Origin: Candidatus Poribacteria bacterium | Lineage (GTDB): Bacteria > Poribacteria > WGA-4E > PCPOR2b | Direction: 5' to 3' | DNA length: 64,000 bases | Assembly (NCBI GenBank): GCA_965218095.1 | Contig: OZ244587.1 | Coordinates: 5,024,001 to 5,088,000 of the forward strand | Part shown: positions 1 through 64,000 of the stretch, in pieces | How the letters are laid out: every line of letters starts with the position of its first letter | How positions within the stretch are numbered: the stretch's first letter is position 1 | Notes under the pieces: generated by a model | What the model saw: only the letters and a program-made list of their open reading frames with translations | Databases searched by the model: none | Told to the model about the DNA's origin: nothing | Made by a program: the position numbers and the translations under genes

Positions 1-853
1 AGGTCTCGTCTGTGAACGTCACTAGGCACATCACGATGGCTTGATCGCCGTAGCGCCGATTGTAGAGTACCAACAGCCGGTCGCCGCCGAGTGGGATTGG
101 GGTCATCGTCTGTCCCTGAATGCCCGTCGAATGCGCCGGACCCCACGTAACCCCGCCATCGTGGGAGCACGCGAAGCTATTCGGCAGGTCTACGACATCG
201 CCCAGTGTCACAGTCCAGCAGACGCCCATAACGTCGTCTGGGGCAATCTCTGCTAGCTTGTGCTCGAAGTAGCCGCACTTCTTGTTGGGGTCCTCGAATG
301 CGATGGCGGGCCGAGGCCAGGTCTGCCCACCATCGTCGGAGATAGCCAACAATACCTGCTCACCGAGCCGGTCCTGGGAAGGGAGGGTGGCTGCCGGCGC
401 CAGCAGACGACCTGAAGCAAGCGGCAGTATCCCGTGGGAAATCTCCAACGAACAGTCGCAAGGCATAGGAACCACCCGAGGGGCTGACCACCTATGGCCG
501 CTGTCTGTGGAGCGACAGAAGACCGGTTCATTACGTCCCTCACCAAATTTCTCTTCGGGCTGGCGATGGCTTCGTGACCCGTAGGCGAAAATGGTCTCGC
601 CATCGGCGGAGCGCGTCAGCTTGAGGGCATTGGTCGTGGGGGGCTCTGTCGCCGGTGGTAAAATGGTGCCTTCGAGAGTCCAGGTGAGTCCGCCGTCCGT
701 GGAGCGCGCCCAGTCCGTGCCGCCGTGGACATAAGGACCGCCGCCGACGTTGAACGAACAAAGAATGTCGTCGTTGGACAACTTCACGGCTTGGGGAAAC
801 GCTGAATCGCGCCTATCCACCCAGCCTGTGTCGATAATTTCAATCGAGGGCAT
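1..853 (-). CDS. BNR/Asp-box exo-alpha-sialidase-like protein (runs off window start)
   Basis: Manual translation from ATG 853: MPSIEIIDTGWVDRRDSAFPQAVKLSNDDILCSF; Asp-boxes STDGGLTW and SDDGGQTW; close paralog of 3933-4997. Confidence 0.85.
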   Translation of the reverse strand, partial: MPSIEIIDTGWVDRRDSAFPQAVKLSNDDILCSFNVGGGPYVHGGTDWARSTDGGLTWTLEGTILPPATEPPTTNALKLTRSADGETIFAYGSRSHRQPEEKFGEGRNEPVFCRSTDSGHRWSAPRVVPMPCDCSLEISHGILPLASGRLLAPAATLPSQDRLGEQVLLAISDDGGQTWPRPAIAFEDPNKKCGYFEHKLAEIAPDDVMGVCWTVTLGDVVDLPNSFACSHDGGVTWGPAHSTGIQGQTMTPIPLGGDRLLVLYNRRYGDQAIVMCLVTFTDET

Positions 854-886
854 GGTATGCTCCTTTGTCAAAACAGTAATTCATAG

Positions 887-1658
887 GTGATTCGTGTGAG
901 GAAGAGATGGAAGAACAGAAGGCATGGCACTCTCCGTGAAGACCGAGGGGAAGCAGGGCTGATTAGTAAGGTTACCCACGCGCATCTCTGGTATACCTCC
1001 GGATCTTATCACGGCATGAATGCAATCCGGACACTTGTGCAAAGCGAACCCGTGCGCGTCGTTGGGCACGTCAAAGAGATTGGCGGCAGTTCATGGGAGG
1101 TCGGCGTCGTCGAATTCGAGAACGGTGTTTCTCTTGTTTACGAACTGCCGACACGACGACGCGGCAACTATTGGGAGATCGATGGAACAGAGGGGGCAAT
1201 CGTTGGTAACGAATTGCTGGTCGGGCACAAAGACCTATCCAATTCAGACCGTCACAACGGAGGTGGATGGTGTGACGGTCGTTGGTCAGGCTCGCGTTGA
1301 CACCGATCCGTCGGTGATCTGGGAGAATCCGCTAAAAGCGTTTAGACTGGCGGATGCAGACGATGTCGCACGGGGCGCGGAATTGCACAGTATCTATCGA
1401 GCGATTGTTGAAGGGGTTGAACCGGAATATGGTGCGGTTAACGAACGCACAGACCAAGAGATTCTCATTGCGATCCGCGAATCTGCGCGGAACGGTGGGT
1501 GACCGATTAATCTGCCGCTGACCGAAATCACGGGGCACGAAGAAAATCTGCACCGGGAGTACCGCGAAAAATACGGCGTCCACCCGTTTGACGCCATTGA
1601 GAAACAGAAAAGCATCCTGTTCCCACAACGCGGCGTTGTGTGGGCAGCGAGGCGATAG
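887..1658 (+). pseudogene. Gfo/Idh/MocA-like oxidoreductase C-terminal remnant
   Basis: No N-terminal Rossmann motif; SYHGMNAIR..EIDGTEGAI, frameshift ~1230, in-frame TGA 1500-1502, reading continues PINLPLTEI. Confidence 0.6.
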
Positions 1659-1690
1659 AAAACGATTAATAGTTGGCATCTATTACCATA

Positions 1691-1874
1691 TAGGACTTAC
1701 GTATTTCAAATTTAGGGAACGCAGATCTGCGTTCCCTACTTACCTGGTCCATAGAAGGGGACAAAGGTGTAAGGAGTCATACGTATGTAGGGACTAACGA
1801 TCGTTAGCCCCTACGAATTACGGAGGCTGAATCGTTATTACGAGGCATTGAGGGATTCAACTGCGTAGGTTCTA
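1691..1874. mobile_element. MITE-like element, TAGGACTTACGCA-type inverted ends, internal GTAG..CTAC REP-like hairpin
   Basis: TAGGACTTACGTA 1691 / TGCGTAGGTTCTA 1862-1874; GTAGGGACTAACGATCGTTAGCCCCTAC at ~1787-1814. Confidence 0.6.
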
Positions 1875-1921
1875 ACTATACTCTCAAAGAATTATCGACA
1901 CTCGACGTGAAGGAGATTAGC

Positions 1922-3055
1922 ATGAGTTGGCAAGTTGTAGACCGCATGATGATATATCACGAATCGGGCATGTATGCCCTTAGCCCCACTGTGACACGTA
2001 CGCCCTCCGGTAGCCTGTTGGTAACATTCCAAAGGGCAACCCATCTGGGGTATTCCCATCATGAACACCCGCTATTCAATGTGCAGGCTTGCCGGTCCGA
2101 AGACGAGGGACAGACTTGGAGCGGACCCTACCTCGTAACCGTCGATCCCCGCGGAGGCGTCATGGACCGCGGCGTCCACACCCTTCCGGACGGAAGTATC
2201 TTTCTACATTCATCCTGCACCGAGTTGGTTCCTGCGGAGGATGCGGTAGAACATGGAGGGAGCTGGGGCGTACAACATGGTAAACCGTTCTGGGTACGGT
2301 CACGCGACGATGGACACACTTGGAGTGCTCCCAAACGTTTCCCGCCTTTCCCCGACGCGGTCTGGGGCCATCCCGCCCAACACTCAGGGGTCAGTCGGAG
2401 CGGCTTGCTAGCTCTTCCAGATGGAAGGTTACTCATGCCGAGCAAAGCAACCGACCTCACTACCGGCGAGTTTCGTTATTTCGGCATGTTGCGCGTGTCG
2501 AGGGACATGGGGGAGACGTGGGAATATGGCGGACGGATCGCGGAAGATCCAGTTGCCCACTTCAGCGAGCCGACCATCCACCGGACTCCGAGCGGTCGCA
2601 TCTTGGTGCTTTTTCGTTGCCATCCGGGGCGATTGGGTCCCGACATCGTTCGGGATCAGGGATTTGATGGTCCCTTCACAGAAGATCCTCAATTCGTTGG
2701 TCGTTTCCTCGCGCTGGTCTACTCTGACGACGACGGAGAGACATGGTCTCCGTGGCGTCCAACTATGATTCACGGCAGCCCGGGTCACATGCTGGGATTA
2801 AGGGATGGGCGCATTTTTCTTACGGTAGGTACTCGGTGGGAGAGACAGCGAGGCTGCGTCGCTAGGGTGTTAGACCCTGAAGGGACCGATTTAGATACCG
2901 CGCCTGAGTTCGTGATAGAGGACAACGCATTGAGCGCAGACTGTGGCTATCCTTGGTCGGTGGAGCTCAACGACGGACGGGTTTTGGTCGTCTATTGGCA
3001 CCATTATCCTGACGATCACCGGGGTATCGAAGGGGCAATCGTCGAAGAAGTTTAG
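1922..3055 (+). CDS. BNR/Asp-box sialidase-family protein
   Basis: Asp-boxes SEDEGQTWS, SRDDGHTWS, SRDMGETWE, SDDDGETWS; C-terminal DCGYP; RBS AAGGAG. Confidence 0.85.
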   Translation: MSWQVVDRMMIYHESGMYALSPTVTRTPSGSLLVTFQRATHLGYSHHEHPLFNVQACRSEDEGQTWSGPYLVTVDPRGGVMDRGVHTLPDGSIFLHSSCTELVPAEDAVEHGGSWGVQHGKPFWVRSRDDGHTWSAPKRFPPFPDAVWGHPAQHSGVSRSGLLALPDGRLLMPSKATDLTTGEFRYFGMLRVSRDMGETWEYGGRIAEDPVAHFSEPTIHRTPSGRILVLFRCHPGRLGPDIVRDQGFDGPFTEDPQFVGRFLALVYSDDDGETWSPWRPTMIHGSPGHMLGLRDGRIFLTVGTRWERQRGCVARVLDPEGTDLDTAPEFVIEDNALSADCGYPWSVELNDGRVLVVYWHHYPDDHRGIEGAIVEEV

Positions 3056-3072
3056 TCAACTGAGTCGGATTA

Positions 3073-3273
3073 TTATAACGCAAGTTGCTAGTTTTGAAAA
3101 ATCATCGATTGTCTTGTAGGGGCGGAGTTTCCCCGCCCGTCAAGTGTTCTATCTTTCGCTTCAGTTTTGAATCCAGATTTTATCGGGAAGGAGCACCACG
3201 ATTGGATTGTAATTGTCAGGTGGCAACTTGAGTGGAAATTCCATGGATATTCAATTAGCAACTTGGGTTATAA
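3073..3273. mobile_element. MITE-like element with ~19-bp TIR
   Basis: TTATAACGCAAGTTGCTAG / TTAGCAACTTGGGTTATAA (17/19 match); internal GTAGGGGCGGAGTTTCCCCGCCC hairpin. Confidence 0.6.
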
Positions 3274-3576
3274 CAACCAACGGAAGATAAAGATGAATAA
3301 CAAGTAGAACCCTCCTTTGTCTCATCTTTGTCTCTTGTTGTTGCCTTTGCTCACTTTCTCATTGTCTCACTTTCACACTTTCACACTTTCAGGCTTCACT
3401 CTTCCTCACAAGCCAACGCGATTCCAGTCCGTATCTACTATATGCGTATTTTTTTACGCAATAAGTTATTATAGGCTTTTAAGTTTTTGCCTCATGTAAA
3501 AGGAAAGCGCAAAGCGCAATTACAAGCCGTAAAAGTCTCCGCCAATCCACGCGAATCACCATGAATTTATTAATGA

Positions 3577-3801
3577 TAGAAGTTACGCACTTAGATAGCA
3601 AATAGGCGAGGACCTACGCCCTTGATGCACAACCTCCTCTGATTGTGCATCGGGAGCGTGGCGCAGATTAGGAAATCTGCGCCACAAATCGCTTGGTCTC
3701 AAATAATACACACTTCTCCAATTGATTCTGCCTCCAGAGGTGAATCCCCATCCACCCGAAGGCTTGGCATTGAACTGTGGGATTCAACTGCGTAAGTCCT
3801 A
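3577..3801. mobile_element. MITE-like element, TAGGACTTACGCA family
   Basis: TAGAAGTTACGCA 3577 / TGCGTAAGTCCTA 3789-3801. Confidence 0.6.
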
Positions 3802-3932
3802 AATGAATTTGTGTAGATTTGCGTGGATTTGTGGATAACAAGGAGGAGGGAATCCGGTAATCGGTTTCTGTTGCACGATTTCTTAACATGAGCCAAGTTT
3901 TTAAGTAAAAAACTCGGTATCTACTGCTTGGC

Positions 3933-4997
3933 TCACCAGTCGACTCGTAGTTTTGTCCAGCGGACGCCGAAGGGACCGTCCTCCTTACACCAATGCGTTG
4001 CCAGATACGTCCCATCCTGCAACCGAATCGCCGTTGGGAAACCAAACATAAAGCTATATAGCTCCTCCACACCGGAGTCTATATCCTCCGGTCGCTGGCG
4101 GATTGTTCCGGCGTCGTACAATATGTCCTCGTAGTGGAGAGTCCACGTTTCTTCTGTGAACGTCACCAGACACATCACGATCGCCTGCTCTCCGTAGCGC
4201 CGATTGTAGAGTACCAACAGCCGGTCGTCGCCAAGTGGGATGGGGGTCATCGTCTGTCCCTGAATGCCTGTCGAATGTGGTAGTCCCCAAGTTACCCCAC
4301 CATCGTGCGAAAGCGCGAAGCTATCCGGCAGATCGACAACATCGCCCAGCGTCACAGTCCAGCAGGCGCCCATGACACGGTCTGGGGAAATCTCTGTCAG
4401 TTTCTGTTCAAAGTAGCCATGTTTGTTGTTAGGGTCCTGGAATGCTATGGTGTGTTGAGGCCAGGTTTGTCCACCATCGTCGGAGATAGCCAACAAGACC
4501 TGTTCGCCCAGACGGTCTTGGGACGGAAGGGGCGCCGCCGGCGCTAGAAGGCGGCCAGAAGCGAGCGGCAGTATCCCGTGGGAAATCTCCAACGAACAGT
4601 CGCAAGGCATAGGCACCACTTGGGGAGGTGACCATGTATGTCCGCCGTCGGTGGAGCGGCAGAGCACCGGTTCATTGCGTCCTTCACCGAATTTTTCCCC
4701 AGGCTGACAATAGCTACGTGACCCGTAGGCGAAAACTGTCTCGCCATCGACAGAGCGTGAGAGTTTGAGCGCGCTGGTTGTGTCAGGGGTTGTCGTTAGC
4801 GGCAAAATGGTGCCTTCCAGTGTCCAGGTCACGCCACTATCAGTGGAGCGAGCCCAATCTGTACCGCCGTGGACATTCGGACCGCCACCAACATTGAACG
4901 AACAAAGAATGTCGTCGTTGGACAACTTCACGGCTTGGGGAAACGCTGAATCGCGCCTATCCACCCAGCCTGTGTCGATAATTTCAATAGTAGGCAT
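3933..4997 (-). CDS. BNR/Asp-box exo-alpha-sialidase-like protein
   Basis: STDSGVTW, STDGGHTWS, SDDGGQTW, SHDGGVTW; start after AAGGAG RBS. Confidence 0.85.
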   Translation of the reverse strand: MPTIEIIDTGWVDRRDSAFPQAVKLSNDDILCSFNVGGGPNVHGGTDWARSTDSGVTWTLEGTILPLTTTPDTTSALKLSRSVDGETVFAYGSRSYCQPGEKFGEGRNEPVLCRSTDGGHTWSPPQVVPMPCDCSLEISHGILPLASGRLLAPAAPLPSQDRLGEQVLLAISDDGGQTWPQHTIAFQDPNNKHGYFEQKLTEISPDRVMGACWTVTLGDVVDLPDSFALSHDGGVTWGLPHSTGIQGQTMTPIPLGDDRLLVLYNRRYGEQAIVMCLVTFTEETWTLHYEDILYDAGTIRQRPEDIDSGVEELYSFMFGFPTAIRLQDGTYLATHWCKEDGPFGVRWTKLRVDW

Positions 4998-5023
4998 GGC
5001 ATTCTCCTTTGTCAAAAAATGGT

Positions 5024-5391
5024 TCATTCGCCTCTGGAAACGTCCATCACTTGTAATACCGTTTCTGATAAAAACCCAGCATTAGAGCGGAAGGGTTGAA
5101 AGGGGACACCATTCTCGCCATGAAGGATTAACACAGACGTTTCGACGTTGGTGACGTGACTGGTGGCGGACAGCTCGTGATAGACATGCGGAATTTCCCA
5201 TGGGGCTCCACCCATGAATATAGCAAAACTTGTGTCGGACTCTCCATAGGGACCCCCGCAAAACACGCGTCGGTCATAACGCCCGCCACAGAGTACGGTG
5301 GCCCGAAAGAGCTTTGTCTTTCCGATGGTATACGCGCAAGCATCGCGCCATAACTGAAACCATGAGCTCCCATTCTGGTCTTATCACACAT
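5024..5391 (-). pseudogene. S9 prolyl oligopeptidase-family C-terminal fragment
   Basis: GAHGFSYGA nucleophile motif and LILHGE motif in different frames; N-terminus missing. Confidence 0.6.
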
Positions 5392-6478
5392 CTGTTTTAT
5401 GGCCAGCTAGTCGGTACCGCTCAACTGCATCCATATCCAGTGCCACGCCCAGCCCCGGTCTTTCCGGAACCTTTGCCTGTCCGTCTTTCACCACCAACGG
5501 CTCCGCCAGAAGCGAATGCTCCAGCAGCATGTAAAGCGAAACATGCCCAAGCGACGCATTTGGGATGGTTGCGGCTAAATGCACCATAAAGACCGCAGAG
5601 ATTCCCGTAAATCCCATTTGCATCCAGAACGGTTTGTTCGCGGCGGACGCAATGTTGGCGCATCGGATAACTCCCGCCGCCCAGCCACCCACCACATAAT
5701 AGTCATAAGCGGACGAAGGCAGCGAAATCATCGGATGCGGCGAGCCAAAATGGATTGCGAGCGGATAACCGAGTTCTTTCTTCAGGGTCAGATAGCCTTC
5801 AACGTTCTCCTGATCGATTGGCGATTCTAGGCATTTGACCTGGGGATATTTTTTCAACTGTCGTCCGATGGAAAGGGCGCGCTCCACTGTGCCAAAGGTG
5901 CAGTTAGCGTCAATCGTGAGCTCATAATCATCCGGCGCTGCGTCCGCGATGCGCTGAACCTGTTCCACCACGTCTGTATGGGCACGCCGTTTGAATTTAT
6001 GTGCCCGGAAATCGTTCTCTATCGCAATCTTTACTTCTTCCTCCAACACATCCGGCGGGAAACAGTGCGACCAATAGGCGATAGGCACAGTTTCCTGACA
6101 CGGACCGAACAGTCGCGCCATTGGCAGCCCAACGGCCTGGCCCATCAGGTCATAAAAGGCAATCTGAAGCGGGCCGGCGCTGTCGTCCATGATAAACTCA
6201 AAAGGGCTTCTTCCCAAGTACGTCTGGATTCTGTCTTCGGGGATGCCGGCCCCTTCGCCAATCCCTACGAGCCCTTCATCGGTCTGCACACGATAAATCA
6301 ATGTTTGCACAGACGGCGGTGACGATTCTTGCCACTGTCTCTCAAATTCACTCCTGTTTGCTTCAAGTTCATCATCCGTCGCGCGATTGCCGAAATTCCA
6401 GCCTTTCCGAAGGTGTTCTCGGATGCGCTCAAGATAAGGGACATTGACGGCGATCTGCTCAATCTCAGAAATTTTCAT
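5384..6478 (-). CDS. Mandelate racemase/muconate lactonizing enzyme (enolase superfamily)
   Basis: TDEGLVGIGE, YDLMGQAVGLP, KFK, IDAN, LESP, PERPGLGV; likely start MKISEIEQ after AAGGAG. Confidence 0.85.
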   Translation of the reverse strand: MKISEIEQIAVNVPYLERIREHLRKGWNFGNRATDDELEANRSEFERQWQESSPPSVQTLIYRVQTDEGLVGIGEGAGIPEDRIQTYLGRSPFEFIMDDSAGPLQIAFYDLMGQAVGLPMARLFGPCQETVPIAYWSHCFPPDVLEEEVKIAIENDFRAHKFKRRAHTDVVEQVQRIADAAPDDYELTIDANCTFGTVERALSIGRQLKKYPQVKCLESPIDQENVEGYLTLKKELGYPLAIHFGSPHPMISLPSSAYDYYVVGGWAAGVIRCANIASAANKPFWMQMGFTGISAVFMVHLAATIPNASLGHVSLYMLLEHSLLAEPLVVKDGQAKVPERPGLGVALDMDAVERYRLAGHKTDV

Positions 6479-6688
6479 AATTTTCTCCTTTTCAATTTGG
6501 CGGTGGCCCGTACCGGTCTGGATTTTCCCAGTCCAATCATCTTCCATACAGTCGCCTATTTCTGCTTGAAAGAGATCCTTTACTTCGTTGAGGATGACGG
6601 GAAAAGAGCGCGTTTTACTCGCTATAAGTTCATAATAAACCCATTCTGCCGGAGCGCCCAACTTCATTTCGGTGTGAGTGACGAAATC

Positions 6689-6955
6689 ATGCGACGTGGG
6701 ATTGAACAGATCCGAAGCAGTATTCGCACCGAAGCGTATGATTTGACCATTCACGCCAGAGACGAAATGGAAGAAGACAACCTCACACGCCTTGATGTTG
6801 AAAATGCAATCCTCAATAGGCAGATTCGGCGTCGAGAAAGAGACGCTATCCAGCGAATCAAATATGTTGTTGAAGGCGTTGTATCGGTCAAACGCCCTCT
6901 CGGTATTGTCGGACGATTTACGGAAACGGGTGTTTTTCTAATCATCACGGTGTAG
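6689..6955 (+). CDS. DUF4258-type putative toxin (TAG where the usual ITVY ending is expected)
   Basis: LTIHARDEMEEDNL..DVENAIL..KYVVEG..IITV. Confidence 0.7.
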   Translation: MRRGIEQIRSSIRTEAYDLTIHARDEMEEDNLTRLDVENAILNRQIRRRERDAIQRIKYVVEGVVSVKRPLGIVGRFTETGVFLIITV

Positions 6956-6977
6956 GAAATCACCGAGGGGAATAACG

Positions 6978-7073
6978 ATGTACAGTTATCAGTGTGAATA
7001 CTGCAACGGTTTGGTAAATTTCAGTGGAGCGAAGGAGAGCGAGCGTAAACGCCTAATACCTAAATTGGGGTGA
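6978..7073 (+). pseudogene. Truncated YgiT/MqsA-type zinc-finger antitoxin
   Basis: MYSYQCEYCNG directly after the DUF4258 gene; second CxxC absent. Confidence 0.55.
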
Positions 7074-8247
7074 AACGGACATCCTCCCACGTCCCAGACG
7101 CCGATGCGCGTTGCGCGGCATCTATCACCTCGCACGCTCTCAGACCGTCCAGAAAATTTGGCATCGCTGTGCGATTCTGAGAAATCGACTCCAGCAGTTC
7201 TCGCAGGGCAATATAAAAAGCCTCCCGGTAGCCCATCCCAAGCCCCGGTAAGGGGCCAAAAGGTTCAGCTCCCGGATGCGTCGGCCCAATGAGAACTGTA
7301 CGAAAACCGCTGACGTTCTCCGGATCGTCCGCGAATTGAACCTGTATCTCGTTGGGATGCGCCCAATTGAATTTAATTGCGCCGCGCTCTCCACTGACCT
7401 CGAAACTCAGTTCATTACTGTGGCCCGCTGCCACCCAACTGGTCTCAATCATGCCAATAACACCACCCTCAAACTCGACTAACATCTGCGTTACATCGTC
7501 TACGTCCACCTCGCCATACGCGGAGGATTCAGAAATGGCATCCCCTCCGCCGCCAAAAACCAGATTTTCTTCCGAAGGCAGCGGACGTTTCTTGATAAGT
7601 GTGCGCGACTGGGCGAATACCCGGACAACCTCGCCGACCAGGTACCGGGCGATGTCAATCGTGTGAGATCCGATGTCGCTGAGACTGCCGGTGCCAGCTT
7701 TCTTTGCGTCAAAGCGCCAGGTCAGCGGCACGTTGGGATCAAGAGCAAAGTCATGGAGATACTGGCCGTGGTAGTGAAGAATTCGCCCAATCTTTCCGGC
7801 GTCGATCAGTTCTTTGGCAAAAGCCACCGCGGGGCACATGCGATAGACAAAAGACACGAGATGCACCACGCCTGCCTGACAAACGGCTTCGTACATCTGA
7901 CGCCCTGAAGCGGCATCGTGTGCCAGCGGTTTTTCGCAGTAGATGTGCTTCCCATGCGCAGCGGCGTCAATCGCGATCTCCGCGTGCGCGTAATTCGGCG
8001 TGACGATATCGACGAGGTCAATATCCGGTGCTCGCGTGATTTTCCGCCAGTCATCGGTCCCTTCTTTCCAGCCTAAGCGTGAAGCCCCTTCTGCGGCAAG
8101 TTCGCCGGTTATATCGAAAAGCCTGACCTGCTCAACCTTGGGTAGCTGTTGCCCGTACACCATTGAGACGTTGTTGTAGGCAAGGCTGTGGACGCTGCCG
8201 ACAAACCCCGCTCCGACTAAGCCTACTCGAACCGTCCTCTGTGCCAT
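7060..8247 (-). CDS. Gfo/Idh/MocA family oxidoreductase
   Basis: GLVGAGFVG, YCEKPLA, SLSDIGSHTID. Confidence 0.92.
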   Translation of the reverse strand: MAQRTVRVGLVGAGFVGSVHSLAYNNVSMVYGQQLPKVEQVRLFDITGELAAEGASRLGWKEGTDDWRKITRAPDIDLVDIVTPNYAHAEIAIDAAAHGKHIYCEKPLAHDAASGRQMYEAVCQAGVVHLVSFVYRMCPAVAFAKELIDAGKIGRILHYHGQYLHDFALDPNVPLTWRFDAKKAGTGSLSDIGSHTIDIARYLVGEVVRVFAQSRTLIKKRPLPSEENLVFGGGGDAISESSAYGEVDVDDVTQMLVEFEGGVIGMIETSWVAAGHSNELSFEVSGERGAIKFNWAHPNEIQVQFADDPENVSGFRTVLIGPTHPGAEPFGPLPGLGMGYREAFYIALRELLESISQNRTAMPNFLDGLRACEVIDAAQRASASGTWEDVRFTPI

Positions 8248-8277
8248 GATGTCCTCCGAGTTGGTATGTGGTTTCCG

Positions 8278-9082
8278 TTAACGCAAATCCTGCAAGTGGG
8301 TGATAGGTCCCGTATTTCCGAATCCCAGTTCAATCGCTCGCGCCAGCATCTTTTGACGCCGAGGGCCTGCGGTTGAAATCAAGCGGTCACTGTAAAATTG
8401 CCCCCATCCCCGCGTTTCGCCGGCGAGAAATCCGACGAGCCAATCGAAATGCTCCTGATTTTTCTCAGGCGTCGTATTCGGGACACAGTTGATATGGATA
8501 GCGTGGCGGCCGTACTTGTTGCTCAAAGCAGCGTGGTACGTCTTGTGGTTCATAAAGATTATGTCCCCGGTTCGTTGCGGAGCGGATAGCGCCCTGGCAT
8601 CTCGTCGGGAAGCGTCCCCCAATCGTCCCTCATTTTGTTAATCGCCTCCCCAAATTCCTTGAAGTGGCTTCCGGGAATGACGGTGAGGCAGCCTCCTCCG
8701 GAGCAAGTGTATCCAGATAGATCGCCGCCCGCATGCTGAAAAAGCCGTCCGGGGCATAGGCGTCGTGATGCCACCGCGTGCCCCCCGTATGGATAATCCC
8801 TTCGCTGAGAGTCAAGATGAAGTCCTCCCCCATCAAGCCCTCGAAGATGTCTACGATCGCTTCATGGTCTAGCAGGGGATAAAACACCTCCGGGTCATAG
8901 TCGAAGAAAGGCACGATCTGCTGCCGTTTCTCTCCCTGCTTCGGGGTAGGCGCCCCGCTGCGCGCCTTTCTCATCCCCGCATCGAAGGCGTCGGAAATCA
9001 CGCACATCTCCTCCGGAGACAGCAGTCCCTTACACTGAAGAAATCCGAACCGCTGAAAATGATTGATCTGTTCCTGACTCAT
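8278..9082 (-). pseudogene. Phytanoyl-CoA dioxygenase (PhyH) family, two frameshifts
   Basis: HFQRFGFL..WHHD / LTVIPGSH / GDIIFMNHKTYHA lie in three frames. Confidence 0.8.
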
Positions 9083-9349
9083 TATTGTCTTTTCCTCCGT
9101 TGTCAAATCAAGGGAATTTGTGATTACACGTCTCACGCTTCACATGTGACGCCGCTGGAATTGGGAATCAGTTTGGACACTAACCGAGAGATAAAAATTT
9201 CACGTTATCAAGCAGTCGCGTGTGGCGCCGCCAAAAGTGTAACATCAGATATGCAGGAATAGCAAGGAATTTGCTCGAGAACCCCCTGTGCTTACCATCT
9301 CCGCTGAAGCCATAGCGTTATTTTCCCGAAGCAACGCTTTTTCTCGCAT

Positions 9350-9483
9350 GTAGCCGTTCAGGTGACAAAAACGAAGAAAAGGGAGAGGCAATCGAACAGA
9401 TCGCGCTCCAATAAATCGGGATTTCGCTTCGCTCAACTCGTAACGCAAACTGTCAGTTTGCGCCAACCCACCTGAACGGTTAC
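9350..9483. mobile_element. MITE-like element with 15-bp TIR
   Basis: GTAGCCGTTCAGGTG / CACCTGAACGGTTAC (14/15). Confidence 0.6.
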
Positions 9484-9581
9484 GTATAAACTTTAACCAA
9501 CGACATTACAGCTTGACGATGTTTCTCACACGATGTTATTATTCCTGAAACCGAAAACTTCGAATGGAGGAATTTTTATCT

Positions 9582-9989
9582 ATGCGTGATCAATCATATA
9601 AGGGATTACAGCGCGACGTCCGTAAAATGGAAACGCCGGGAATCGAAACCTGGGAAAATGAGTATAGCGACAAGGATTACACCATTGAGATCACGAACCC
9701 AGAGTTTACGGCGGTCTGTCCCAAAACCGGGTTGCCGGACTTTGGGACAATTCGGATTAGCTACACTCCCAACGAACAATGTGTCGAACTCAAATCGCTG
9801 AGAGAGTATTTTCTGTTTTTCCGTGATGTCGGCATTTTTCACGAACATGTTGTCAATAAGATTCTAGAGGATTTTGTCGCAGCTTGCGATCCGCGGAAGG
9901 TCGAAATTGTCGGGGATTTTCACATCCGTGGGGGGATTAAAACGGTCGTCCGTGCTGACTATGAACCAGAGGAAAAACACAAAGAATAA
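9582..9989 (+). CDS. queF: NADPH-dependent 7-cyano-7-deazaguanine reductase (short QueF)
   Basis: PEFTAVCPKTGLPDFG, ELKSL, FHE, RGGI motifs. Confidence 0.95.
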   Translation: MRDQSYKGLQRDVRKMETPGIETWENEYSDKDYTIEITNPEFTAVCPKTGLPDFGTIRISYTPNEQCVELKSLREYFLFFRDVGIFHEHVVNKILEDFVAACDPRKVEIVGDFHIRGGIKTVVRADYEPEEKHKE

Positions 9990-10022
9990 GTGGATCGCGG
10001 AATCTTCAATCCGCAGGGCATA

Positions 10023-10532
10023 TCACGTATTGCGTCCCACCCATTGCGGGCTAATCTCGAAACTGTGCAGTCCGTGCCGAAACACAACAACGCTGGCGCC
10101 ATACGGCAGAGTGATCTTTATTTCATACTGGCTGAACCAATCAATAATCCCTGTGATAATCTCCCCGCCTCTAAGGGTTAAGCGCACCGGAATCTTTTCC
10201 CTGTGGCAACGTGGCAGAACACGGTCGTCAACCTGGAATCGCTCAGATTGGCGAGCAACCGAGATCAGGTTTTGTGCTTTCAACTCCGGATCAATCTCAA
10301 CTGACGGAAGAGGCTGGGGTGTCTGATCGCGCTTGTACATATACTTGATGTTGATTTTCTCAATACGGCGCACGTCTCCACTCTCTACGACATCAAGGGC
10401 GTAGGTCAAGCGGCGAATGATGATGCCTTCAACATGTTCCCCGTAAAGCTCAAAAACCATCGGCGTCTTCTTCCGAATCTGCTTTTGAACATAAGCGCGT
10501 CCGTAACCTTCGGCGCGAATCTGAGCCACCAA
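10023..10532 (-). CDS. Protein with two Hfq/Sm-like domains (N-terminal extension to 10684 possibly frameshifted)
   Basis: REKIPVRLTLRGGEIITGIIDWFSQYEI..VVFRHGL aligns with Hfq RERVPV..GQIESFDQF..VYKHAI; a degenerate copy precedes it. Confidence 0.65.
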   Translation of the reverse strand: MVAQIRAEGYGRAYVQKQIRKKTPMVFELYGEHVEGIIIRRLTYALDVVESGDVRRIEKINIKYMYKRDQTPQPLPSVEIDPELKAQNLISVARQSERFQVDDRVLPRCHREKIPVRLTLRGGEIITGIIDWFSQYEIKITLPYGASVVVFRHGLHSFEISPQWVGRNT

Positions 10533-10737
10533 TTCGGGAGCAAGGGGCGGCGTGGTTGTTTTCTGCAGTATGAAGACTTATGGCCCCTACCACGATGCCT
10601 TGGATGCTGAAGTTTTCTGGAGGGATTCTTCTGTGAGGGGTCAGTTGAATCTTGCCGCCAAGCTAAGGTTTCTGAACTCATCATCAATGAATAGACATCC
10701 TTATTGCCTATAGGTTCATAGATCAACGCGGGTGCAC

Positions 10738-12710
10738 CTACTTCAACACAACCAGCTTTTTCGTGGCAGAAAATTTACTAGCTTGAATCATGTAATACAC
10801 GCCGCTTGCAACAGACTTGCCCTGCCCATTTCGTCCATCCCAGTAAGAAGCTTTTTCCTTAGAGATATACGCAGTCGCTGAAGCAAGACCAAGATCTATC
10901 ATGTGAACGGGTTTGCCTCGCACGTTATAGATGGTAATGATGACGTGTGCATCTTCAGCAAGGTAGTACGGAATCCATGTTTCAGGATTAAACGGATTCG
11001 GGTAATTTTGCAGAAGTGCGTTCTGAAGCTTGTGCGTCCCCAGCGAAGTCATATCAACCTGATTCCGCCAATTGGCGAAAACCGATCTACCATCGAGATC
11101 GGCAATCCGGACATTTTCGAGGCGAATCGAATTCATCGTCGCATTGATATTCACCTTAACACGGAATGTGATCTGTGCGAGAATGGGCACCAGATTCTCA
11201 GCAATCGACGGGTTCGGTGCATCGATCGCGACCGATCCAAATGTCAGTTTGCCATCAGCAACTTTGGGCGGTAGCCAATAGCTTTGATAACCTTGAGCTT
11301 CAAATAAACCGCCCTTTGTTGCTTCGACAACGGATAATCGCTGGGGCTCGAAATGAAATTCAAATTGGAACCCACCCAGATCAGTCGATGTATCTGCGTG
11401 AACTTGAATCGTAACGAGCTTATCGCCTACTCGGCTTTGAGGCGAAAAAGCAGCGCTCATTTTTATTTCAGTCCTTGCTCCAGTCAAGCTCACAGCTGTC
11501 GGTGCAGCAGCGGTTGAACCATAATTTCGCCAAAGTGGCCACCCACAAGCACAAGATCGAAAATGTTCACCGTACTGTCGCTATTTACATCCGTGGCGGG
11601 GTTCGCAGGTGGCGTCTGTCCAAACTGACTGCCAACGAGCACCAAGTCAAAGATATTGACAACCAGATCGCCGTTGACATCCCAGGGATTCAATTGAATC
11701 TCGGCAAGACAGTAAATTCCGGATTGTGAGGTCGGTGCAGATACGGTATTGTTCGCTGGATCAACGACCTGATTCTCTAACCGAGTCCACTCACCACCAA
11801 TAAACTCGAAGATCTGTGGTGAGTCGGCGGTATCTTTGATGGTTTCAGGATAAGCTAAAGTGACAGTCACGCTTTGGTTGAATGTTTCAACCGATTCACC
11901 GGATTGGCTGGTCACTGTGAGCTCCCGACCGCTGTTGACAATCGCGGCGGGGAGATCGATCAAAGCGTCGTCACTGAGACGCTTAATTGTAACGCTTGCG
12001 GACAGGGAAGGATCTGTGAAAAGCGCATTTCGACCGAATGCAACAGTTGTACCATCGGTGATGGCAGCAACGCCGCCATTACTGGTAATTAAGACCACGT
12101 TGGGGCTGTTAGATACAACGCTGCCCTCATTCCCCGCGGCATCAACTGAAGTGACAGCATAGTAAGCGGTAATCCCTGGAACAATACCGTCATCAATGAA
12201 CTCTGCCTCAACAATTCCGGTTCCAATGGGTTGCAATTCACCCACTTCAGTGATTTCTGTGTCGAAGCGATAGGTGTTGTAGGTGGTCGCATTTTCATCG
12301 ACTTCCCAGGGTAATCGAATGGCATTTCCTGTCGCGTTGATACGTGCAGTAAGCCACGTCGGTGCTGTAGTCGGCGCTTCATTGTCCAATTGCACCGCCA
12401 CAGTGGCATCACCACTACTCCCAACAGCATCAACTGCCTCAACGCGAATGGTGTTATCGCCGAGTTGCAAAGTGACTTCTGCGCGAAAAGCCCCACTCTT
12501 TCCCAAATCCTGGATATCTCCATCATTGACGGTGATTGAGATGGATTGTAGTTCTTCTTCACTGTCATTGGTGACGAGGCCAGTGACAGTCAGGCGATCG
12601 TTCCTGACGAATGCAGGCGGGGCATCAATAGTAACCCGCGGCTGTTCAACGTCCAGGAGAATTTTTTGAGCAGATGAGCGTCCACTCTGATTACCGATGA
12701 TACCACTGGA
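10738..12710 (-). pseudogene. Secreted Ig/FN3-dockerin-cohesin protein with FlgD-Ig/T9SS-like C-terminal domain; 5'-truncated, frameshift ~11490
   Basis: Dockerin-like duplicated DVNGDLVVNIFDLVLVG; cohesin-like DLGGFQFEFHFEP; LLQNYPNPFNPETWIPY..WDGRN..VASGVYY. Confidence 0.75.
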
Positions 12711-12902
12711 CAGGTTCAACAGATGCAATCCGAAATCGACCACCTCCGCGAGGCACTGCGCCACCGAGACATGCAGATAGACCAACTGAACTAGCTGCAA
12801 GCTATGCAAACCCAACACAATAGCCAGTTGTTATCTCAATTGCCACCGCCACGCCTGCCGTTGACAACCCGCATCGGAAAACTATTCACGAAGCTAACAT
12901 AG
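12711..12902 (+). pseudogene. Coiled-coil C-terminal fragment with internal TAG
   Basis: QVQQMQSEIDHLREALRHRDMQIDQLN*LQAMQ..LPPPRLPLTTRIGKLF*; abuts the truncation point of the dockerin gene. Confidence 0.45.
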
Positions 12903-13039
12903 TTCCCTAACCAAACATAAAAAAAGGGATGCATCCGAAGATACACCCCAGTCTGTTAGGATTTTGATTTTAACGTTCAGGTCGGGGAGGCAAGGCGGTT
13001 CAAATGAACCGCTGTCTGCCGCCACCGAGAGATCGCCCT

Positions 13040-14389
13040 TTAAGGGCGGCGCCCCGATGATTGCCCGGCATCAGGGACAGACTTTGGACGACGCTCCCGC
13101 TCAAATTGACGAGCCGCTTCCGGGTCAGATTCCCTTAGACGGCGTAGCCCTTCCTCCGAACCGTACTGGTCAAAGAACTGTTTCGCCTTTGAAAAATGCT
13201 CCGGCGATAACTGTTCTTTGAGTTGTGTTTCAATGCTTTCAGCGGTCAGTGGAGTGGGCGTTTTGTTGGCTGTCTCAATCCTTAGCTCGCTTGGGCGAGA
13301 AGGTGTAGGCTCGACCATGCCGGGTAGATCCGATGGAGAAATCGGGATGTCTGTGCGAACCGGGGCGGTATCTGTATCAAGAGGGCTGCCCCCCTCAGAA
13401 ACGTTTTCTGGTACTGGGTACTCCCCCTTTCGTATCCAACCCGGTAGTGCGTCTTCACCTTCATCGGGCAGAAAACTCACTTTCACAGGCGGTTTATCGG
13501 ACAGTGGTAGTGCTACAGGTGATAACATTTTAACTCTTTCCTTAGTTCTTTCCATCGTTGCCTCAATTTCATCAATCCGTCTTTTCTCAGACTCAGATAA
13601 TGAAAAATCCAGTTCGCCTTGGGCGACTTTTTTCTCAACCTCAGCCATTGAGACACTGTTTTCTATAGACCACGAGAACTTATTAAAATACTCTCGGCGC
13701 CCATGCGAATCCGCTATAGAATAATATTCTTCGGGCGGATAATAATCAACGCCATCTATAATGAGTTTGTTATTCAGCCAGGGTTTTTGTGATAGAGCTG
13801 CCATCTCAATTATGGGTGAGTCTAATTCTGTTTGTGAAATCGCATCTCCCTCCTCATACTCTGAATGACGAGGGACAATCACTTGATGCAGCTTTCCATC
13901 AGGGGTAACAACACGTTGTGTCACCTGTCCTTTAAAATCTTCACGGAGAAGTTTAGTCGCCCTAATCGCCTCCTCCACAGCGGGGGTCATTTTTCCCGTC
14001 TGAGTCCACTCCCTCACTTCTATCGCCTGTTGACTCATGGGCGTGTCAGAAGAGTAGAGCTGACCGGCTATCTCGTAAACATACTCACCATCAACATACT
14101 CACCATCATGCGCATATCCAGACTCAGCCCGTCCCGTCTCCCCAATCTGATCGGGATTCAAAGCAACGGGCAAGCCCTCTCCGCTATGTGTGTGGTCTTT
14201 GGAAGAATGGGCATGTTGCCCCTCAATCGAACGATTAAATGCCTGAGCATTCGACATAAAGTCCTCAAATTCAACATGGTTTTGGTAAGCCCTATATCCA
14301 ACATAAGAGACAGAGAGAAATGCAACAATACAACCCCCAACAATATAGGGGATGAAACAACGCTTTAACATCAGATGAACCTCCTTCAT
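13040..14389 (-). CDS. Hypothetical protein with N-terminal membrane anchor and Pro-rich linker
   Basis: 449-aa ORF; hydrophobic N-terminus; helical C-terminus LSPEHFSKAKQFFDQYGSEEGLRRLRESDPEAARQFE. Confidence 0.8.
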   Translation of the reverse strand: MKEVHLMLKRCFIPYIVGGCIVAFLSVSYVGYRAYQNHVEFEDFMSNAQAFNRSIEGQHAHSSKDHTHSGEGLPVALNPDQIGETGRAESGYAHDGEYVDGEYVYEIAGQLYSSDTPMSQQAIEVREWTQTGKMTPAVEEAIRATKLLREDFKGQVTQRVVTPDGKLHQVIVPRHSEYEEGDAISQTELDSPIIEMAALSQKPWLNNKLIIDGVDYYPPEEYYSIADSHGRREYFNKFSWSIENSVSMAEVEKKVAQGELDFSLSESEKRRIDEIEATMERTKERVKMLSPVALPLSDKPPVKVSFLPDEGEDALPGWIRKGEYPVPENVSEGGSPLDTDTAPVRTDIPISPSDLPGMVEPTPSRPSELRIETANKTPTPLTAESIETQLKEQLSPEHFSKAKQFFDQYGSEEGLRRLRESDPEAARQFERERRPKSVPDAGQSSGRRP

Positions 14390-14579
14390 TGCCTGTTAGG
14401 CAAAGCCTAACAGGCCGACAGTTTGCCAGATATGACACCAGATATTCCACTTGTTTTTTTCTTGAGCCAGTGCCATGCCAGCAATAGATGACTTTCCTAG
14501 CGATCGTTAAGTCTCACCTAACAATCGGTTGTTCCCACCATCTGGGGGCAGCCAGGAACGGTTTACCCCTCCAACTGCT

Positions 14580-16282
14580 TTAGACACCACAAAGCACAGT
14601 TGCCCACCTTTTGGGGTATAACGTCTTACAGTGAGCATGACAATAGGACCAGGAAGATGACCCTAGATATCTATGCTTATAATGATACTCCGCGTCAATC
14701 ACCATCTCATACTCTCTTTGCATGTGCGCGTGTTCTATAGACGTAATACAATTCAAGCAGGTTGTATTTTTCATGCGCGTTTTACCTGTAGGACCGTCGC
14801 TACGTATATAGGCCACGGTAAGATATATTTTATCGATCTTTACCAAACACGATAGAGATGAATGATCAGCCGCAGCATCCTGTATCTGAAAAGCCGCAAA
14901 CATCCCCAAACTGACTACCAAGACCCCAACAATTACCGGGTCACCATCTGCATCCGCCACTCGGATTGGTATAGAGAACGCTTTATTCTCTCGTACCCGC
15001 CTCCGCCCAAGCGTCCCGATGCTGGGAAGAACGTTGGCGATTGTGAACGCTGTGGTTGCAGGCGGGCTATCTATCTCCTCGTCGTTTGAAACGACCTCAA
15101 CTTTCACAACTGTCCCTTTCGGGATACGGGGACCAGCAGTTGAAGAGCCCTCAAGATCTGTCTGTTTTGTGAACTCTGTTTCGCCCGGTTTCTTAAAGAA
15201 CCACGAAATCCGAACAATGATCAAATCGCCATCTAGATCGGTGCCGCGAGTAATCTCCGGTGTGAGGGTAACAGGGGTTGTCGGTGCACCAGCAGGGAAT
15301 CTAACCATCGGTGCGGTAGAGGGTGAATTCTGGATCGGGATCTCGTCGCTCTTCTTCGACTCACTCTGCTCGCCGCCACTATCAGTTGCTGTCACTTCGA
15401 CGGAAATCTGATCCCCTTTGGCGAATTGACCACGGAGCGTCGCGCTCGTCGCACTCGGAATCAATGAGCTGTTTTTAAGCCATTGATAAAAAAAGGCGCC
15501 AGCGTCGAGTGGACCTTCCTCGAGGTCCGTTGCCTCAGCAGACGCAACCAAAGTGCTTGACACCAAAGCAGGTCTCCCTCCATCAACTTCAACACGAACG
15601 CTGGTTACAATAGGAGGTTCGCTTGGTACTACAATACTAGTGGTACTACAATACTGGTGTTTGAGGCAAGGGTTGCTGAGAAGCTGCCACTGATTTCTAT
15701 CCTATCGCCGGCATTGACAGCATTGGTAAAGACAGTGGTAATAGGAATGGAGTTGCCCACAGGTCCATTAATCTCGACTTTTCCCCTCGTCGTACCGCCG
15801 ATACTTGCCCTCAGGTCCCTTATGACGCTGTTAATCTCAATCATGAAGGTGAGTGTTTTATCAGCCGGAACAGTAATCGTGCGTTCAATGGTCTTCTCCT
15901 CCTCGAACTTAACAGCGCCAATTAAAAGATTTACGAGGTCATTTGAGGTTCTGACACTAATGGCATAGGTTTCGACGAGTTGATATGTCCTCTCACCTAA
16001 GGTCACCTCAAACGAGCCGCCACGAATCGTCTCCTCTCCCGCATGAAAATCTTTGCTAAAACCGGTGCCTTTGATTGACACCGCTCCATTGATAGAAATG
16101 TCGTTAAGGTCCAGAGAAAGTGTCAATCCTTGAAAGAAATTTTGTGGAGCTGTAGAAAATCCACTGCCACTTAAAGAAATCCCTACCGTGCGTTCATCAG
16201 CCCAAACAGAACCAATACCGAACATACTGAGAAAACAGAACAAGGCCAAACCTGTAATAATTGCTTTACGAGAACTTTTCAT
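14580..16282 (-). pseudogene. Secreted Ig-like repeat protein split by a 17-bp duplication; 3' end appears chimeric
   Basis: Signal peptide MKSSRKAIITGLALFC..VWA; DLDGD/DADGD Ig repeats; removing 15624-15640 joins ORFs 15629-16282 and 14580-15566. Confidence 0.7.
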
Positions 16283-16484
16283 CTGATGCTCCTGTGGTGA
16301 GTAGTTACATAATATTGGGGGCAGGAGATTTAGCTAGATAAAAATCTTTACGGTGTGGAAACAACTTCAGTAACTGGAGATAGGCGTCATTATAACACTT
16401 TCTGAAATCCAATTCAACAACAAATTCGGTTTGTTGCTTTGAGACAAGTCAACAGAGACTTAAATGGCAGATGTTCTCCCAAAT

Positions 16485-16521
16485 AAAAAAGGCGTCTGAG
16501 AAATATATCCCAAACGCCTTT
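16485..16521 (-). terminator. Probable intrinsic terminator of the TPR operon
   Basis: AAAAAAGGCGTCTG..CAAACGCCTTT stem with U-tract on the minus strand. Confidence 0.55.
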
Positions 16522-16559
16522 GTTGAAAGGGTTAATGAATTGAACTCACATGTGGCGAC

Positions 16560-19500
16560 CTATTCGCCACCGCCGGCACGACGTGGGATGTTCTGTGATT
16601 TCATATAATCCGTGATCATACTAATCTGTTTTTGCGCATACGTCAACGCCCGATTGACCTGTGTATCGCTAGGCGGAACGGTTGCGTACTTGTTCCACAA
16701 CGCATCAAAGGAATCGAGTGCGCTGTTATAGAATTCATCATTGTCATTTGCCAGCATCATATATGCTTCACCAATTTGCACCAGAGAAAGGTCGGCATAC
16801 TTGCTGGTGGGATAGGTTTTGATAATCTCTTTGAACTCAGCGATCGCCTTTTCAACGGCTGCATTTCGTTGATCTTCCGGTGCCACTTTCGCCCGATCGA
16901 AATTGGCAGTCGCCTGGATATACACATCCGCTGAGAGAGATCTTACCGTATCACGCAGGAAAAGCCCAGCGGTTTCTTTGGACTTTTGGTTGATGCCGGA
17001 AACACCCAGTGCTTTACTATACTGTTCGACAGCCAGTTTGTAAAGGCGGATACGTTCCTCATTTTCAATATCTGGGACAGATCCCTGGTTAAAGTAGGTG
17101 TTGCCGACGTTGATAAACGCTTCCGCTGCAAAGGGGCTGGTTGAATAGTCCTTTGCAAGCACTTCGTTAATCTTAAACACCTCATCGAGCCATTTCGCTC
17201 CGGCATCGTTTCCGGCATCTTTCGCCAGGAGGGTATAGCAGGTGGAAATCGCGGCGAGAGATTCAGCAGCACTCTCATGCTTCGGATTTAATTTACGGAC
17301 CTTGCTATACTCACGAATCGCTTTCAGGTACTTCTGAGCAGCATAATATGACTCGCCTGCCTGATACTGCAAAAACGGTGCATCTTTCGCCCTGGGGAAG
17401 CGCCGGACAAGGGCTTTGAATGTTTCCCCTGCCTGCTCAAAGAAGCCAATCGTCTTTTCAGAGAGCCCATCATCAAAACCGAGTTGCATTCGCCCCAGCT
17501 CGAAGTAGGTCGGACCAAGGTAGGTTAACATGGTCTGAACATTTTTCGACACATCTGCTGAAGCGGGGAAAACGCCTTTGTCAGCATATTCCACGAATTG
17601 CTTCAGCACGGGGACAGCGCTATTGAGATCCTCTGGGAGTTTGATCCCTGTACCGAGCGAATAGTAAATCTGCCCAGCCTGGAATAGGGCATTCTGGATA
17701 AACGGGATAAGGGTTTTATCTATCTCTTCAATCGGTTGTGCGACATTCGCCACTTCAGAGTAGGCGCCTGCCGATTGCCGACTCGCATCAATATACGGCT
17801 GTAAATCGGTGCCAGGTTTATCAGAGAAGAGCTTTCGCGCCTTATCGAAGTACAGGTAACCGAGGTTATACTGTGCGGAAACTTTCTGTCCAGTTGTTTG
17901 CGCCGATTCGCGCGCCGCAAGCGCTTGAGCAATTGCGTCCTCCAGACGCCCTATTTTCACATAGAGGTCAGATCTGCGGATGCCCGCATCAGCAGCCATT
18001 GACTGAATATTTGGGTTGGATTCAGCGCCAAACTGGGTGTTAAGGGTTTCGTATGCTTTGAGGGCATTTTGAGGCTCATTGAGTTTTTCTTGATAAATCA
18101 ATCCCATACGATAATATGCCTGGGCTTTGATGAGCGGCGCCTGAGCAAGTTCAATGGCATTCTGGTAGTTGAGCAATGCATCGTCATACTGCTTGAGATG
18201 CTCATCTTGCGCATACGCTACAGCGAAGTAGGAACGCCCCTTCAGATCATCATCGTCTGTATGCTGAATCACGTACTGATATTCTTGCACGGCTGCTGCG
18301 TGATCGCCAACAGCAGTATCCAACTCCGCGAGACGCGAATGCGCTTGACGAATCAGGTCCTGACGGGGAGGGTCCTCCGTTTGACCCTCATAAGCGGTCG
18401 CGTGACGAAAAGCCTCAATTGCACCCGGATTATCATTCAAACCAAACTTTGCAAGCCCCAGCGTATAATACGCGCTGATTGCTGTATCAACATCGGGGTT
18501 TCTCTCAACAACCTGTGTCGCCGCATTCACAGTATTCTGGAATGAAAGCTGCTTGGTTTGCTCGTCTGCGCTGTTTTGACCTATCTGATAGTGGGAGACA
18601 GCGGTTTGGTATAACGCATTCATCACAAGTTCGCTGTTGGGGAACATCTGGACGAATGTCTGGTATTCGGCGATGGCTTGTGCATGCTCACCCGCCCCAT
18701 AGAACAAGTGACCAATTTTCAACTGCGCCCGCGAACGAGAGTCTTCTGGTGCACCTGTATTCTCCACAATACGCCGTAGACTCGCAACTAGTTCAAGCAT
18801 CTGCTCTTCGGAGTCGAGCCCCTGTTTTTCGATGGCAGTGGCTTTAACCAGATCGATATGCCCTAACGTCTTTTTGATGATTTCGTTGTCGCTGCTGCCG
18901 TGTTTCGCGTAGGCAAGATCTGCCGTTTCCAGCACCTTTGGCCACGCCTCTGAGTTGCCGGCCTGTGCCATATCACGATAGGCAAGGGCAAGCCCGTAAT
19001 ACGATTCAACGGCATTCGGACTATCACTATAATCGTCAATCGATTTTTGGAAGGCAGCAACGCATTTTTCGAGGAGGGCTGCATCCTCGGATGCAGCTTT
19101 GTAGTAACAAAGTCCAACAAGATACTGTGCATCGTCGGCATACTCACCGGCGGGGTTGCCTGCGACGACGCTTTCATAACGAGCTGCTGCTTCAGCAAAT
19201 TGCTCGTCGGCGCGCAGCAGGTCTGCCAGCTTGATTTCCGCGAGTGAACGATTATCCGGACTCAAAAGACCTTTGCCATCTTCCGTCTGCGAGTCAAGTA
19301 GAAACCGATATATCGTCACTGCCTCATTGGGATTTCCTTCCTTGACATGACTCTGTGCAATCAGCAACTGAGCACGCTCATAATTCTCGCTTGTCTGAGG
19401 AATCGCGGCGTAGAGATCACGGGCTTTATCCCAACCATGGAGTTTTTCGTGAGCAAGCGCCTGATTCATCATACAGGCTTCAACCTGCAGTGGACGTTGC

Positions 19501-21233
19501 CCAAAATCGTCATAGAACCCCATCTCAATGCCCCCAAGGAAAGCCTCATCTTTAAACTTCTCTACCGCTTGCTGATAAGCGTTCACGGACTTCTGAAGCA
19601 GTGCTTCGTTAAAGACAGCCTCCGAATCGCCTTCGCGGTAATCCGCTGGTGTGGCGGCTTCGTAGTACGCCCGTCCTTCCTGGAATTTTCCAATCAATTT
19701 AATCAGGTGGAATTTCGGGAAGTCACGATACTCCCACAGTTTGGCGTATTCCGCAGCGGCTTCATCATACTGCTTAAAGTCGTTAAACTTCATATCCGCA
19801 AACTTCAACTGAACTTCAGCGGCGAGGATATCAAATTCGCTATCTTTACGGTTCTTATCGATAAATTCCCTGGCGACTTTTTCAAGTTCCTCCTTTCGCC
19901 CAAGCTCGTTCAACGCCCAAATTGCACCGTAGAGTGCATGCGGCGCGACCGGGTCGGTCGGATATTCATCAACAGCTTTCTGATACCACTCAAGAGCTGT
20001 TTCAAAGGCCTCGTTTGCCGGATCTGTCTGACCACTCTCTTTCAGATTGGAAGCTAACTTATAGTGTGCATCTCCCATCTGATAGGTCACATAGGGGATA
20101 AAATCGGTTTCGTCTGGATGTTCATTCAGAACGCGCTGATATGTAGCTATCGCTTGATTCCAATCCAACAGCTTGAAGTAGCTATCGGCGACGCCGAGCT
20201 TCGCTTCACTGATAAACTCGCTTTCCGGATACTCTTCAAGCAGTGTGTTGTATGATGTAATGGCGTTGGGGTAATCCTGTTGATCGTAGTAGGTACGACC
20301 AATCGTCACCTGAATTTCCGCCTGCAGGTCTCGATCGTCGGTATTTTGCAATGCGAGTTCATAATTCGCTCGCGCATTGTCATAGTCTCTCTGTTTCGAG
20401 TAGATTGCACCCATGTCAAAATAGGCAGCGGTTACATAGTCACTAGTCGGGTGTTGTGTGATAAATGTGGTATACCGACTGATTGCCTCTTCATCGCGGG
20501 CAAGCTGGTTCAAACAGAAGGCTGCCTTGTACATCGCTTCTGCTTGTAGTTCCGGGAAGATCTTAAACTCTTCAGTGGCGAGCTTGTCGAATTCCTGGTA
20601 GGATTGCTCATAATTCTTTTCATTGAGGAAGGATTGTGCGATCAGGTGCTGCGCATCATCTTTGAACTCCGAGTTTGGAAACCCATCAAGCACTTCCTTG
20701 TATGCGCGACGTGATCGGTCATAGTTTTGCAGTTTGTAATTGAGCTGCCCAATCGCATACCAAGCATTCTCAACAAAGAGACTATTGGGGAAGTTTTCGA
20801 TCAAGGTATGGAATTTGGGTTCGGCGAGTTCATATTTCTCTTGCTTGTAGAGGACGTGTCCCCAGAGGTAGGTTAAGCCCTCCTGATGTTTGGGAACAGA
20901 TGCATTTGCTGCAACCTGTTCAATCTTCTCGATTGCATTGTCGTAGTAGGTAATATCGCCGGTCTGTTCAGCTATTTTTGAATAACTAACAGCGATCTTG
21001 TAATTTGCAAGTGTCTGGAAGTCCTTATCAATGACCTCAGTTTTGACACCCCATTTGATGGCTTCTTCAAGGGCATCGCTATATTTTGCAATCGCCCCTT
21101 CGTAATCATTTTGACTGTAGAATTGTTCTGCTTGATTATATAGTCGTTCGACCTTTTTGGAACTGCCTGATGGCCAGAGCAGAACGGCAGCTAAAGCAAG
21201 TCCGCCAAGGACGCCTAAAAGTCTGGGATTCAT
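16560..21233 (-). CDS. Giant membrane-anchored tetratricopeptide-repeat protein (BamD/CpoB-like TPR pairs)
   Basis: 1557 aa; N-terminal TM; repeated 'ENFPNSLFVENAWYAIG', 'EEYPESEFISEAKLGVA' units. Confidence 0.9.
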   Translation of the reverse strand: MNPRLLGVLGGLALAAVLLWPSGSSKKVERLYNQAEQFYSQNDYEGAIAKYSDALEEAIKWGVKTEVIDKDFQTLANYKIAVSYSKIAEQTGDITYYDNAIEKIEQVAANASVPKHQEGLTYLWGHVLYKQEKYELAEPKFHTLIENFPNSLFVENAWYAIGQLNYKLQNYDRSRRAYKEVLDGFPNSEFKDDAQHLIAQSFLNEKNYEQSYQEFDKLATEEFKIFPELQAEAMYKAAFCLNQLARDEEAISRYTTFITQHPTSDYVTAAYFDMGAIYSKQRDYDNARANYELALQNTDDRDLQAEIQVTIGRTYYDQQDYPNAITSYNTLLEEYPESEFISEAKLGVADSYFKLLDWNQAIATYQRVLNEHPDETDFIPYVTYQMGDAHYKLASNLKESGQTDPANEAFETALEWYQKAVDEYPTDPVAPHALYGAIWALNELGRKEELEKVAREFIDKNRKDSEFDILAAEVQLKFADMKFNDFKQYDEAAAEYAKLWEYRDFPKFHLIKLIGKFQEGRAYYEAATPADYREGDSEAVFNEALLQKSVNAYQQAVEKFKDEAFLGGIEMGFYDDFGQRPLQVEACMMNQALAHEKLHGWDKARDLYAAIPQTSENYERAQLLIAQSHVKEGNPNEAVTIYRFLLDSQTEDGKGLLSPDNRSLAEIKLADLLRADEQFAEAAARYESVVAGNPAGEYADDAQYLVGLCYYKAASEDAALLEKCVAAFQKSIDDYSDSPNAVESYYGLALAYRDMAQAGNSEAWPKVLETADLAYAKHGSSDNEIIKKTLGHIDLVKATAIEKQGLDSEEQMLELVASLRRIVENTGAPEDSRSRAQLKIGHLFYGAGEHAQAIAEYQTFVQMFPNSELVMNALYQTAVSHYQIGQNSADEQTKQLSFQNTVNAATQVVERNPDVDTAISAYYTLGLAKFGLNDNPGAIEAFRHATAYEGQTEDPPRQDLIRQAHSRLAELDTAVGDHAAAVQEYQYVIQHTDDDDLKGRSYFAVAYAQDEHLKQYDDALLNYQNAIELAQAPLIKAQAYYRMGLIYQEKLNEPQNALKAYETLNTQFGAESNPNIQSMAADAGIRRSDLYVKIGRLEDAIAQALAARESAQTTGQKVSAQYNLGYLYFDKARKLFSDKPGTDLQPYIDASRQSAGAYSEVANVAQPIEEIDKTLIPFIQNALFQAGQIYYSLGTGIKLPEDLNSAVPVLKQFVEYADKGVFPASADVSKNVQTMLTYLGPTYFELGRMQLGFDDGLSEKTIGFFEQAGETFKALVRRFPRAKDAPFLQYQAGESYYAAQKYLKAIREYSKVRKLNPKHESAAESLAAISTCYTLLAKDAGNDAGAKWLDEVFKINEVLAKDYSTSPFAAEAFINVGNTYFNQGSVPDIENEERIRLYKLAVEQYSKALGVSGINQKSKETAGLFLRDTVRSLSADVYIQATANFDRAKVAPEDQRNAAVEKAIAEFKEIIKTYPTSKYADLSLVQIGEAYMMLANDNDEFYNSALDSFDALWNKYATVPPSDTQVNRALTYAQKQISMITDYMKSQNIPRRAGGGE

Positions 21234-21314
21234 ACAAAATCTCCTTTTGGGTTTTGGGTCAGGATTCAGGTATCAGGCATTAGATAGGCTCTAAGCCCTA
21301 AAGCCTAATACCTG

Positions 21315-22157
21315 CTAAAGTTTAACAGAATCATAAACTTCCGTAATCGATAAACTAGGTAACGGTACATTCATCAACATATCAACAAAGCCATTTAGTG
21401 AGCGGTTGCCCGCCCAACCAATCTTCGCTGGAAACGGGGTTATCACAACACCTAAAGGCCGAGAAAAATCCTCTGTTGCGACAATTGGATCAGGACTTGA
21501 TAACTGAGCAACCATCATCGGATCGGGAGAAGCATCACGGATTGCCATAGCTTTAAGCACATCATGATCGCTGACGAGGCCGGGAAGATAACTTTCCCAC
21601 GCTAAAAATTCTGCAGATGGTTCAGTCACATCAAGCTGTCTGTTTGACTGTTGGGTTCCGAACTCCTCAAGAAAGGATTGCGATATTCCGGCGGGCCGAT
21701 CACGGTTGCTAATCAATTCCCGATTTCCGCCCCCCTGCATAGGGGAAATGGGATGAACCTTTAGGACATGCTGCGAGTTTACAGCGTCAAAGCGATTCTG
21801 TTCCTGAGATTGAAGGAATTGATATGCAACCAAACTGGCAAGAACCGCGAGGAGCATCCATGCATAAACTGGAGATAATCTAACCCAGTCTACCATCGTT
21901 CGCCACCACACAGAACGGGAACGCTCTTCAATTGTCTGCTGTAACTGCTGCCCAAATTGATTGTAATAACCTGCTGGGGGCGGTGGAGAGACGTAAAAAC
22001 GAAGCAACGCCTTTGTACGCCTCAAAGATTCTAATTCAAGCTGGCAAACTTGACAAGATCGCAGATGTTGAGCAACGAGGACGGTTTGCCGATCTGAAAG
22101 CATACAGTCTAAGTAATCAGACAAGTAACGTTGAATCAAACAACATCGAAGTTTCAT
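21315..22157 (-). CDS. Zinc-finger (zf-HC2/ZAS) anti-sigma factor with TM helix
   Basis: LSDYLD..HLRSCQVC motif; TM segment; downstream of the ECF sigma gene. Confidence 0.85.
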   Translation of the reverse strand: MKLRCCLIQRYLSDYLDCMLSDRQTVLVAQHLRSCQVCQLELESLRRTKALLRFYVSPPPPAGYYNQFGQQLQQTIEERSRSVWWRTMVDWVRLSPVYAWMLLAVLASLVAYQFLQSQEQNRFDAVNSQHVLKVHPISPMQGGGNRELISNRDRPAGISQSFLEEFGTQQSNRQLDVTEPSAEFLAWESYLPGLVSDHDVLKAMAIRDASPDPMMVAQLSSPDPIVATEDFSRPLGVVITPFPAKIGWAGNRSLNGFVDMLMNVPLPSLSITEVYDSVKL

Positions 22158-22196
22158 GCTTTCCTCATTGTATTGCTGCCATTGCTAGGATAATAA

Positions 22197-22316
22197 CCCT
22201 ACGGCAGCACGGCGTAAGTTTCGACCCCACTCCCCAAAACTGTAATCCTTCCGAAGGTTTGAAACCTTATGAAGGTTAGCATAAAAGTGGGGTTACTATT
22301 TCCGCGGACATGTACT
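22197..22316. repeat. Degenerate MITE/REP-like element between sigma and anti-sigma genes
   Basis: GACCCCACT..AGTGGGGTT arms and CCTTCCGAAGGTTTGAAACCTTATGAAGG palindrome; ends in GTACTA. Confidence 0.4.
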
Positions 22317-22333
22317 ACATCTTTAGACATGTA

Positions 22334-22960
22334 CTACATCTTTAGAGAGGGCTCAGCCGAATCTACATAAGGTTTCAACAAATCCCTTAGCTTTTGCCTT
22401 GCATAATGCAGTCGAGAGCGGACCGTTCCCTCAGAGCAGTTGAGAATCGAAGCGATTTCTGAGTGCGTTAAGCCTTCAAACTCGTGCAGAATAACAACCA
22501 TTCTATGCTTGAGCGGCAAGCTATTTACTGCCTGCGTCACCCATTTTTGTAGTTCTTTTCTCTCAGCATTCAAGTGAGGATTGTTCGCTAGATCCGCGCT
22601 TCGTCTCAAGTCCGGGTCAATCTCCATCTCACTTGTTCCTGAAAGCGAGCATTCACGCCGGCGTTCCCGACGCTTAACGAGATTCACCGCATGGTTGACA
22701 ACGATGCGATATAGCCAGGTTTCAAAGGCGGCATCCTTCCGAAAACTATGAATAGATTCATAGACTTTCAAAAACGTATCTTGCATGACATCATTAGCAT
22801 CTTCATGGTTTTTTGTAATTTGAATGGCAACCCGATAAACAAGCCTCTTATATTTTTCAACCAGAATGGCTAATGCCGTCGTATCTCCTTCACGGAGATT
22901 ATCAATAAGCAACGCTTCGGTGCGTTCCACAGAACTTTCTCCCTGATTTGCTGCTCTCAA
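22334..22960 (-). CDS. ECF sigma-70 factor
   Basis: DANDVMQDTFLK, FETWLYRI, EIASILNCSEGTVRSRLHYAR. Confidence 0.95.
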   Translation of the reverse strand: MRAANQGESSVERTEALLIDNLREGDTTALAILVEKYKRLVYRVAIQITKNHEDANDVMQDTFLKVYESIHSFRKDAAFETWLYRIVVNHAVNLVKRRERRRECSLSGTSEMEIDPDLRRSADLANNPHLNAERKELQKWVTQAVNSLPLKHRMVVILHEFEGLTHSEIASILNCSEGTVRSRLHYARQKLRDLLKPYVDSAEPSLKM

Positions 22961-23138
22961 TTATTTAGACAACTCAGCTTCAAAAACCGTTCAAAGATTT
23001 TCTCTGGTTTTTATGTTATACTGATGAAGGTTGCAACTTGACATTTCAGGCCACTCCGTCTCACAATGGATCTGAATTTGGAAAATTACAATTGATCACC
23101 TGCGTTAGTATAAATCATAAACCTAATCAGCGCACGTT

Positions 23139-23174
23139 ATTTTACCAGATTTTGCAATTTTTGTAAACAGAATA
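23139..23174 (-). promoter_or_regulatory. sigma70-like promoter facing the ECF operon; copy 1 of a 36-bp direct repeat
   Basis: Reverse complement TTTACA-N17-TAAAAT with extended TG. Confidence 0.6.
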
Positions 23175-23175
23175 C

Positions 23176-23379
23176 TTACCTTTCGCATAATCCCGAGGAA
23201 GTTTTTTTAATTTCGGAGTACGAACCCGCGCGTAGCGCGGACCTAATAATCGGCCGTTTCACTTAAGAAACACGACCTTTGCGGTGATGTGGCAATCCAT
23301 CGAATCGGGATGTTGGGAACCCTTGCTACGACTGGATCTAAAAATTAGAAAAACTGTTCCGAAATAATACGAAAGGTAA
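23176..23379. mobile_element. MITE-like element with 16-bp TIR
   Basis: TTACCTTTCGCATAAT / ATAATACGAAAGGTAA. Confidence 0.6.
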
Positions 23380-23493
23380 GATAAAGTTAACATTTTTTCT
23401 GTTTTTTTTACACCTACTTTCCCAAAGTAGAGTCCTTGACAAAATTTTGCGAATGTGCTAAAATGCGCGTGTGATTCAAATTAGCAAAGTATA

Positions 23494-24060
23494 ATGGCCC
23501 CCTATATTCGGGCCAGGAGTTAAGTAAGAAATCAGGTCTAACTCACCCCCGTAAATGGAGGATTAAATATGTCAACAAAGCGGATTCGGCATACTGCCAA
23601 ATTCAAGTTTCAAATTGCACTTAAAGCCATCAAGTCAGACAAAAGTATCAACCAACTGGCAAACGACCACCAGTTGCACCCAAGCCAAATCAGCCAGTGG
23701 AAGAAACAGTTGCTTGAACATGGGAGCGATATTTTCGCTTCCAGCCTGAACAAGCGACAACGCGAGCAAAATGACAGAGAGTCGAATCTGTATGAGCAAA
23801 TGGGGCGGTTGAATATGGAACTCGACTGGTTGAAAAAAAAAGCTGCCTCAAGCCGCTGAACAGAGACGGGCACTCGTTGAACCTGACCACCCCAAACTGA
23901 GTATGCGTCGTCAGTGTCAGTTGCTGGCGGTCTCTCGGTCAACGCTCTACTACCCACCCGCCACAGAGTCGGAAGACAATCTGCATCTGATGCGGCAAAT
24001 AGATGAGCAGTATATGGAAACACCTTTCTATGGGAGTCGTCGAATGACAGAACATCTTAA
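23494..24060 (+). mobile_element. IS3-family remnant (orfA 23569-23859 intact, orfB truncated)
   Basis: HTAKFKFQIAL..ISQWKKQL..ELDWLKKK with A-rich slippery site; RRQCQLLAVSRSTLYY..PFYGSRRM. Confidence 0.85.
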
Positions 24061-24189
24061 GCGTGCGGCGTTGATTTCCTCAGTATAGAGTTTGCGTCCT
24101 TCTTCAAACATGTCTGCCCCGCCGCCGACCTGCTCCCACACGACGATACCACTCACACCTTCTATGTCGCACATGATAAGCACTCGCAT
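24061..24189 (-). pseudogene. M55 D-aminopeptidase (DppA-like) N-terminal stub
   Basis: MRVLIMCDIEGVSGIVVWEQV..GRKLYTEEINAA with AAGGAGG RBS; cut at the IS3 junction. Confidence 0.75.
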
Positions 24190-24596
24190 TGTTACCCTCC
24201 TTCAACAAATAGTGATGCATGTTGTGTAATGCATAGCATGTAATGCGTGATGCATATCGCATAAGATTTTTCACGTTTCACGATTATATCTTAGCATAAA
24301 TGTATCTGTTTTTCACCAGAAATGTGCGGTGACAGCTTGATGCTGCGAATTTTTGGACCTGATGGGGCTTTACGGAAGCGATATATCAAGTTTCTACGCT
24401 TTACGTTTCACTTTGCCATAAAGCTCAATGTTTGGTATACTATAATCTGTTGCTGGTGGTTTGCTAATTAAGCATCTCGTTTGAGCGTATGTTTCCGCAA
24501 ATGTGCTCACGCCGGAACCAAAGAATTTCTCTAGACCTTCAAGCATCGAAACATGGGTAAATCAACAAATCGCTCACGGTTTCTGGTTCATCGACC

Positions 24597-26520
24597 ATGA
24601 GCGAATCAACTATATCCGAAGGAGGTTTGTTTGAAATGGCTGATATTACGGATGATGAAGTAACAATGGACGAATCGGAAGAAACGACAGAAGAAGCGGA
24701 GAGTTCTTCCTTAGAAGCCCTTGGCGATGATTTACTGTTCCTACGTGGCGATAACATGAGTTTTTATCTGGCTTCCAAAGCATACTATGAAGATCAAAAC
24801 TACGAGGAAGCAATCGAGAAATATCAAGCCGCCATCGAATATGAAAAATCACGGCCCCAGGATTCCCTGAAGCTGGCAGACTCGTCGGAGAATTCGGAGG
24901 AGAAAGCACAGGAAAAAAAACCAAACGACGTGATCGCCAAATCCATGTACTGGCTAGGGGAATCTTATGTAAAAACAAACCAAACTAACCCGGCACTTAA
25001 GACGTTTGAGCAGTTAGCAAGTGACTTGAGTGAACACTATCTTGGGATAGCGGCTCAACGGCGAGTCGCCACACTCAACAACGTCACTGTGTCCATTGCT
25101 TCACCCCAGTCAACTAGGCAAGAGGTTGAATTACGAAATCGCACCGCTCAAATACAACAGCGAAAACTTCCAGAGCAGACTATCCAAAAAATAAACAAAC
25201 AAAAATTGATTGATAGAAGGCGATTTGCTAATTTGTCTGCAAAGGCTATGAATCCTAATGTAGAAATATGCTATCCACTTCCCAAACTGGACGATTGCGA
25301 CATGCAACTTGTAGAAAAATGGCATCATCTCCCGCGGAATAGTCTTGATAGGTTATCATTAATAAAAGCTGAGAACAGGGATCGGGAATTAGGTCGCTTA
25401 CTTTCCGCAAGGTCTGCAGAAAAAGTAGCTGCGGATTTTTATCGACATTACGGAAAAAAAGTGAAAGATATCTCGATTACACAGATTGACGAAAATAGCA
25501 AATCCGATTGGATAAATTACGACCTAGATGTTGATGGCATGTCTATTGATGTCAAAAATTCTCGTAAATCTCAGAAAAGTGAGGACAGGTATACCGAACA
25601 CTATATTCAAAAGGGTTTCAAGCGCAATAAAGAAAATCAAGAGGTAAAAATTGCCGGCGTTCTTTCCTGTTACCTTATGGCCATGTACATTACTGGATCC
25701 TACAGAATATGACGGAGATACTACAATCCAATTTCTTGGGGAAACAACCCAGAAAAATCTACAGGAATTGAAAAGTGAGTTTAAGGATTTGGTTGATTTT
25801 AATCCTACGGACAAATATTTTCTCCCCCCATGGATGTTTGACTATCCCGAATATGTTTACACAGAACGAGGTAAAGCACTAAAGGAACTAAAAAACTTTA
25901 CCAACTTTGATTCATTAAAGGGGGTTACACCCAAGTTTGAGCTGCGTCTGGTAAGCATTGCGGCTGGTATAGACTTAACAGAAATTTTAGGTGAGGAGGC
26001 TTTAGAAAGCTGGAAGCGGAGTTTCCTGAATCAACTCCGTAACCGAATAGAAAAATATGGCCTCTCACTACCTTTTCTATATCTTACCATATTAGAGCAT
26101 TTTCTCTGTATGGCTGCTTCCTCCAAAATAGTTTCTGATTTCGATCCAGATAAATATAGAAGATTTCTTTTCTACAAAGATTCTTATAAACCTTTAGGTA
26201 TTTACGATCCCCTAAAAACCATAGATGCACTTATCAAGGCATTGAGCACTTTATGGACTGCTGAGAATGGATTGATTCGCAAATTCCGCCTATTCAAATT
26301 AAGAAGTTCTGATATTTTACAGGGCAAGCCTGACTCAGATGAGAGCCTATGGACAACACTCATTGCCTATTGTGGAGGGTGCGGTAAAAATCCCTTAGTT
26401 TTAGGTAAATCAAAGCGATGCGAATACGGCAGATTGATCTGTCCAACCTGCTGTTTTTGTTGTAAGAGATGCGAGGAAGAAAACCACACCAAGGCAGAAG
26501 CACTCGAAAACACACGATGA
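24597..26520 (+). CDS. TPR + PD-(D/E)XK-like nuclease + Cys-rich domain protein, frameshift ~25675
   Basis: Acidic N-terminus, TPR (AKSMYWLGESY), SAEK..YDLDVDGMSIDVKNSR, then C-terminal CGGC..C..CPTCCFCCKRC in ORF 25651-26520. Confidence 0.6.
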
Positions 26521-26529
26521 AAGGAGCAG

Positions 26530-27125
26530 GAGTTGACTGGTATAGATAGGAGGCTTGAACTTACTGGAAATACACCGCGTGGGGTTTCGATAGTCGAGCG
26601 ATTGATGAAACTGCTGTTGATTGTAAAAGTTGAAATAGTCTCTCAATCGACCCAGCAGTTCGCATTGTCTGACAACTGACGGTGAACGGCACGTCTTTTC
26701 AACAAGCTGTCGCTTCTGTTCAACGGAGTCGTTGCGTTTTTTTTGAAGCCAGTCGAGTTCCACCTTCAACTGTCCGATTTGGCGATAGAGTTCAGCTACT
26801 AGCTATTCGGTGTCAGTGGCTGCTTTTGAGCGTCCATTTGTAAAGAGTTGCGGTAATTCTTCAAGCACCTGCTTTTTCCATTGGCTGACTTGAGTCGGGT
26901 GGACTCGATATTCGCTGGCAATCTGAGGACGGTTTGTTGATTTTTTATCGCCTCAATAGCGACCTGTGCTTTGAATCTGCCATCGTACTGTTTTCTGCGG
27001 GACGTGGTATGAAAACTCCTTTGTTTTTCTTGGGGTTTCTGAGTCATATTTTCGCACAGATGATGACCGGTTTGCCAGTCGGAAATCCACCTTATTCAAC
27101 TGTCTAGGTTTTGAGGATAATTATA
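26530..27125 (-). mobile_element. Internally deleted IS3-family remnant
   Basis: RRKQYDGRFKAQVAIEAIK, VELDWLQKK, VRQCELLG joined directly to the integrase tail YFNFYN..HQSLDYRNP. Confidence 0.8.
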
Positions 27126-27161
27126 ATTTTACCAGATTTTGTGATTTTTGTAAATAGAATA
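27126..27161. repeat. Copy 2 of the 36-bp direct repeat (33/36 identical to 23139-23174)
   Basis: ATTTTACCAGATTTTGTGATTTTTGTAAATAGAATA. Confidence 0.85.
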
Positions 27162-27220
27162 TTTTACCACTTTTCGGTTGACCTCTCTTTTTTGACCGTG
27201 TTATGATATTCACATTACCT

Positions 27221-27518
27221 GGGAGACAATAACTTCCTTCAAAAATCGGCTATGACGGCTCCGTCGAACCGAGTGTGCCGTCATGGGGTTGCGAGACTAC
27301 GAAGGAGATATCCGTTCGGGAAGCGGCGATCGAAAACGCCCGGATCTAAAGCTCTGGGCTGAACGAAGAGAAGGATCAAAGTAATCCTCGGAAATCGTAT
27401 AGTATCAACAAGACCGCATTAACTTGATACAAATGGGGAGTTGACCGATTCTCCCCCCGGAATTGGGAGCCGGAGGGCAAGCCACAAGCGGATCTGCCAA
27501 TGTTGGGCTTATTTCTCT
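27221..27518 (+). ncRNA. Candidate ~300-nt structured non-coding RNA, family unassigned
   Basis: TTGACC-N18-TATGAT promoter upstream; 5'/3' closing stem; at least six internal helices; downstream hairpin; no convincing ORF. Confidence 0.55.
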
Positions 27519-27574
27519 AATTTACCGTCACCGATGACGGTGTCACAAGATTCAGAAAAAGAAGGTGATGCATC

Positions 27575-28357
27575 ATGCTTACAGCGCAACAAGTCGCACA
27601 CTTTGAAACCTTTGGCTTTCTCTTTTTACGGTGGCGCTTTTCGCCCGAGGAAATGGTGGCCATTACCCGAGAAGCGGATGCACTCTGGGCAGAAGATCGG
27701 CAAGCCAGACCGGATCTGGGAGAACATCGAATTGTGGCGCCGTTCATCGAGAAACGGCCGCTGCTGTCGCAACTTGCCGACGATGACCGCATCTATGGCC
27801 CCATCGAACAACTACTCGGTCCAGGGTTTATCTGGTCGGGGTCGCAGGGTGGTAAAGGGAGTATCAATGCCAAAAATGAGCACGGATGGCATGCAGACCG
27901 CCCGGGCGAGAGCGAGATTGGCTACAAGCGAATCAAGGTCATGATATATCTCGAACCGACAACGAAAGAAACGGGCGCCCTGCGCGTAATTCCCGGTTCT
28001 CATCGAATGCCGTTCCATAAAGCGCTTGAGCCCCTTCAGCGCCAGCACCAAAAAGATGGAACCACCGCGGATACCTTTGGTGTTGCCGGTGTGGATATAC
28101 CTGCTTTTCCCCTGGAATCAAATCCCGGTGATCTGGTTTTCTTCCACCAGGGCCTGTATCATGCTGTTTACGGATCTTTTGGCAACCGCCATTATATTGG
28201 GCTGAGGTATGCGGCGAAGCCAACGACAACAGAGTACATTGCTTCGTTGCGGCGGCTTTCCCCATACACCTTTCAGCCAGATGAGGCCTTTCTGAACAGC
28301 GATCGTCCACGCATCCGAGGTATGGTTGCGGGGCTTGTGGAACTGGGGAAGAAGTAG
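27575..28357 (+). CDS. PhyH family dioxygenase
   Basis: HFETFGFL, WHAD, LRVIPGSH, PGDLVFFHQGLYHA. Confidence 0.9.
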   Translation: MLTAQQVAHFETFGFLFLRWRFSPEEMVAITREADALWAEDRQARPDLGEHRIVAPFIEKRPLLSQLADDDRIYGPIEQLLGPGFIWSGSQGGKGSINAKNEHGWHADRPGESEIGYKRIKVMIYLEPTTKETGALRVIPGSHRMPFHKALEPLQRQHQKDGTTADTFGVAGVDIPAFPLESNPGDLVFFHQGLYHAVYGSFGNRHYIGLRYAAKPTTTEYIASLRRLSPYTFQPDEAFLNSDRPRIRGMVAGLVELGKK

Positions 28358-28363
28358 TGGCTT

Positions 28364-28533
28364 ATTTCGTCAGTCCGTGTCAGGTTGCTGGAGTGCAGGA
28401 CTTGTCCCCCAATCTTGGGTTGGGGGTGCAAGCACTTGCCAAGATTCGTTGCAAAGCCAGTTTTGCATTCCAAACCCCGGCTGAATTCAGAAAATGAAGC
28501 AGTCGTTCCGCTTAAAAACGGATTGATAGAAAT
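28364..28533. mobile_element. MITE-like element with imperfect TIR
   Basis: ATTTCGTCAGTCCGT / ACGGATTGATAGAAAT; internal ACTTGTCCCCCAA..TTGGGGGTGCAAG hairpin. Confidence 0.45.
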
Positions 28534-28535
28534 CG

Positions 28536-28664
28536 TAGGAGTTACGCACTTCAAATTGAGCAAGCCCTGTCCCGCCTGCCTCTTGAATCCTGAATCCAAA
28601 ACGAGATGCAAGATACAGGATGCAGACATAGCTTGAGTCCGCGGAATCAATTGCGTAAGTCCTA
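28536..28664. mobile_element. MITE-like element, TAGGACTTACGCA family
   Basis: TAGGAGTTACGCA / TGCGTAAGTCCTA. Confidence 0.65.
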
Positions 28665-28677
28665 AAAGGAGGTTTGC

Positions 28678-29418
28678 ATGACAACAGAAGAAAAATTCCT
28701 ATTCGATCTCCAGGGGTATCTCATTATTAAAAATGTGCTGACTGACAATGAGCTTGACGAATTGAATGCCATCGCGGATGGCGCCTATCCGTATGATGAT
28801 GAAGAATCAGCACGGCGTGAAGCAGCCATTCTGCATTGGGGTGAGCCGTTTAAGAAGCTCATCGACCATCCCCGAATCCTCCCCTACCTTGTCGAGTTAA
28901 TCGGGCTGACGGTCCGACTCGATCACGATTATTGTATCTTCATGCGCAAGGGCGAACGTCGCGGCGGGCTTCACGGCGGGATTGGCGGGGATCACTGGTA
29001 CAACTACCGAAATGGTGTGATGCGCAATGGTTTGAGCGTTATGGCCTATTTCCTGACTGATGTGCCCGATGGTGCTGGCGGATTTGCTTGCGTACCGGGG
29101 AGCCACAAGAGCAATTATTCAGTTTCCGATATCCCGCCGGAAGTGCGGTCCTTTGAGTGCTGCTGCCACTATGTCGTGCAACCTGTGGTCGAAGCCGGCG
29201 ATGTGCTGTTCTTTACCGAAGCCCTTATTCACGGGACGATGCCGTGGCGTGCGAAGACCGAACGACGTGCCTTGCTGTACAAATATAGCCCCGGGTATTC
29301 GTCCTGGGCAGCCAACTGGTACGATTTTAATAAGATTGGCGAACTGACTGAGCAACAGAAGCGCATGATGGCGCCGCCATCGGTACAGAATCACCTGCGT
29401 GTGATTCAGGAGGAATAG
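28678..29418 (+). CDS. PhyH family dioxygenase
   Basis: FDLQGYL, LHGG, FACVPGSHK, AGDVLFFTEALIHG. Confidence 0.9.
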   Translation: MTTEEKFLFDLQGYLIIKNVLTDNELDELNAIADGAYPYDDEESARREAAILHWGEPFKKLIDHPRILPYLVELIGLTVRLDHDYCIFMRKGERRGGLHGGIGGDHWYNYRNGVMRNGLSVMAYFLTDVPDGAGGFACVPGSHKSNYSVSDIPPEVRSFECCCHYVVQPVVEAGDVLFFTEALIHGTMPWRAKTERRALLYKYSPGYSSWAANWYDFNKIGELTEQQKRMMAPPSVQNHLRVIQEE

Positions 29419-29781
29419 AGGGCGTAATCGCCGAATGCACATCGATTGATAAGTAATTTGCAAAAAGCTAGTGACATTGAAATTGTTGTCCCTGATAGAC
29501 CAAAAGACAAGTCAGAAGCACAGATAAACATTTCCGCAGCCCTGTGGTTGCCGTTTAGCTGTATCAAAGTGCCAATTGGGAAGTTTAGGATCTATTCAAC
29601 CCAAATTCAACCCGATTTTGGTGCATGGGGAATTTCTATTCTTGACTGAATTGATTTATTGTTTTACAATACCTCAAGGGGTTGGCGCGAACACCTTATC
29701 AACAGAAGATGTGAACTATTCCAAAACCTCTTGGAGGTGTCCAATTGCTAATGCAAACCATAATAATTTTGGAGGTAACAA

Positions 29782-31260
29782 ATGAGTGCCAAGAAAACCT
29801 CGGGAGCTTTGATGATCTCGTTGATTTTTCACGGCGTTGCCTTCTTTATCGCTGGGATATATCTCGTCACCCAAACCCAACAGTTCAAAGATTTAGTGGG
29901 CGCCGAGGTCCTAAAAGCGAAGGATCCCCCCAAACCCCAGGTTATCAAACCGGTTGTCAAACCGGTTGTCAAACCGGTTGTCAAGCCAACGGTTCCAACC
30001 ACGAGTACCGTCGTCGTTGAGCAAGTTCAAGTCCAACCGCGAGTGACGACGGCGGCTGTCGTTCGTCCAGCTGCAGTCCAACCGCAAACTGTGCTTGAAT
30101 TCTCGAATAAAGTTGTTAAGCTGGATGCACCTATCAATCCAAACGTTCCGAAAGTAGTCAACCCCAATGTTCCGGCGCCTCAAGTGGTAACGCACGCTGA
30201 CCTGCCCGTTTCTGATGCGCCCGGCGCGTTGGCATTTTCTGCCCCCGTTGCAACGGCTCCGAGCGCCGCGCCGGCGAACATCGGTCGTGGTATGGGCGGT
30301 CTTGTGCAGGTGAAGGTTGCTTTCGAGCGTCCGGCGGGGCTTGCGATGGTTGAGCATGTAGGAGTGGCTCGCGACGCCTTGGGTGATGTGGTTGAGAACA
30401 TCATGCTGGGTAACGTTGAAGTGCCGCCGCTGCCACGTGGTGAACCGGGCGGTCGAGTTATCGGTAAAGGTCGTGACATTCGAGGTGTATTCCGCTTCAC
30501 GCGCATGCGCCACACTCTTTCTGACTGGTGGGCGGATGCGTCCTCACTGAACGCATTTACCGGGTGGCTGAATGAACGCACGCAGATCAAAACGGACATG
30601 AATGTTGAAGGCGGTGCGCTGAAATTGACCGACACCAACCTGCAGAAATGCCCGTTGGTTTTCATGACAGGCCACGATCCCCATCTGAGGCCACGCCACT
30701 TCGGTGGCGGCGATCGACGAAGAGATACCAGATTTACCGAGGCAGAAGCTGCTGCATTGCGGAGGTATCTCGTTGAAAGGGGCGGGCTGCTCGTCTTTGA
30801 CGACTGCGGTGTGAGCGGAGTGGCCCACGGCATAACCCGCTTGTTCCTCGCTCAGATGCGATATGTGATGCCGGAATATCATGTGATGCGTATTCCCAAC
30901 GACCACGAAGTCTACAATAATTTCTATGAAATGGGTGGACCGCCGATTGGGTTTGATATTTTCTGGCATGCTCCTAGACAGGCCAAGCGGAATTTTCTTG
31001 AAAGTGTTTCCGTTGGCGAAAAACTTTCAGCCATGCTCGTCCGTCGTGACTATATGTGTGCGATGGAGTCGGTCAGTGTGCCAACCCGTTCCGTACATTA
31101 CTCCCCCAGCGTCTATCGTTTCATGACTAATGTTGCGGTCTACGCACTGACACACGGTTCAATTTCAGATTACTCCGGTTATGTGCCAGAAGATCGGATA
31201 GCAAAGCAGAATCTACCGACCAAGGCGCCAGAAACTGCAAAAATCGGGGCGCTTGAGTAA
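29782..31260 (+). CDS. Membrane-anchored protein with Pro/Val-rich linker and DUF4159-like C-terminal domain
   Basis: ISLIFH TonB-like anchor, KPVV repeats, PLVFMTGH..LRRYLVERGGLLVFDDC..NVAVYALTH. Confidence 0.75.
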   Translation: MSAKKTSGALMISLIFHGVAFFIAGIYLVTQTQQFKDLVGAEVLKAKDPPKPQVIKPVVKPVVKPVVKPTVPTTSTVVVEQVQVQPRVTTAAVVRPAAVQPQTVLEFSNKVVKLDAPINPNVPKVVNPNVPAPQVVTHADLPVSDAPGALAFSAPVATAPSAAPANIGRGMGGLVQVKVAFERPAGLAMVEHVGVARDALGDVVENIMLGNVEVPPLPRGEPGGRVIGKGRDIRGVFRFTRMRHTLSDWWADASSLNAFTGWLNERTQIKTDMNVEGGALKLTDTNLQKCPLVFMTGHDPHLRPRHFGGGDRRRDTRFTEAEAAALRRYLVERGGLLVFDDCGVSGVAHGITRLFLAQMRYVMPEYHVMRIPNDHEVYNNFYEMGGPPIGFDIFWHAPRQAKRNFLESVSVGEKLSAMLVRRDYMCAMESVSVPTRSVHYSPSVYRFMTNVAVYALTHGSISDYSGYVPEDRIAKQNLPTKAPETAKIGALE

Positions 31261-31417
31261 ATGGCACTGGCTTAAGCGACGAGAGCGGTTTTATCCCCCT
31301 ATCACTGCATTTGGTGGCTTAGTGTTAGACCATCCTTCCGAAGGTGGGAACTGATTCTCTCCTTGACAAGAGAAGTTAGAGGGGGTTAAATGACCAACTT
31401 AAATGAAGGAGGATTGT

Positions 31418-32266
31418 ATGGACACGGCGTGTTTGGATTATTGCCTGACTCAAGAGGAACGTCTCAAATTCGAAAAGAACGGTTTCTTCGCGGTCGAAGA
31501 CGCGCTGCCACCGCAGATGGTCGAGGACCTTTCCGCTGTGGTGGATCGGCTTGACGCCCAATACCGGCCCGAGCAGGGCTTAGACCCTCACGAACGGTTT
31601 AACATAATGGATTTTATCGGAAAGGATGATCTTTTTCTGGAGTTGCTCGATTGGTACAAGACCTTCCCAAAAGTGTGGGGTATTCTGGGATGGCACATCC
31701 AGCTCTACCACACGCACCTGGGGATAACACCGCCTCCGCCCCCCGGCGAGAAGCCGGAGAAGAAGCGGTTGGGGTGGCACCAGGACAGTGGGCGTTTGAA
31801 CATCGATTTGGAAACCAGTCCCCGCCCGAGAATCTCCCTAAAAATCGGTTATTTTCTGACCGACACCACGGAAGAGGGCCGGGGGAATTTCTATGTCATC
31901 CCCGGCAGCCACCTGCAGAACAGGGTGGAGTTTCCCCTCGATGGGGTTTCAAATCCTGAAGGGACGACGGCCGTGAAGGTGCTGCCTGGCACAGCGGTGT
32001 TTTTCGATCGGCGCCTCTGGCATTCTGCGAGTCCAAATCATTCAAACATCACACGAAAGGTGCTTTTCTACGGCTACAGTTACCGCTGGCTGCGACCGAG
32101 AGACAACATGACCGTGGACCGCTATATAGAACGTTCCGATCCGATTCGACGGCAGTTACTGGGCGCCAGCACGGGGGGATTGGGCTATACATCCCCAAGC
32201 GACGAAGATGTGCCCCTCCGAGATTGGATTAAGGCGCACCTCGGAGAGGAGGCGGTTGTGCCTTGA
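31418..32266 (+). CDS. PhyH family dioxygenase
   Basis: WHQDSG, VIPGSH, PGTAVFFDRRLWHS. Confidence 0.92.
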   Translation: MDTACLDYCLTQEERLKFEKNGFFAVEDALPPQMVEDLSAVVDRLDAQYRPEQGLDPHERFNIMDFIGKDDLFLELLDWYKTFPKVWGILGWHIQLYHTHLGITPPPPPGEKPEKKRLGWHQDSGRLNIDLETSPRPRISLKIGYFLTDTTEEGRGNFYVIPGSHLQNRVEFPLDGVSNPEGTTAVKVLPGTAVFFDRRLWHSASPNHSNITRKVLFYGYSYRWLRPRDNMTVDRYIERSDPIRRQLLGASTGGLGYTSPSDEDVPLRDWIKAHLGEEAVVP

Positions 32267-32361
32267 GATTTCATCGGATAATTTAGTGTCGGCCATCTTC
32301 TTGACTGTTACACCTCCCGTTAAAATTTTGCTAAATTTCGTGGAAGTATAGAGGAAATACC

Positions 32362-34116
32362 ATGTCGCTAGTCAGATTAGATCGTGTCACAAAATTGTAT
32401 GAACCTGATCTCATTCTCGATGAGGTCTCTCTGTCGATTGAACATGGTGACCGTATTGGGTTGATCGGGGTGAACGGGTGTGGCAAAACGACGCTGGTTG
32501 CGATTATCGCTGGCTTAATCAAGGATTTCAAAGGCAGCATTGTGTACGCCAGAAGATTACGAATTGGCTATCTTAGTCAAGAACCAGATTTAGGAGCCGA
32601 TTGCACACTACGTCAGGAAATGCTCAAGGTTTTTCAAAATCGACGCAACCTTGAGGATGAGATGCTGCTTCTCAGTGAGAGAATGGAAACGGCAGCGGAT
32701 AATCTGACGCTTCTGAATGCGTATGCTCGGCTGCAAGAGCGGTACGAGCAGATGGGCGGCTACGATTACGAGCATCAAATCAATCGAACACTGAGCGGAT
32801 TAGGATTTCGCGATGTAGATTTTAATTTGAAGATTGGCGTGTTAAGCGGAGGCCAGAAAAGCCGTGCTGCGCTTGCAAAATTGTTGCTTGGGGATGCGGA
32901 TCTGTTGCTGCTTGACGAACCCACCAACCATCTGGATATCAAAGCGATTGAGTGGTTGGAGAATTTTCTGAATACGGAGTATCAAGGGGCAGTTATCATC
33001 ATCTCCCACGACCGCTACTTTTTGGATCGCGTTATCCGGAAAATCGTGGAATTGCAGAATCACAGGCTCAAAGAATATCGTGGAAACTACACGAAGTATC
33101 TTGAAACCAAACAAATCGAGTTGCTGACACAGGAACGCGAATATAAAAAGCAGCAGCGGTTCATCGCACACGAGGAGGATTTTATCCGTCGCAACATTGC
33201 CGGACAACGCACACGAGAAGCACAAGGGCGACGGAAGTTGCTCGACCGGCTTGAACGAATCGAAAAACCTCAAACCGTTGAAAAAACAATCAAACTCCAC
33301 TTCACACCGGATGTGCGAGGCGGAAACGACATTTTGCAGTGCCAGAATTTGGAGAGGCGGTATGGCGATAAGCAGATCTTTGAAGGCTTGAATTTTGAGA
33401 TCTACCGTCAAGATATCGTCGGTATCATTGGGGCCAATGGGGTTGGCAAGACGACGTTGTTCCGAATGATTCTCGGAGATGAGCAGCCGACTTCCGGTGA
33501 GTTGAAAATTGGTCAGAATCTCCACTTTGGGTATTATGACCAGGAACTTGCTGGGCTTAACCGCGATAACACAATTATCGATGAAATTTGGAGGTTGCGC
33601 CCGCAACAGACACAGGGCGAGATTCGCAGTTTTCTCGGACGGTTCCTGTTTTCCGATGATAAGGTATTCAAAGTGATTGACGACCTCAGCGGTGGTGAAC
33701 AGAGCCGGGTTATGCTCGCCAAATTGCTCCTGGAAAATGCGAACGTTCTCCTGCTCGATGAGCCAACCAACCATCTGGACATTCCGTCGCGTGAAGTCTT
33801 TGAGGAGGCATTGGCAGAGTATCCGGCAACCATTATGATGATTTCCCACGATCGCTACCTTCTGAACAAGCTTGCTACCAAACTATTGGTCTTTGAGAAT
33901 CGCACGGCAAAACTATTCGTCGGAACTTATGCTGAATACGAAGCCCACGTTCAAGCACAAAAACGACGAGCGATGCAAGAAAAAGAGGCAGATGAGCAGG
34001 CGAAGAAGTTAGAGCGGCAAGAAAAGCAGAAGGGGGAAAGGTTGCGAGTTGCTTCGACTTCAAAGCAGTCGAAGAAAAAGCGGCGGATAAAGGCACAGCG
34101 GGTGGCTAATGTGTGA
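32362..34116 (+). CDS. ABC-F family ATPase
   Basis: Two NBDs (GVNGCGKTT, GANGVGKTT; LSGG; LLLDEPTNHLD twice), no TM domains. Confidence 0.95.
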   Translation: MSLVRLDRVTKLYEPDLILDEVSLSIEHGDRIGLIGVNGCGKTTLVAIIAGLIKDFKGSIVYARRLRIGYLSQEPDLGADCTLRQEMLKVFQNRRNLEDEMLLLSERMETAADNLTLLNAYARLQERYEQMGGYDYEHQINRTLSGLGFRDVDFNLKIGVLSGGQKSRAALAKLLLGDADLLLLDEPTNHLDIKAIEWLENFLNTEYQGAVIIISHDRYFLDRVIRKIVELQNHRLKEYRGNYTKYLETKQIELLTQEREYKKQQRFIAHEEDFIRRNIAGQRTREAQGRRKLLDRLERIEKPQTVEKTIKLHFTPDVRGGNDILQCQNLERRYGDKQIFEGLNFEIYRQDIVGIIGANGVGKTTLFRMILGDEQPTSGELKIGQNLHFGYYDQELAGLNRDNTIIDEIWRLRPQQTQGEIRSFLGRFLFSDDKVFKVIDDLSGGEQSRVMLAKLLLENANVLLLDEPTNHLDIPSREVFEEALAEYPATIMMISHDRYLLNKLATKLLVFENRTAKLFVGTYAEYEAHVQAQKRRAMQEKEADEQAKKLERQEKQKGERLRVASTSKQSKKKRRIKAQRVANV

Positions 34117-34137
34117 TTGGTATCAAAAAAATACGCG

Positions 34138-34383
34138 TCATCCGTACTTCTCCATACGATGTTCGTCAAGCCACTGTTGAACTTCTGCGTCGGACGGTAC
34201 TGACTGGCTTGCCGCCAGGAGGCCTAGAGCTTTTTCCAAGGTATTGCGTTTAGATTGGGAATTTTCCACTTCTGGTACAAGTGTTTTTAGGACATCTTGC
34301 ACGAGTGAAAAGTGGCTGGCAGGCGGCCAGTTGCGAACAATTTCGATAACCGCTTCGTAGCTAGTTGGTTCAGCGGTTTGCAT
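34138..34383 (-). CDS. Small hypothetical protein, orphan antitoxin-like
   Basis: 81 aa ending PSDAEVQQWLDEHRMEKYG; no adjacent toxin. Confidence 0.55.
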   Translation of the reverse strand: MQTAEPTSYEAVIEIVRNWPPASHFSLVQDVLKTLVPEVENSQSKRNTLEKALGLLAASQSVPSDAEVQQWLDEHRMEKYG

Positions 34384-34506
34384 AGTTCTTTCCCCCTTCA
34401 GTTGGTTGGATATAAAAGTGACTACTACTATACCATTTTGACTCATGAATCATCAATATCAAGATCCAACTGGAAACCCTTCTAGAATAATAAGGAGATC
34501 GTAGCG

Positions 34507-35550
34507 TTGACATCAAAATTATCGTACAGAGATCTTCATAAAGAAGCCCTCGTCATTGACTCCCACAACGATGCAGTTGTCGGCCACATCCGTCGAGGGA
34601 ATATCAGTATTTCGGGTCGCGAGACGCCCGACCACATGCGACATGATGGGACGGTCGCTCAGTTGCGCGGGCAGTTGGACGCGGCGAGACGGGAGGTTAA
34701 AGTCCAGATTAATCTGCCGAAGATGCGTCAGGGCGGAGTTGACGCCGCGTTTTTCGCAGTTGATGTGACGAGCGCGTGGCAGAATCACCTTTCCTACGCT
34801 TTAGATGCCATCGGCTTTTTTGAGGCGGAAGTCGAGACGCATGCCGACGAAATCATCATTGCCAAAACGGCAGAGGATATTCAGCAGGCAAAAGCGGAAG
34901 GCAAACTTGCCGCGATCCTGGTCATCGAGAATAGCGATGGAGTGGAGCGAAGCCTGAATATTCTGCGGGCGCTTCACCATCTGGGTGTCCGATCCATTGG
35001 ACTGACCCACGACCCAACCTCATGGGCGGCGGCTGGCAACGCTGAGACAAATAGCGGCGGTGGGTTGACGCGATTTGGTGTGCAACTGCTTAAAGAGATG
35101 AATCGGCTGGGGATGCTTGTCGATGTCTCCCATATCAGTGAACGGGGATTTTGGGATGTGCTTGAAACTGCGGAACGCCCGGTCATCGCCTCTCACAGCA
35201 ACTGTAAGGCGCTCTGTGGTCATTCACGGAATCTGACCGACGAACAGATTAAAGGCGTTGCCGAAAACGGCGGCGTCATCGGTGCAACATTTGTACGCTG
35301 GTTCATTGACGAAAATGCGCCCACATTTTCCCGTTATCTGAATCATATCGATCATATCGTCGATCTGGTCGGCGATGATCATGTTGGCATCGGATCCGAT
35401 TTCGATGGCGGCGGCGACATACTCAAGGATGCGACGGAATTTCCTAAGATTACTGAGGGGCTGTTGGAGCGGGGCTATTCGGCGGAGGCAGTCAGGAAGA
35501 TTCTTGGGGAGAATCATCTGCGTGTGTTTGCGAAGGCTTGTCAAGGATGA
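34507..35550 (+). CDS. Membrane dipeptidase (peptidase M19)
   Basis: IDSHND, VDVSH, ASHSN, HVGIGSDFDG, ILGEN. Confidence 0.93.
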   Translation: MTSKLSYRDLHKEALVIDSHNDAVVGHIRRGNISISGRETPDHMRHDGTVAQLRGQLDAARREVKVQINLPKMRQGGVDAAFFAVDVTSAWQNHLSYALDAIGFFEAEVETHADEIIIAKTAEDIQQAKAEGKLAAILVIENSDGVERSLNILRALHHLGVRSIGLTHDPTSWAAAGNAETNSGGGLTRFGVQLLKEMNRLGMLVDVSHISERGFWDVLETAERPVIASHSNCKALCGHSRNLTDEQIKGVAENGGVIGATFVRWFIDENAPTFSRYLNHIDHIVDLVGDDHVGIGSDFDGGGDILKDATEFPKITEGLLERGYSAEAVRKILGENHLRVFAKACQG

Positions 35551-35609
35551 GTGACGCTCATTTTCTTCACCGCCTCCTTGGTTCTTGCATGACCGAACAT
35601 GTTCTCTGA

Positions 35610-36422
35610 TCATACGGATTGCCCGATAAAGGTCACCGTGCAATATCCTCCAACTCCCCACGACTCCCCACGCAACAGCAAATGATCTGTCATCGTCTCC
35701 CCCTTCCCGTTGCGTGTACCGGTTGGCATATAGTGAATGACCATCGCCCGGCGCTCATGGTCTGACCGATTCGGATTCGTCTGATGTAGCATCAGGCAGT
35801 GATGCACCATCGCATGCCCCGCCTTGACTGGAACAGGCGCCGCACGGACTTCATCCACTTTTGCTCTCAGCAGCGCGGGGAGTTTCCCCTTTTCTGACGT
35901 GGCACGGTCGTGATCTGCGGCGTTTTCCAAATGGCTACCGGGGATAACGTTCATGCAGCTGTTCTCTTCATCGGCGTCGTCGAGCGCCATCCAGATACTC
36001 ACCAGGTGGGGCGGCGTACAACGCTAGTATCCGTTGTCCTGATGCCACGGCACTTCGCCGCCGTGACGGGCCGGCTTATAAAGGGCTTGATCGTGGAACA
36101 ACTGGATGTTAGGACCAATCAAGCTCTCGGCGATGTCCAACAACGGCTCGTGATAGAGCAGCTTGCGGTACACCTCATCGTAGTGCCACATTTCCATAAT
36201 CTGCAACATCTCCTCTGAGCGGTCTACGGTTTCGTCCTGCTCTGACTCACCGACGACAGCGAGGTTGCGCAGCCCCTCACCGCTTGTGTCGCATTTTTGT
36301 GCAAACAGCGCGTCGTAACGCTCGCGCAGCAAGGCGAGGTGGTCATCTGCGATGATGCGATGTGGAATTTTGAGATACCCTCTCCGTTGAAACTGTTCGA
36401 CTTGTTGTGGCGTGAGTTTCAT
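35610..36422 (-). pseudogene. PhyH family dioxygenase with in-frame TAG at 36024-36026
   Basis: PWHQDNGY*RCTPPHLVSIWMALDD..IPGSH continues in one frame. Confidence 0.85.
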
Positions 36423-36444
36423 AGAATCCCCCTTCTAAATAGAT

Positions 36445-37549
36445 GAGGGGTGCTCATAAGTAGACTTGAGTCAGGATAACGGTTATAATCTAATCTAACG
36501 TGCAAGAAAGAGAGGATTATAACATGGGTTATCCTGACAGTACGTATTATATCACATTTTTGTTTGAACAACTTGACCATTTCAACGCTTCCAGCCATGC
36601 ACCGCCACCTGAGAGCCATGGACGTCCGAAATCGTATACAGACGACTGCTTGATTGTCCTTTTTGCCATCTTAACGCTCAAAGGCCTCCATCGCTTTAAG
36701 GCACAACACAGATGGCTCAAGCTACACCCGCAGTGGCTGTGTCGTCTTAAACTGGCATGTGTTCCGTCTCGGGCAACCCTTTGCCGACGCTACAAACAAC
36801 TCGCTTACCAGCTAGAGGCGTTCATCGGGTATCTCGGTGATGTGGGAATGACTTTGATACCTGACTCACCTCCAGAGGTGGTTTACCAAGACAAAAGTCT
36901 GTTTAAGGCAAAAGGAAGCGTCTGGCATCAGAAGGATAGAAATGCCAATCGCATCCCAACTGGCATCCGTGCCATTGACACAGACGCCAGTTGGTCAAAG
37001 AGTCACTATCACGGTTGGGTTTACGGCTATGGGCTTCATCTGACCGTCTCTATAGAGGGATTGCCTCGTATGAGTGCCATTGACACCGCGTGTGTGAGTG
37101 AAAAAGCCGTCCTTGACCGACAACTCGACACACTGCTTGAACAGAACATCGGGTATTTAGTCGCTGATGCCGGCTATACCGACTTGAAACGTACCCAACA
37201 CTTGGCGAACCAGGGACTGTTGCTAATCACTCCCGTCAGAGGCGCAAAGAGTCAGCGGGCACGGCGTTATGTTGAAGCGGTGAATCAATCGGCGCAGTTG
37301 CAGACCTATCAACACAAGCGCAAGGTTGCTATTGAACCTATCTTTGGATTGTTGAGCCAATTACTATCGACCCATACCAATCATAAGCAATTGCCGGTGA
37401 GTCGAAAAGCGAATGTCTCTACCTTTTTGATGCTGGGGGTGGTTTTACTGCAACTGGCTATGTTAGTCAATTCTATTTGGGGAAGACCCCTGAGAAATGT
37501 AACACATCTGATTACACTCTTTCGATAAGGGGACTTATGAGCACCCCTC
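36445..37549 (+). mobile_element. IS element A, copy 1 (1105 bp), DDE transposase 36500-37528, IS982/IS5-like
   Basis: TIR GAGGGGTGCTCATAAGT; DKS, GWVYGYGLH, ADAGY, RKVAIEPIF. Confidence 0.92.
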
Positions 37550-37557
37550 AAATATAT

Positions 37558-38666
37558 GAGGGGTGTGCATAGTAGTTCATTGGAAAACAGCCGCCATATG
37601 AGAGATATTGCGAGCAGGTAACTTCCATATGGCATTGGCAATCATAGCCACTTGCACTGATAACACCCCGATAGCTAAACAACAGCGTACATTGAAAAAC
37701 CCCTTGACCGGTAACTGCTTCTGTTGAGGAGTGGTGCCTATCACTTTAGCAATCAAGTCAAACAACGGTTCAACCGAACTGCGACGTTTGCTTAAACAGA
37801 GACGCTGCTTGGGTTGGTTGATAAATCGATGATACGCCTTGGCAAACCGTCCCTTTGTCCATCTAAGTGCCGGGGTAATCAAAGCGACTTGTGCCTTCGC
37901 CCAACGACGGATACGGTCTGCTTGGGTATAGGCATCATCGGCAGTGAGTGTCTGCGGTGAAAGTTGTGTCAGAATCTCAGACGCTTTAGCATCTATCGCC
38001 CAACTTTCGGAGACCGACGCACGGTGCACAGTTATCAGTGTTGGGAACGCACCTTGTGTGCAGATAATGTGAAGTCCGTAGCCATAGACCCAGCCATGAT
38101 AACCACTCTTGCTCCACGTGGCATCGGTGTCGAGGTTGCGTAGATGTTTAGGTACTTTTCCTGCTTTGCGGTCAGTTTGATGCCAGACGGGTCCTCGTGC
38201 CTTAAATAAACTTTTGTCGGCTACCAGATGAGCCAAGTTGAATTGTTGGGACAAGTCAGTGGCATACTGACCGATAAACAATACAAATGCCTCTATCACT
38301 TCATATAATGCCTTATAGCGACGTGCAATCGTGGTTCGATGAGGGGGCTGTTGCCACCCCAGCATTTGTAACACTTCTGGGTGATTGATTAGCCACCGCC
38401 ATTGCGTTTTGAAGCCATAGATGCCGTGAAACTGCATCAACATGAAGAAAATGATAAACGAGGTGGTTGAATATGTCAATGGTTTTGCGTGTGTGACACC
38501 TGGTTTGTCAATACGGTGTTGCATAAACTGCTCAAAGAGTTGCATAATAAGAGTGACATAATCAGCCAACATTGGTCTTTGTACCATATTGGGGCTCCTT
38601 TTGCTATGATAACAATAGGAAACCCTTTTGGCTTGATTATGTCAACTATATTTATGCACACCCCTC
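37558..38666 (-). mobile_element. IS element B (1109 bp), related DDE transposase 37577-38587
   Basis: TIR GAGGGGTGTGCATA; DKSLFKARG, GWVYGYGLH, ADDAY, RSSVEPLF. Confidence 0.92.
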
Positions 38667-38728
38667 AAATAGATTAGGACTTACGCATTTGAGCGAAAAT
38701 ATAGCATGGAGGCCGCCAAATAAGCACA

Positions 38729-39715
38729 CTATCCCAACTCAACCGGCGCCCCAATCTCCGCGGACCTCTTCACCGCGCGGCAAATCGCCACCGCTTTCAT
38801 GCCGGCTTCACCGCTTGCGCGAGGTTCGCTTCCCGTCTGAATGCACTCGATGAAGTGCTCGATCTCCGCACGAAAAGAATCAAAGTTCGGGTAGCTTTCC
38901 TCTCGCACAGCCTCCGGATTATTTCGGAAAGCGTAACGCAACGTCTCCGCGCGGTCAAACCCACCTGTCACTTCAGCGACGCCGTTTTCGTTGGCGACGT
39001 AGAAATCCTCAAAACTGAACGCCCCCATCGAAACCATACCGGTGTTGGCAACCCCAATCGCACCGCTTTCAAATCGCAGGGTAAACATCACGCAGTCAAT
39101 CTGTGGCTTCCGATGCGGCGCAAAGAAGGTCCCACCTTCGGCGTAAACCCGCTCGACATCTCCCATCAGAAAGCCGAGAATGTCTGCGGCATGCACGGCG
39201 TTTTCGAGGATAGGCCCGCCGCCATCGTTTTCTGCCCAGAACCAATCTTTGTTCGACATCCCCGGATGCGGATACCGGTGAACCATGTACTGAATCGGGC
39301 CGAATTCGCCTTCCGTCAGTTCCTTCAAACGTAGGAGCGGCGGGATGAACCGTTTCTTGTGCCCGATCTGCAAAACAACACCGGACCCTTTGCACACATC
39401 GATCATCCCCTGACAGTTCGCAACCGTGCTCGCCATCGGCTTCTCACACAGTACGTGAATGCCACGCTCCGCCGCCATGCGTGTTAACGCCAGATGAACC
39501 TTCGGCGGCGTGCAGATGCTGATTGCCGCTAGGTCTTCTGTATCCAGCATCTCCTCTGTAGTGGTATACCCTTTGATGCCGTACTTTGACGCGAAATCGC
39601 CTGCAATTTGTGGGACGATGTCGCATACGCTGACCAACTCGGCGTCGGGGCTGGCAGCCCATCGCTCGACATGAGCCCGGCCAACGCCTGCCAGTCCAAT
39701 CACAGCAACTTGCAT
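38729..39715 (-). CDS. Gfo/Idh/MocA family oxidoreductase
   Basis: VAVIGLAGVG, LCEKPMA, GGGPILENAVHAAD. Confidence 0.92.
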   Translation of the reverse strand: MQVAVIGLAGVGRAHVERWAASPDAELVSVCDIVPQIAGDFASKYGIKGYTTTEEMLDTEDLAAISICTPPKVHLALTRMAAERGIHVLCEKPMASTVANCQGMIDVCKGSGVVLQIGHKKRFIPPLLRLKELTEGEFGPIQYMVHRYPHPGMSNKDWFWAENDGGGPILENAVHAADILGFLMGDVERVYAEGGTFFAPHRKPQIDCVMFTLRFESGAIGVANTGMVSMGAFSFEDFYVANENGVAEVTGGFDRAETLRYAFRNNPEAVREESYPNFDSFRAEIEHFIECIQTGSEPRASGEAGMKAVAICRAVKRSAEIGAPVELG

Positions 39716-39905
39716 ACAGTTCTCCTTTTAAGGGCGAAGTAGGGCCCCGACAGAGCTGTGCTCGTTTTGTAGTTTAGCAAAGGGCGTTTTTAGAGTCAAG
39801 GCAAATGGGAGGCCGTAAAAAAGATAAAACTTGACAAAGAACGATGAATCCCATAAACTAAACCCAATAGCGATTTTGAATTATTAGTCGTAGGAGGCGT
39901 CTACA

Positions 39906-40139
39906 TTGATCTGTCCCCAATGCGGTGCTAAGGTACAAATGCTCAAAAGCGAATCTGCATTCTGTCTCAATTGTGATTGGGATAACCTAGAGCAGATTCC
40001 CCAATCCGGACAACGCAAAGATTGCAGGCATTTGTGGGTTTTACGGGTAAACGAAGTCGATGGCACATCACAATGGTGGTGTGTACACTGCTTTGAACGT
40101 CGTGATTTTCAAATGGCATTGATGTATCTGCGACCATGA
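39906..40139 (+). CDS. Small double zinc-ribbon protein
   Basis: CPQC..CLNC..CRH..CVHC; AGGAGG RBS before TTG; TTGACA-N17-TAAACT upstream. Confidence 0.6.
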   Translation: MICPQCGAKVQMLKSESAFCLNCDWDNLEQIPQSGQRKDCRHLWVLRVNEVDGTSQWWCVHCFERRDFQMALMYLRP

Positions 40140-40281
40140 AATCAGCTAGTGAATAGGCTAGGTACTAAGAGTTCATCAGTTCAAGAGTTCAGGAGTGCAA
40201 TGAACCAATGAACGTTTGAACTCGCGTTTTACGCCTTACGCTTGCAAGGAAAATCGGCAAACTATTGAGGAGGCCTCTGAG

Positions 40282-41004
40282 ATGCGTTTTTCACTAAAAG
40301 ATAAGGTTGCTATCGTCGTCGGGAGCAGCAGCGGTATGGGAAAGGCAACAGCCATCACGTTTGCTAAAGCGGGGGCAAAAGTTGTTCTGGCTGCACGTAG
40401 CGCGGATAAACTGGAGGCGTTGGCGGCCGAGATTGGCGAAAATGCGCTCGCCTGCCTGACTGATGTCCAGGACGCGACTGCGGTGGATGCAATGATCGCA
40501 AGGACATTAGATCACTTCGGACGGATCGATATTCTCGTTTACGTCACCGGCACAAATATCCCCGAGCGAAACCTCAAAGTCTTGTCCAACAAGACGTGGA
40601 ATATGATGATCCAAACGAATCTGACGGGCGCGTTTTACTGCACGAAAGCGGTTCTGCCGACGATGCGCGGTCAGAAAAGTGGGTTAATCATCTACGTCTC
40701 AAGCGCCGCGGTGCAGTTGCCCGATACCTCCGGCGTTTCCTATCAGGCAAGCAAACACGGGATGGTTGGGCTTGCTCATGGCACGTTCAAGGAAGAAAAA
40801 GAGAACGGCATCCGCACCTCGATGATTTTCCCCGGTTTGACGGATACGCCACTTGTTCTAAAACGCCCCGTGCCGACGCCGCCTGAAGTTATAGCAAAAG
40901 CCCTGCAACCACAGGATGCCGCCGATGCATGCCTGTTTGTTGCCTTGCTACCGCTACGAGCGTACGTGCCGGAGTTGGTGCTGCTGCCTGCTGGTTTGGC
41001 GTAG
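40282..41004 (+). CDS. SDR family oxidoreductase
   Basis: GSSSGMG, NLTG, YQASK. Confidence 0.92.
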   Translation: MRFSLKDKVAIVVGSSSGMGKATAITFAKAGAKVVLAARSADKLEALAAEIGENALACLTDVQDATAVDAMIARTLDHFGRIDILVYVTGTNIPERNLKVLSNKTWNMMIQTNLTGAFYCTKAVLPTMRGQKSGLIIYVSSAAVQLPDTSGVSYQASKHGMVGLAHGTFKEEKENGIRTSMIFPGLTDTPLVLKRPVPTPPEVIAKALQPQDAADACLFVALLPLRAYVPELVLLPAGLA

Positions 41005-41081
41005 CAGTTCATATTTCACTAGCTCTATAGATTGCAGCCTCACATAAACTCAAGATCTCTCAACACAACGGGTGGAGCGTA

Positions 41082-41399
41082 ATGATCTACGAATACAGTG
41101 GTTACCTTTGTTTCAGACCATCACCCGATCAAAAGTTGCGAAAGGCTGAGGAACTTGCAGGTAAATTTGGATTAGAGATTGATCCCGGGGCCAACTACAT
41201 CGAATTTGAATATTCTGGGAGAGATAGGAATCGTAAAATTGTACAACTCCTTTTCCAGATGGCTGAGATCATCGGTGACGCCGAAAGAGAAATTGTTTGC
41301 ACTATAGATAGGGAAGGCGCCGATCCCGTCTTCGAGTTCTACTCGATAAGGCATGGCAAGTTGCATCGACAAAAGGGGCGAATATTTAGAGGGTATTGA
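41082..41399 (+). CDS. Hypothetical protein
   Basis: 105-aa ORF with GGAG RBS. Confidence 0.6.
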   Translation: MIYEYSGYLCFRPSPDQKLRKAEELAGKFGLEIDPGANYIEFEYSGRDRNRKIVQLLFQMAEIIGDAEREIVCTIDREGADPVFEFYSIRHGKLHRQKGRIFRGY

Positions 41400-41495
41400 A
41401 GAAACAGCCAATCTGAAGTCTGATTAATCTTCTTGTCAAGCGTTAACGGCAATCGGTAGAAATCTAATCAGCTAAGCACTGCCACGCGGAACCCA

Positions 41496-42338
41496 TCATT
41501 TTTGCGCTTGAGCCAGCTCTGGCGGCAGGCCCTCCACACCCTGGTGTTGGTGCCCAGCAGACGTTGGCCATGCCTGGCCACCCTTAAATTCAAAATCGCC
41601 AAGGCCACACAACTAGTCAAACAACCGTGCCGGGTCAAGGGCATTCCAATGGTTCTCGTGCACCGAATCGCTGTTGTGGAATTCCACCTGTGTAAAGTCG
41701 AAATCCGGATCAACAATCCAGTCGCGCTTCGGCGAGACCGTCCGACGGTAGTTGTACTTGAGCAAGTTCCGGATGCCACTGCTAGTGGCAGTAGTAGCGC
41801 GGTGCAAAATCGAGTAGTGGGTGATGAAGATTGACCCTGCTGGCGCGGTGGTCAGCACTCCCCGGCGGATGTTTCCGTAGTGCTTCATGAAACGGCGCGC
41901 CCCGCGGAGAAAGTGCGTACCGGGCACCAACCCCGTCGGCCCTATTTCTTTGGGTGTGTCCTGCGGGTAATAGAACACCTGCAAATAGTTGAGATCCCGC
42001 GAAAACATCCCCCCGCCATCGCGGTGCCAACTGCAGGTTACAGTCATCGGACACTCTTTACGATGGTTGCTCATCAGCATCGACAGCTTGAAGTCTTTAC
42101 CCAGAAGTGATCGCACCGCGCCCGCTGCCTGCGGATTCTTGATGACCCCCTCAACAAACCAGTCTTCGGCCAGGATTTCGACCGGTTCCACAGTGGGGTG
42201 CTCATCAAGGAAACTGAGCGTGCGGCGGTTGACTTCGTCTGGTACCACGGCTTCGAGTATCAAGAACCCCTTCTGGCAAAATTCGATTACTTGCAAATCC
42301 GTCAGTGTCGGTTCACAATCGTACGTTTTGTTGATCAT
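41496..42338 (-). CDS. PhyH family dioxygenase; in-frame TAG at 41613 removes the last ~38 aa
   Basis: WHRDG, LVPGTH, AGSIFITHYSILHR; RLFD*LCGLGDFEFKGGQAWP continues in frame. Confidence 0.8.
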
Positions 42339-42365
42339 CACTAAGTTCCTTTCCTGAATGTGGGT

Positions 42366-42734
42366 TTACTTCGAGAGGACGAATTCGCAGCCAATCCCAT
42401 AGGTCTCGTCGTCAGCCGTCATCATTAGCGCCATCTCAGGGAATTTGATGATGCGCCAGCCATTGCACATCGCTTCGTGCACTGTCTGATACGGCCAGTC
42501 GTCGGAGTCGTCGGGGCCATTACGTACACCGTCACCGTCTACGATTGCCATAGCCTCGACCAACGATGTGACCAGGGTACTCTGGGCTTGAAGGTACAGC
42601 AGGCGTTGGCATTGACCGTTGGCTTTTATTTGACTGTTCACGCTTTCCAAAGTCCGCTGTAAGTCCCCCTTAGTTAGCGTGCCGGAGCAGAACTTGTCCA
42701 GACACTGTTCCAGTTGTTCCTTCACTTCAACCAT
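42366..42734 (-). CDS. Hypothetical protein upstream of PhyH
   Basis: GGAGG RBS; WPYQTVHEAMCNGWRIIKFP..GCEFVLSK. Confidence 0.7.
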   Translation of the reverse strand: MVEVKEQLEQCLDKFCSGTLTKGDLQRTLESVNSQIKANGQCQRLLYLQAQSTLVTSLVEAMAIVDGDGVRNGPDDSDDWPYQTVHEAMCNGWRIIKFPEMALMMTADDETYGIGCEFVLSK

Positions 42735-42991
42735 AGCTAAACCTCCAATCGCTTGTGCGAATTTTTCGTCATGTAGATGTTCATTGCTTGCAACATCGCT
42801 CAAATAGGTTCCGTGGTGATTATTATACCCACCTAGCAAGTCCTGTCAATACGAAAGCGTTAGAAGTAATCGTTAAAAGAACGGGAAGAAAGGAAGAAAC
42901 GGAAGGATAGGGTATCCAATCTTCCCTCCTTCCTTTCCTGCCAATTTGATGCACATTATACGAAAAATCAAGCCTCAGTCGGTATAAGGGA

Positions 42992-43410
42992 TTATTCCTG
43001 TTGCCTCAGCACTTGCAGCCCAGTTGCTGGGGAATAAAGGAAAGTGATGTTACCGTCAACATCTGTACGAAGGACGTTTTCTGGTGAGCAAACGGTGTGC
43101 AAAAAATGAAGGGCTTTGGGGTGAGGAAATTGATGACGTTCATGTGGAGCAACAGAGATAATCGCATATTCCGGTCGGATACTTCTCAACACTTCCAAAC
43201 TTGTGCCGTAATTACTCCCGTGGTGACTCACCTTCAGCACACGAGAAGAGAGTTGTCCCCCATGATCTAGGATGATCTGCGCTCAACTCTCAAATTGCGC
43301 GTCGGCAGCCAAAAGCAAGCTAAATTGGGGAGTATACTCAGGGCGAAGCACAAGGGAGGCGTTGTTGATGTCGGAGAGGGTGTTTTTCAATGAGGATGGG
43401 TTGAAAACAA
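42992..43410 (-). pseudogene. ComEC/Rec2-type metallo-beta-lactamase C-terminal remnant
   Basis: DINNASLVLR..LLAADAQFES* then frameshift to LKVSHHGS..AIISV..FPH..RTDVDGNI. Confidence 0.75.
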
Positions 43411-43416
43411 GCGAGG

Positions 43417-44427
43417 TTAACACCCCATACTTGACATCGGTTTCTGTGCAGTTATGATAGCCGAGCCATCCGCCAACGTATCACGCTTAAACTTCTCAAA
43501 TCCAGCCTCCACCAGCCAATTGCGATATTCCTTTTCAGTATAAGCCTGCCCCTCGTCGTAGATATTCAGAAAGACGACGTTGAAGATAGCCGACTCGGGC
43601 GGAGAAATCCGTGAATTATCGAGAATGCCAGCCCCCAAGATATAGATTACACCCCCCGGCGTCATTGACGCACTGATATTTCTGAGCGCACGCCGCGCAT
43701 CCTTCGGCGAGAGCACTTGAATGAATGCCTTCAGGACTGCGACATCAAATTGTCCCTTGAGGGGTTGTTCAACAATGTTAGCCGCTGTGACCTTGACCCG
43801 ATCGGACGTGCCTGCCTCAGTGACGAAGCGCTGCGTGATTGGCGTCACATTCGGCACATCCACGACAGTCACCTGGATGTGCGGGCAGATTTCAGTTACG
43901 GCGACGGCGAGCCCGCCCGAGCCCCCGCCGACATCCAATAACGTCCGACAGGACGAGAAATCGTAGTTTGCTGTCAGCGCCTGTCCTGTTTCGACGGCGC
44001 CCGGATGCAGACTCCGAAAGAACAATTCCAAGTCATCTCTGGACATCGTTGCATAATCGTGCCTAGCTTGTGGTTGCTTGGTGCGGATGGATTCCGCCGT
44101 CTGGAGCGCCGCACCCCACAAATCTGTATACAACTCGTGCGCCCCACCCAGGTAAGATGGACTGGTACGAACCAGAAAGTGGTTTGCCTCGTCAGTGTTG
44201 GCAAAGCGATCTCCCTCGATTGTCAGCAACCCTGCCGCCACTAGCGCGTAGAGCAGCGGCTTGAGTTTAGCTGTTCCTACGCCGATGGCATCGGCAATCT
44301 GTTCGGCACGCATGGGACCATCTCTGAGCGGCGTAAATAGATCCAGCCGCATGCCTGCTAGCAGTGCGAAGGAAGGATAGACGTTCATCAGTTCTTGAAT
44401 GGTTTTCGGTTCAGGGAGTGATGTCAT
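43417..44427 (-). CDS. SAM-dependent O-methyltransferase with dimerisation domain
   Basis: RLDLFTPL, LLDVGGGSG, VVDVP, PGG. Confidence 0.92.
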   Translation of the reverse strand: MTSLPEPKTIQELMNVYPSFALLAGMRLDLFTPLRDGPMRAEQIADAIGVGTAKLKPLLYALVAAGLLTIEGDRFANTDEANHFLVRTSPSYLGGAHELYTDLWGAALQTAESIRTKQPQARHDYATMSRDDLELFFRSLHPGAVETGQALTANYDFSSCRTLLDVGGGSGGLAVAVTEICPHIQVTVVDVPNVTPITQRFVTEAGTSDRVKVTAANIVEQPLKGQFDVAVLKAFIQVLSPKDARRALRNISASMTPGGVIYILGAGILDNSRISPPESAIFNVVFLNIYDEGQAYTEKEYRNWLVEAGFEKFKRDTLADGSAIITAQKPMSSMGC

Positions 44428-44668
44428 GTAATTGGTAACCTGTGTAACAAAGTCAAGTTAGATTAAGTGTGAAATGAATACAGATTCTGAGACCGTTTAC
44501 TTAGCGCCTAATTTGTCAAATGTGGTTTCCTTATCCGTTCAGCAAAAATAGGGAAACGCAGGAAGGAAGGGAAGAATGGAAAGGAGGAAAGGAGTAAGTG
44601 GAGAGTCAGGAAATTATCTCATTATTCGTTGAACTTTTGATTACCCAATGCGCACTACGCTTCACATT

Positions 44669-46956
44669 TTACGCATTCGTGTAATAGAGATGGGAATGCT
44701 TTTGCTGATCAAACCATCGTACTGAAAAGTATAATAAATTCTCCATCATGGCTTGATTGATCTGGACATCGGATTCCGTTTCATTTTTTAAGCTAGTTAC
44801 GATGTACAACCCTTTCTGAAATCGCAAGAGCAAAATCACCCCCTCATCGCCGCCATTGGCTTTCGCGAGCAGCGTGTATTTATTTAGCCGATCCTCCCAC
44901 ATATCGTCTAATTTGATCTGCCCCGACTGAATCTTATAGGGTTCTTTGAAGATTCGGCTCTTTTTTCCATCGCCTGTTACCGTAAATTCTAACGTTTCCT
45001 CGTGTTCAACACCGATGAGTGGTTCCGGAATCCACCCGACACTTTGACGCCGGCGACGCATGTTACTTATATCCTGCCCGGAGACAACCACAATTCCGCC
45101 CCGGCTAACGAAATTCTTAATCCGATGCTCGGCATCGATGTTCAGGCGATACCCATCCTTGTAAATCTCTCCATGTCCAATCCAAAGCAGATGGGTTCTG
45201 GCGATTTGATGTGTCCGTAGATCTTTCACCTGTTCACAGATAATGCGGCGATCTCGGATGCGTTCAAACTGTTCAAGCACAGGGAACTCCTCCTGAGTCA
45301 TGTTCCCGGTCAGTGCAAGGACTTTGAAGGGGAGTTCATGTTTTTTATACGGCTTGATACGCGGGACAACGGGCGTATAGATCAGGGGTGCAAACATCTC
45401 CTGTTCTGATTTGCTCTCATTGATTTCACTGGCTAAGACCGCCTGCGCTGCTATGCGTGCGCGATAGGGTGACAAAATTTTCACAGGCGCTGGTCCCATC
45501 TTCCTCAGTTTATCGTCGAGACGGTGAAATGCGTGTTCAACTGACCAACGCCTGCCGTAACTGTGATCAATTGCCTTGAGATCGATCCGATCTTCGTTGA
45601 TGTTCGTGACATAGCCGTGAATGACGTTGATCCCTCTGATGGGCTTGTCATCCTTGTCCTTGATAGCGATGTCTTTCATTTTTCGGGCCAGGATGGCTTC
45701 AGTTAAGCCACCGAGATCGAGTAGTTCTGGCTGATATTTCTCAGCACTCTCGATAATTTTGCAGTATCCACGCGGAAAGACGATATCTGCTTCGCGTAGG
45801 GATCTGAATGTGAGATGGAGCTTCTTAAAGGATTTGTACGTTCGTTGTTCTTGGATGGCAACCCGCTCGAAAGGGGCGATATAGGCACCGGTCGCAGGGT
45901 GAGACGTTGTACACTGAAAGCCGAGATGCGATAACTATATTTGTAGTCGTGCCCAGAGTCTGGGCTGCCTTCCTTAAACGTGAGGGCCCCAAGCAGTATG
46001 TCATAGGGCGCGTTATTTTCAAAAATGAGGTCATTGCCTTCAATCCTGCACCGCAGCCCCCGATCGTCTCGATGGTTCAGATTAGCGATGTCCAATGTGT
46101 ATTTCCACGCGTCCTCATACCCCAAGCCATCAGTTTGTTTGACATCCATCAGGTGCATGTGCTTGTCGTTATACTCTTTAAGCACAGCGATATACTCTCC
46201 CGTATGGGTTTTGATCTTGACGCGCGTTCCGACAAGCCGCTCGATTAACCGCTCATAGCTTTCATCCATCGCATATTGCCACAATTCCTTTTGAACAGTA
46301 TCGATTGTAGGCTCGCCTTCCTCGCCTTCCTCGCCTTCTTGGACTTCAGTAATCGGTCTAATAGGTCTGAAAACAGCGGTTGACTTGATCTTTCCCCAAA
46401 CCATCTCTACGGTTTTGTTGACAGAGTCTTTGAGAGCAATCCCGAAGTTCCGGGTTTTTCGTCGGAGACGTGTGGGAAAACGGGGATGATAGACACGATC
46501 GAGATCCCAATCTCGTTCTAATCGCTCCCGTTCGTTCATCGAATCAAGGTAGCGGATATAAGCGACGATCCCGGCTGTTTCCGCACCTCTGAAAATATAG
46601 CTTGGCGCATCCCCACGCTGCCGGGATTCTTCGGAAATGATCTCTAACCCGTTTGATTCAAGCCGCATCGTTCCACGATACCGTTTCCCATCTTTCATTT
46701 CAAAAACAATGTACTTTTTCAGCAGCTTCTTTAAGATCTTGTCTTTTTTGAAAAGATTAATCGCATAATTGATACTTGCAAATATGAAAAGGGCAGTCAC
46801 TGTGAGAATCAATGTTCTGATCTCCCAAAAACCGGGCGTATCTTCGTCACTTTGAGCAATAGCGGCATTTGGAAGGCAGATCATGGCAAACAGTTGCAAG
46901 ATCAAAATCAAGCGGAGAATACAGAAAACGTATTTACGACACATTATTCCATTCAC
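44669..46956 (-). CDS. Large membrane-anchored hypothetical protein, one frameshift ~45890 (joins ORFs 45703-46956 and 44669-45679)
   Basis: Alternative frame YIAPFERVAIQ..SLREADIVFPRG..LTEAILARK reads directly into MKDIAIKD. Confidence 0.7.
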
Positions 46957-46975
46957 CTCATGTCAAATCTTCCAC

Positions 46976-48826
46976 TTATCCTTTATGCTGGGCTTGAAAG
47001 AGATCAAAGACGGCATCAAGCTTTGCCAGCGCTTTCGAATCATCTGCAAATATGTGAGACAGCCGTTCATAAAATCTGAGGAACGCGTAATCGAACTTCT
47101 GTGATTCCTGGGCAGGTTTTTCAGTCTGGACTAACTCTGTAACGCCGTTCCATCCACTTTCTTCGGCCTTCAGATCCTTGTCAGTGTTCAGACGGCTGGA
47201 GAAAACCTGCTCAAATGCACGAAGTGCTTTACGATACTGCCCATTCCGCAAATATGCCCATGCGAGGGTGTCGAGGAAGTTTTTTTCACCGGGGGCTTGC
47301 TTCACCGCGCTGAGGGCCAGTTCAATTGTCTTTTCAGGCTTGGTTTGCTGTTCGACATAGAGCCATGCAAGATTGTTGCTCCATGTCACATGTGCGGGGT
47401 CTTGCTTGACAGCCTTCTGGTAAAGGGTTTCCAACTTTTGAGACCAAAAGGCGCCCTCTTGAGGAGCAAGCCCTTTTGTACGGATATAAAAGTGCTCCAG
47501 GTTTAGATAAAGTGCGCGATGATAACCGTGTGTGCCTGCAACCCTTTCACACAGTTTGATGTAATCTTCCAGTTCCGCTTTCTCATTTGGACGTTCAAAG
47601 ACTGTCCTCTGGTAAACCCAGCGCAGATTATTATTCCAAATGGGATTATCTGGATCGGCTTGAAGCGCCTTTTCATAGAATAATTTGAGTTTATGAATCC
47701 ATGAAGGTTCATCAGGATAGTTTGTTAATGCTTCGATATAAAGTTCCTCAAGGACCGCGTAGGATCTTGGGTCGTAGCCGCGGTTTTGAATCGCCTTTTC
47801 ATAGCGTTCGATATGGGTGGGGAGATCCGCGGAAGGCAGCGATGGAAACGTCGTACCCATGCGCTTTTCAACCGTTTCCGCTGAATCGGTGAAGTAATGC
47901 AGCACGGTTATGAGGCCGCTTGTAATCACCAAACCCGCTAGTGCAGTTGCAAGCCCTGCCACGACCTTTGTCTCGTGTTCACGATCGGTATAAATTTCTG
48001 GCGCAAGGATCATTGCCCCGGCAAACCCCGTGACCAATCCACCAAGATGGGCAGCATTGTTGATTTGTGGAAAAACGACGCCAAGAAGAAGGTCAATGCC
48101 AATAAATGGGAGGAGGCGTAAACCGAAAATCCGCCTTTGCCTGCGGGGGAGATAGTTTTTATAGCGAAGTCCGAGAGCGACAATGACCCCTATTAATCCG
48201 AAGATCGCACCTGATGCGCCGGCCCCGACGACGTCACGGGAGACGAAAGGCAAGCTTGCAAAGCTGCCGCCGATTGCCGGAATCAGATAGAGAATCAAGA
48301 ATCGCCACCTGCCATACAACCCCTCAAGCAAACGACCAACGATGAGGAGTAAGCCCATATTCAATATGAGATGCAATTCGCCGACATGCAAAAAGGTACT
48401 GGTTAGCAGCCGCCAATATTCTCCTGCTTCAACAATCAGACGATAGGAATATGCACCAAATTGAATGAGAGTCTGCTGATCTCGCGAACGTCCCGCAAAT
48501 TGGTCAAGAAAGAGAAAGATCACAATATTCAACGCAATCAGGGTCAGCGTGACCGCCGGGAGTCTTTTTTGGTAAGCGAGAAACTTCTGCTCTGCTTTTA
48601 ATCTGCTTTCGATCTCTCTCACTTTTGTGATGCCTGTGTCCGCTGAACTGCTATTCAGTCCCCACAGACTCTGGATAAGTTCAAGTTCACGAGCAGACTG
48701 CCACCGACCATTGGTAAGCGTTTCAGAAAAAACGAAGGCATCCGGCGAGATACGACCAAGCCTTATCCAGTCGTAAAAGGTTTGCTCATCGATTTCAAAA
48801 AATTGATTTCCGATTCGGATTTTCAT
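46976..48826 (-). CDS. Rhomboid intramembrane serine protease with GYF-like N-terminus and C-terminal TPRs
   Basis: EYWRLLTSTFLH, HLILN, GASGAIFG, AHLGG; NNLAWLY..LDTLAWAY. Confidence 0.92.
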   Translation of the reverse strand: MKIRIGNQFFEIDEQTFYDWIRLGRISPDAFVFSETLTNGRWQSARELELIQSLWGLNSSSADTGITKVREIESRLKAEQKFLAYQKRLPAVTLTLIALNIVIFLFLDQFAGRSRDQQTLIQFGAYSYRLIVEAGEYWRLLTSTFLHVGELHLILNMGLLLIVGRLLEGLYGRWRFLILYLIPAIGGSFASLPFVSRDVVGAGASGAIFGLIGVIVALGLRYKNYLPRRQRRIFGLRLLPFIGIDLLLGVVFPQINNAAHLGGLVTGFAGAMILAPEIYTDREHETKVVAGLATALAGLVITSGLITVLHYFTDSAETVEKRMGTTFPSLPSADLPTHIERYEKAIQNRGYDPRSYAVLEELYIEALTNYPDEPSWIHKLKLFYEKALQADPDNPIWNNNLRWVYQRTVFERPNEKAELEDYIKLCERVAGTHGYHRALYLNLEHFYIRTKGLAPQEGAFWSQKLETLYQKAVKQDPAHVTWSNNLAWLYVEQQTKPEKTIELALSAVKQAPGEKNFLDTLAWAYLRNGQYRKALRAFEQVFSSRLNTDKDLKAEESGWNGVTELVQTEKPAQESQKFDYAFLRFYERLSHIFADDSKALAKLDAVFDLFQAQHKG

Positions 48827-48853
48827 AAGTTATTTTCAGGCTTATAGTTAACT

Positions 48854-49958
48854 GAGGGGTGCTCATAAGTAGACTTGAGTCAGGATAACGGTTATAATCT
48901 AATCTAACGTGCAAGAAAGAGAGGATTATAACATGGGTTATCCTGACAGTACGTATTATATCACATTTTTGTTTGAACAACTTGACCATTTCAACGCTTC
49001 CAGCCATGCACCGCCACCTGAGAGCCATGGACGTCCGAAATCGTATACAGACGACTGCTTGATTGTCCTTTTTGCCATCTTAACGCTCAAAGGCCTCCAT
49101 CGCTTTAAGGCACAACACAGATGGCTCAAGCTACACCCGCAGTGGCTGTGTCGTCTTAAACTGGCATGTGTTCCGTCTCGGGCAACCCTTTGCCGACGCT
49201 ACAAACAACTCGCTTACCAGCTAGAGGCGTTCATCGGGTATCTCGGTGATGTGGGAATGACTTTGATACCTGACTCACCTCCAGAGGTGGTTTACCAAGA
49301 CAAAAGTCTGTTTAAGGCAAAAGGAAGCGTCTGGCATCAGAAGGATAGAAATGCCAATCGCATCCCAACTGGCATCCGTGCCATTGACACAGACGCCAGT
49401 TGGTCAAAGAGTCACTATCACGGTTGGGTTTACGGCTATGGGCTTCATCTGACCGTCTCTATAGAGGGATTGCCTCGTATGAGTGCCATTGACACCGCGT
49501 GTGTGAGTGAAAAAGCCGTCCTTGACCGACAACTCGACACACTGCTTGAACAGAACATCGGGTATTTAGTCGCTGATGCCGGCTATACCGACTTGAAACG
49601 TACCCAACACTTGGCGAACCAGGGACTGTTGCTAATCACTCCCGTCAGAGGCGCAAAGAGTCAGCGGGCACGGCGTTATGTTGAAGCGGTGAATCAATCG
49701 GCGCAGTTGCAGACCTATCAACACAAGCGCAAGGTTGCTATTGAACCTATCTTTGGATTGTTGAGCCAATTACTATCGACCCATACCAATCATAAGCAAT
49801 TGCCGGTGAGTCGAAAAGCGAATGTCTCTACCTTTTTGATGCTGGGGGTGGTTTTACTGCAACTGGCTATGTTAGTCAATTCTATTTGGGGAAGACCCCT
49901 GAGAAATGTAACACATCTGATTACACTCTTTCGATAAGGGGACTTATGAGCACCCCTC
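48854..49958 (+). mobile_element. IS element A, copy 2 (transposase 48909-49937)
   Basis: Same length, TIRs and protein sequence as 36445-37549. Confidence 0.93.
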
Positions 49959-49966
49959 ATTTAACT

Positions 49967-50031
49967 GAGGGGTGCTCATAAGTCCCCGAAAGGACGGGAG
50001 AAACCGAGTTTTTCGGAAAAACTCCATTTCT
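49967..50031. repeat. Extra inverted right end of IS A followed by a REP-like palindrome
   Basis: GAGGGGTGCTCATAAGTCCCC then AGAAACCGAGTTTTTCGGAAAAACTCCATTTCT; similar palindrome at ~3893-3921. Confidence 0.7.
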
Positions 50032-50049
50032 GATTCCGTAGAAATTTAT

Positions 50050-50788
50050 CATAAATGCCTGCTAATGTCAACGAAAAATCAGAGTAGGTCAAGCATTTCA
50101 ACGCTATCAGCGAAGCTGCGCCAGTTGTCTGACTTGGATTTAATCTGTTCGAGCACCAAACTTGGCCCCTGCCCGATCTTGAACGTTGGCGCCACTGACT
50201 ACCACAGCAATGATTAGACCCATTGTGTCAACCAGCGGATGTTGTTTGCGCCCTTTGACCCGTTTGTGGGCATCGTAACCTTTGGTCCCCTCCGGTGCCG
50301 GTGCTTCGCACCGAGGATCCTCGACCTCTGGTCGGGATCTGCGACCGAGAGTCCGAGACCTTTTTCGGTCGTTTTCACCGATTGACTCTCAAGGATGGCG
50401 GTGCCAGGTTCGGAGTCACGTCCGTCCTGTTTCGGGAACTTTTGGTGCAACGTATCACGGATGGCTTTCCAGGTGCCATCTTTCTCCCACTGCCGGAAGT
50501 CAGTATAGACCCCCATGGCGGAAAGTCATGAGAGGAGGAGTGGCCAGGTCTCTAGCGTAGCGAGATCCCGCGCAGCGGGGCACATCCGGTCCGGAGCAGA
50601 TAAAAGATGGCGTTAAGCATGTCGCGCATGTCCGTTTCTCGCAGACGTTGGGCGGGTTTTACCGGTGGGATTAAAGATTCAACAATCTTCGATTCGACAT
50701 CAGCTAAATCGGTAGGATAGGATTCTCGGTTCATAGGTTGGCATTTTATTTCAACTGTCCTGTTTTGTCAATCTTTTCAAACACCCTC
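50050..50788 (-). mobile_element. Degenerate IS5-family (IS1031-like) element
   Basis: End GAGGGTGTTTGAAAAG; YPTDL..LNAIFYLLRTGC, FRQWEKDGTW..AILESQSVKTTEKG; several frameshifts. Confidence 0.8.
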
Positions 50789-51787
50789 TTAGACACTTGC
50801 GACCTGCCCCTTCGCGGCTGAATCTTCAGCGGCCAGACAGACTCGCACGGCTTCCATGGCTTCATCCGGCGTAATGATCGCAGGTGTCTTCCCATCCAAA
50901 ATACAATTGGCAAAGTAAATGAGTTCCTCCCGAAGCGCACCGGAGCGCAAATTATGCAGCATTGGCCAGTAAGTCGTGTCTGGCGACTCCCAGCCGTTCT
51001 TATCACAAATCGAAAAGTTCGGATGGCTCTGGTGAATGTGTATCGATCCTTCAGTACCAATAATTTCCATCCGCTCATCAATCCGAAATGGCGTCTGCTC
51101 CGGCAGAAACCAGACGTTTTCACACACACCAATGGCGCCGGTGTTGAAACGATACATCGTCCAGCCGATATCTGGGTAGCGTAACTCCCGCACAGACAAC
51201 GTTTGTGCGTAAACCGTCTCAACCCTGGCGCCTGTATACCATAGCATCAGGTCGGTATCATGGATGCCATCTCCGATGATTGGCCCAATCTTGCTCAGGA
51301 CGCTTTCGCTCACAGAGGCCGGAATATTGCGTCGAGCCGATATAGAAACAATCTTGCCAATCCTGCCGACCTCAATCTCTCGCTTTGCCGCAGCGTAGCG
51401 GGAATTGAATCGGCAGATGTGTCCAACCATGAAGCACTTATCGGATGCGTTTGCCGCGCTAACGATCTCCTCGCACTCGGCGACTGTAGAAGCCATTGGT
51501 TTTTCAACGAAAACATGTTTCCCTGCCAACAGCGCCGCCAATGTTGGACCGACATGCTGGTTCCACATTGTCACAATGCTTACCGCCTCGACCTCAGTGT
51601 TAGCCAGCAAATCATTATAGTCAGTGTAGGTATATGACACACCAAAGCGCTTCGCCAATGCCTCTAATCGTGATTCAGTACGTGTACACAGGGCGAACAA
51701 CTCCGCCTGTGGAATCCCAGAAAGCGCCTCACAGTGGATCTCGCCAAACCGTCCCAAACCAATAACGCCAAACTTGACTTTGCTCAT
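50789..51787 (-). CDS. Gfo/Idh/MocA family oxidoreductase
   Basis: GVIGLGRFG, FVEKPMA, DGIHDTD. Confidence 0.92.
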   Translation of the reverse strand: MSKVKFGVIGLGRFGEIHCEALSGIPQAELFALCTRTESRLEALAKRFGVSYTYTDYNDLLANTEVEAVSIVTMWNQHVGPTLAALLAGKHVFVEKPMASTVAECEEIVSAANASDKCFMVGHICRFNSRYAAAKREIEVGRIGKIVSISARRNIPASVSESVLSKIGPIIGDGIHDTDLMLWYTGARVETVYAQTLSVRELRYPDIGWTMYRFNTGAIGVCENVWFLPEQTPFRIDERMEIIGTEGSIHIHQSHPNFSICDKNGWESPDTTYWPMLHNLRSGALREELIYFANCILDGKTPAIITPDEAMEAVRVCLAAEDSAAKGQVASV

Positions 51788-51902
51788 AGCTGGTACTTCT
51801 CCTTAGTATTACTGGTACTTCTCCTTAGTATTAAACGAGACTGGCTGTCGTAGAGCATGCAGTGCTCGTCCGAGAATCGGACCCTGATAGATCGCTCTTT
51901 CT

Positions 51903-52965
51903 TCACCAACTCGACACCCAACGCTCCCGATTCGGAATCGGCGGGCGGACGGGGAGGCCGCCTTGCAGATGTGATTCATAGATGCCAAATCCGATTTCCG
52001 TGCTCAACATCGTTGCGCGTAGGTTGCTAACCCCCGGTTTGCCAGTGCTGATAGATGCCACCAGTTCACGGATTTTGCACTCCGTGCCGCTCCAGGGGGT
52101 TACGGTTTCAACTTCGATGGGGTCATAGGCGCGGTACTGCCCATCCTTTTTACGCACATAGAGGGACTCGCCATCGTTCTGGATGCGGATGATGCCTTCT
52201 TCGCAGACTACCTTGATGTCATAGCCCATCCCTGTGCCCGCCACATGCAGGGTGGTACCACTGCCAAATTCGACCAACGCACTCCGGATGGATGTATCCC
52301 TGATGAACCACATGTTTGAAGTATCTCCCTCGGCAGGGTGGAGTTCGCCTAACGTGCCGCGAATGGAGACTACCGGCTCAGGGTCGCCTAAGAGACAGAG
52401 CAGGGTGTCGAGGAAATGCCCACCGATGCTGTTGCCCGAAAAGCCGACTACCGACTTGAGTGCGCCTAACGCTCCGCTAGTGACAATCTCCCGCGCCTGT
52501 CGATAGACCGCCCAGTTTCGCCTCGGAGGCCCAAACTCTAGGAAAACGCCATTGCGCTCAAAGGCATCTCTGATCGCGTCTGCCTCGACCAATGAACAGC
52601 AGAACCAATGAACAGCAGAGGGGTTTCTCTGTGAACATCCCCTGAATACCGTGCTCGGCGCCATAAATCATCGCCTCCGCATGCTGCTCTGGACGGGTGG
52701 TGATGCTGAGAATATCGGGCTGTTCCACGTCAATTAACTCTCGAAAATCGAGATAACCACGTGAAACGCCCCAACGTTCTTGGAAAGCCCTGAGTTTCTC
52801 CTCCACGATGTCGCATGCAGCAACCATCTCCGTCTCCTCAACGAGTGCATAGCTGCCCGCGTGGCACAACGGCAGCACGATGCCTCCACGTCGTGGTCCC
52901 TGCAACTCGTCGTCAATGGTGCTAGCGATGCGCCCGCAGCCAATGATACCGATCCGAAATGTCAT
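51903..52965 (-). pseudogene. Gfo/Idh/MocA oxidoreductase frameshifted by a 16-bp duplication
   Basis: GIIGCGRI..EKPLCCSLV; duplicated ACCAATGAACAGCAGA at 52588-52619; CCSLVEAD resumes in the other frame. Confidence 0.88.
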
Positions 52966-53121
52966 GTTGACCTCCTCTCATACCCTGCATCGAATTGTAG
53001 ATGCGGTAAGGACAGCCGTCTCAGAAGCCAATTGGCAGGGAATCCACTTCTCGTTTACAAAATTAACGACTTGTGCTAGTTTTTCTCAATGCAGATGCAG
53101 TATGGTTTATAATGGTTTATA

Positions 53122-53330
53122 GTAGTAGCGTAATTCATTGCGCGTTTGTTCCTAACGTGCGATGAATCGCACGACTATGAACGTAATCAGCACAAGTCGT
53201 AAAATTAGTAATATGGGGGGGGCTTTTCATTAAGGAATGGCTTTCAGCTTACAGTGGGGTTCACCAGCGGAGCAGGTTGGGTTGAGAAACAAAACCCAAC
53301 AAGTCCAAGTGAGATGAAGTTGGGTTTAAC
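53122..53330. repeat. REP-like palindromic cluster
   Basis: GTAGTAGCGTAATTCATTGCGCG..GTGCGATGAATCGCACGACTA; GGTTGGGTTGAGAAACAAAACCCAAC..GTTGGGTTT. Confidence 0.55.
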
Positions 53331-53490
53331 GAGTGTTCAAAACCGACTCGTGTTGAAGGCTAATCCGCCAGTTTTTTTGGAGAATTAAATCGCCCTGCTG
53401 TGCCAGTTTCCCGGTTGCGTCTTCAGTCGTGTGTGTGATAGAATATTCCTGTGCATCATGCGATAGACCGAAAAGAGGAATATTTTGCGC

Positions 53491-53519
53491 TTGCACTTTA
53501 TTCCATGTAGTGGTATGCT
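53491..53519 (+). promoter_or_regulatory. sigma70-like promoter
   Basis: TTGCAC-N17-TATGCT with extended TG. Confidence 0.5.
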
Positions 53520-53692
53520 CACTCGGATACCTTCTCTCCGAGTGAGTAATTTGAGTCGCTTAATAGCGCGGATTAACAGAATGTTACAGATCTCTGCTCA
53601 AAAAATCCGCGACGTTCTGACGGACTGTGCTATTTCCTCTCATATGTGGGAACTTAGGTCCTTACATAACAACAATATTTAAGGAGAAATTT

Positions 53693-55105
53693 ATGCATCG
53701 AAATAAGCAGTTCGCTATTTGGATAGGAATTTTATTGTTTGCCTTTAGCCTGACGATTTATGGACAGGCTGAACAAGCCGAAATCCCACAGAGTGGAACA
53801 GCAAAAGCACTTTTATACGGCGGCCCACCTGACCCGGAAGAACTGGCGTTGAGTAAAGCAGGTCTTTCAGGGCTTGGATTAACTTTCATTGATGGTGACC
53901 CGTTCTTCCGATTCCAATTGCAGCCGGATATAGATCTCGGCAAAGTTGGGCTTGGACTGGATGTTGTGCTACTTTACAACCCAGAACCCGATCCGAAGCC
54001 TGATGGCACCGAGGGAGATAAAATTCTCGCCGAAGATGGCGAAGAGTGGGATAACATAAGTACCATCCTGCGAGTTGTTCGCTATGTGCGGTATGGGCAT
54101 CTTGGTGAGCCGTTTTATGCCCGCTTTGGTGAGTTAGACTATGTCACTATTGGTCATGGATTCATCATGTCCGGCTACTCGAACTACGATCGGCGAGGTT
54201 TGCGCCTGAACCTCAGCACGAAAACGAAGAAGGTTGGCATAGAAACGGTTATCAACAACCTCGGCGATCCAACCGTCTTTGGCGGGCGAGTGTTTGTTCG
54301 ACCCTTGCAAGAGGAGGAGGGCGGCACGCAAATCCTCAACAGCCTTGAATTCGGCGCAACCTATTTGACGGACATCGATCCGCAGCCGCTCGTTGAAGGC
54401 GAGGATCTGCTTATCGCATTGGGCGCCGATGTCGGCCTCCCGCTCATTAACAACAAGCTCCTGCGCGTAGACCTGTACGATGACGTGGCTTTCCTGAACA
54501 CAAAATCGAAGGTGGATGGATCTGGGGAAACCGAAATCGCGACGGGAAACGCCGTCGGACTCGGTGCGTCGATCTCTAAAGCCTTGTTCAAGGTGGAGTA
54601 TCGTATCTTTGGCGAAGGATTCCAGCCAACCATTTTTGACTACACCTACGATTCTGCCAAGCCCGACTTTCTGGGAATGAATGACGATGATGACGGCGAA
54701 GCAAAACAGGGCTACTTCTCAATGCTTGCCGTGAAGCCGATCTCAAAGGTCGATTTCCTGGCGACTTTTGAGGACTATACGACCACAGAGCCGAAGCTAT
54801 ACGCCGGCATTACGGAATCCGGTTTAGTAGACAAGCTGTCATTCCGGGCATTTTACGTCAAGCGCAACATCGGCGAGCCAGATAAAAAAGGGAGTGAAGA
54901 CCCAGGCTTTTTCAAAGATCTCTTCCGCCTCGATAATAAATCCGCGTTCATCGTGCGACTCGGATATGAGATCATTCCCAGGTTTGAAGTTGCTATTATT
55001 CGTGAATACCGTTTCCAGCAGGTGGAAGATATAGACAGAGGGACACACTTCAAACCAATCCACAAGACCTCGGTTGAGGCTGGTTTCAATCTCAATTTTC
55101 GATAG
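53693..55105 (+). CDS. Secreted protein, probable outer-membrane beta-barrel
   Basis: Signal peptide, amphipathic strands, terminal EAGFNLNFR. Confidence 0.7.
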   Translation: MHRNKQFAIWIGILLFAFSLTIYGQAEQAEIPQSGTAKALLYGGPPDPEELALSKAGLSGLGLTFIDGDPFFRFQLQPDIDLGKVGLGLDVVLLYNPEPDPKPDGTEGDKILAEDGEEWDNISTILRVVRYVRYGHLGEPFYARFGELDYVTIGHGFIMSGYSNYDRRGLRLNLSTKTKKVGIETVINNLGDPTVFGGRVFVRPLQEEEGGTQILNSLEFGATYLTDIDPQPLVEGEDLLIALGADVGLPLINNKLLRVDLYDDVAFLNTKSKVDGSGETEIATGNAVGLGASISKALFKVEYRIFGEGFQPTIFDYTYDSAKPDFLGMNDDDDGEAKQGYFSMLAVKPISKVDFLATFEDYTTTEPKLYAGITESGLVDKLSFRAFYVKRNIGEPDKKGSEDPGFFKDLFRLDNKSAFIVRLGYEIIPRFEVAIIREYRFQQVEDIDRGTHFKPIHKTSVEAGFNLNFR

Positions 55106-55302
55106 TTCGTAGATTCTAAACAACCCCAGATAAATGGATGTTTCCTTATCCATTTTGTAATGCCACTTTTATGGAAGTATGAAAGGAAAAGAGGGAGAGG
55201 AAGGAATGGAAGGAGAGAAGTAAGATTCTGTCTTCCTTCCTTTTCTTTCCGTCTTCTGGCAAAAATAGACCTCTACGGATTGCCAAATTAGCAATTCTAA
55301 CA

Positions 55303-56061
55303 ATGAACGGATGGCTAGAACCCCTGATCACGTTTATCTACCCTACGAAATGCCGACGCTGTGAGATGCCGATGGGCGTTGGTCAGGTTCGCTACCTTTG
55401 CGATGACTGTTGGCAACAGATTGAATTTCTCAAAACCCCGTGGTGTGAAATCTGTGGAACGCCTCTCAGCCTTCCACGTCACTCGCCTCAACACCGTAAT
55501 CTGATCTGTACCGATTGTCGAGAGCAACCACCGTTGTATGGCAAATTTCGCACGATTGCTTTTTACGAACCCACCCTGCGCGAAGCCATCCATCTTTTGA
55601 AATATAACAAAAAACAGATCTTCGCAAAGCATCTGATCCAATTGCTGCAAGCGCATTTCCCAGAAGATCTCGCTAACATAGCCTACGATGCTCTAATCCC
55701 AATTCCCCTCCACTCCAACCGTTTCCGCGACAGAGGATTTAACCAATCGGAGCAAATTGCTCAAGGCGTCGCACAAGTTTGGGGTATACCAATCCGCACC
55801 GATATTCTCGTCCGTATCAGGGATACGGCCCCACAAAGCAGTCTAAGCTCTCGCGAAGAACGTATGAAAAATACCGCGGGGGCTTTTGAGATTCGTTTGC
55901 CGTATTTAATCCAAGATCGAAAAATCTTACTAATCGACGATATTTTTACGACAGGGACAACGATCAATGAGGCGTTGAAGGTTCTGCGGACAGCGAACCC
56001 TGAGTGTGTTGATGTGTTGACGCTTACCCGCACAAAGCCAAACAGCGTAAAAAAGGATTGA
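55303..56061 (+). CDS. comF: ComF family protein (double Zn ribbon + PRTase)
   Basis: YPTKCRRC..CEICG..CTDC; PIPLH..RGFNQSE; LLIDDIFTTGTT. Confidence 0.9.
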   Translation: MNGWLEPLITFIYPTKCRRCEMPMGVGQVRYLCDDCWQQIEFLKTPWCEICGTPLSLPRHSPQHRNLICTDCREQPPLYGKFRTIAFYEPTLREAIHLLKYNKKQIFAKHLIQLLQAHFPEDLANIAYDALIPIPLHSNRFRDRGFNQSEQIAQGVAQVWGIPIRTDILVRIRDTAPQSSLSSREERMKNTAGAFEIRLPYLIQDRKILLIDDIFTTGTTINEALKVLRTANPECVDVLTLTRTKPNSVKKD

Positions 56062-56106
56062 TCAAAAACAGGTCTTGTGATATAATGCTAAACCATTATC
56101 AAACTA

Positions 56107-56926
56107 GGTTCTGTTGACATTTGAGTATAAGGTTGTGGCATAATAGAAGAATGATGCCAATAACCTTACCCGATGACCAATGGAAAAAGATATACTCGTT
56201 TCTTCTAACTTGTCCCACCATCTATGTTGGCAACGAAGCGACAACACGCCGCTTTATCGAAACTGTTCTCTGGGCGACCCGTAGCGGTGCTCAATGGAGA
56301 CTTCTGCCAGACACCTATGGTAAATCGAACACCCTCTATAAGCGGTTTGCTCGGTGGTGCGACAAAGGGGTCTTCACACAGATCCACCCCCACTTCGCCG
56401 CCGACCCCGATATCGAGTCGCTTATTGTGGACAGTACAATCATTCGAGCGCACCCGTGTGCGGCGGGTGCCGAAAAAAAAAGGGTGGCACTGAAAATCAA
56501 GCGTTAGGCTGCTCTCGCGGGGGATTCAGTACAAAAATTCACATCACAGTTGACGGCCTGGGTAATCCCCTAAGAATACATCTGACGCCCGGTCAAAGAA
56601 ACGACATAGCGGAAGCAGAAGGGTTGATACTTGGATATAAAAGCGAGTATGTGATTGGAGACAAGGGATATGACTCCGACAATTTTATCGCTGTTATTGA
56701 GGCGAATGGAGCGATTGCGGTGATACCGCCCAAAAGTCATCGTGTGGATCAAAGAGATTACGACAAACATCTGTACAAAGAGAGACATCGGGTTGAATGT
56801 TTCATTAACAAGATAAAATGGTATCGCCGCATCTTCTCTCGGTTCGAGAAGTTAGCTATCCGTTATTTTGGATTTCTCAGCTTTGTCTCCACTCTTATAT
56901 GGCTCCCTTGAAATGTCAACAGAACC
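56107..56926 (+). mobile_element. Intact IS5-family (IS427-like) element, two ORFs joined by probable -1 frameshift
   Basis: Perfect TIR GGTTCTGTTGACATTT; TA flanks; A-run at ~56473; VDST..HPCAAG / SRGGFSTKIH..GDKGYDS..ERHRVE. Confidence 0.92.
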
Positions 56927-57156
56927 TAGCACCATTAGTTATTAAGGAGCCTCTTGCAGCAACGATCAATGACGGGGCGTCCAAGATGGGCTCGTCTTCC
57001 GCTACCTCGATTTTAGGATTGGTTACAACCGGCGACGCGAGCATAGATGCGGCTGCAAAGGCTGGTGGAATTACCAAAATCCACCACGTTGATTTCCAAA
57101 TGAAAAGCATCCTGTTCTTTTATATGAAGGCGACTGTCACCGTATATGGGGAGTAA
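56927..57156 (+). pseudogene. TRL-like family lipoprotein, 5' part missing
   Basis: KMGSSSATSILGLVTTGDASIDAAAKAGGITKIHHVD..TVYGE; hairpin at ~57211-57249. Confidence 0.75.
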
Positions 57157-57291
57157 ACGAATCGCCAAAGAAACGTATACGGTCGATGGCGATCTATCAG
57201 ATATAATCTCAAGCCCTTGCATGGTTCATCTCCATGCGAGGGCTTCTTTTTGATTATAAAAATCTGGGATGGTTCAAACACATATCACATC

Positions 57292-58074
57292 CTATACCTC
57301 AATCGCCCCATCAAACTCCCGATCAATCTTAATCATCCCTTTCGCTGCGAAACTGCGGATGAGGCTCACGATTGATTGTTTCGCCGTGTCAGCAACCTGT
57401 GTTTGTTTAAAAGTCAACTGACCCATTTTCGTTTCCACATCGGCTGCTGATTCCGCCGATAGGTTGCGCAGGGATTTGTCTCGAATCGTTGACGGGGCAT
57501 CATGAAGCGCTAGAGCAATCGTGCTTGCATCCAGCACCTGCAAGATCGCGCGGACGGCAGAATCGTTCAAAGTTGCCAGATCTTTGAAGGTAAAGATCTG
57601 CTCGTGAATCTGGTTGACCAAATCAGGTTGCCTTTCCGCCAGGGATTCCAACAACCGATTTTGTTCATCGATTTTCATCTGAGACATCAGTCTGACGAGG
57701 TTCGACGCCCCATCACCAAAAACAGTGGTGTGCTTCGCCGCCGTGACGATTCGCTCCGTCAAGCGAGTATAGATCTCCTGAACTCTTTCTGACGTTGCGA
57801 TTTCGGTCGTTGCAGCATTTTCAGCGACTGTGGTCTGTTTGGCGGGAGGGAGGTCAACGAGAATTTGGGAGGCATGTTTGGCGAGGGTCCGGGAGGCGTG
57901 TTCAAGCGCCAGCAAAAAAATAGCAAGATCTGCATCATCTTCGTCTTTGAGTGCGAGACGGACAATCCGTGCATCCGTTTTTTCGAGAAGGTCGGTCAAC
58001 TCCTCAACGGGTATGCCTTCTAAGGTTTCTTCAAACAATTCGTGCCCTCCTTTCTCCGGGAACAATTGTGCCAA
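57292..58074 (-). CDS. FliG C-terminal-like domain protein (probably 5'-truncated)
   Basis: IFTFKDLATLNDSAVRAILQ..IALAL..LRNLS..AKQSIVSLIR..GMI. Confidence 0.7.
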   Translation of the reverse strand: MAQLFPEKGGHELFEETLEGIPVEELTDLLEKTDARIVRLALKDEDDADLAIFLLALEHASRTLAKHASQILVDLPPAKQTTVAENAATTEIATSERVQEIYTRLTERIVTAAKHTTVFGDGASNLVRLMSQMKIDEQNRLLESLAERQPDLVNQIHEQIFTFKDLATLNDSAVRAILQVLDASTIALALHDAPSTIRDKSLRNLSAESAADVETKMGQLTFKQTQVADTAKQSIVSLIRSFAAKGMIKIDREFDGAIEV

Positions 58075-58077
58075 TCA

Positions 58078-58120
58078 AGGAAACGCCGGCGCTGGCATAC
58101 GTCAATCCCTGTTCAGTCAT
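58078..58120 (-). pseudogene. Stub of purM (AIR synthetase) N-terminus
   Basis: MTEQGLTYASAGVS, two genes downstream of purF, start overlapping the preceding stop. Confidence 0.5.
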
Positions 58121-58472
58121 CCGAGTTATTGGATCCCTTTCGTTTTTCCATGCACTGATTGAAGGATGCTAAACGCCGGTTGTCGATTGCAGCCATGATC
58201 GTATCCATCTTTAAAAGGGAAGCGACCAATAACACGACGCAAACCCCGACAGTGATTAACATTGCTTGCTCTGCAGCAGCCTGTGGAGACACCGTGGAGC
58301 TGACTTTTTGAACGAGAAAGATCATCGGTTGATACAGGATCATGCCGAGGATTGCGCAGATGACAATGGCATAAAAAGTGAACCTCCCCTGTGATGTTGA
58401 CATGTGTCTTCTGGCGCTCTGAAAAGGGTGGGAAGGCCCAGCTCGCCTTTCTCTTCTTAATCTGTTTTGCAT
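58113..58472 (-). CDS. Small two-TM membrane protein
   Basis: Two hydrophobic segments; GGA RBS. Confidence 0.7.
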   Translation of the reverse strand: MQNRLRRERRAGPSHPFQSARRHMSTSQGRFTFYAIVICAILGMILYQPMIFLVQKVSSTVSPQAAAEQAMLITVGVCVVLLVASLLKMDTIMAAIDNRRLASFNQCMEKRKGSNNSDD

Positions 58473-58558
58473 TGGATTTCCTCATGTATTGCGGATTGCG
58501 CAAAACGTAGAGCGGGCACATCTTTTGGACGCATATTTCTCGGTTTACGTTTTGCGCA

Positions 58559-60019
58559 TCACGTTTCACGTCCCGGTTCAGTCGTAAAATCAAGAGGAAG
58601 TTGTGGAGTTGGTTGTCCACTAAATTCAACAGGATAGTTTCCGTCAAAGCAAGCTGTGCAAAAATCCTTGGGTGATTTCGTGCACTTGAGCATGCCTTCA
58701 ATGCTGAGGTATCCCAAACTATCCGCACGAACGTATTTACAGGTTTCTTCAATTGTGTGTGAGCTGGCGATTAATTCTTTGCGTGTGGGTGTATCGATGC
58801 CGTAGAAGCAGGGAAATTTATTCGGTGGGGAGGCGATACGGACGTGAACCTCCGTGGCGCCGCCCTGGCGGACCATCTTCACAAATTTTCGGCTTTCGGT
58901 GCCCCGCATAATCGAATCATCAACCACCACAACGCGCTTGCCTTCAAGCACATCGCGAATCGGGTTCAATTTCACCTTGACCATCAGTTCACGAATCTCT
59001 TGCGAGGGGTTCATGAAGGCTCGTCCCACATAAGAATTCCGATATAGTCCGATGTCAAACGGAATGCCAGATTCCTTTGAATATCCCAATGCGGAGAGCA
59101 TCGCCGAATCCGGTACAGGAATTACGATGTCCGCATCCGCAGGGCACTCACGCGCGAGTTGCCTGCCGAGTTCACGTCTCGGACGGTTGACGAGCTCACC
59201 GAACACAACACTATCTGGGCGCGAGAGATAAATATACTCAAAAATACATTGCGCTAGATAAGGCTGTGTCTGACCAAATATGAACGATTGCGGTTCTCCA
59301 GCCGTGCTGGTAATAATAACCATTTCGCCGGGAGTAATCTCACGGATCGGCTCCGCTTCAATGACATCGAAAGCACAGGTTTCAGAAGCGAGAACGTACG
59401 CATCATCAGCACGGCCCAACCAGAGTGGACGGAAACCGTAAACATCCCGGACGCCAATCAGGATAGATTTTCCCATACAGATGAGTGAGTAAGCGCCACG
59501 AACCTCTTTCAGGGCATCCATGATCCGATCTTCCAGCAACATCTGTTGAGAGCGGGCAATGAGGTGGGCGATAACTTCTGTATCGGAAGTGGATCTAAAG
59601 ATTGAACCTATGTCTTCGAGGTCATTGCGGATGCGCTGGGCGTTAACAAGATTTCCGTTGTGTGCAATTGCGAGGGGACCTCGCTTGTATTCCCAAATCA
59701 TCGGCTGTGCGTTCTGGAGATTGCTTGCTCCCATTGTCGAATACCGATTGTGCCCGATTGCAATGTTTCCCTCCAGATTTGCCAACGTATCCGAATCAAA
59801 GATGTTCGCAACAAGCCCCATGCCATGACGATGAGAAAACAAATGACCATCTGAAGCGACGATTCCAGCACTTTCCTGACCACGATGCTGAAGGGCGCGT
59901 AAGCCCAGGTAAGTGAATTCGACTGCTTTTGGGTGTCCCAAAATGCCGAAAACCCCACACTCCTCCTTTGGCTTATCATCAAATGCATCAAAATATTCCA
60001 TATTTGGATGATTCTCCAA
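58559..60019 (-). CDS. purF: Amidophosphoribosyltransferase
   Basis: EECGVFG, LQHRGQE, HNRYST, HNGNL, VDDSIMRG, YGID. Confidence 0.97.
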   Translation of the reverse strand: MENHPNMEYFDAFDDKPKEECGVFGILGHPKAVEFTYLGLRALQHRGQESAGIVASDGHLFSHRHGMGLVANIFDSDTLANLEGNIAIGHNRYSTMGASNLQNAQPMIWEYKRGPLAIAHNGNLVNAQRIRNDLEDIGSIFRSTSDTEVIAHLIARSQQMLLEDRIMDALKEVRGAYSLICMGKSILIGVRDVYGFRPLWLGRADDAYVLASETCAFDVIEAEPIREITPGEMVIITSTAGEPQSFIFGQTQPYLAQCIFEYIYLSRPDSVVFGELVNRPRRELGRQLARECPADADIVIPVPDSAMLSALGYSKESGIPFDIGLYRNSYVGRAFMNPSQEIRELMVKVKLNPIRDVLEGKRVVVVDDSIMRGTESRKFVKMVRQGGATEVHVRIASPPNKFPCFYGIDTPTRKELIASSHTIEETCKYVRADSLGYLSIEGMLKCTKSPKDFCTACFDGNYPVEFSGQPTPQLPLDFTTEPGRET

Positions 60020-60020
60020 T

Positions 60021-60641
60021 TTATCGAGTTTTCCGCCATCGCATGGCGGCTGAAAATCTTGATAATGCTGGGATTTGGGTTAGATCTGATCTGACGATGT
60101 TCGCGTCCGTTCCGACGAGTCTATAGCCAAGAATTGCCCCAATCGGCGCAGCAACGATGTACAATAGTTCGGGAGGACATTTTATCGCTAGCAGTATGCG
60201 AAGTGGTAGAGATACAATAAAGGCAAGCAACTGCGCTATAGCTAACAGCAGGTAAAACAGTAAGTTCGAGGCAACCAGCGTTTCCCAATGAATATTCAGC
60301 AGTAACATCAACGCAACTATGGCTGGTGCGCCAAGAAAAGTGCCTTGATAGGTGCTCTTGCGACCTATGCTAACGCCAAACCGGCGTCCGGCAAATATGA
60401 CGCCTTCAGCAACACCGGCAATGGCGCTCCCGTAGGTCACACCAAAGGAGATGAGCAGGACTAAACCCACCCAAAAACCGGACTGTACGCGATCGCCGAT
60501 TAAGCCTTTCCAGACGAGCTGTTCTACTAGGAAGAAGCAGAGCCAGCCGCTCACTAACCCGATAAAACTACCTGATACAATCTGGCTTGCTGTAAGAGCA
60601 ATTGTGTTTTTTCGAAGCATACAAATCTCCTGAGAGATCAA
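60021..60641 (-). CDS. Hypothetical integral membrane protein
   Basis: Several TM helices; directly upstream of purF. Confidence 0.7.
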   Translation of the reverse strand: MISQEICMLRKNTIALTASQIVSGSFIGLVSGWLCFFLVEQLVWKGLIGDRVQSGFWVGLVLLISFGVTYGSAIAGVAEGVIFAGRRFGVSIGRKSTYQGTFLGAPAIVALMLLLNIHWETLVASNLLFYLLLAIAQLLAFIVSLPLRILLAIKCPPELLYIVAAPIGAILGYRLVGTDANIVRSDLTQIPALSRFSAAMRWRKTR

Positions 60642-60972
60642 GATTTTATGGGGAGATTATATCATGGTGTTGTACTTCTGTCAACCTGAAGTGGGAACGT
60701 GAAACGTAAAACGTGAAGATGGCGCCTGCCCGCTTACTCACTTTGCAGGGCAATTTTGCAAATGCAGACTTACGCAGTTCATTATCGTACCAACCGCGTA
60801 ATTTCTAAGATTATTGCATCCTAAAGACCTTACAAACCTCAACGATTGGCATTTAAGATCCCTCCTTACCAAAAAGTGACTTTATTATACCAGACGGGTG
60901 AAGTCGGTAGCAAATCTCTTGATTTCCGTTCAAAGATCTGTTAAGATACATCGCTGAATTCCAAAATGAGAG

Positions 60973-61779
60973 ATGCGAATTATTTCGGTCCCATGCAAAC
61001 CTTTTCAAGGGTTAAATAGGTTAGAAATGGAAACCTGCTGCATCGATCTTGAAATTGCACCAATTGGCAAAATCCCGATTTTCCTCAAGAAGTGGGGACG
61101 TGGGCCCAAAGTGTTGCTCGTGCACGGCTGGCTGTCCAGCAGTCGGAGATGGCATCATTTTGGTGAGCATTTTGCACGACACTACGAAGTATGGGCGCTG
61201 GATCTGCCCGCGTCTGGAGAAACACCGGCACTTCCACAACATCATACAACACTAGAGACTTACGCAGAAATTCTCGCCAGACTCATCAACCACCTTACGG
61301 ATGGAAAAAGATTACACAGTTTAGTGGGACATTCGATGGGCGGGCTGCTCTCACTCCTCTCGATTCAGAATCACCCTAGCTTCTGCACGTGCGTGATCGT
61401 ATGTGGCGCCCCTGTGGTAGGGGTTAGATACCTCAAGCCCCTCACAGATCTCGAAGACTTTGTCGCAAAGTGTCTTCTTACAGCGCAATCGCTGCCGATA
61501 GTGCGAAAGTGTATCGGAGATGCCAATGTACATGCTGCGGCAGTCCTTCTGAAGCAGCTTTGTGCATGTAATGTTTTGAACCAACTCAAGCCAAGCCCAG
61601 CGAACGTACTTGTTGCCCGTGGAGAACATGATCCTTATCTTTCTCCCACAGCCGCCGAGCAGTTAGCCGAAAAGCTCGGCGGATTATTTTACGAATTTCA
61701 GGGGGCGTATCACTCCCCAATGACTGAACAACCGGACGATTTTCATCGGGTGGCTGGAGGTTTCTTGGATAAAGCGTAA
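60973..61779 (+). CDS. Alpha/beta hydrolase
   Basis: LLVHGW, LDLP, GHSMGG, GEHD, H-SP. Confidence 0.88.
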   Translation: MRIISVPCKPFQGLNRLEMETCCIDLEIAPIGKIPIFLKKWGRGPKVLLVHGWLSSSRRWHHFGEHFARHYEVWALDLPASGETPALPQHHTTLETYAEILARLINHLTDGKRLHSLVGHSMGGLLSLLSIQNHPSFCTCVIVCGAPVVGVRYLKPLTDLEDFVAKCLLTAQSLPIVRKCIGDANVHAAAVLLKQLCACNVLNQLKPSPANVLVARGEHDPYLSPTAAEQLAEKLGGLFYEFQGAYHSPMTEQPDDFHRVAGGFLDKA

Positions 61780-61885
61780 TGGAATTTCATGGAGTACAGA
61801 TCGTTCGGCTTCACTCAGGAGGTCATTACTTGCTTCGCGGATTCGCCTGTTTTTAACCGCAATCTTCCCGATGAAAGGAGTATCT

Positions 61886-62521
61886 ATGGATGATCTACTG
61901 TTTCAATCTGGTGAAAAAGTGCTTTTTATTGGCGACAGCATTACCGACTGCGGGCGTCGCGGCGACCATGCCCCCCTTGGCAATGGCTATGTGAGACGTA
62001 TAACTGAGCTAATCACCGCGAAGTATCCTGAACGTCGAATCGAATATGTCAACAGAGGCATTGGCGGCGATGTTGTTGAAGGGTTGGAAGCGCGGTGGGA
62101 AGCGGACGTAATCGCCGAAAAACCGAACTGGCTTTCGGTCAAGATCGGCATTAACAACGCTAGCCGACAACTGAATGCCGGTATTCCAAACGAAGAATAT
62201 CTCCCGGAGTGGGAGGCGTGCTATCGACGCATCCTGGCGCGTGCGCGAGATGAATTGAATGCAGAACTTTTTATGTTCGAGCTCTTTTATATTGAGGAAG
62301 ATGTCGAGGCGCCACGCCCGTTGGCTGTCGATGCCTACAATGAGATTATTCATCGACTCGCTGACGAATTTAACGCGCGATCGATCCGGACCAACGAAGC
62401 GTTTGATCGCGCTGTGGCTGTATGTCCGGGCGCATTGTGGACGACGCAGGATGGCGTTCACCCCAATCCGGAGGGTCATACACTGATGGCGTTGGAGTTT
62501 CTCAAACAGGTGGGCTGGTAG
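61886..62521 (+). CDS. SGNH/GDSL hydrolase
   Basis: FIGDSIT, NRGIGG, IGINN, DGVHP. Confidence 0.92.
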   Translation: MDDLLFQSGEKVLFIGDSITDCGRRGDHAPLGNGYVRRITELITAKYPERRIEYVNRGIGGDVVEGLEARWEADVIAEKPNWLSVKIGINNASRQLNAGIPNEEYLPEWEACYRRILARARDELNAELFMFELFYIEEDVEAPRPLAVDAYNEIIHRLADEFNARSIRTNEAFDRAVAVCPGALWTTQDGVHPNPEGHTLMALEFLKQVGW

Positions 62522-62628
62522 AGCGTGAAACGTGATGCGTAACAGGGATTCAAATGGCATCCCCGCCTCCCTATATCCTCGTATCACAGCTAGCTTTCAA
62601 ACAACAATGGAGAAGGTGAGAAACGGAT

Positions 62629-64000
62629 ATGCTTGAACAAAATGACACTAGGCAATTGATAATCATTGACGGAACAGCGTTTGTCTATCGCGCCTTTTTT
62701 GGCGTGCAACAGCCGCTGACTAACTCAAAGGGGCAGCCTACACATGCGATTCTTAGCTTCATAAGAACACTGCTGAAGTTGCTGCGGGAAGAAACTGAGT
62801 ATATGGCGATTTGCTTCGATCGGGGCGGCAGGAGCAAAAGGGAGGAACTTTATGCCGAGTACAAAGCAGACCGCCCCGAGATGCCGGATGCGCTTGTTTC
62901 CCAGTTTCCGTATATGCGAAAAATTGTCGAAGCGTGTGGCGTTCCGATAGTCGAAATGGATGAGTATGAAGCCGATGATGTCGTGGGGACTTTGGCGAAG
63001 CGGGCGGAGGCAGAGGGCTTTGATGTCCTGATTATGACCAACGATAAGGATATGCTTCAGTTAATCTCCCCCAAGATCAAGGTGCATCGCGTCAACCCAC
63101 GGGGTGGATACGAGATCTACGACGCAGCGGCGTGCAAAGCGCGCTACGGCGTCGAGCCAGTGCAGATCCCCGATTATCTTGCACTTGCAGGGGATAAGGT
63201 CGATCAGATCCCTGGTGTGAGCGGCGTCGGCGAAAAAACTATCCCCAAAATACTTGCTGAATTCGGCACGGTTGAAAACCTGCTGGATCGCCTCGACGAA
63301 GTGCCGAACCGTTGGCGCACGAAGCTGGAGGCAGGAGATGAACTTGCACGACTGAGCAAGAAGCTGGCAACCCTCCAGACAGCACTCGATCTCCCCATCA
63401 CGCCGGAGGCATGCAAAATCGGAGTGACCGACAACGATAAGCTGCTGGCGCTCTTCCGGGAACTAGAATTCCATAGTTTGCTCGATCAAATCACGGTTCA
63501 TCAGACAAGCGATAAGCCAAAAACCAACTATCAAACGATTACGGACGAAACAGAACTGAACCTGTTGATTGAAGAGCTAAAGGAGGCCGAAGAAATCTCT
63601 GTTGACCTGGAGACGACATCAACCAACCCAATCCAGGCGAAGATCGTCGGGATTTCCATCAGCACGACGCCGGACGAGGGATACTACATCCCTGTTCTGT
63701 ATACCGCCCTTGACACCCCCGATCTGCTCCCTCAAGAGAAGGTTCTGGATAATCTGCGCCCCATCCTTGAAGACCCAAACTATCGCAAGGTTGGCCAAAA
63801 CATCAAGTACGATCTCAAGGTGTTCAATCGCCACGGCGTAGACCTGAAAGGAATTTCGTTCGACACGATGATCGCCTCTGCGCTGTTGCATCCCGCGTCA
63901 TCGAGCCACAGTCTGGATGACCTTGCCTTCACCCACCTGAACCACCAAACGATTCCGATTAAAGAACTCATCGGCACAGGCTCGAAACAGATCTCGATGG
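62629..64000 (+). CDS. polA: DNA polymerase I (partial, runs off window end)
   Basis: Manual translation: LIIIDGTAFVYRAFF, YKADRPEMPD, EADDVVGT, IPGVSGVGEKT, VDLETT, GQNIKYD, FDTMIAS. Confidence 0.96.
   Translation, partial: MLEQNDTRQLIIIDGTAFVYRAFFGVQQPLTNSKGQPTHAILSFIRTLLKLLREETEYMAICFDRGGRSKREELYAEYKADRPEMPDALVSQFPYMRKIVEACGVPIVEMDEYEADDVVGTLAKRAEAEGFDVLIMTNDKDMLQLISPKIKVHRVNPRGGYEIYDAAACKARYGVEPVQIPDYLALAGDKVDQIPGVSGVGEKTIPKILAEFGTVENLLDRLDEVPNRWRTKLEAGDELARLSKKLATLQTALDLPITPEACKIGVTDNDKLLALFRELEFHSLLDQITVHQTSDKPKTNYQTITDETELNLLIEELKEAEEISVDLETTSTNPIQAKIVGISISTTPDEGYYIPVLYTALDTPDLLPQEKVLDNLRPILEDPNYRKVGQNIKYDLKVFNRHGVDLKGISFDTMIASALLHPASSSHSLDDLAFTHLNHQTIPIKELIGTGSKQISM

Follow-up and report, generated by a model that had tools for sequence, protein, structure and literature searches.

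A hairpin-rich spacer upstream of a poribacterial PhyH-family gene is probably a leader assembled from decayed mobile and repetitive DNA

The Candidatus Poribacteria genome analyzed here is a single contig of 6.35 Mb, from which we studied a 64-kb stretch, henceforth termed the window (genome positions 5024001-5088000). Coordinates below refer to the window unless they are given as genome positions. The locus of interest is a 448-nt spacer that separates an IS3-family remnant from a gene encoding a PhyH-family dioxygenase, and that contains a hairpin-rich segment at 27221-27541, here called the candidate. A Shine-Dalgarno-like AAGGTGA can be read from the sequence at 27562-27568, upstream of the PhyH gene. 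The PhyH protein has 13 matches in its own genome, a number that fits the expansion described in PMC3909097, which ranks PhyH first in abundance among the domain families of Poribacteria. A 5-kb part of the window contains three PhyH-family genes (27575-28357, 28678-29418 and 31403-32266); elsewhere in the genome, matches with internal stops occur at 6270147-6270908 (TGA) and 601114-761 (TAG), and one match is split (3995720-3996497). The features of the locus are as follows.

26553-27126, minus strand: IS3-family remnant, internally deleted (blastn against the own genome and the ORFs of full copies)
27126-27164, no strand assigned: AT-rich 39-nt motif (repeat comparison and promoter scan)
27178-27207, plus strand: sigma-70-like promoter candidate, TTGACC-18-TATGAT, with TG before the -10 box (scan, 10/12 match)
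27215-27574, plus strand: putative 5' untranslated leader of the PhyH mRNA (RNA-library contigs)
27250-27286, plus strand: strong local hairpin with a 10-pair stem (9 Watson-Crick pairs and one G-U) and a 17-nt loop (pair probability 0.99)
27322-27388, plus strand: REP-like two-hairpin module (intergenic matches in the relatives G001 and G005)
27402-27430, plus strand: hairpin GTATCAA/TTGATAC (pair probability 0.91)
27419-27526, plus strand: truncated, diverged copy of a MITE family with the TIR CTTGACTTTGTTA (nhmmer, blastn and alignment with G005)
27524-27541, plus strand: perfect 7-bp palindrome ACCGTCA-CCGA-TGACGGT without a U-run (pair probability 0.94)
27575-28357, plus strand: gene for a PhyH-family Fe(II)/2-oxoglutarate dioxygenase of 260 aa (Pfam PF05721, E 2e-15)

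The original prediction, made from the letters of the window, had read the candidate as a large structured RNA, ca. 300 nt long and standing alone under a promoter of its own, or as a complex riboswitch-like leader of the PhyH gene, positioned right beside an island boundary. A boundary does adjoin the candidate: the IS3-family remnant stops at 27126, and GC content climbs from 0.38-0.44 at 23000-26500 to 0.50-0.58 past 27500. By blastn, 5-6 further copies of the remnant exist in the own genome, 86-96% identical to it and with alignments that stop at 27123-27133, and a full copy of the element codes for an HTH_Tnp_1-like orfA and an orfB with HTH_21 and rve domains. As judged from these alignments, the "island boundary" corresponds to the outer end of the IS3-family remnant at ca. 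27126. No tRNA or tmRNA that might have served as an integration target was found within 20000-32000.

The AT-rich motif that begins where the remnant ends, ATTTTACCAGATTTTGyrATTTTTGTAAAyAGAATA, occurs three times in the genome. Its two window copies, 23139-23177 and 27126-27164, are direct repeats of 90% identity with a spacing of 3987, and the third (genome positions 4622365-4622417) matches at 81% over 54 nt. On the minus strand, the promoter scan reported a promoter-like TTTACA-17-TAAAAT at 27154-27126. The motif could be a duplicated promoter, or it could mark the ends of an inserted block. The copy at 23139 lies upstream of an ECF sigma/anti-sigma operon (22960 to 21315), and the two window copies bracket a block of low GC content in which a TPR gene and a Cys-rich ORF occur together with IS3 fragments. 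In this block, the IS3-family fragments 23570-24063 and 26553-27126 stand in inverted orientation, with 54-nt arms (23788-23841 and 26737-26790) that are 78% complementary; between them lie the TPR gene (24597-25712) and the ORF (25651-26520), which has a Cys-rich C-terminus and no Pfam match. The stretch 24065-25079 is duplicated at genome positions 1463985-1465053 with 93% identity.

The promoter assigned to the candidate was recovered by our scan at the same place, TTGACC-18-TATGAT at 27178-27207, as a consensus match with 10 of 12 positions in agreement. In all, three promoter-like sites were found in 26900-27700, as compared with 1.2 +/- 1.5 in shuffles. Placed from the -10 box, the leader would start at ca. 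27215. Contigs from RNA libraries of sponge metatranscriptomes (three libraries, one study) span 27227-27896: they lie on 27227-27405, 27280-27536, 27334-27669 and 27423-27739 and then continue further into PhyH. Two of these contigs (27334-27669 and 27423-27739) bridge the candidate and the PhyH reading frame, crossing 27541-27575. The contigs have a depth of 2.6-4.5, reveal neither strand nor transcript ends, and may include DNA carry-over; libraries X9-X11 have no contig on 27144-27204, a gap that carries no weight in contigs from a single study. The scan of 26900-27700 found no terminator-like site, for which a GC-rich stem followed by a U-run would be expected, as in an intrinsic terminator or attenuator. 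Since the contigs bridge into PhyH and no terminator-like site is present, a leader fits better than a discrete 300-nt RNA, although this is weak evidence. Together with the promoter-like site, the continuation of the contigs into PhyH makes "leader of the PhyH gene" a reasonable description. Of the riboswitch-like leader originally proposed, the leader part is thus retained on the promoter-like site and the bridging contigs, whereas the complex riboswitch part is not supported, as Rfam matches, a fold excess and homologs are all missing (see below). The leader shows no coding signal: its longest ORF has 36 aa, and tblastx against the genome matches the repeat alone, at E>=0.01.

We then considered the proposed multi-stem fold. 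All strings on which it had been based are present where they had been placed or one base off. The minimum free energy (MFE) of 27215-27545 on the plus strand is -106.3 kcal/mol, compared with -99.1 +/- 5.3 in shuffles (z -1.37; 8 of 100 shuffles equal or better), and the minus strand of the candidate gives a z of -0.19. Folded separately, the 5' part (27215-27421) has a z of -1.67 (8 of 200 shuffles equal or better) and the 3' part (27400-27549) a z of -0.68 (53 of 200), while the leader with the start codon has a z of -1.07 (19 of 100). A multi-stem fold above chance is therefore not borne out by the four stretches folded, with z values of -1.37, -1.67, -0.68 and -1.07. The ends of the candidate had been proposed to pair; in the ensemble, this closing helix has a pair probability of 0.08. 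Among the 12 helices originally listed, four hold with pair probabilities above 0.8: 27250/27277 (0.99), GGAT/ATCC at 27373/27384 (0.84), GTATCAA/TTGATAC at 27402/27424 (0.91) and ACCGTCA/TGACGGT at 27524/27535 (0.94). The others do not, including CTTCCTTC/GAAGGAG (0.02), ATCCG/CGGAT (0.00), GGCG/CGCC (0.01), GGGGAG/CTCCCC (0.22), CCGG/CCGG (0.02) and GGCA/TGCC (0.18), and a long-range pairing of AAGCTC with GGGCTT that had been suggested has a probability of 0.00. A CCCGGA/TCTGGG hairpin at 27339-27358, absent from the list, forms with a probability of 0.98 and displaces ATCCG/CGGAT. The Shine-Dalgarno sequence and the start codon are part of no well-supported centroid helix.

Known RNA families gave no support for an RNA gene. 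The absence of known-RNA signatures, noted by eye in the original prediction, extends to the whole 64-kb window, in which Rfam 15, with its models for riboswitches, RNase P, tmRNA, 6S, SRP, T-box, group I/II introns, HEARO and other families, has 0 matches at gathering score. A permissive scan of 27000-27700 (E<=10) returned seven matches with E 2.6-9 and 11-23 bits, compared with cut-offs of 39-75; these are noise of the eukaryotic/archaeal snoRNA/snRNA type. In its position from promoter to start codon, its length of ca. 350 nt and its several hairpins, the leader resembles the leaders and large ncRNAs represented in Rfam (cobalamin, T-box, RNase P, 6S, tmRNA, group I/II introns). It differs from them in that no score comes near a threshold, the fold energy lies within that of shuffles, most of the sequence is repeat-derived and homologs are missing.

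No homolog of the whole candidate was found in 40 relatives, two of which match short repeat pieces alone; these relatives include no close relative of the same genus, which weakens the weight of the missing homologs. The closest PhyH homologs in relatives are 52-56% identical and the nearest paralog in the own genome is 54% identical, i.e., relatives' PhyH proteins are about as distant as the own paralog, and there may be no true ortholog among them. Upstream of the 11 closest PhyH homologs, we found spacers of ca. 60-170 nt, mostly following an unrelated gene, with no similarity to the leader. In metagenome contigs, a search with the PhyH protein gave 123 pattern matches, none of which was confirmed. 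The pattern CTATGACGGC-N10-25-GCCGTCATGG occurs in metagenome contigs at least at 120 loci from many habitats; among the matches listed, blastn with the leader gave no match at E<=1e-3 and none extends past the two 10-mers, and the loci are taken as chance matches. In a DNA run from another sponge-derived source, 27084-28633 is represented by a 1550-nt contig that shows 10 differences from the window; one of these falls in the 321-nt candidate (27264 T>C, in the loop of hairpin 27250-27286) and six in the 783-nt PhyH gene. As this alignment shows, the arrangement is common to near-identical strains, and the near-identity of the candidate says little at such low divergence. Beyond near-identical strains, these searches gave no homolog of the candidate, and the sole strain difference in the candidate lies in a loop and supplies no covariation.

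Comparison of the spacer with its own genome revealed a family of short repeats. We built a profile from six full copies and counted genome matches at E<=1e-3. The family has 60 matches in the own genome (nhmmer), 17 of them full length, e.g., at genome positions 6213783-6213918 and 584302-584456. The full copies are non-coding, 100-243 bp long and bounded by CTTGACTTTGTTA...TAACAAAGTCAAG, and their TIRs measure 13 bp. In 12 of these 17 copies the 4-bp NTAN target duplication is exact, and in 15 at least three of its four positions agree. Full copies carry a long GC-rich imperfect palindrome, often with extra hairpin modules nested in it, and these small nested modules account for the length spread of 100-243 bp. 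The same family, complete with TIRs and 4-bp duplications, is present in the relative G005, which belongs to a different genus. Judged by these sequence features, the family behind 27419-27526 qualifies as a bona fide MITE.

The likely affiliation of this family can be derived from a decayed 1365-bp element (genome positions 4159323-4160687) that has the same ends and contains a DDE_Tnp_1 fragment, a marginal match (E 5.9e-5, 23.3 bits vs. a cut-off of 23) in short, broken ORFs. An intact transposase with the ends of the family was not found in the own genome. Among TIR pairs spaced by 1-4 kb, two further parent candidates, 6171270-6172746 and 2957275-2959216, proved to contain ordinary genes. 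Members of the IS5 group generate a 4-bp duplication at a TA-centred target, according to ISfinder descriptions. The MITE family shares this type of duplication, and its same-TIR 1365-bp stretch with the DDE_Tnp_1 fragment adds to the likeness; what sets it apart from IS5-type elements is that its putative parent consists of short, broken ORFs with a marginal DDE_Tnp_1 match. On this basis, the MITE is probably of IS5 type.

The copy in the window is incomplete. Model positions 40-112 of 136 fall at 27435-27504 (E 2.4e-9, 38.6 bits; nhmmer), and 27435-27502 is covered 17-deep by blastn within the own genome, with 74-86% identity to at least 17 copies; copies from G005 align across 27435-27526 at 75-77%. 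Both canonical TIRs are absent, and model positions 1-39 and 113-136 are unmatched. The copy opens with a variant left end, TTGATACrAATGGGGAG, which is the 3' arm of the 27402-27430 hairpin and recurs at two other places in the genome (3957589 and 2346465); 27419-27457 matches genome positions 3957584-3957622 at 85%. Its right end can be traced to ...AATTTACC at 27526, after which the palindrome replaces it: compared with the right ends of the family, the 27524-27541 palindrome occupies the expected place of the right TIR. We take the window copy to be a fragment and no complete element. The GGGGAG/CTCCCC, CCGG/CCGG and GGCA/TGCC "helices" all lie inside 27419-27526. The original prediction had itself named dispersed copies with TIRs and target duplications, indicative of a MITE, as one of the findings that would speak against its reading. 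Such copies exist for 27419-27526, which is only part of the candidate and a fragment of the element. We also considered whether a single long MITE might cover all of 27177-27549, its left TIR being GTTGACCTCTCTT; this was rejected, as only 8 of 12 TIR letters agree and no family match exists beyond them.

MITEs that reside in spacers and are co-transcribed with genes are known from other bacteria, namely Correia/NEMIS elements in Neisseria, ERIC, RUP, and Nezha in cyanobacteria. The poribacterial family resembles these in being short and non-coding, with TIRs, a 4-bp target duplication, an internal palindrome and dozens of copies, and the window copy likewise follows a promoter-like site and precedes a start codon. 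Unlike them, the window copy is a fragment (model positions 40-112 of 136) whose left end is a rare variant and which is without a canonical TIR.

A second repetitive component lies directly upstream, where the nearest known systems include REP elements and REPINs. The module at 27322-27388 consists of a degenerate CCCGGAnC-TAAA-GnTCnGGGC hairpin (27339-27359) and GGAT...ATCC (27373-27387). It is common to two other poribacterial genera, with matches to intergenic DNA at one place in G001 (contig C66, 84%, E 1.5e-4) and at two places in G005 (contig C675, 79% over 58 nt, E 8.5e-6; contig C426, 93%, E 3.6e-4). The exact hairpin CCCGGAnC-TAAA-GnTCnGGGC occurs at 83 loci in species-representative genomes, where ca. 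17 would be expected at uniform base composition. Its hosts include Nostoc, Chloroflexi/Thermomicrobiales, Bacteroidota, Acidobacteriota and Poribacteria, among others, often with several hairpins per genome and at times in inverted pairs 64 nt apart. Of the 92 exact matches at these loci, 67 have a Watson-Crick pair at the variable inner position (of the types GC, AT, CG and TA), 74 have a paired base at the variable outer position, and 64 are followed by a T[A/G] tail. The compensatory stem changes among these matches argue that the hairpin class is real, and it looks like a REP class common to several phyla. The cross-phylum hairpin often adjoins other hairpins with CTAAAG/CTGAAG centres.

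According to Di Nocera et al. (2013; PMC3733652), REP elements are hairpins with 6-13 bp in the stem and 2-4 nt in the loop, one end of which carries a short unpaired tag. The window hairpin at 27339-27358 has this stem and loop format, with a TAAA loop on an 8-position stem in which one position is a mismatch and another a G-T. Its tail, ...GGGCTGA, reads TCAG on the opposite strand and not GTAG; the hairpins of its poribacterial relatives carry TTAG or TCAG, and GTAG is found only in other phyla. Compared by their described format, the GTAG-tagged palindromic repeats of PMC3733652 are therefore like the window hairpin in stem, loop and tag layout, and the hairpins of Chloroflexi, Thermomicrobiales and Acidobacteriota share with them the opposite-strand GTAG, whereas the window hairpin differs in its TCAG tag, imperfect stem and single copy. 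At <=3 mismatches, the hairpin is present once in its own genome, as opposed to the high copy number of REP families. Because of the TCAG tail, the stem mismatch and G-T, and the single copy, we call the module "REP-like" and do not assign it to a REP family.

Taken together, repeat DNA makes up more than half of the candidate. This membership in repeats, the missing homologs and the missing fold excess were observed directly. We consider it probable that 27221-27541 owes its hairpins to repeats and forms no joint RNA fold: it would be an ordinary 5' leader or spacer, put together recently from mobile and repetitive DNA in decay, next to the IS remnant. The candidate would form most of the spacer between a dead IS3-family element and the PhyH gene, and this spacer is probably transcribed as a long 5' leader of PhyH from the sigma-70-like site at 27178-27207. 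Its composition is that of a patchwork in which unique DNA (27215-27321) is followed by the REP-like module (27322-27388), the MITE fragment (27419-27526) and then the short palindrome. The stems would be palindromes built into these pieces of mobile and repetitive DNA, selected, if at all, for mobility at the DNA level and not for folding jointly as RNA. In other bacteria, REP and MITE copies that are part of transcripts modulate the stability of the mRNA or its translation; given use of the promoter, which its consensus match suggests, the hairpins at this locus may at most have effects of this kind. Some observations do not follow from repeat origin. Neither 27215-27321 nor 27389-27418 has a match in the own genome at E<=0.1 or a homolog in any of the collections searched, and both have no explanation beyond "unique spacer". 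The former, ca. 100 nt long, contains the strong 27250-27286 hairpin, of which the own genome holds no second copy. Folding of the 5' part is slightly more favorable than that of shuffles (z -1.67), and four local hairpins are thermodynamically strong. The promoter, moreover, is a consensus match, and transcription is seen in low-depth contigs from one study.

A stand-alone RNA of ca. 300 nt, transcribed from its own promoter and ending at the 27524-27541 hairpin, is highly improbable. The promoter-like site at 27178-27207 and the strong terminal hairpin (pair probability 0.94) would provide its two ends; this hairpin, however, has no U-run, was not scored as terminator-like by the scan, and is crossed by the contigs 27334-27669 and 27423-27739 on their way into PhyH. 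With no homologs, no Rfam match, no fold excess, an end-closing helix probability of 0.08 and a high repeat content, the reading of the candidate as a large structured RNA is not supported. The same hairpins could instead act in cis, as a lineage-specific regulatory leader, partly exapted from MITE and REP sequences, that controls stability, translation or premature termination of the PhyH mRNA and perhaps responds to a metabolite or protein. A promoter-like site 368 nt before the start codon, the joint coverage of leader and reading frame by RNA-library contigs, the four strong local hairpins and the z of -1.67 for the 5' part are in line with such control. We nevertheless judge it unlikely, given that no Rfam family and no overall fold excess is apparent, such a leader is missing at the 11 closest PhyH homologs, decayed repeat DNA forms more than half of the sequence, the Shine-Dalgarno sequence and start codon stay outside well-supported centroid helices, and no terminator-like site is present. 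A more specific scenario, in which MITE and REP hairpins landed between the promoter and this PhyH paralog and were exapted as a young, lineage-specific regulatory RNA that tunes, in the sponge host, the stability or translation of this paralog's mRNA, is likewise conceivable but decidedly unlikely.

Two further readings do without a functional RNA. The palindromes 27250-27286 and 27524-27541 might be DNA-level operators, i.e., transcription-factor sites controlling PhyH, with the rest as spacer. Both are near-perfect inverted repeats sharing a 6-nt TGACGG/CCGTCA core, and 34 nt separate the second from the start codon downstream; their half-sites, on the other hand, are in opposite order and spaced by 17 vs. 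4 nt, no regulator gene is adjacent, no such site is found upstream of the 11 PhyH homologs, and the eight other genome matches to the 18-nt palindrome at <=3 mismatches all have no palindrome, making this a very unlikely explanation. It is also improbable that the spacer is untranscribed junk, with a promoter match due to chance and contigs derived from DNA carry-over or read-through. Shuffles of the 800-nt region do yield 1.2 +/- 1.5 promoter-like sites, and at contig depths of 2.6-4.5 DNA is possible in such libraries, yet three separate RNA libraries each have contigs on leader and PhyH, and PhyH needs some promoter, and the upstream IS remnant faces the opposite way.

The main value of reading 27221-27541 as a repeat-built leader is that a false ncRNA lead has been cleared. 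Hairpin-rich spacers upstream of genes in Poribacteria, which are sponge symbionts, would usually be MITE or REP deposits and should not be taken as novel ncRNAs unless they are conserved. As by-products of modest value, the analysis yields a defined MITE family, with its 13-bp TIR, 4-bp NTAN duplication and nested modules, and a REP-like hairpin that crosses phyla. Both may be useful for annotation and for following how repeats reshape the 5' leaders of PhyH-family genes.
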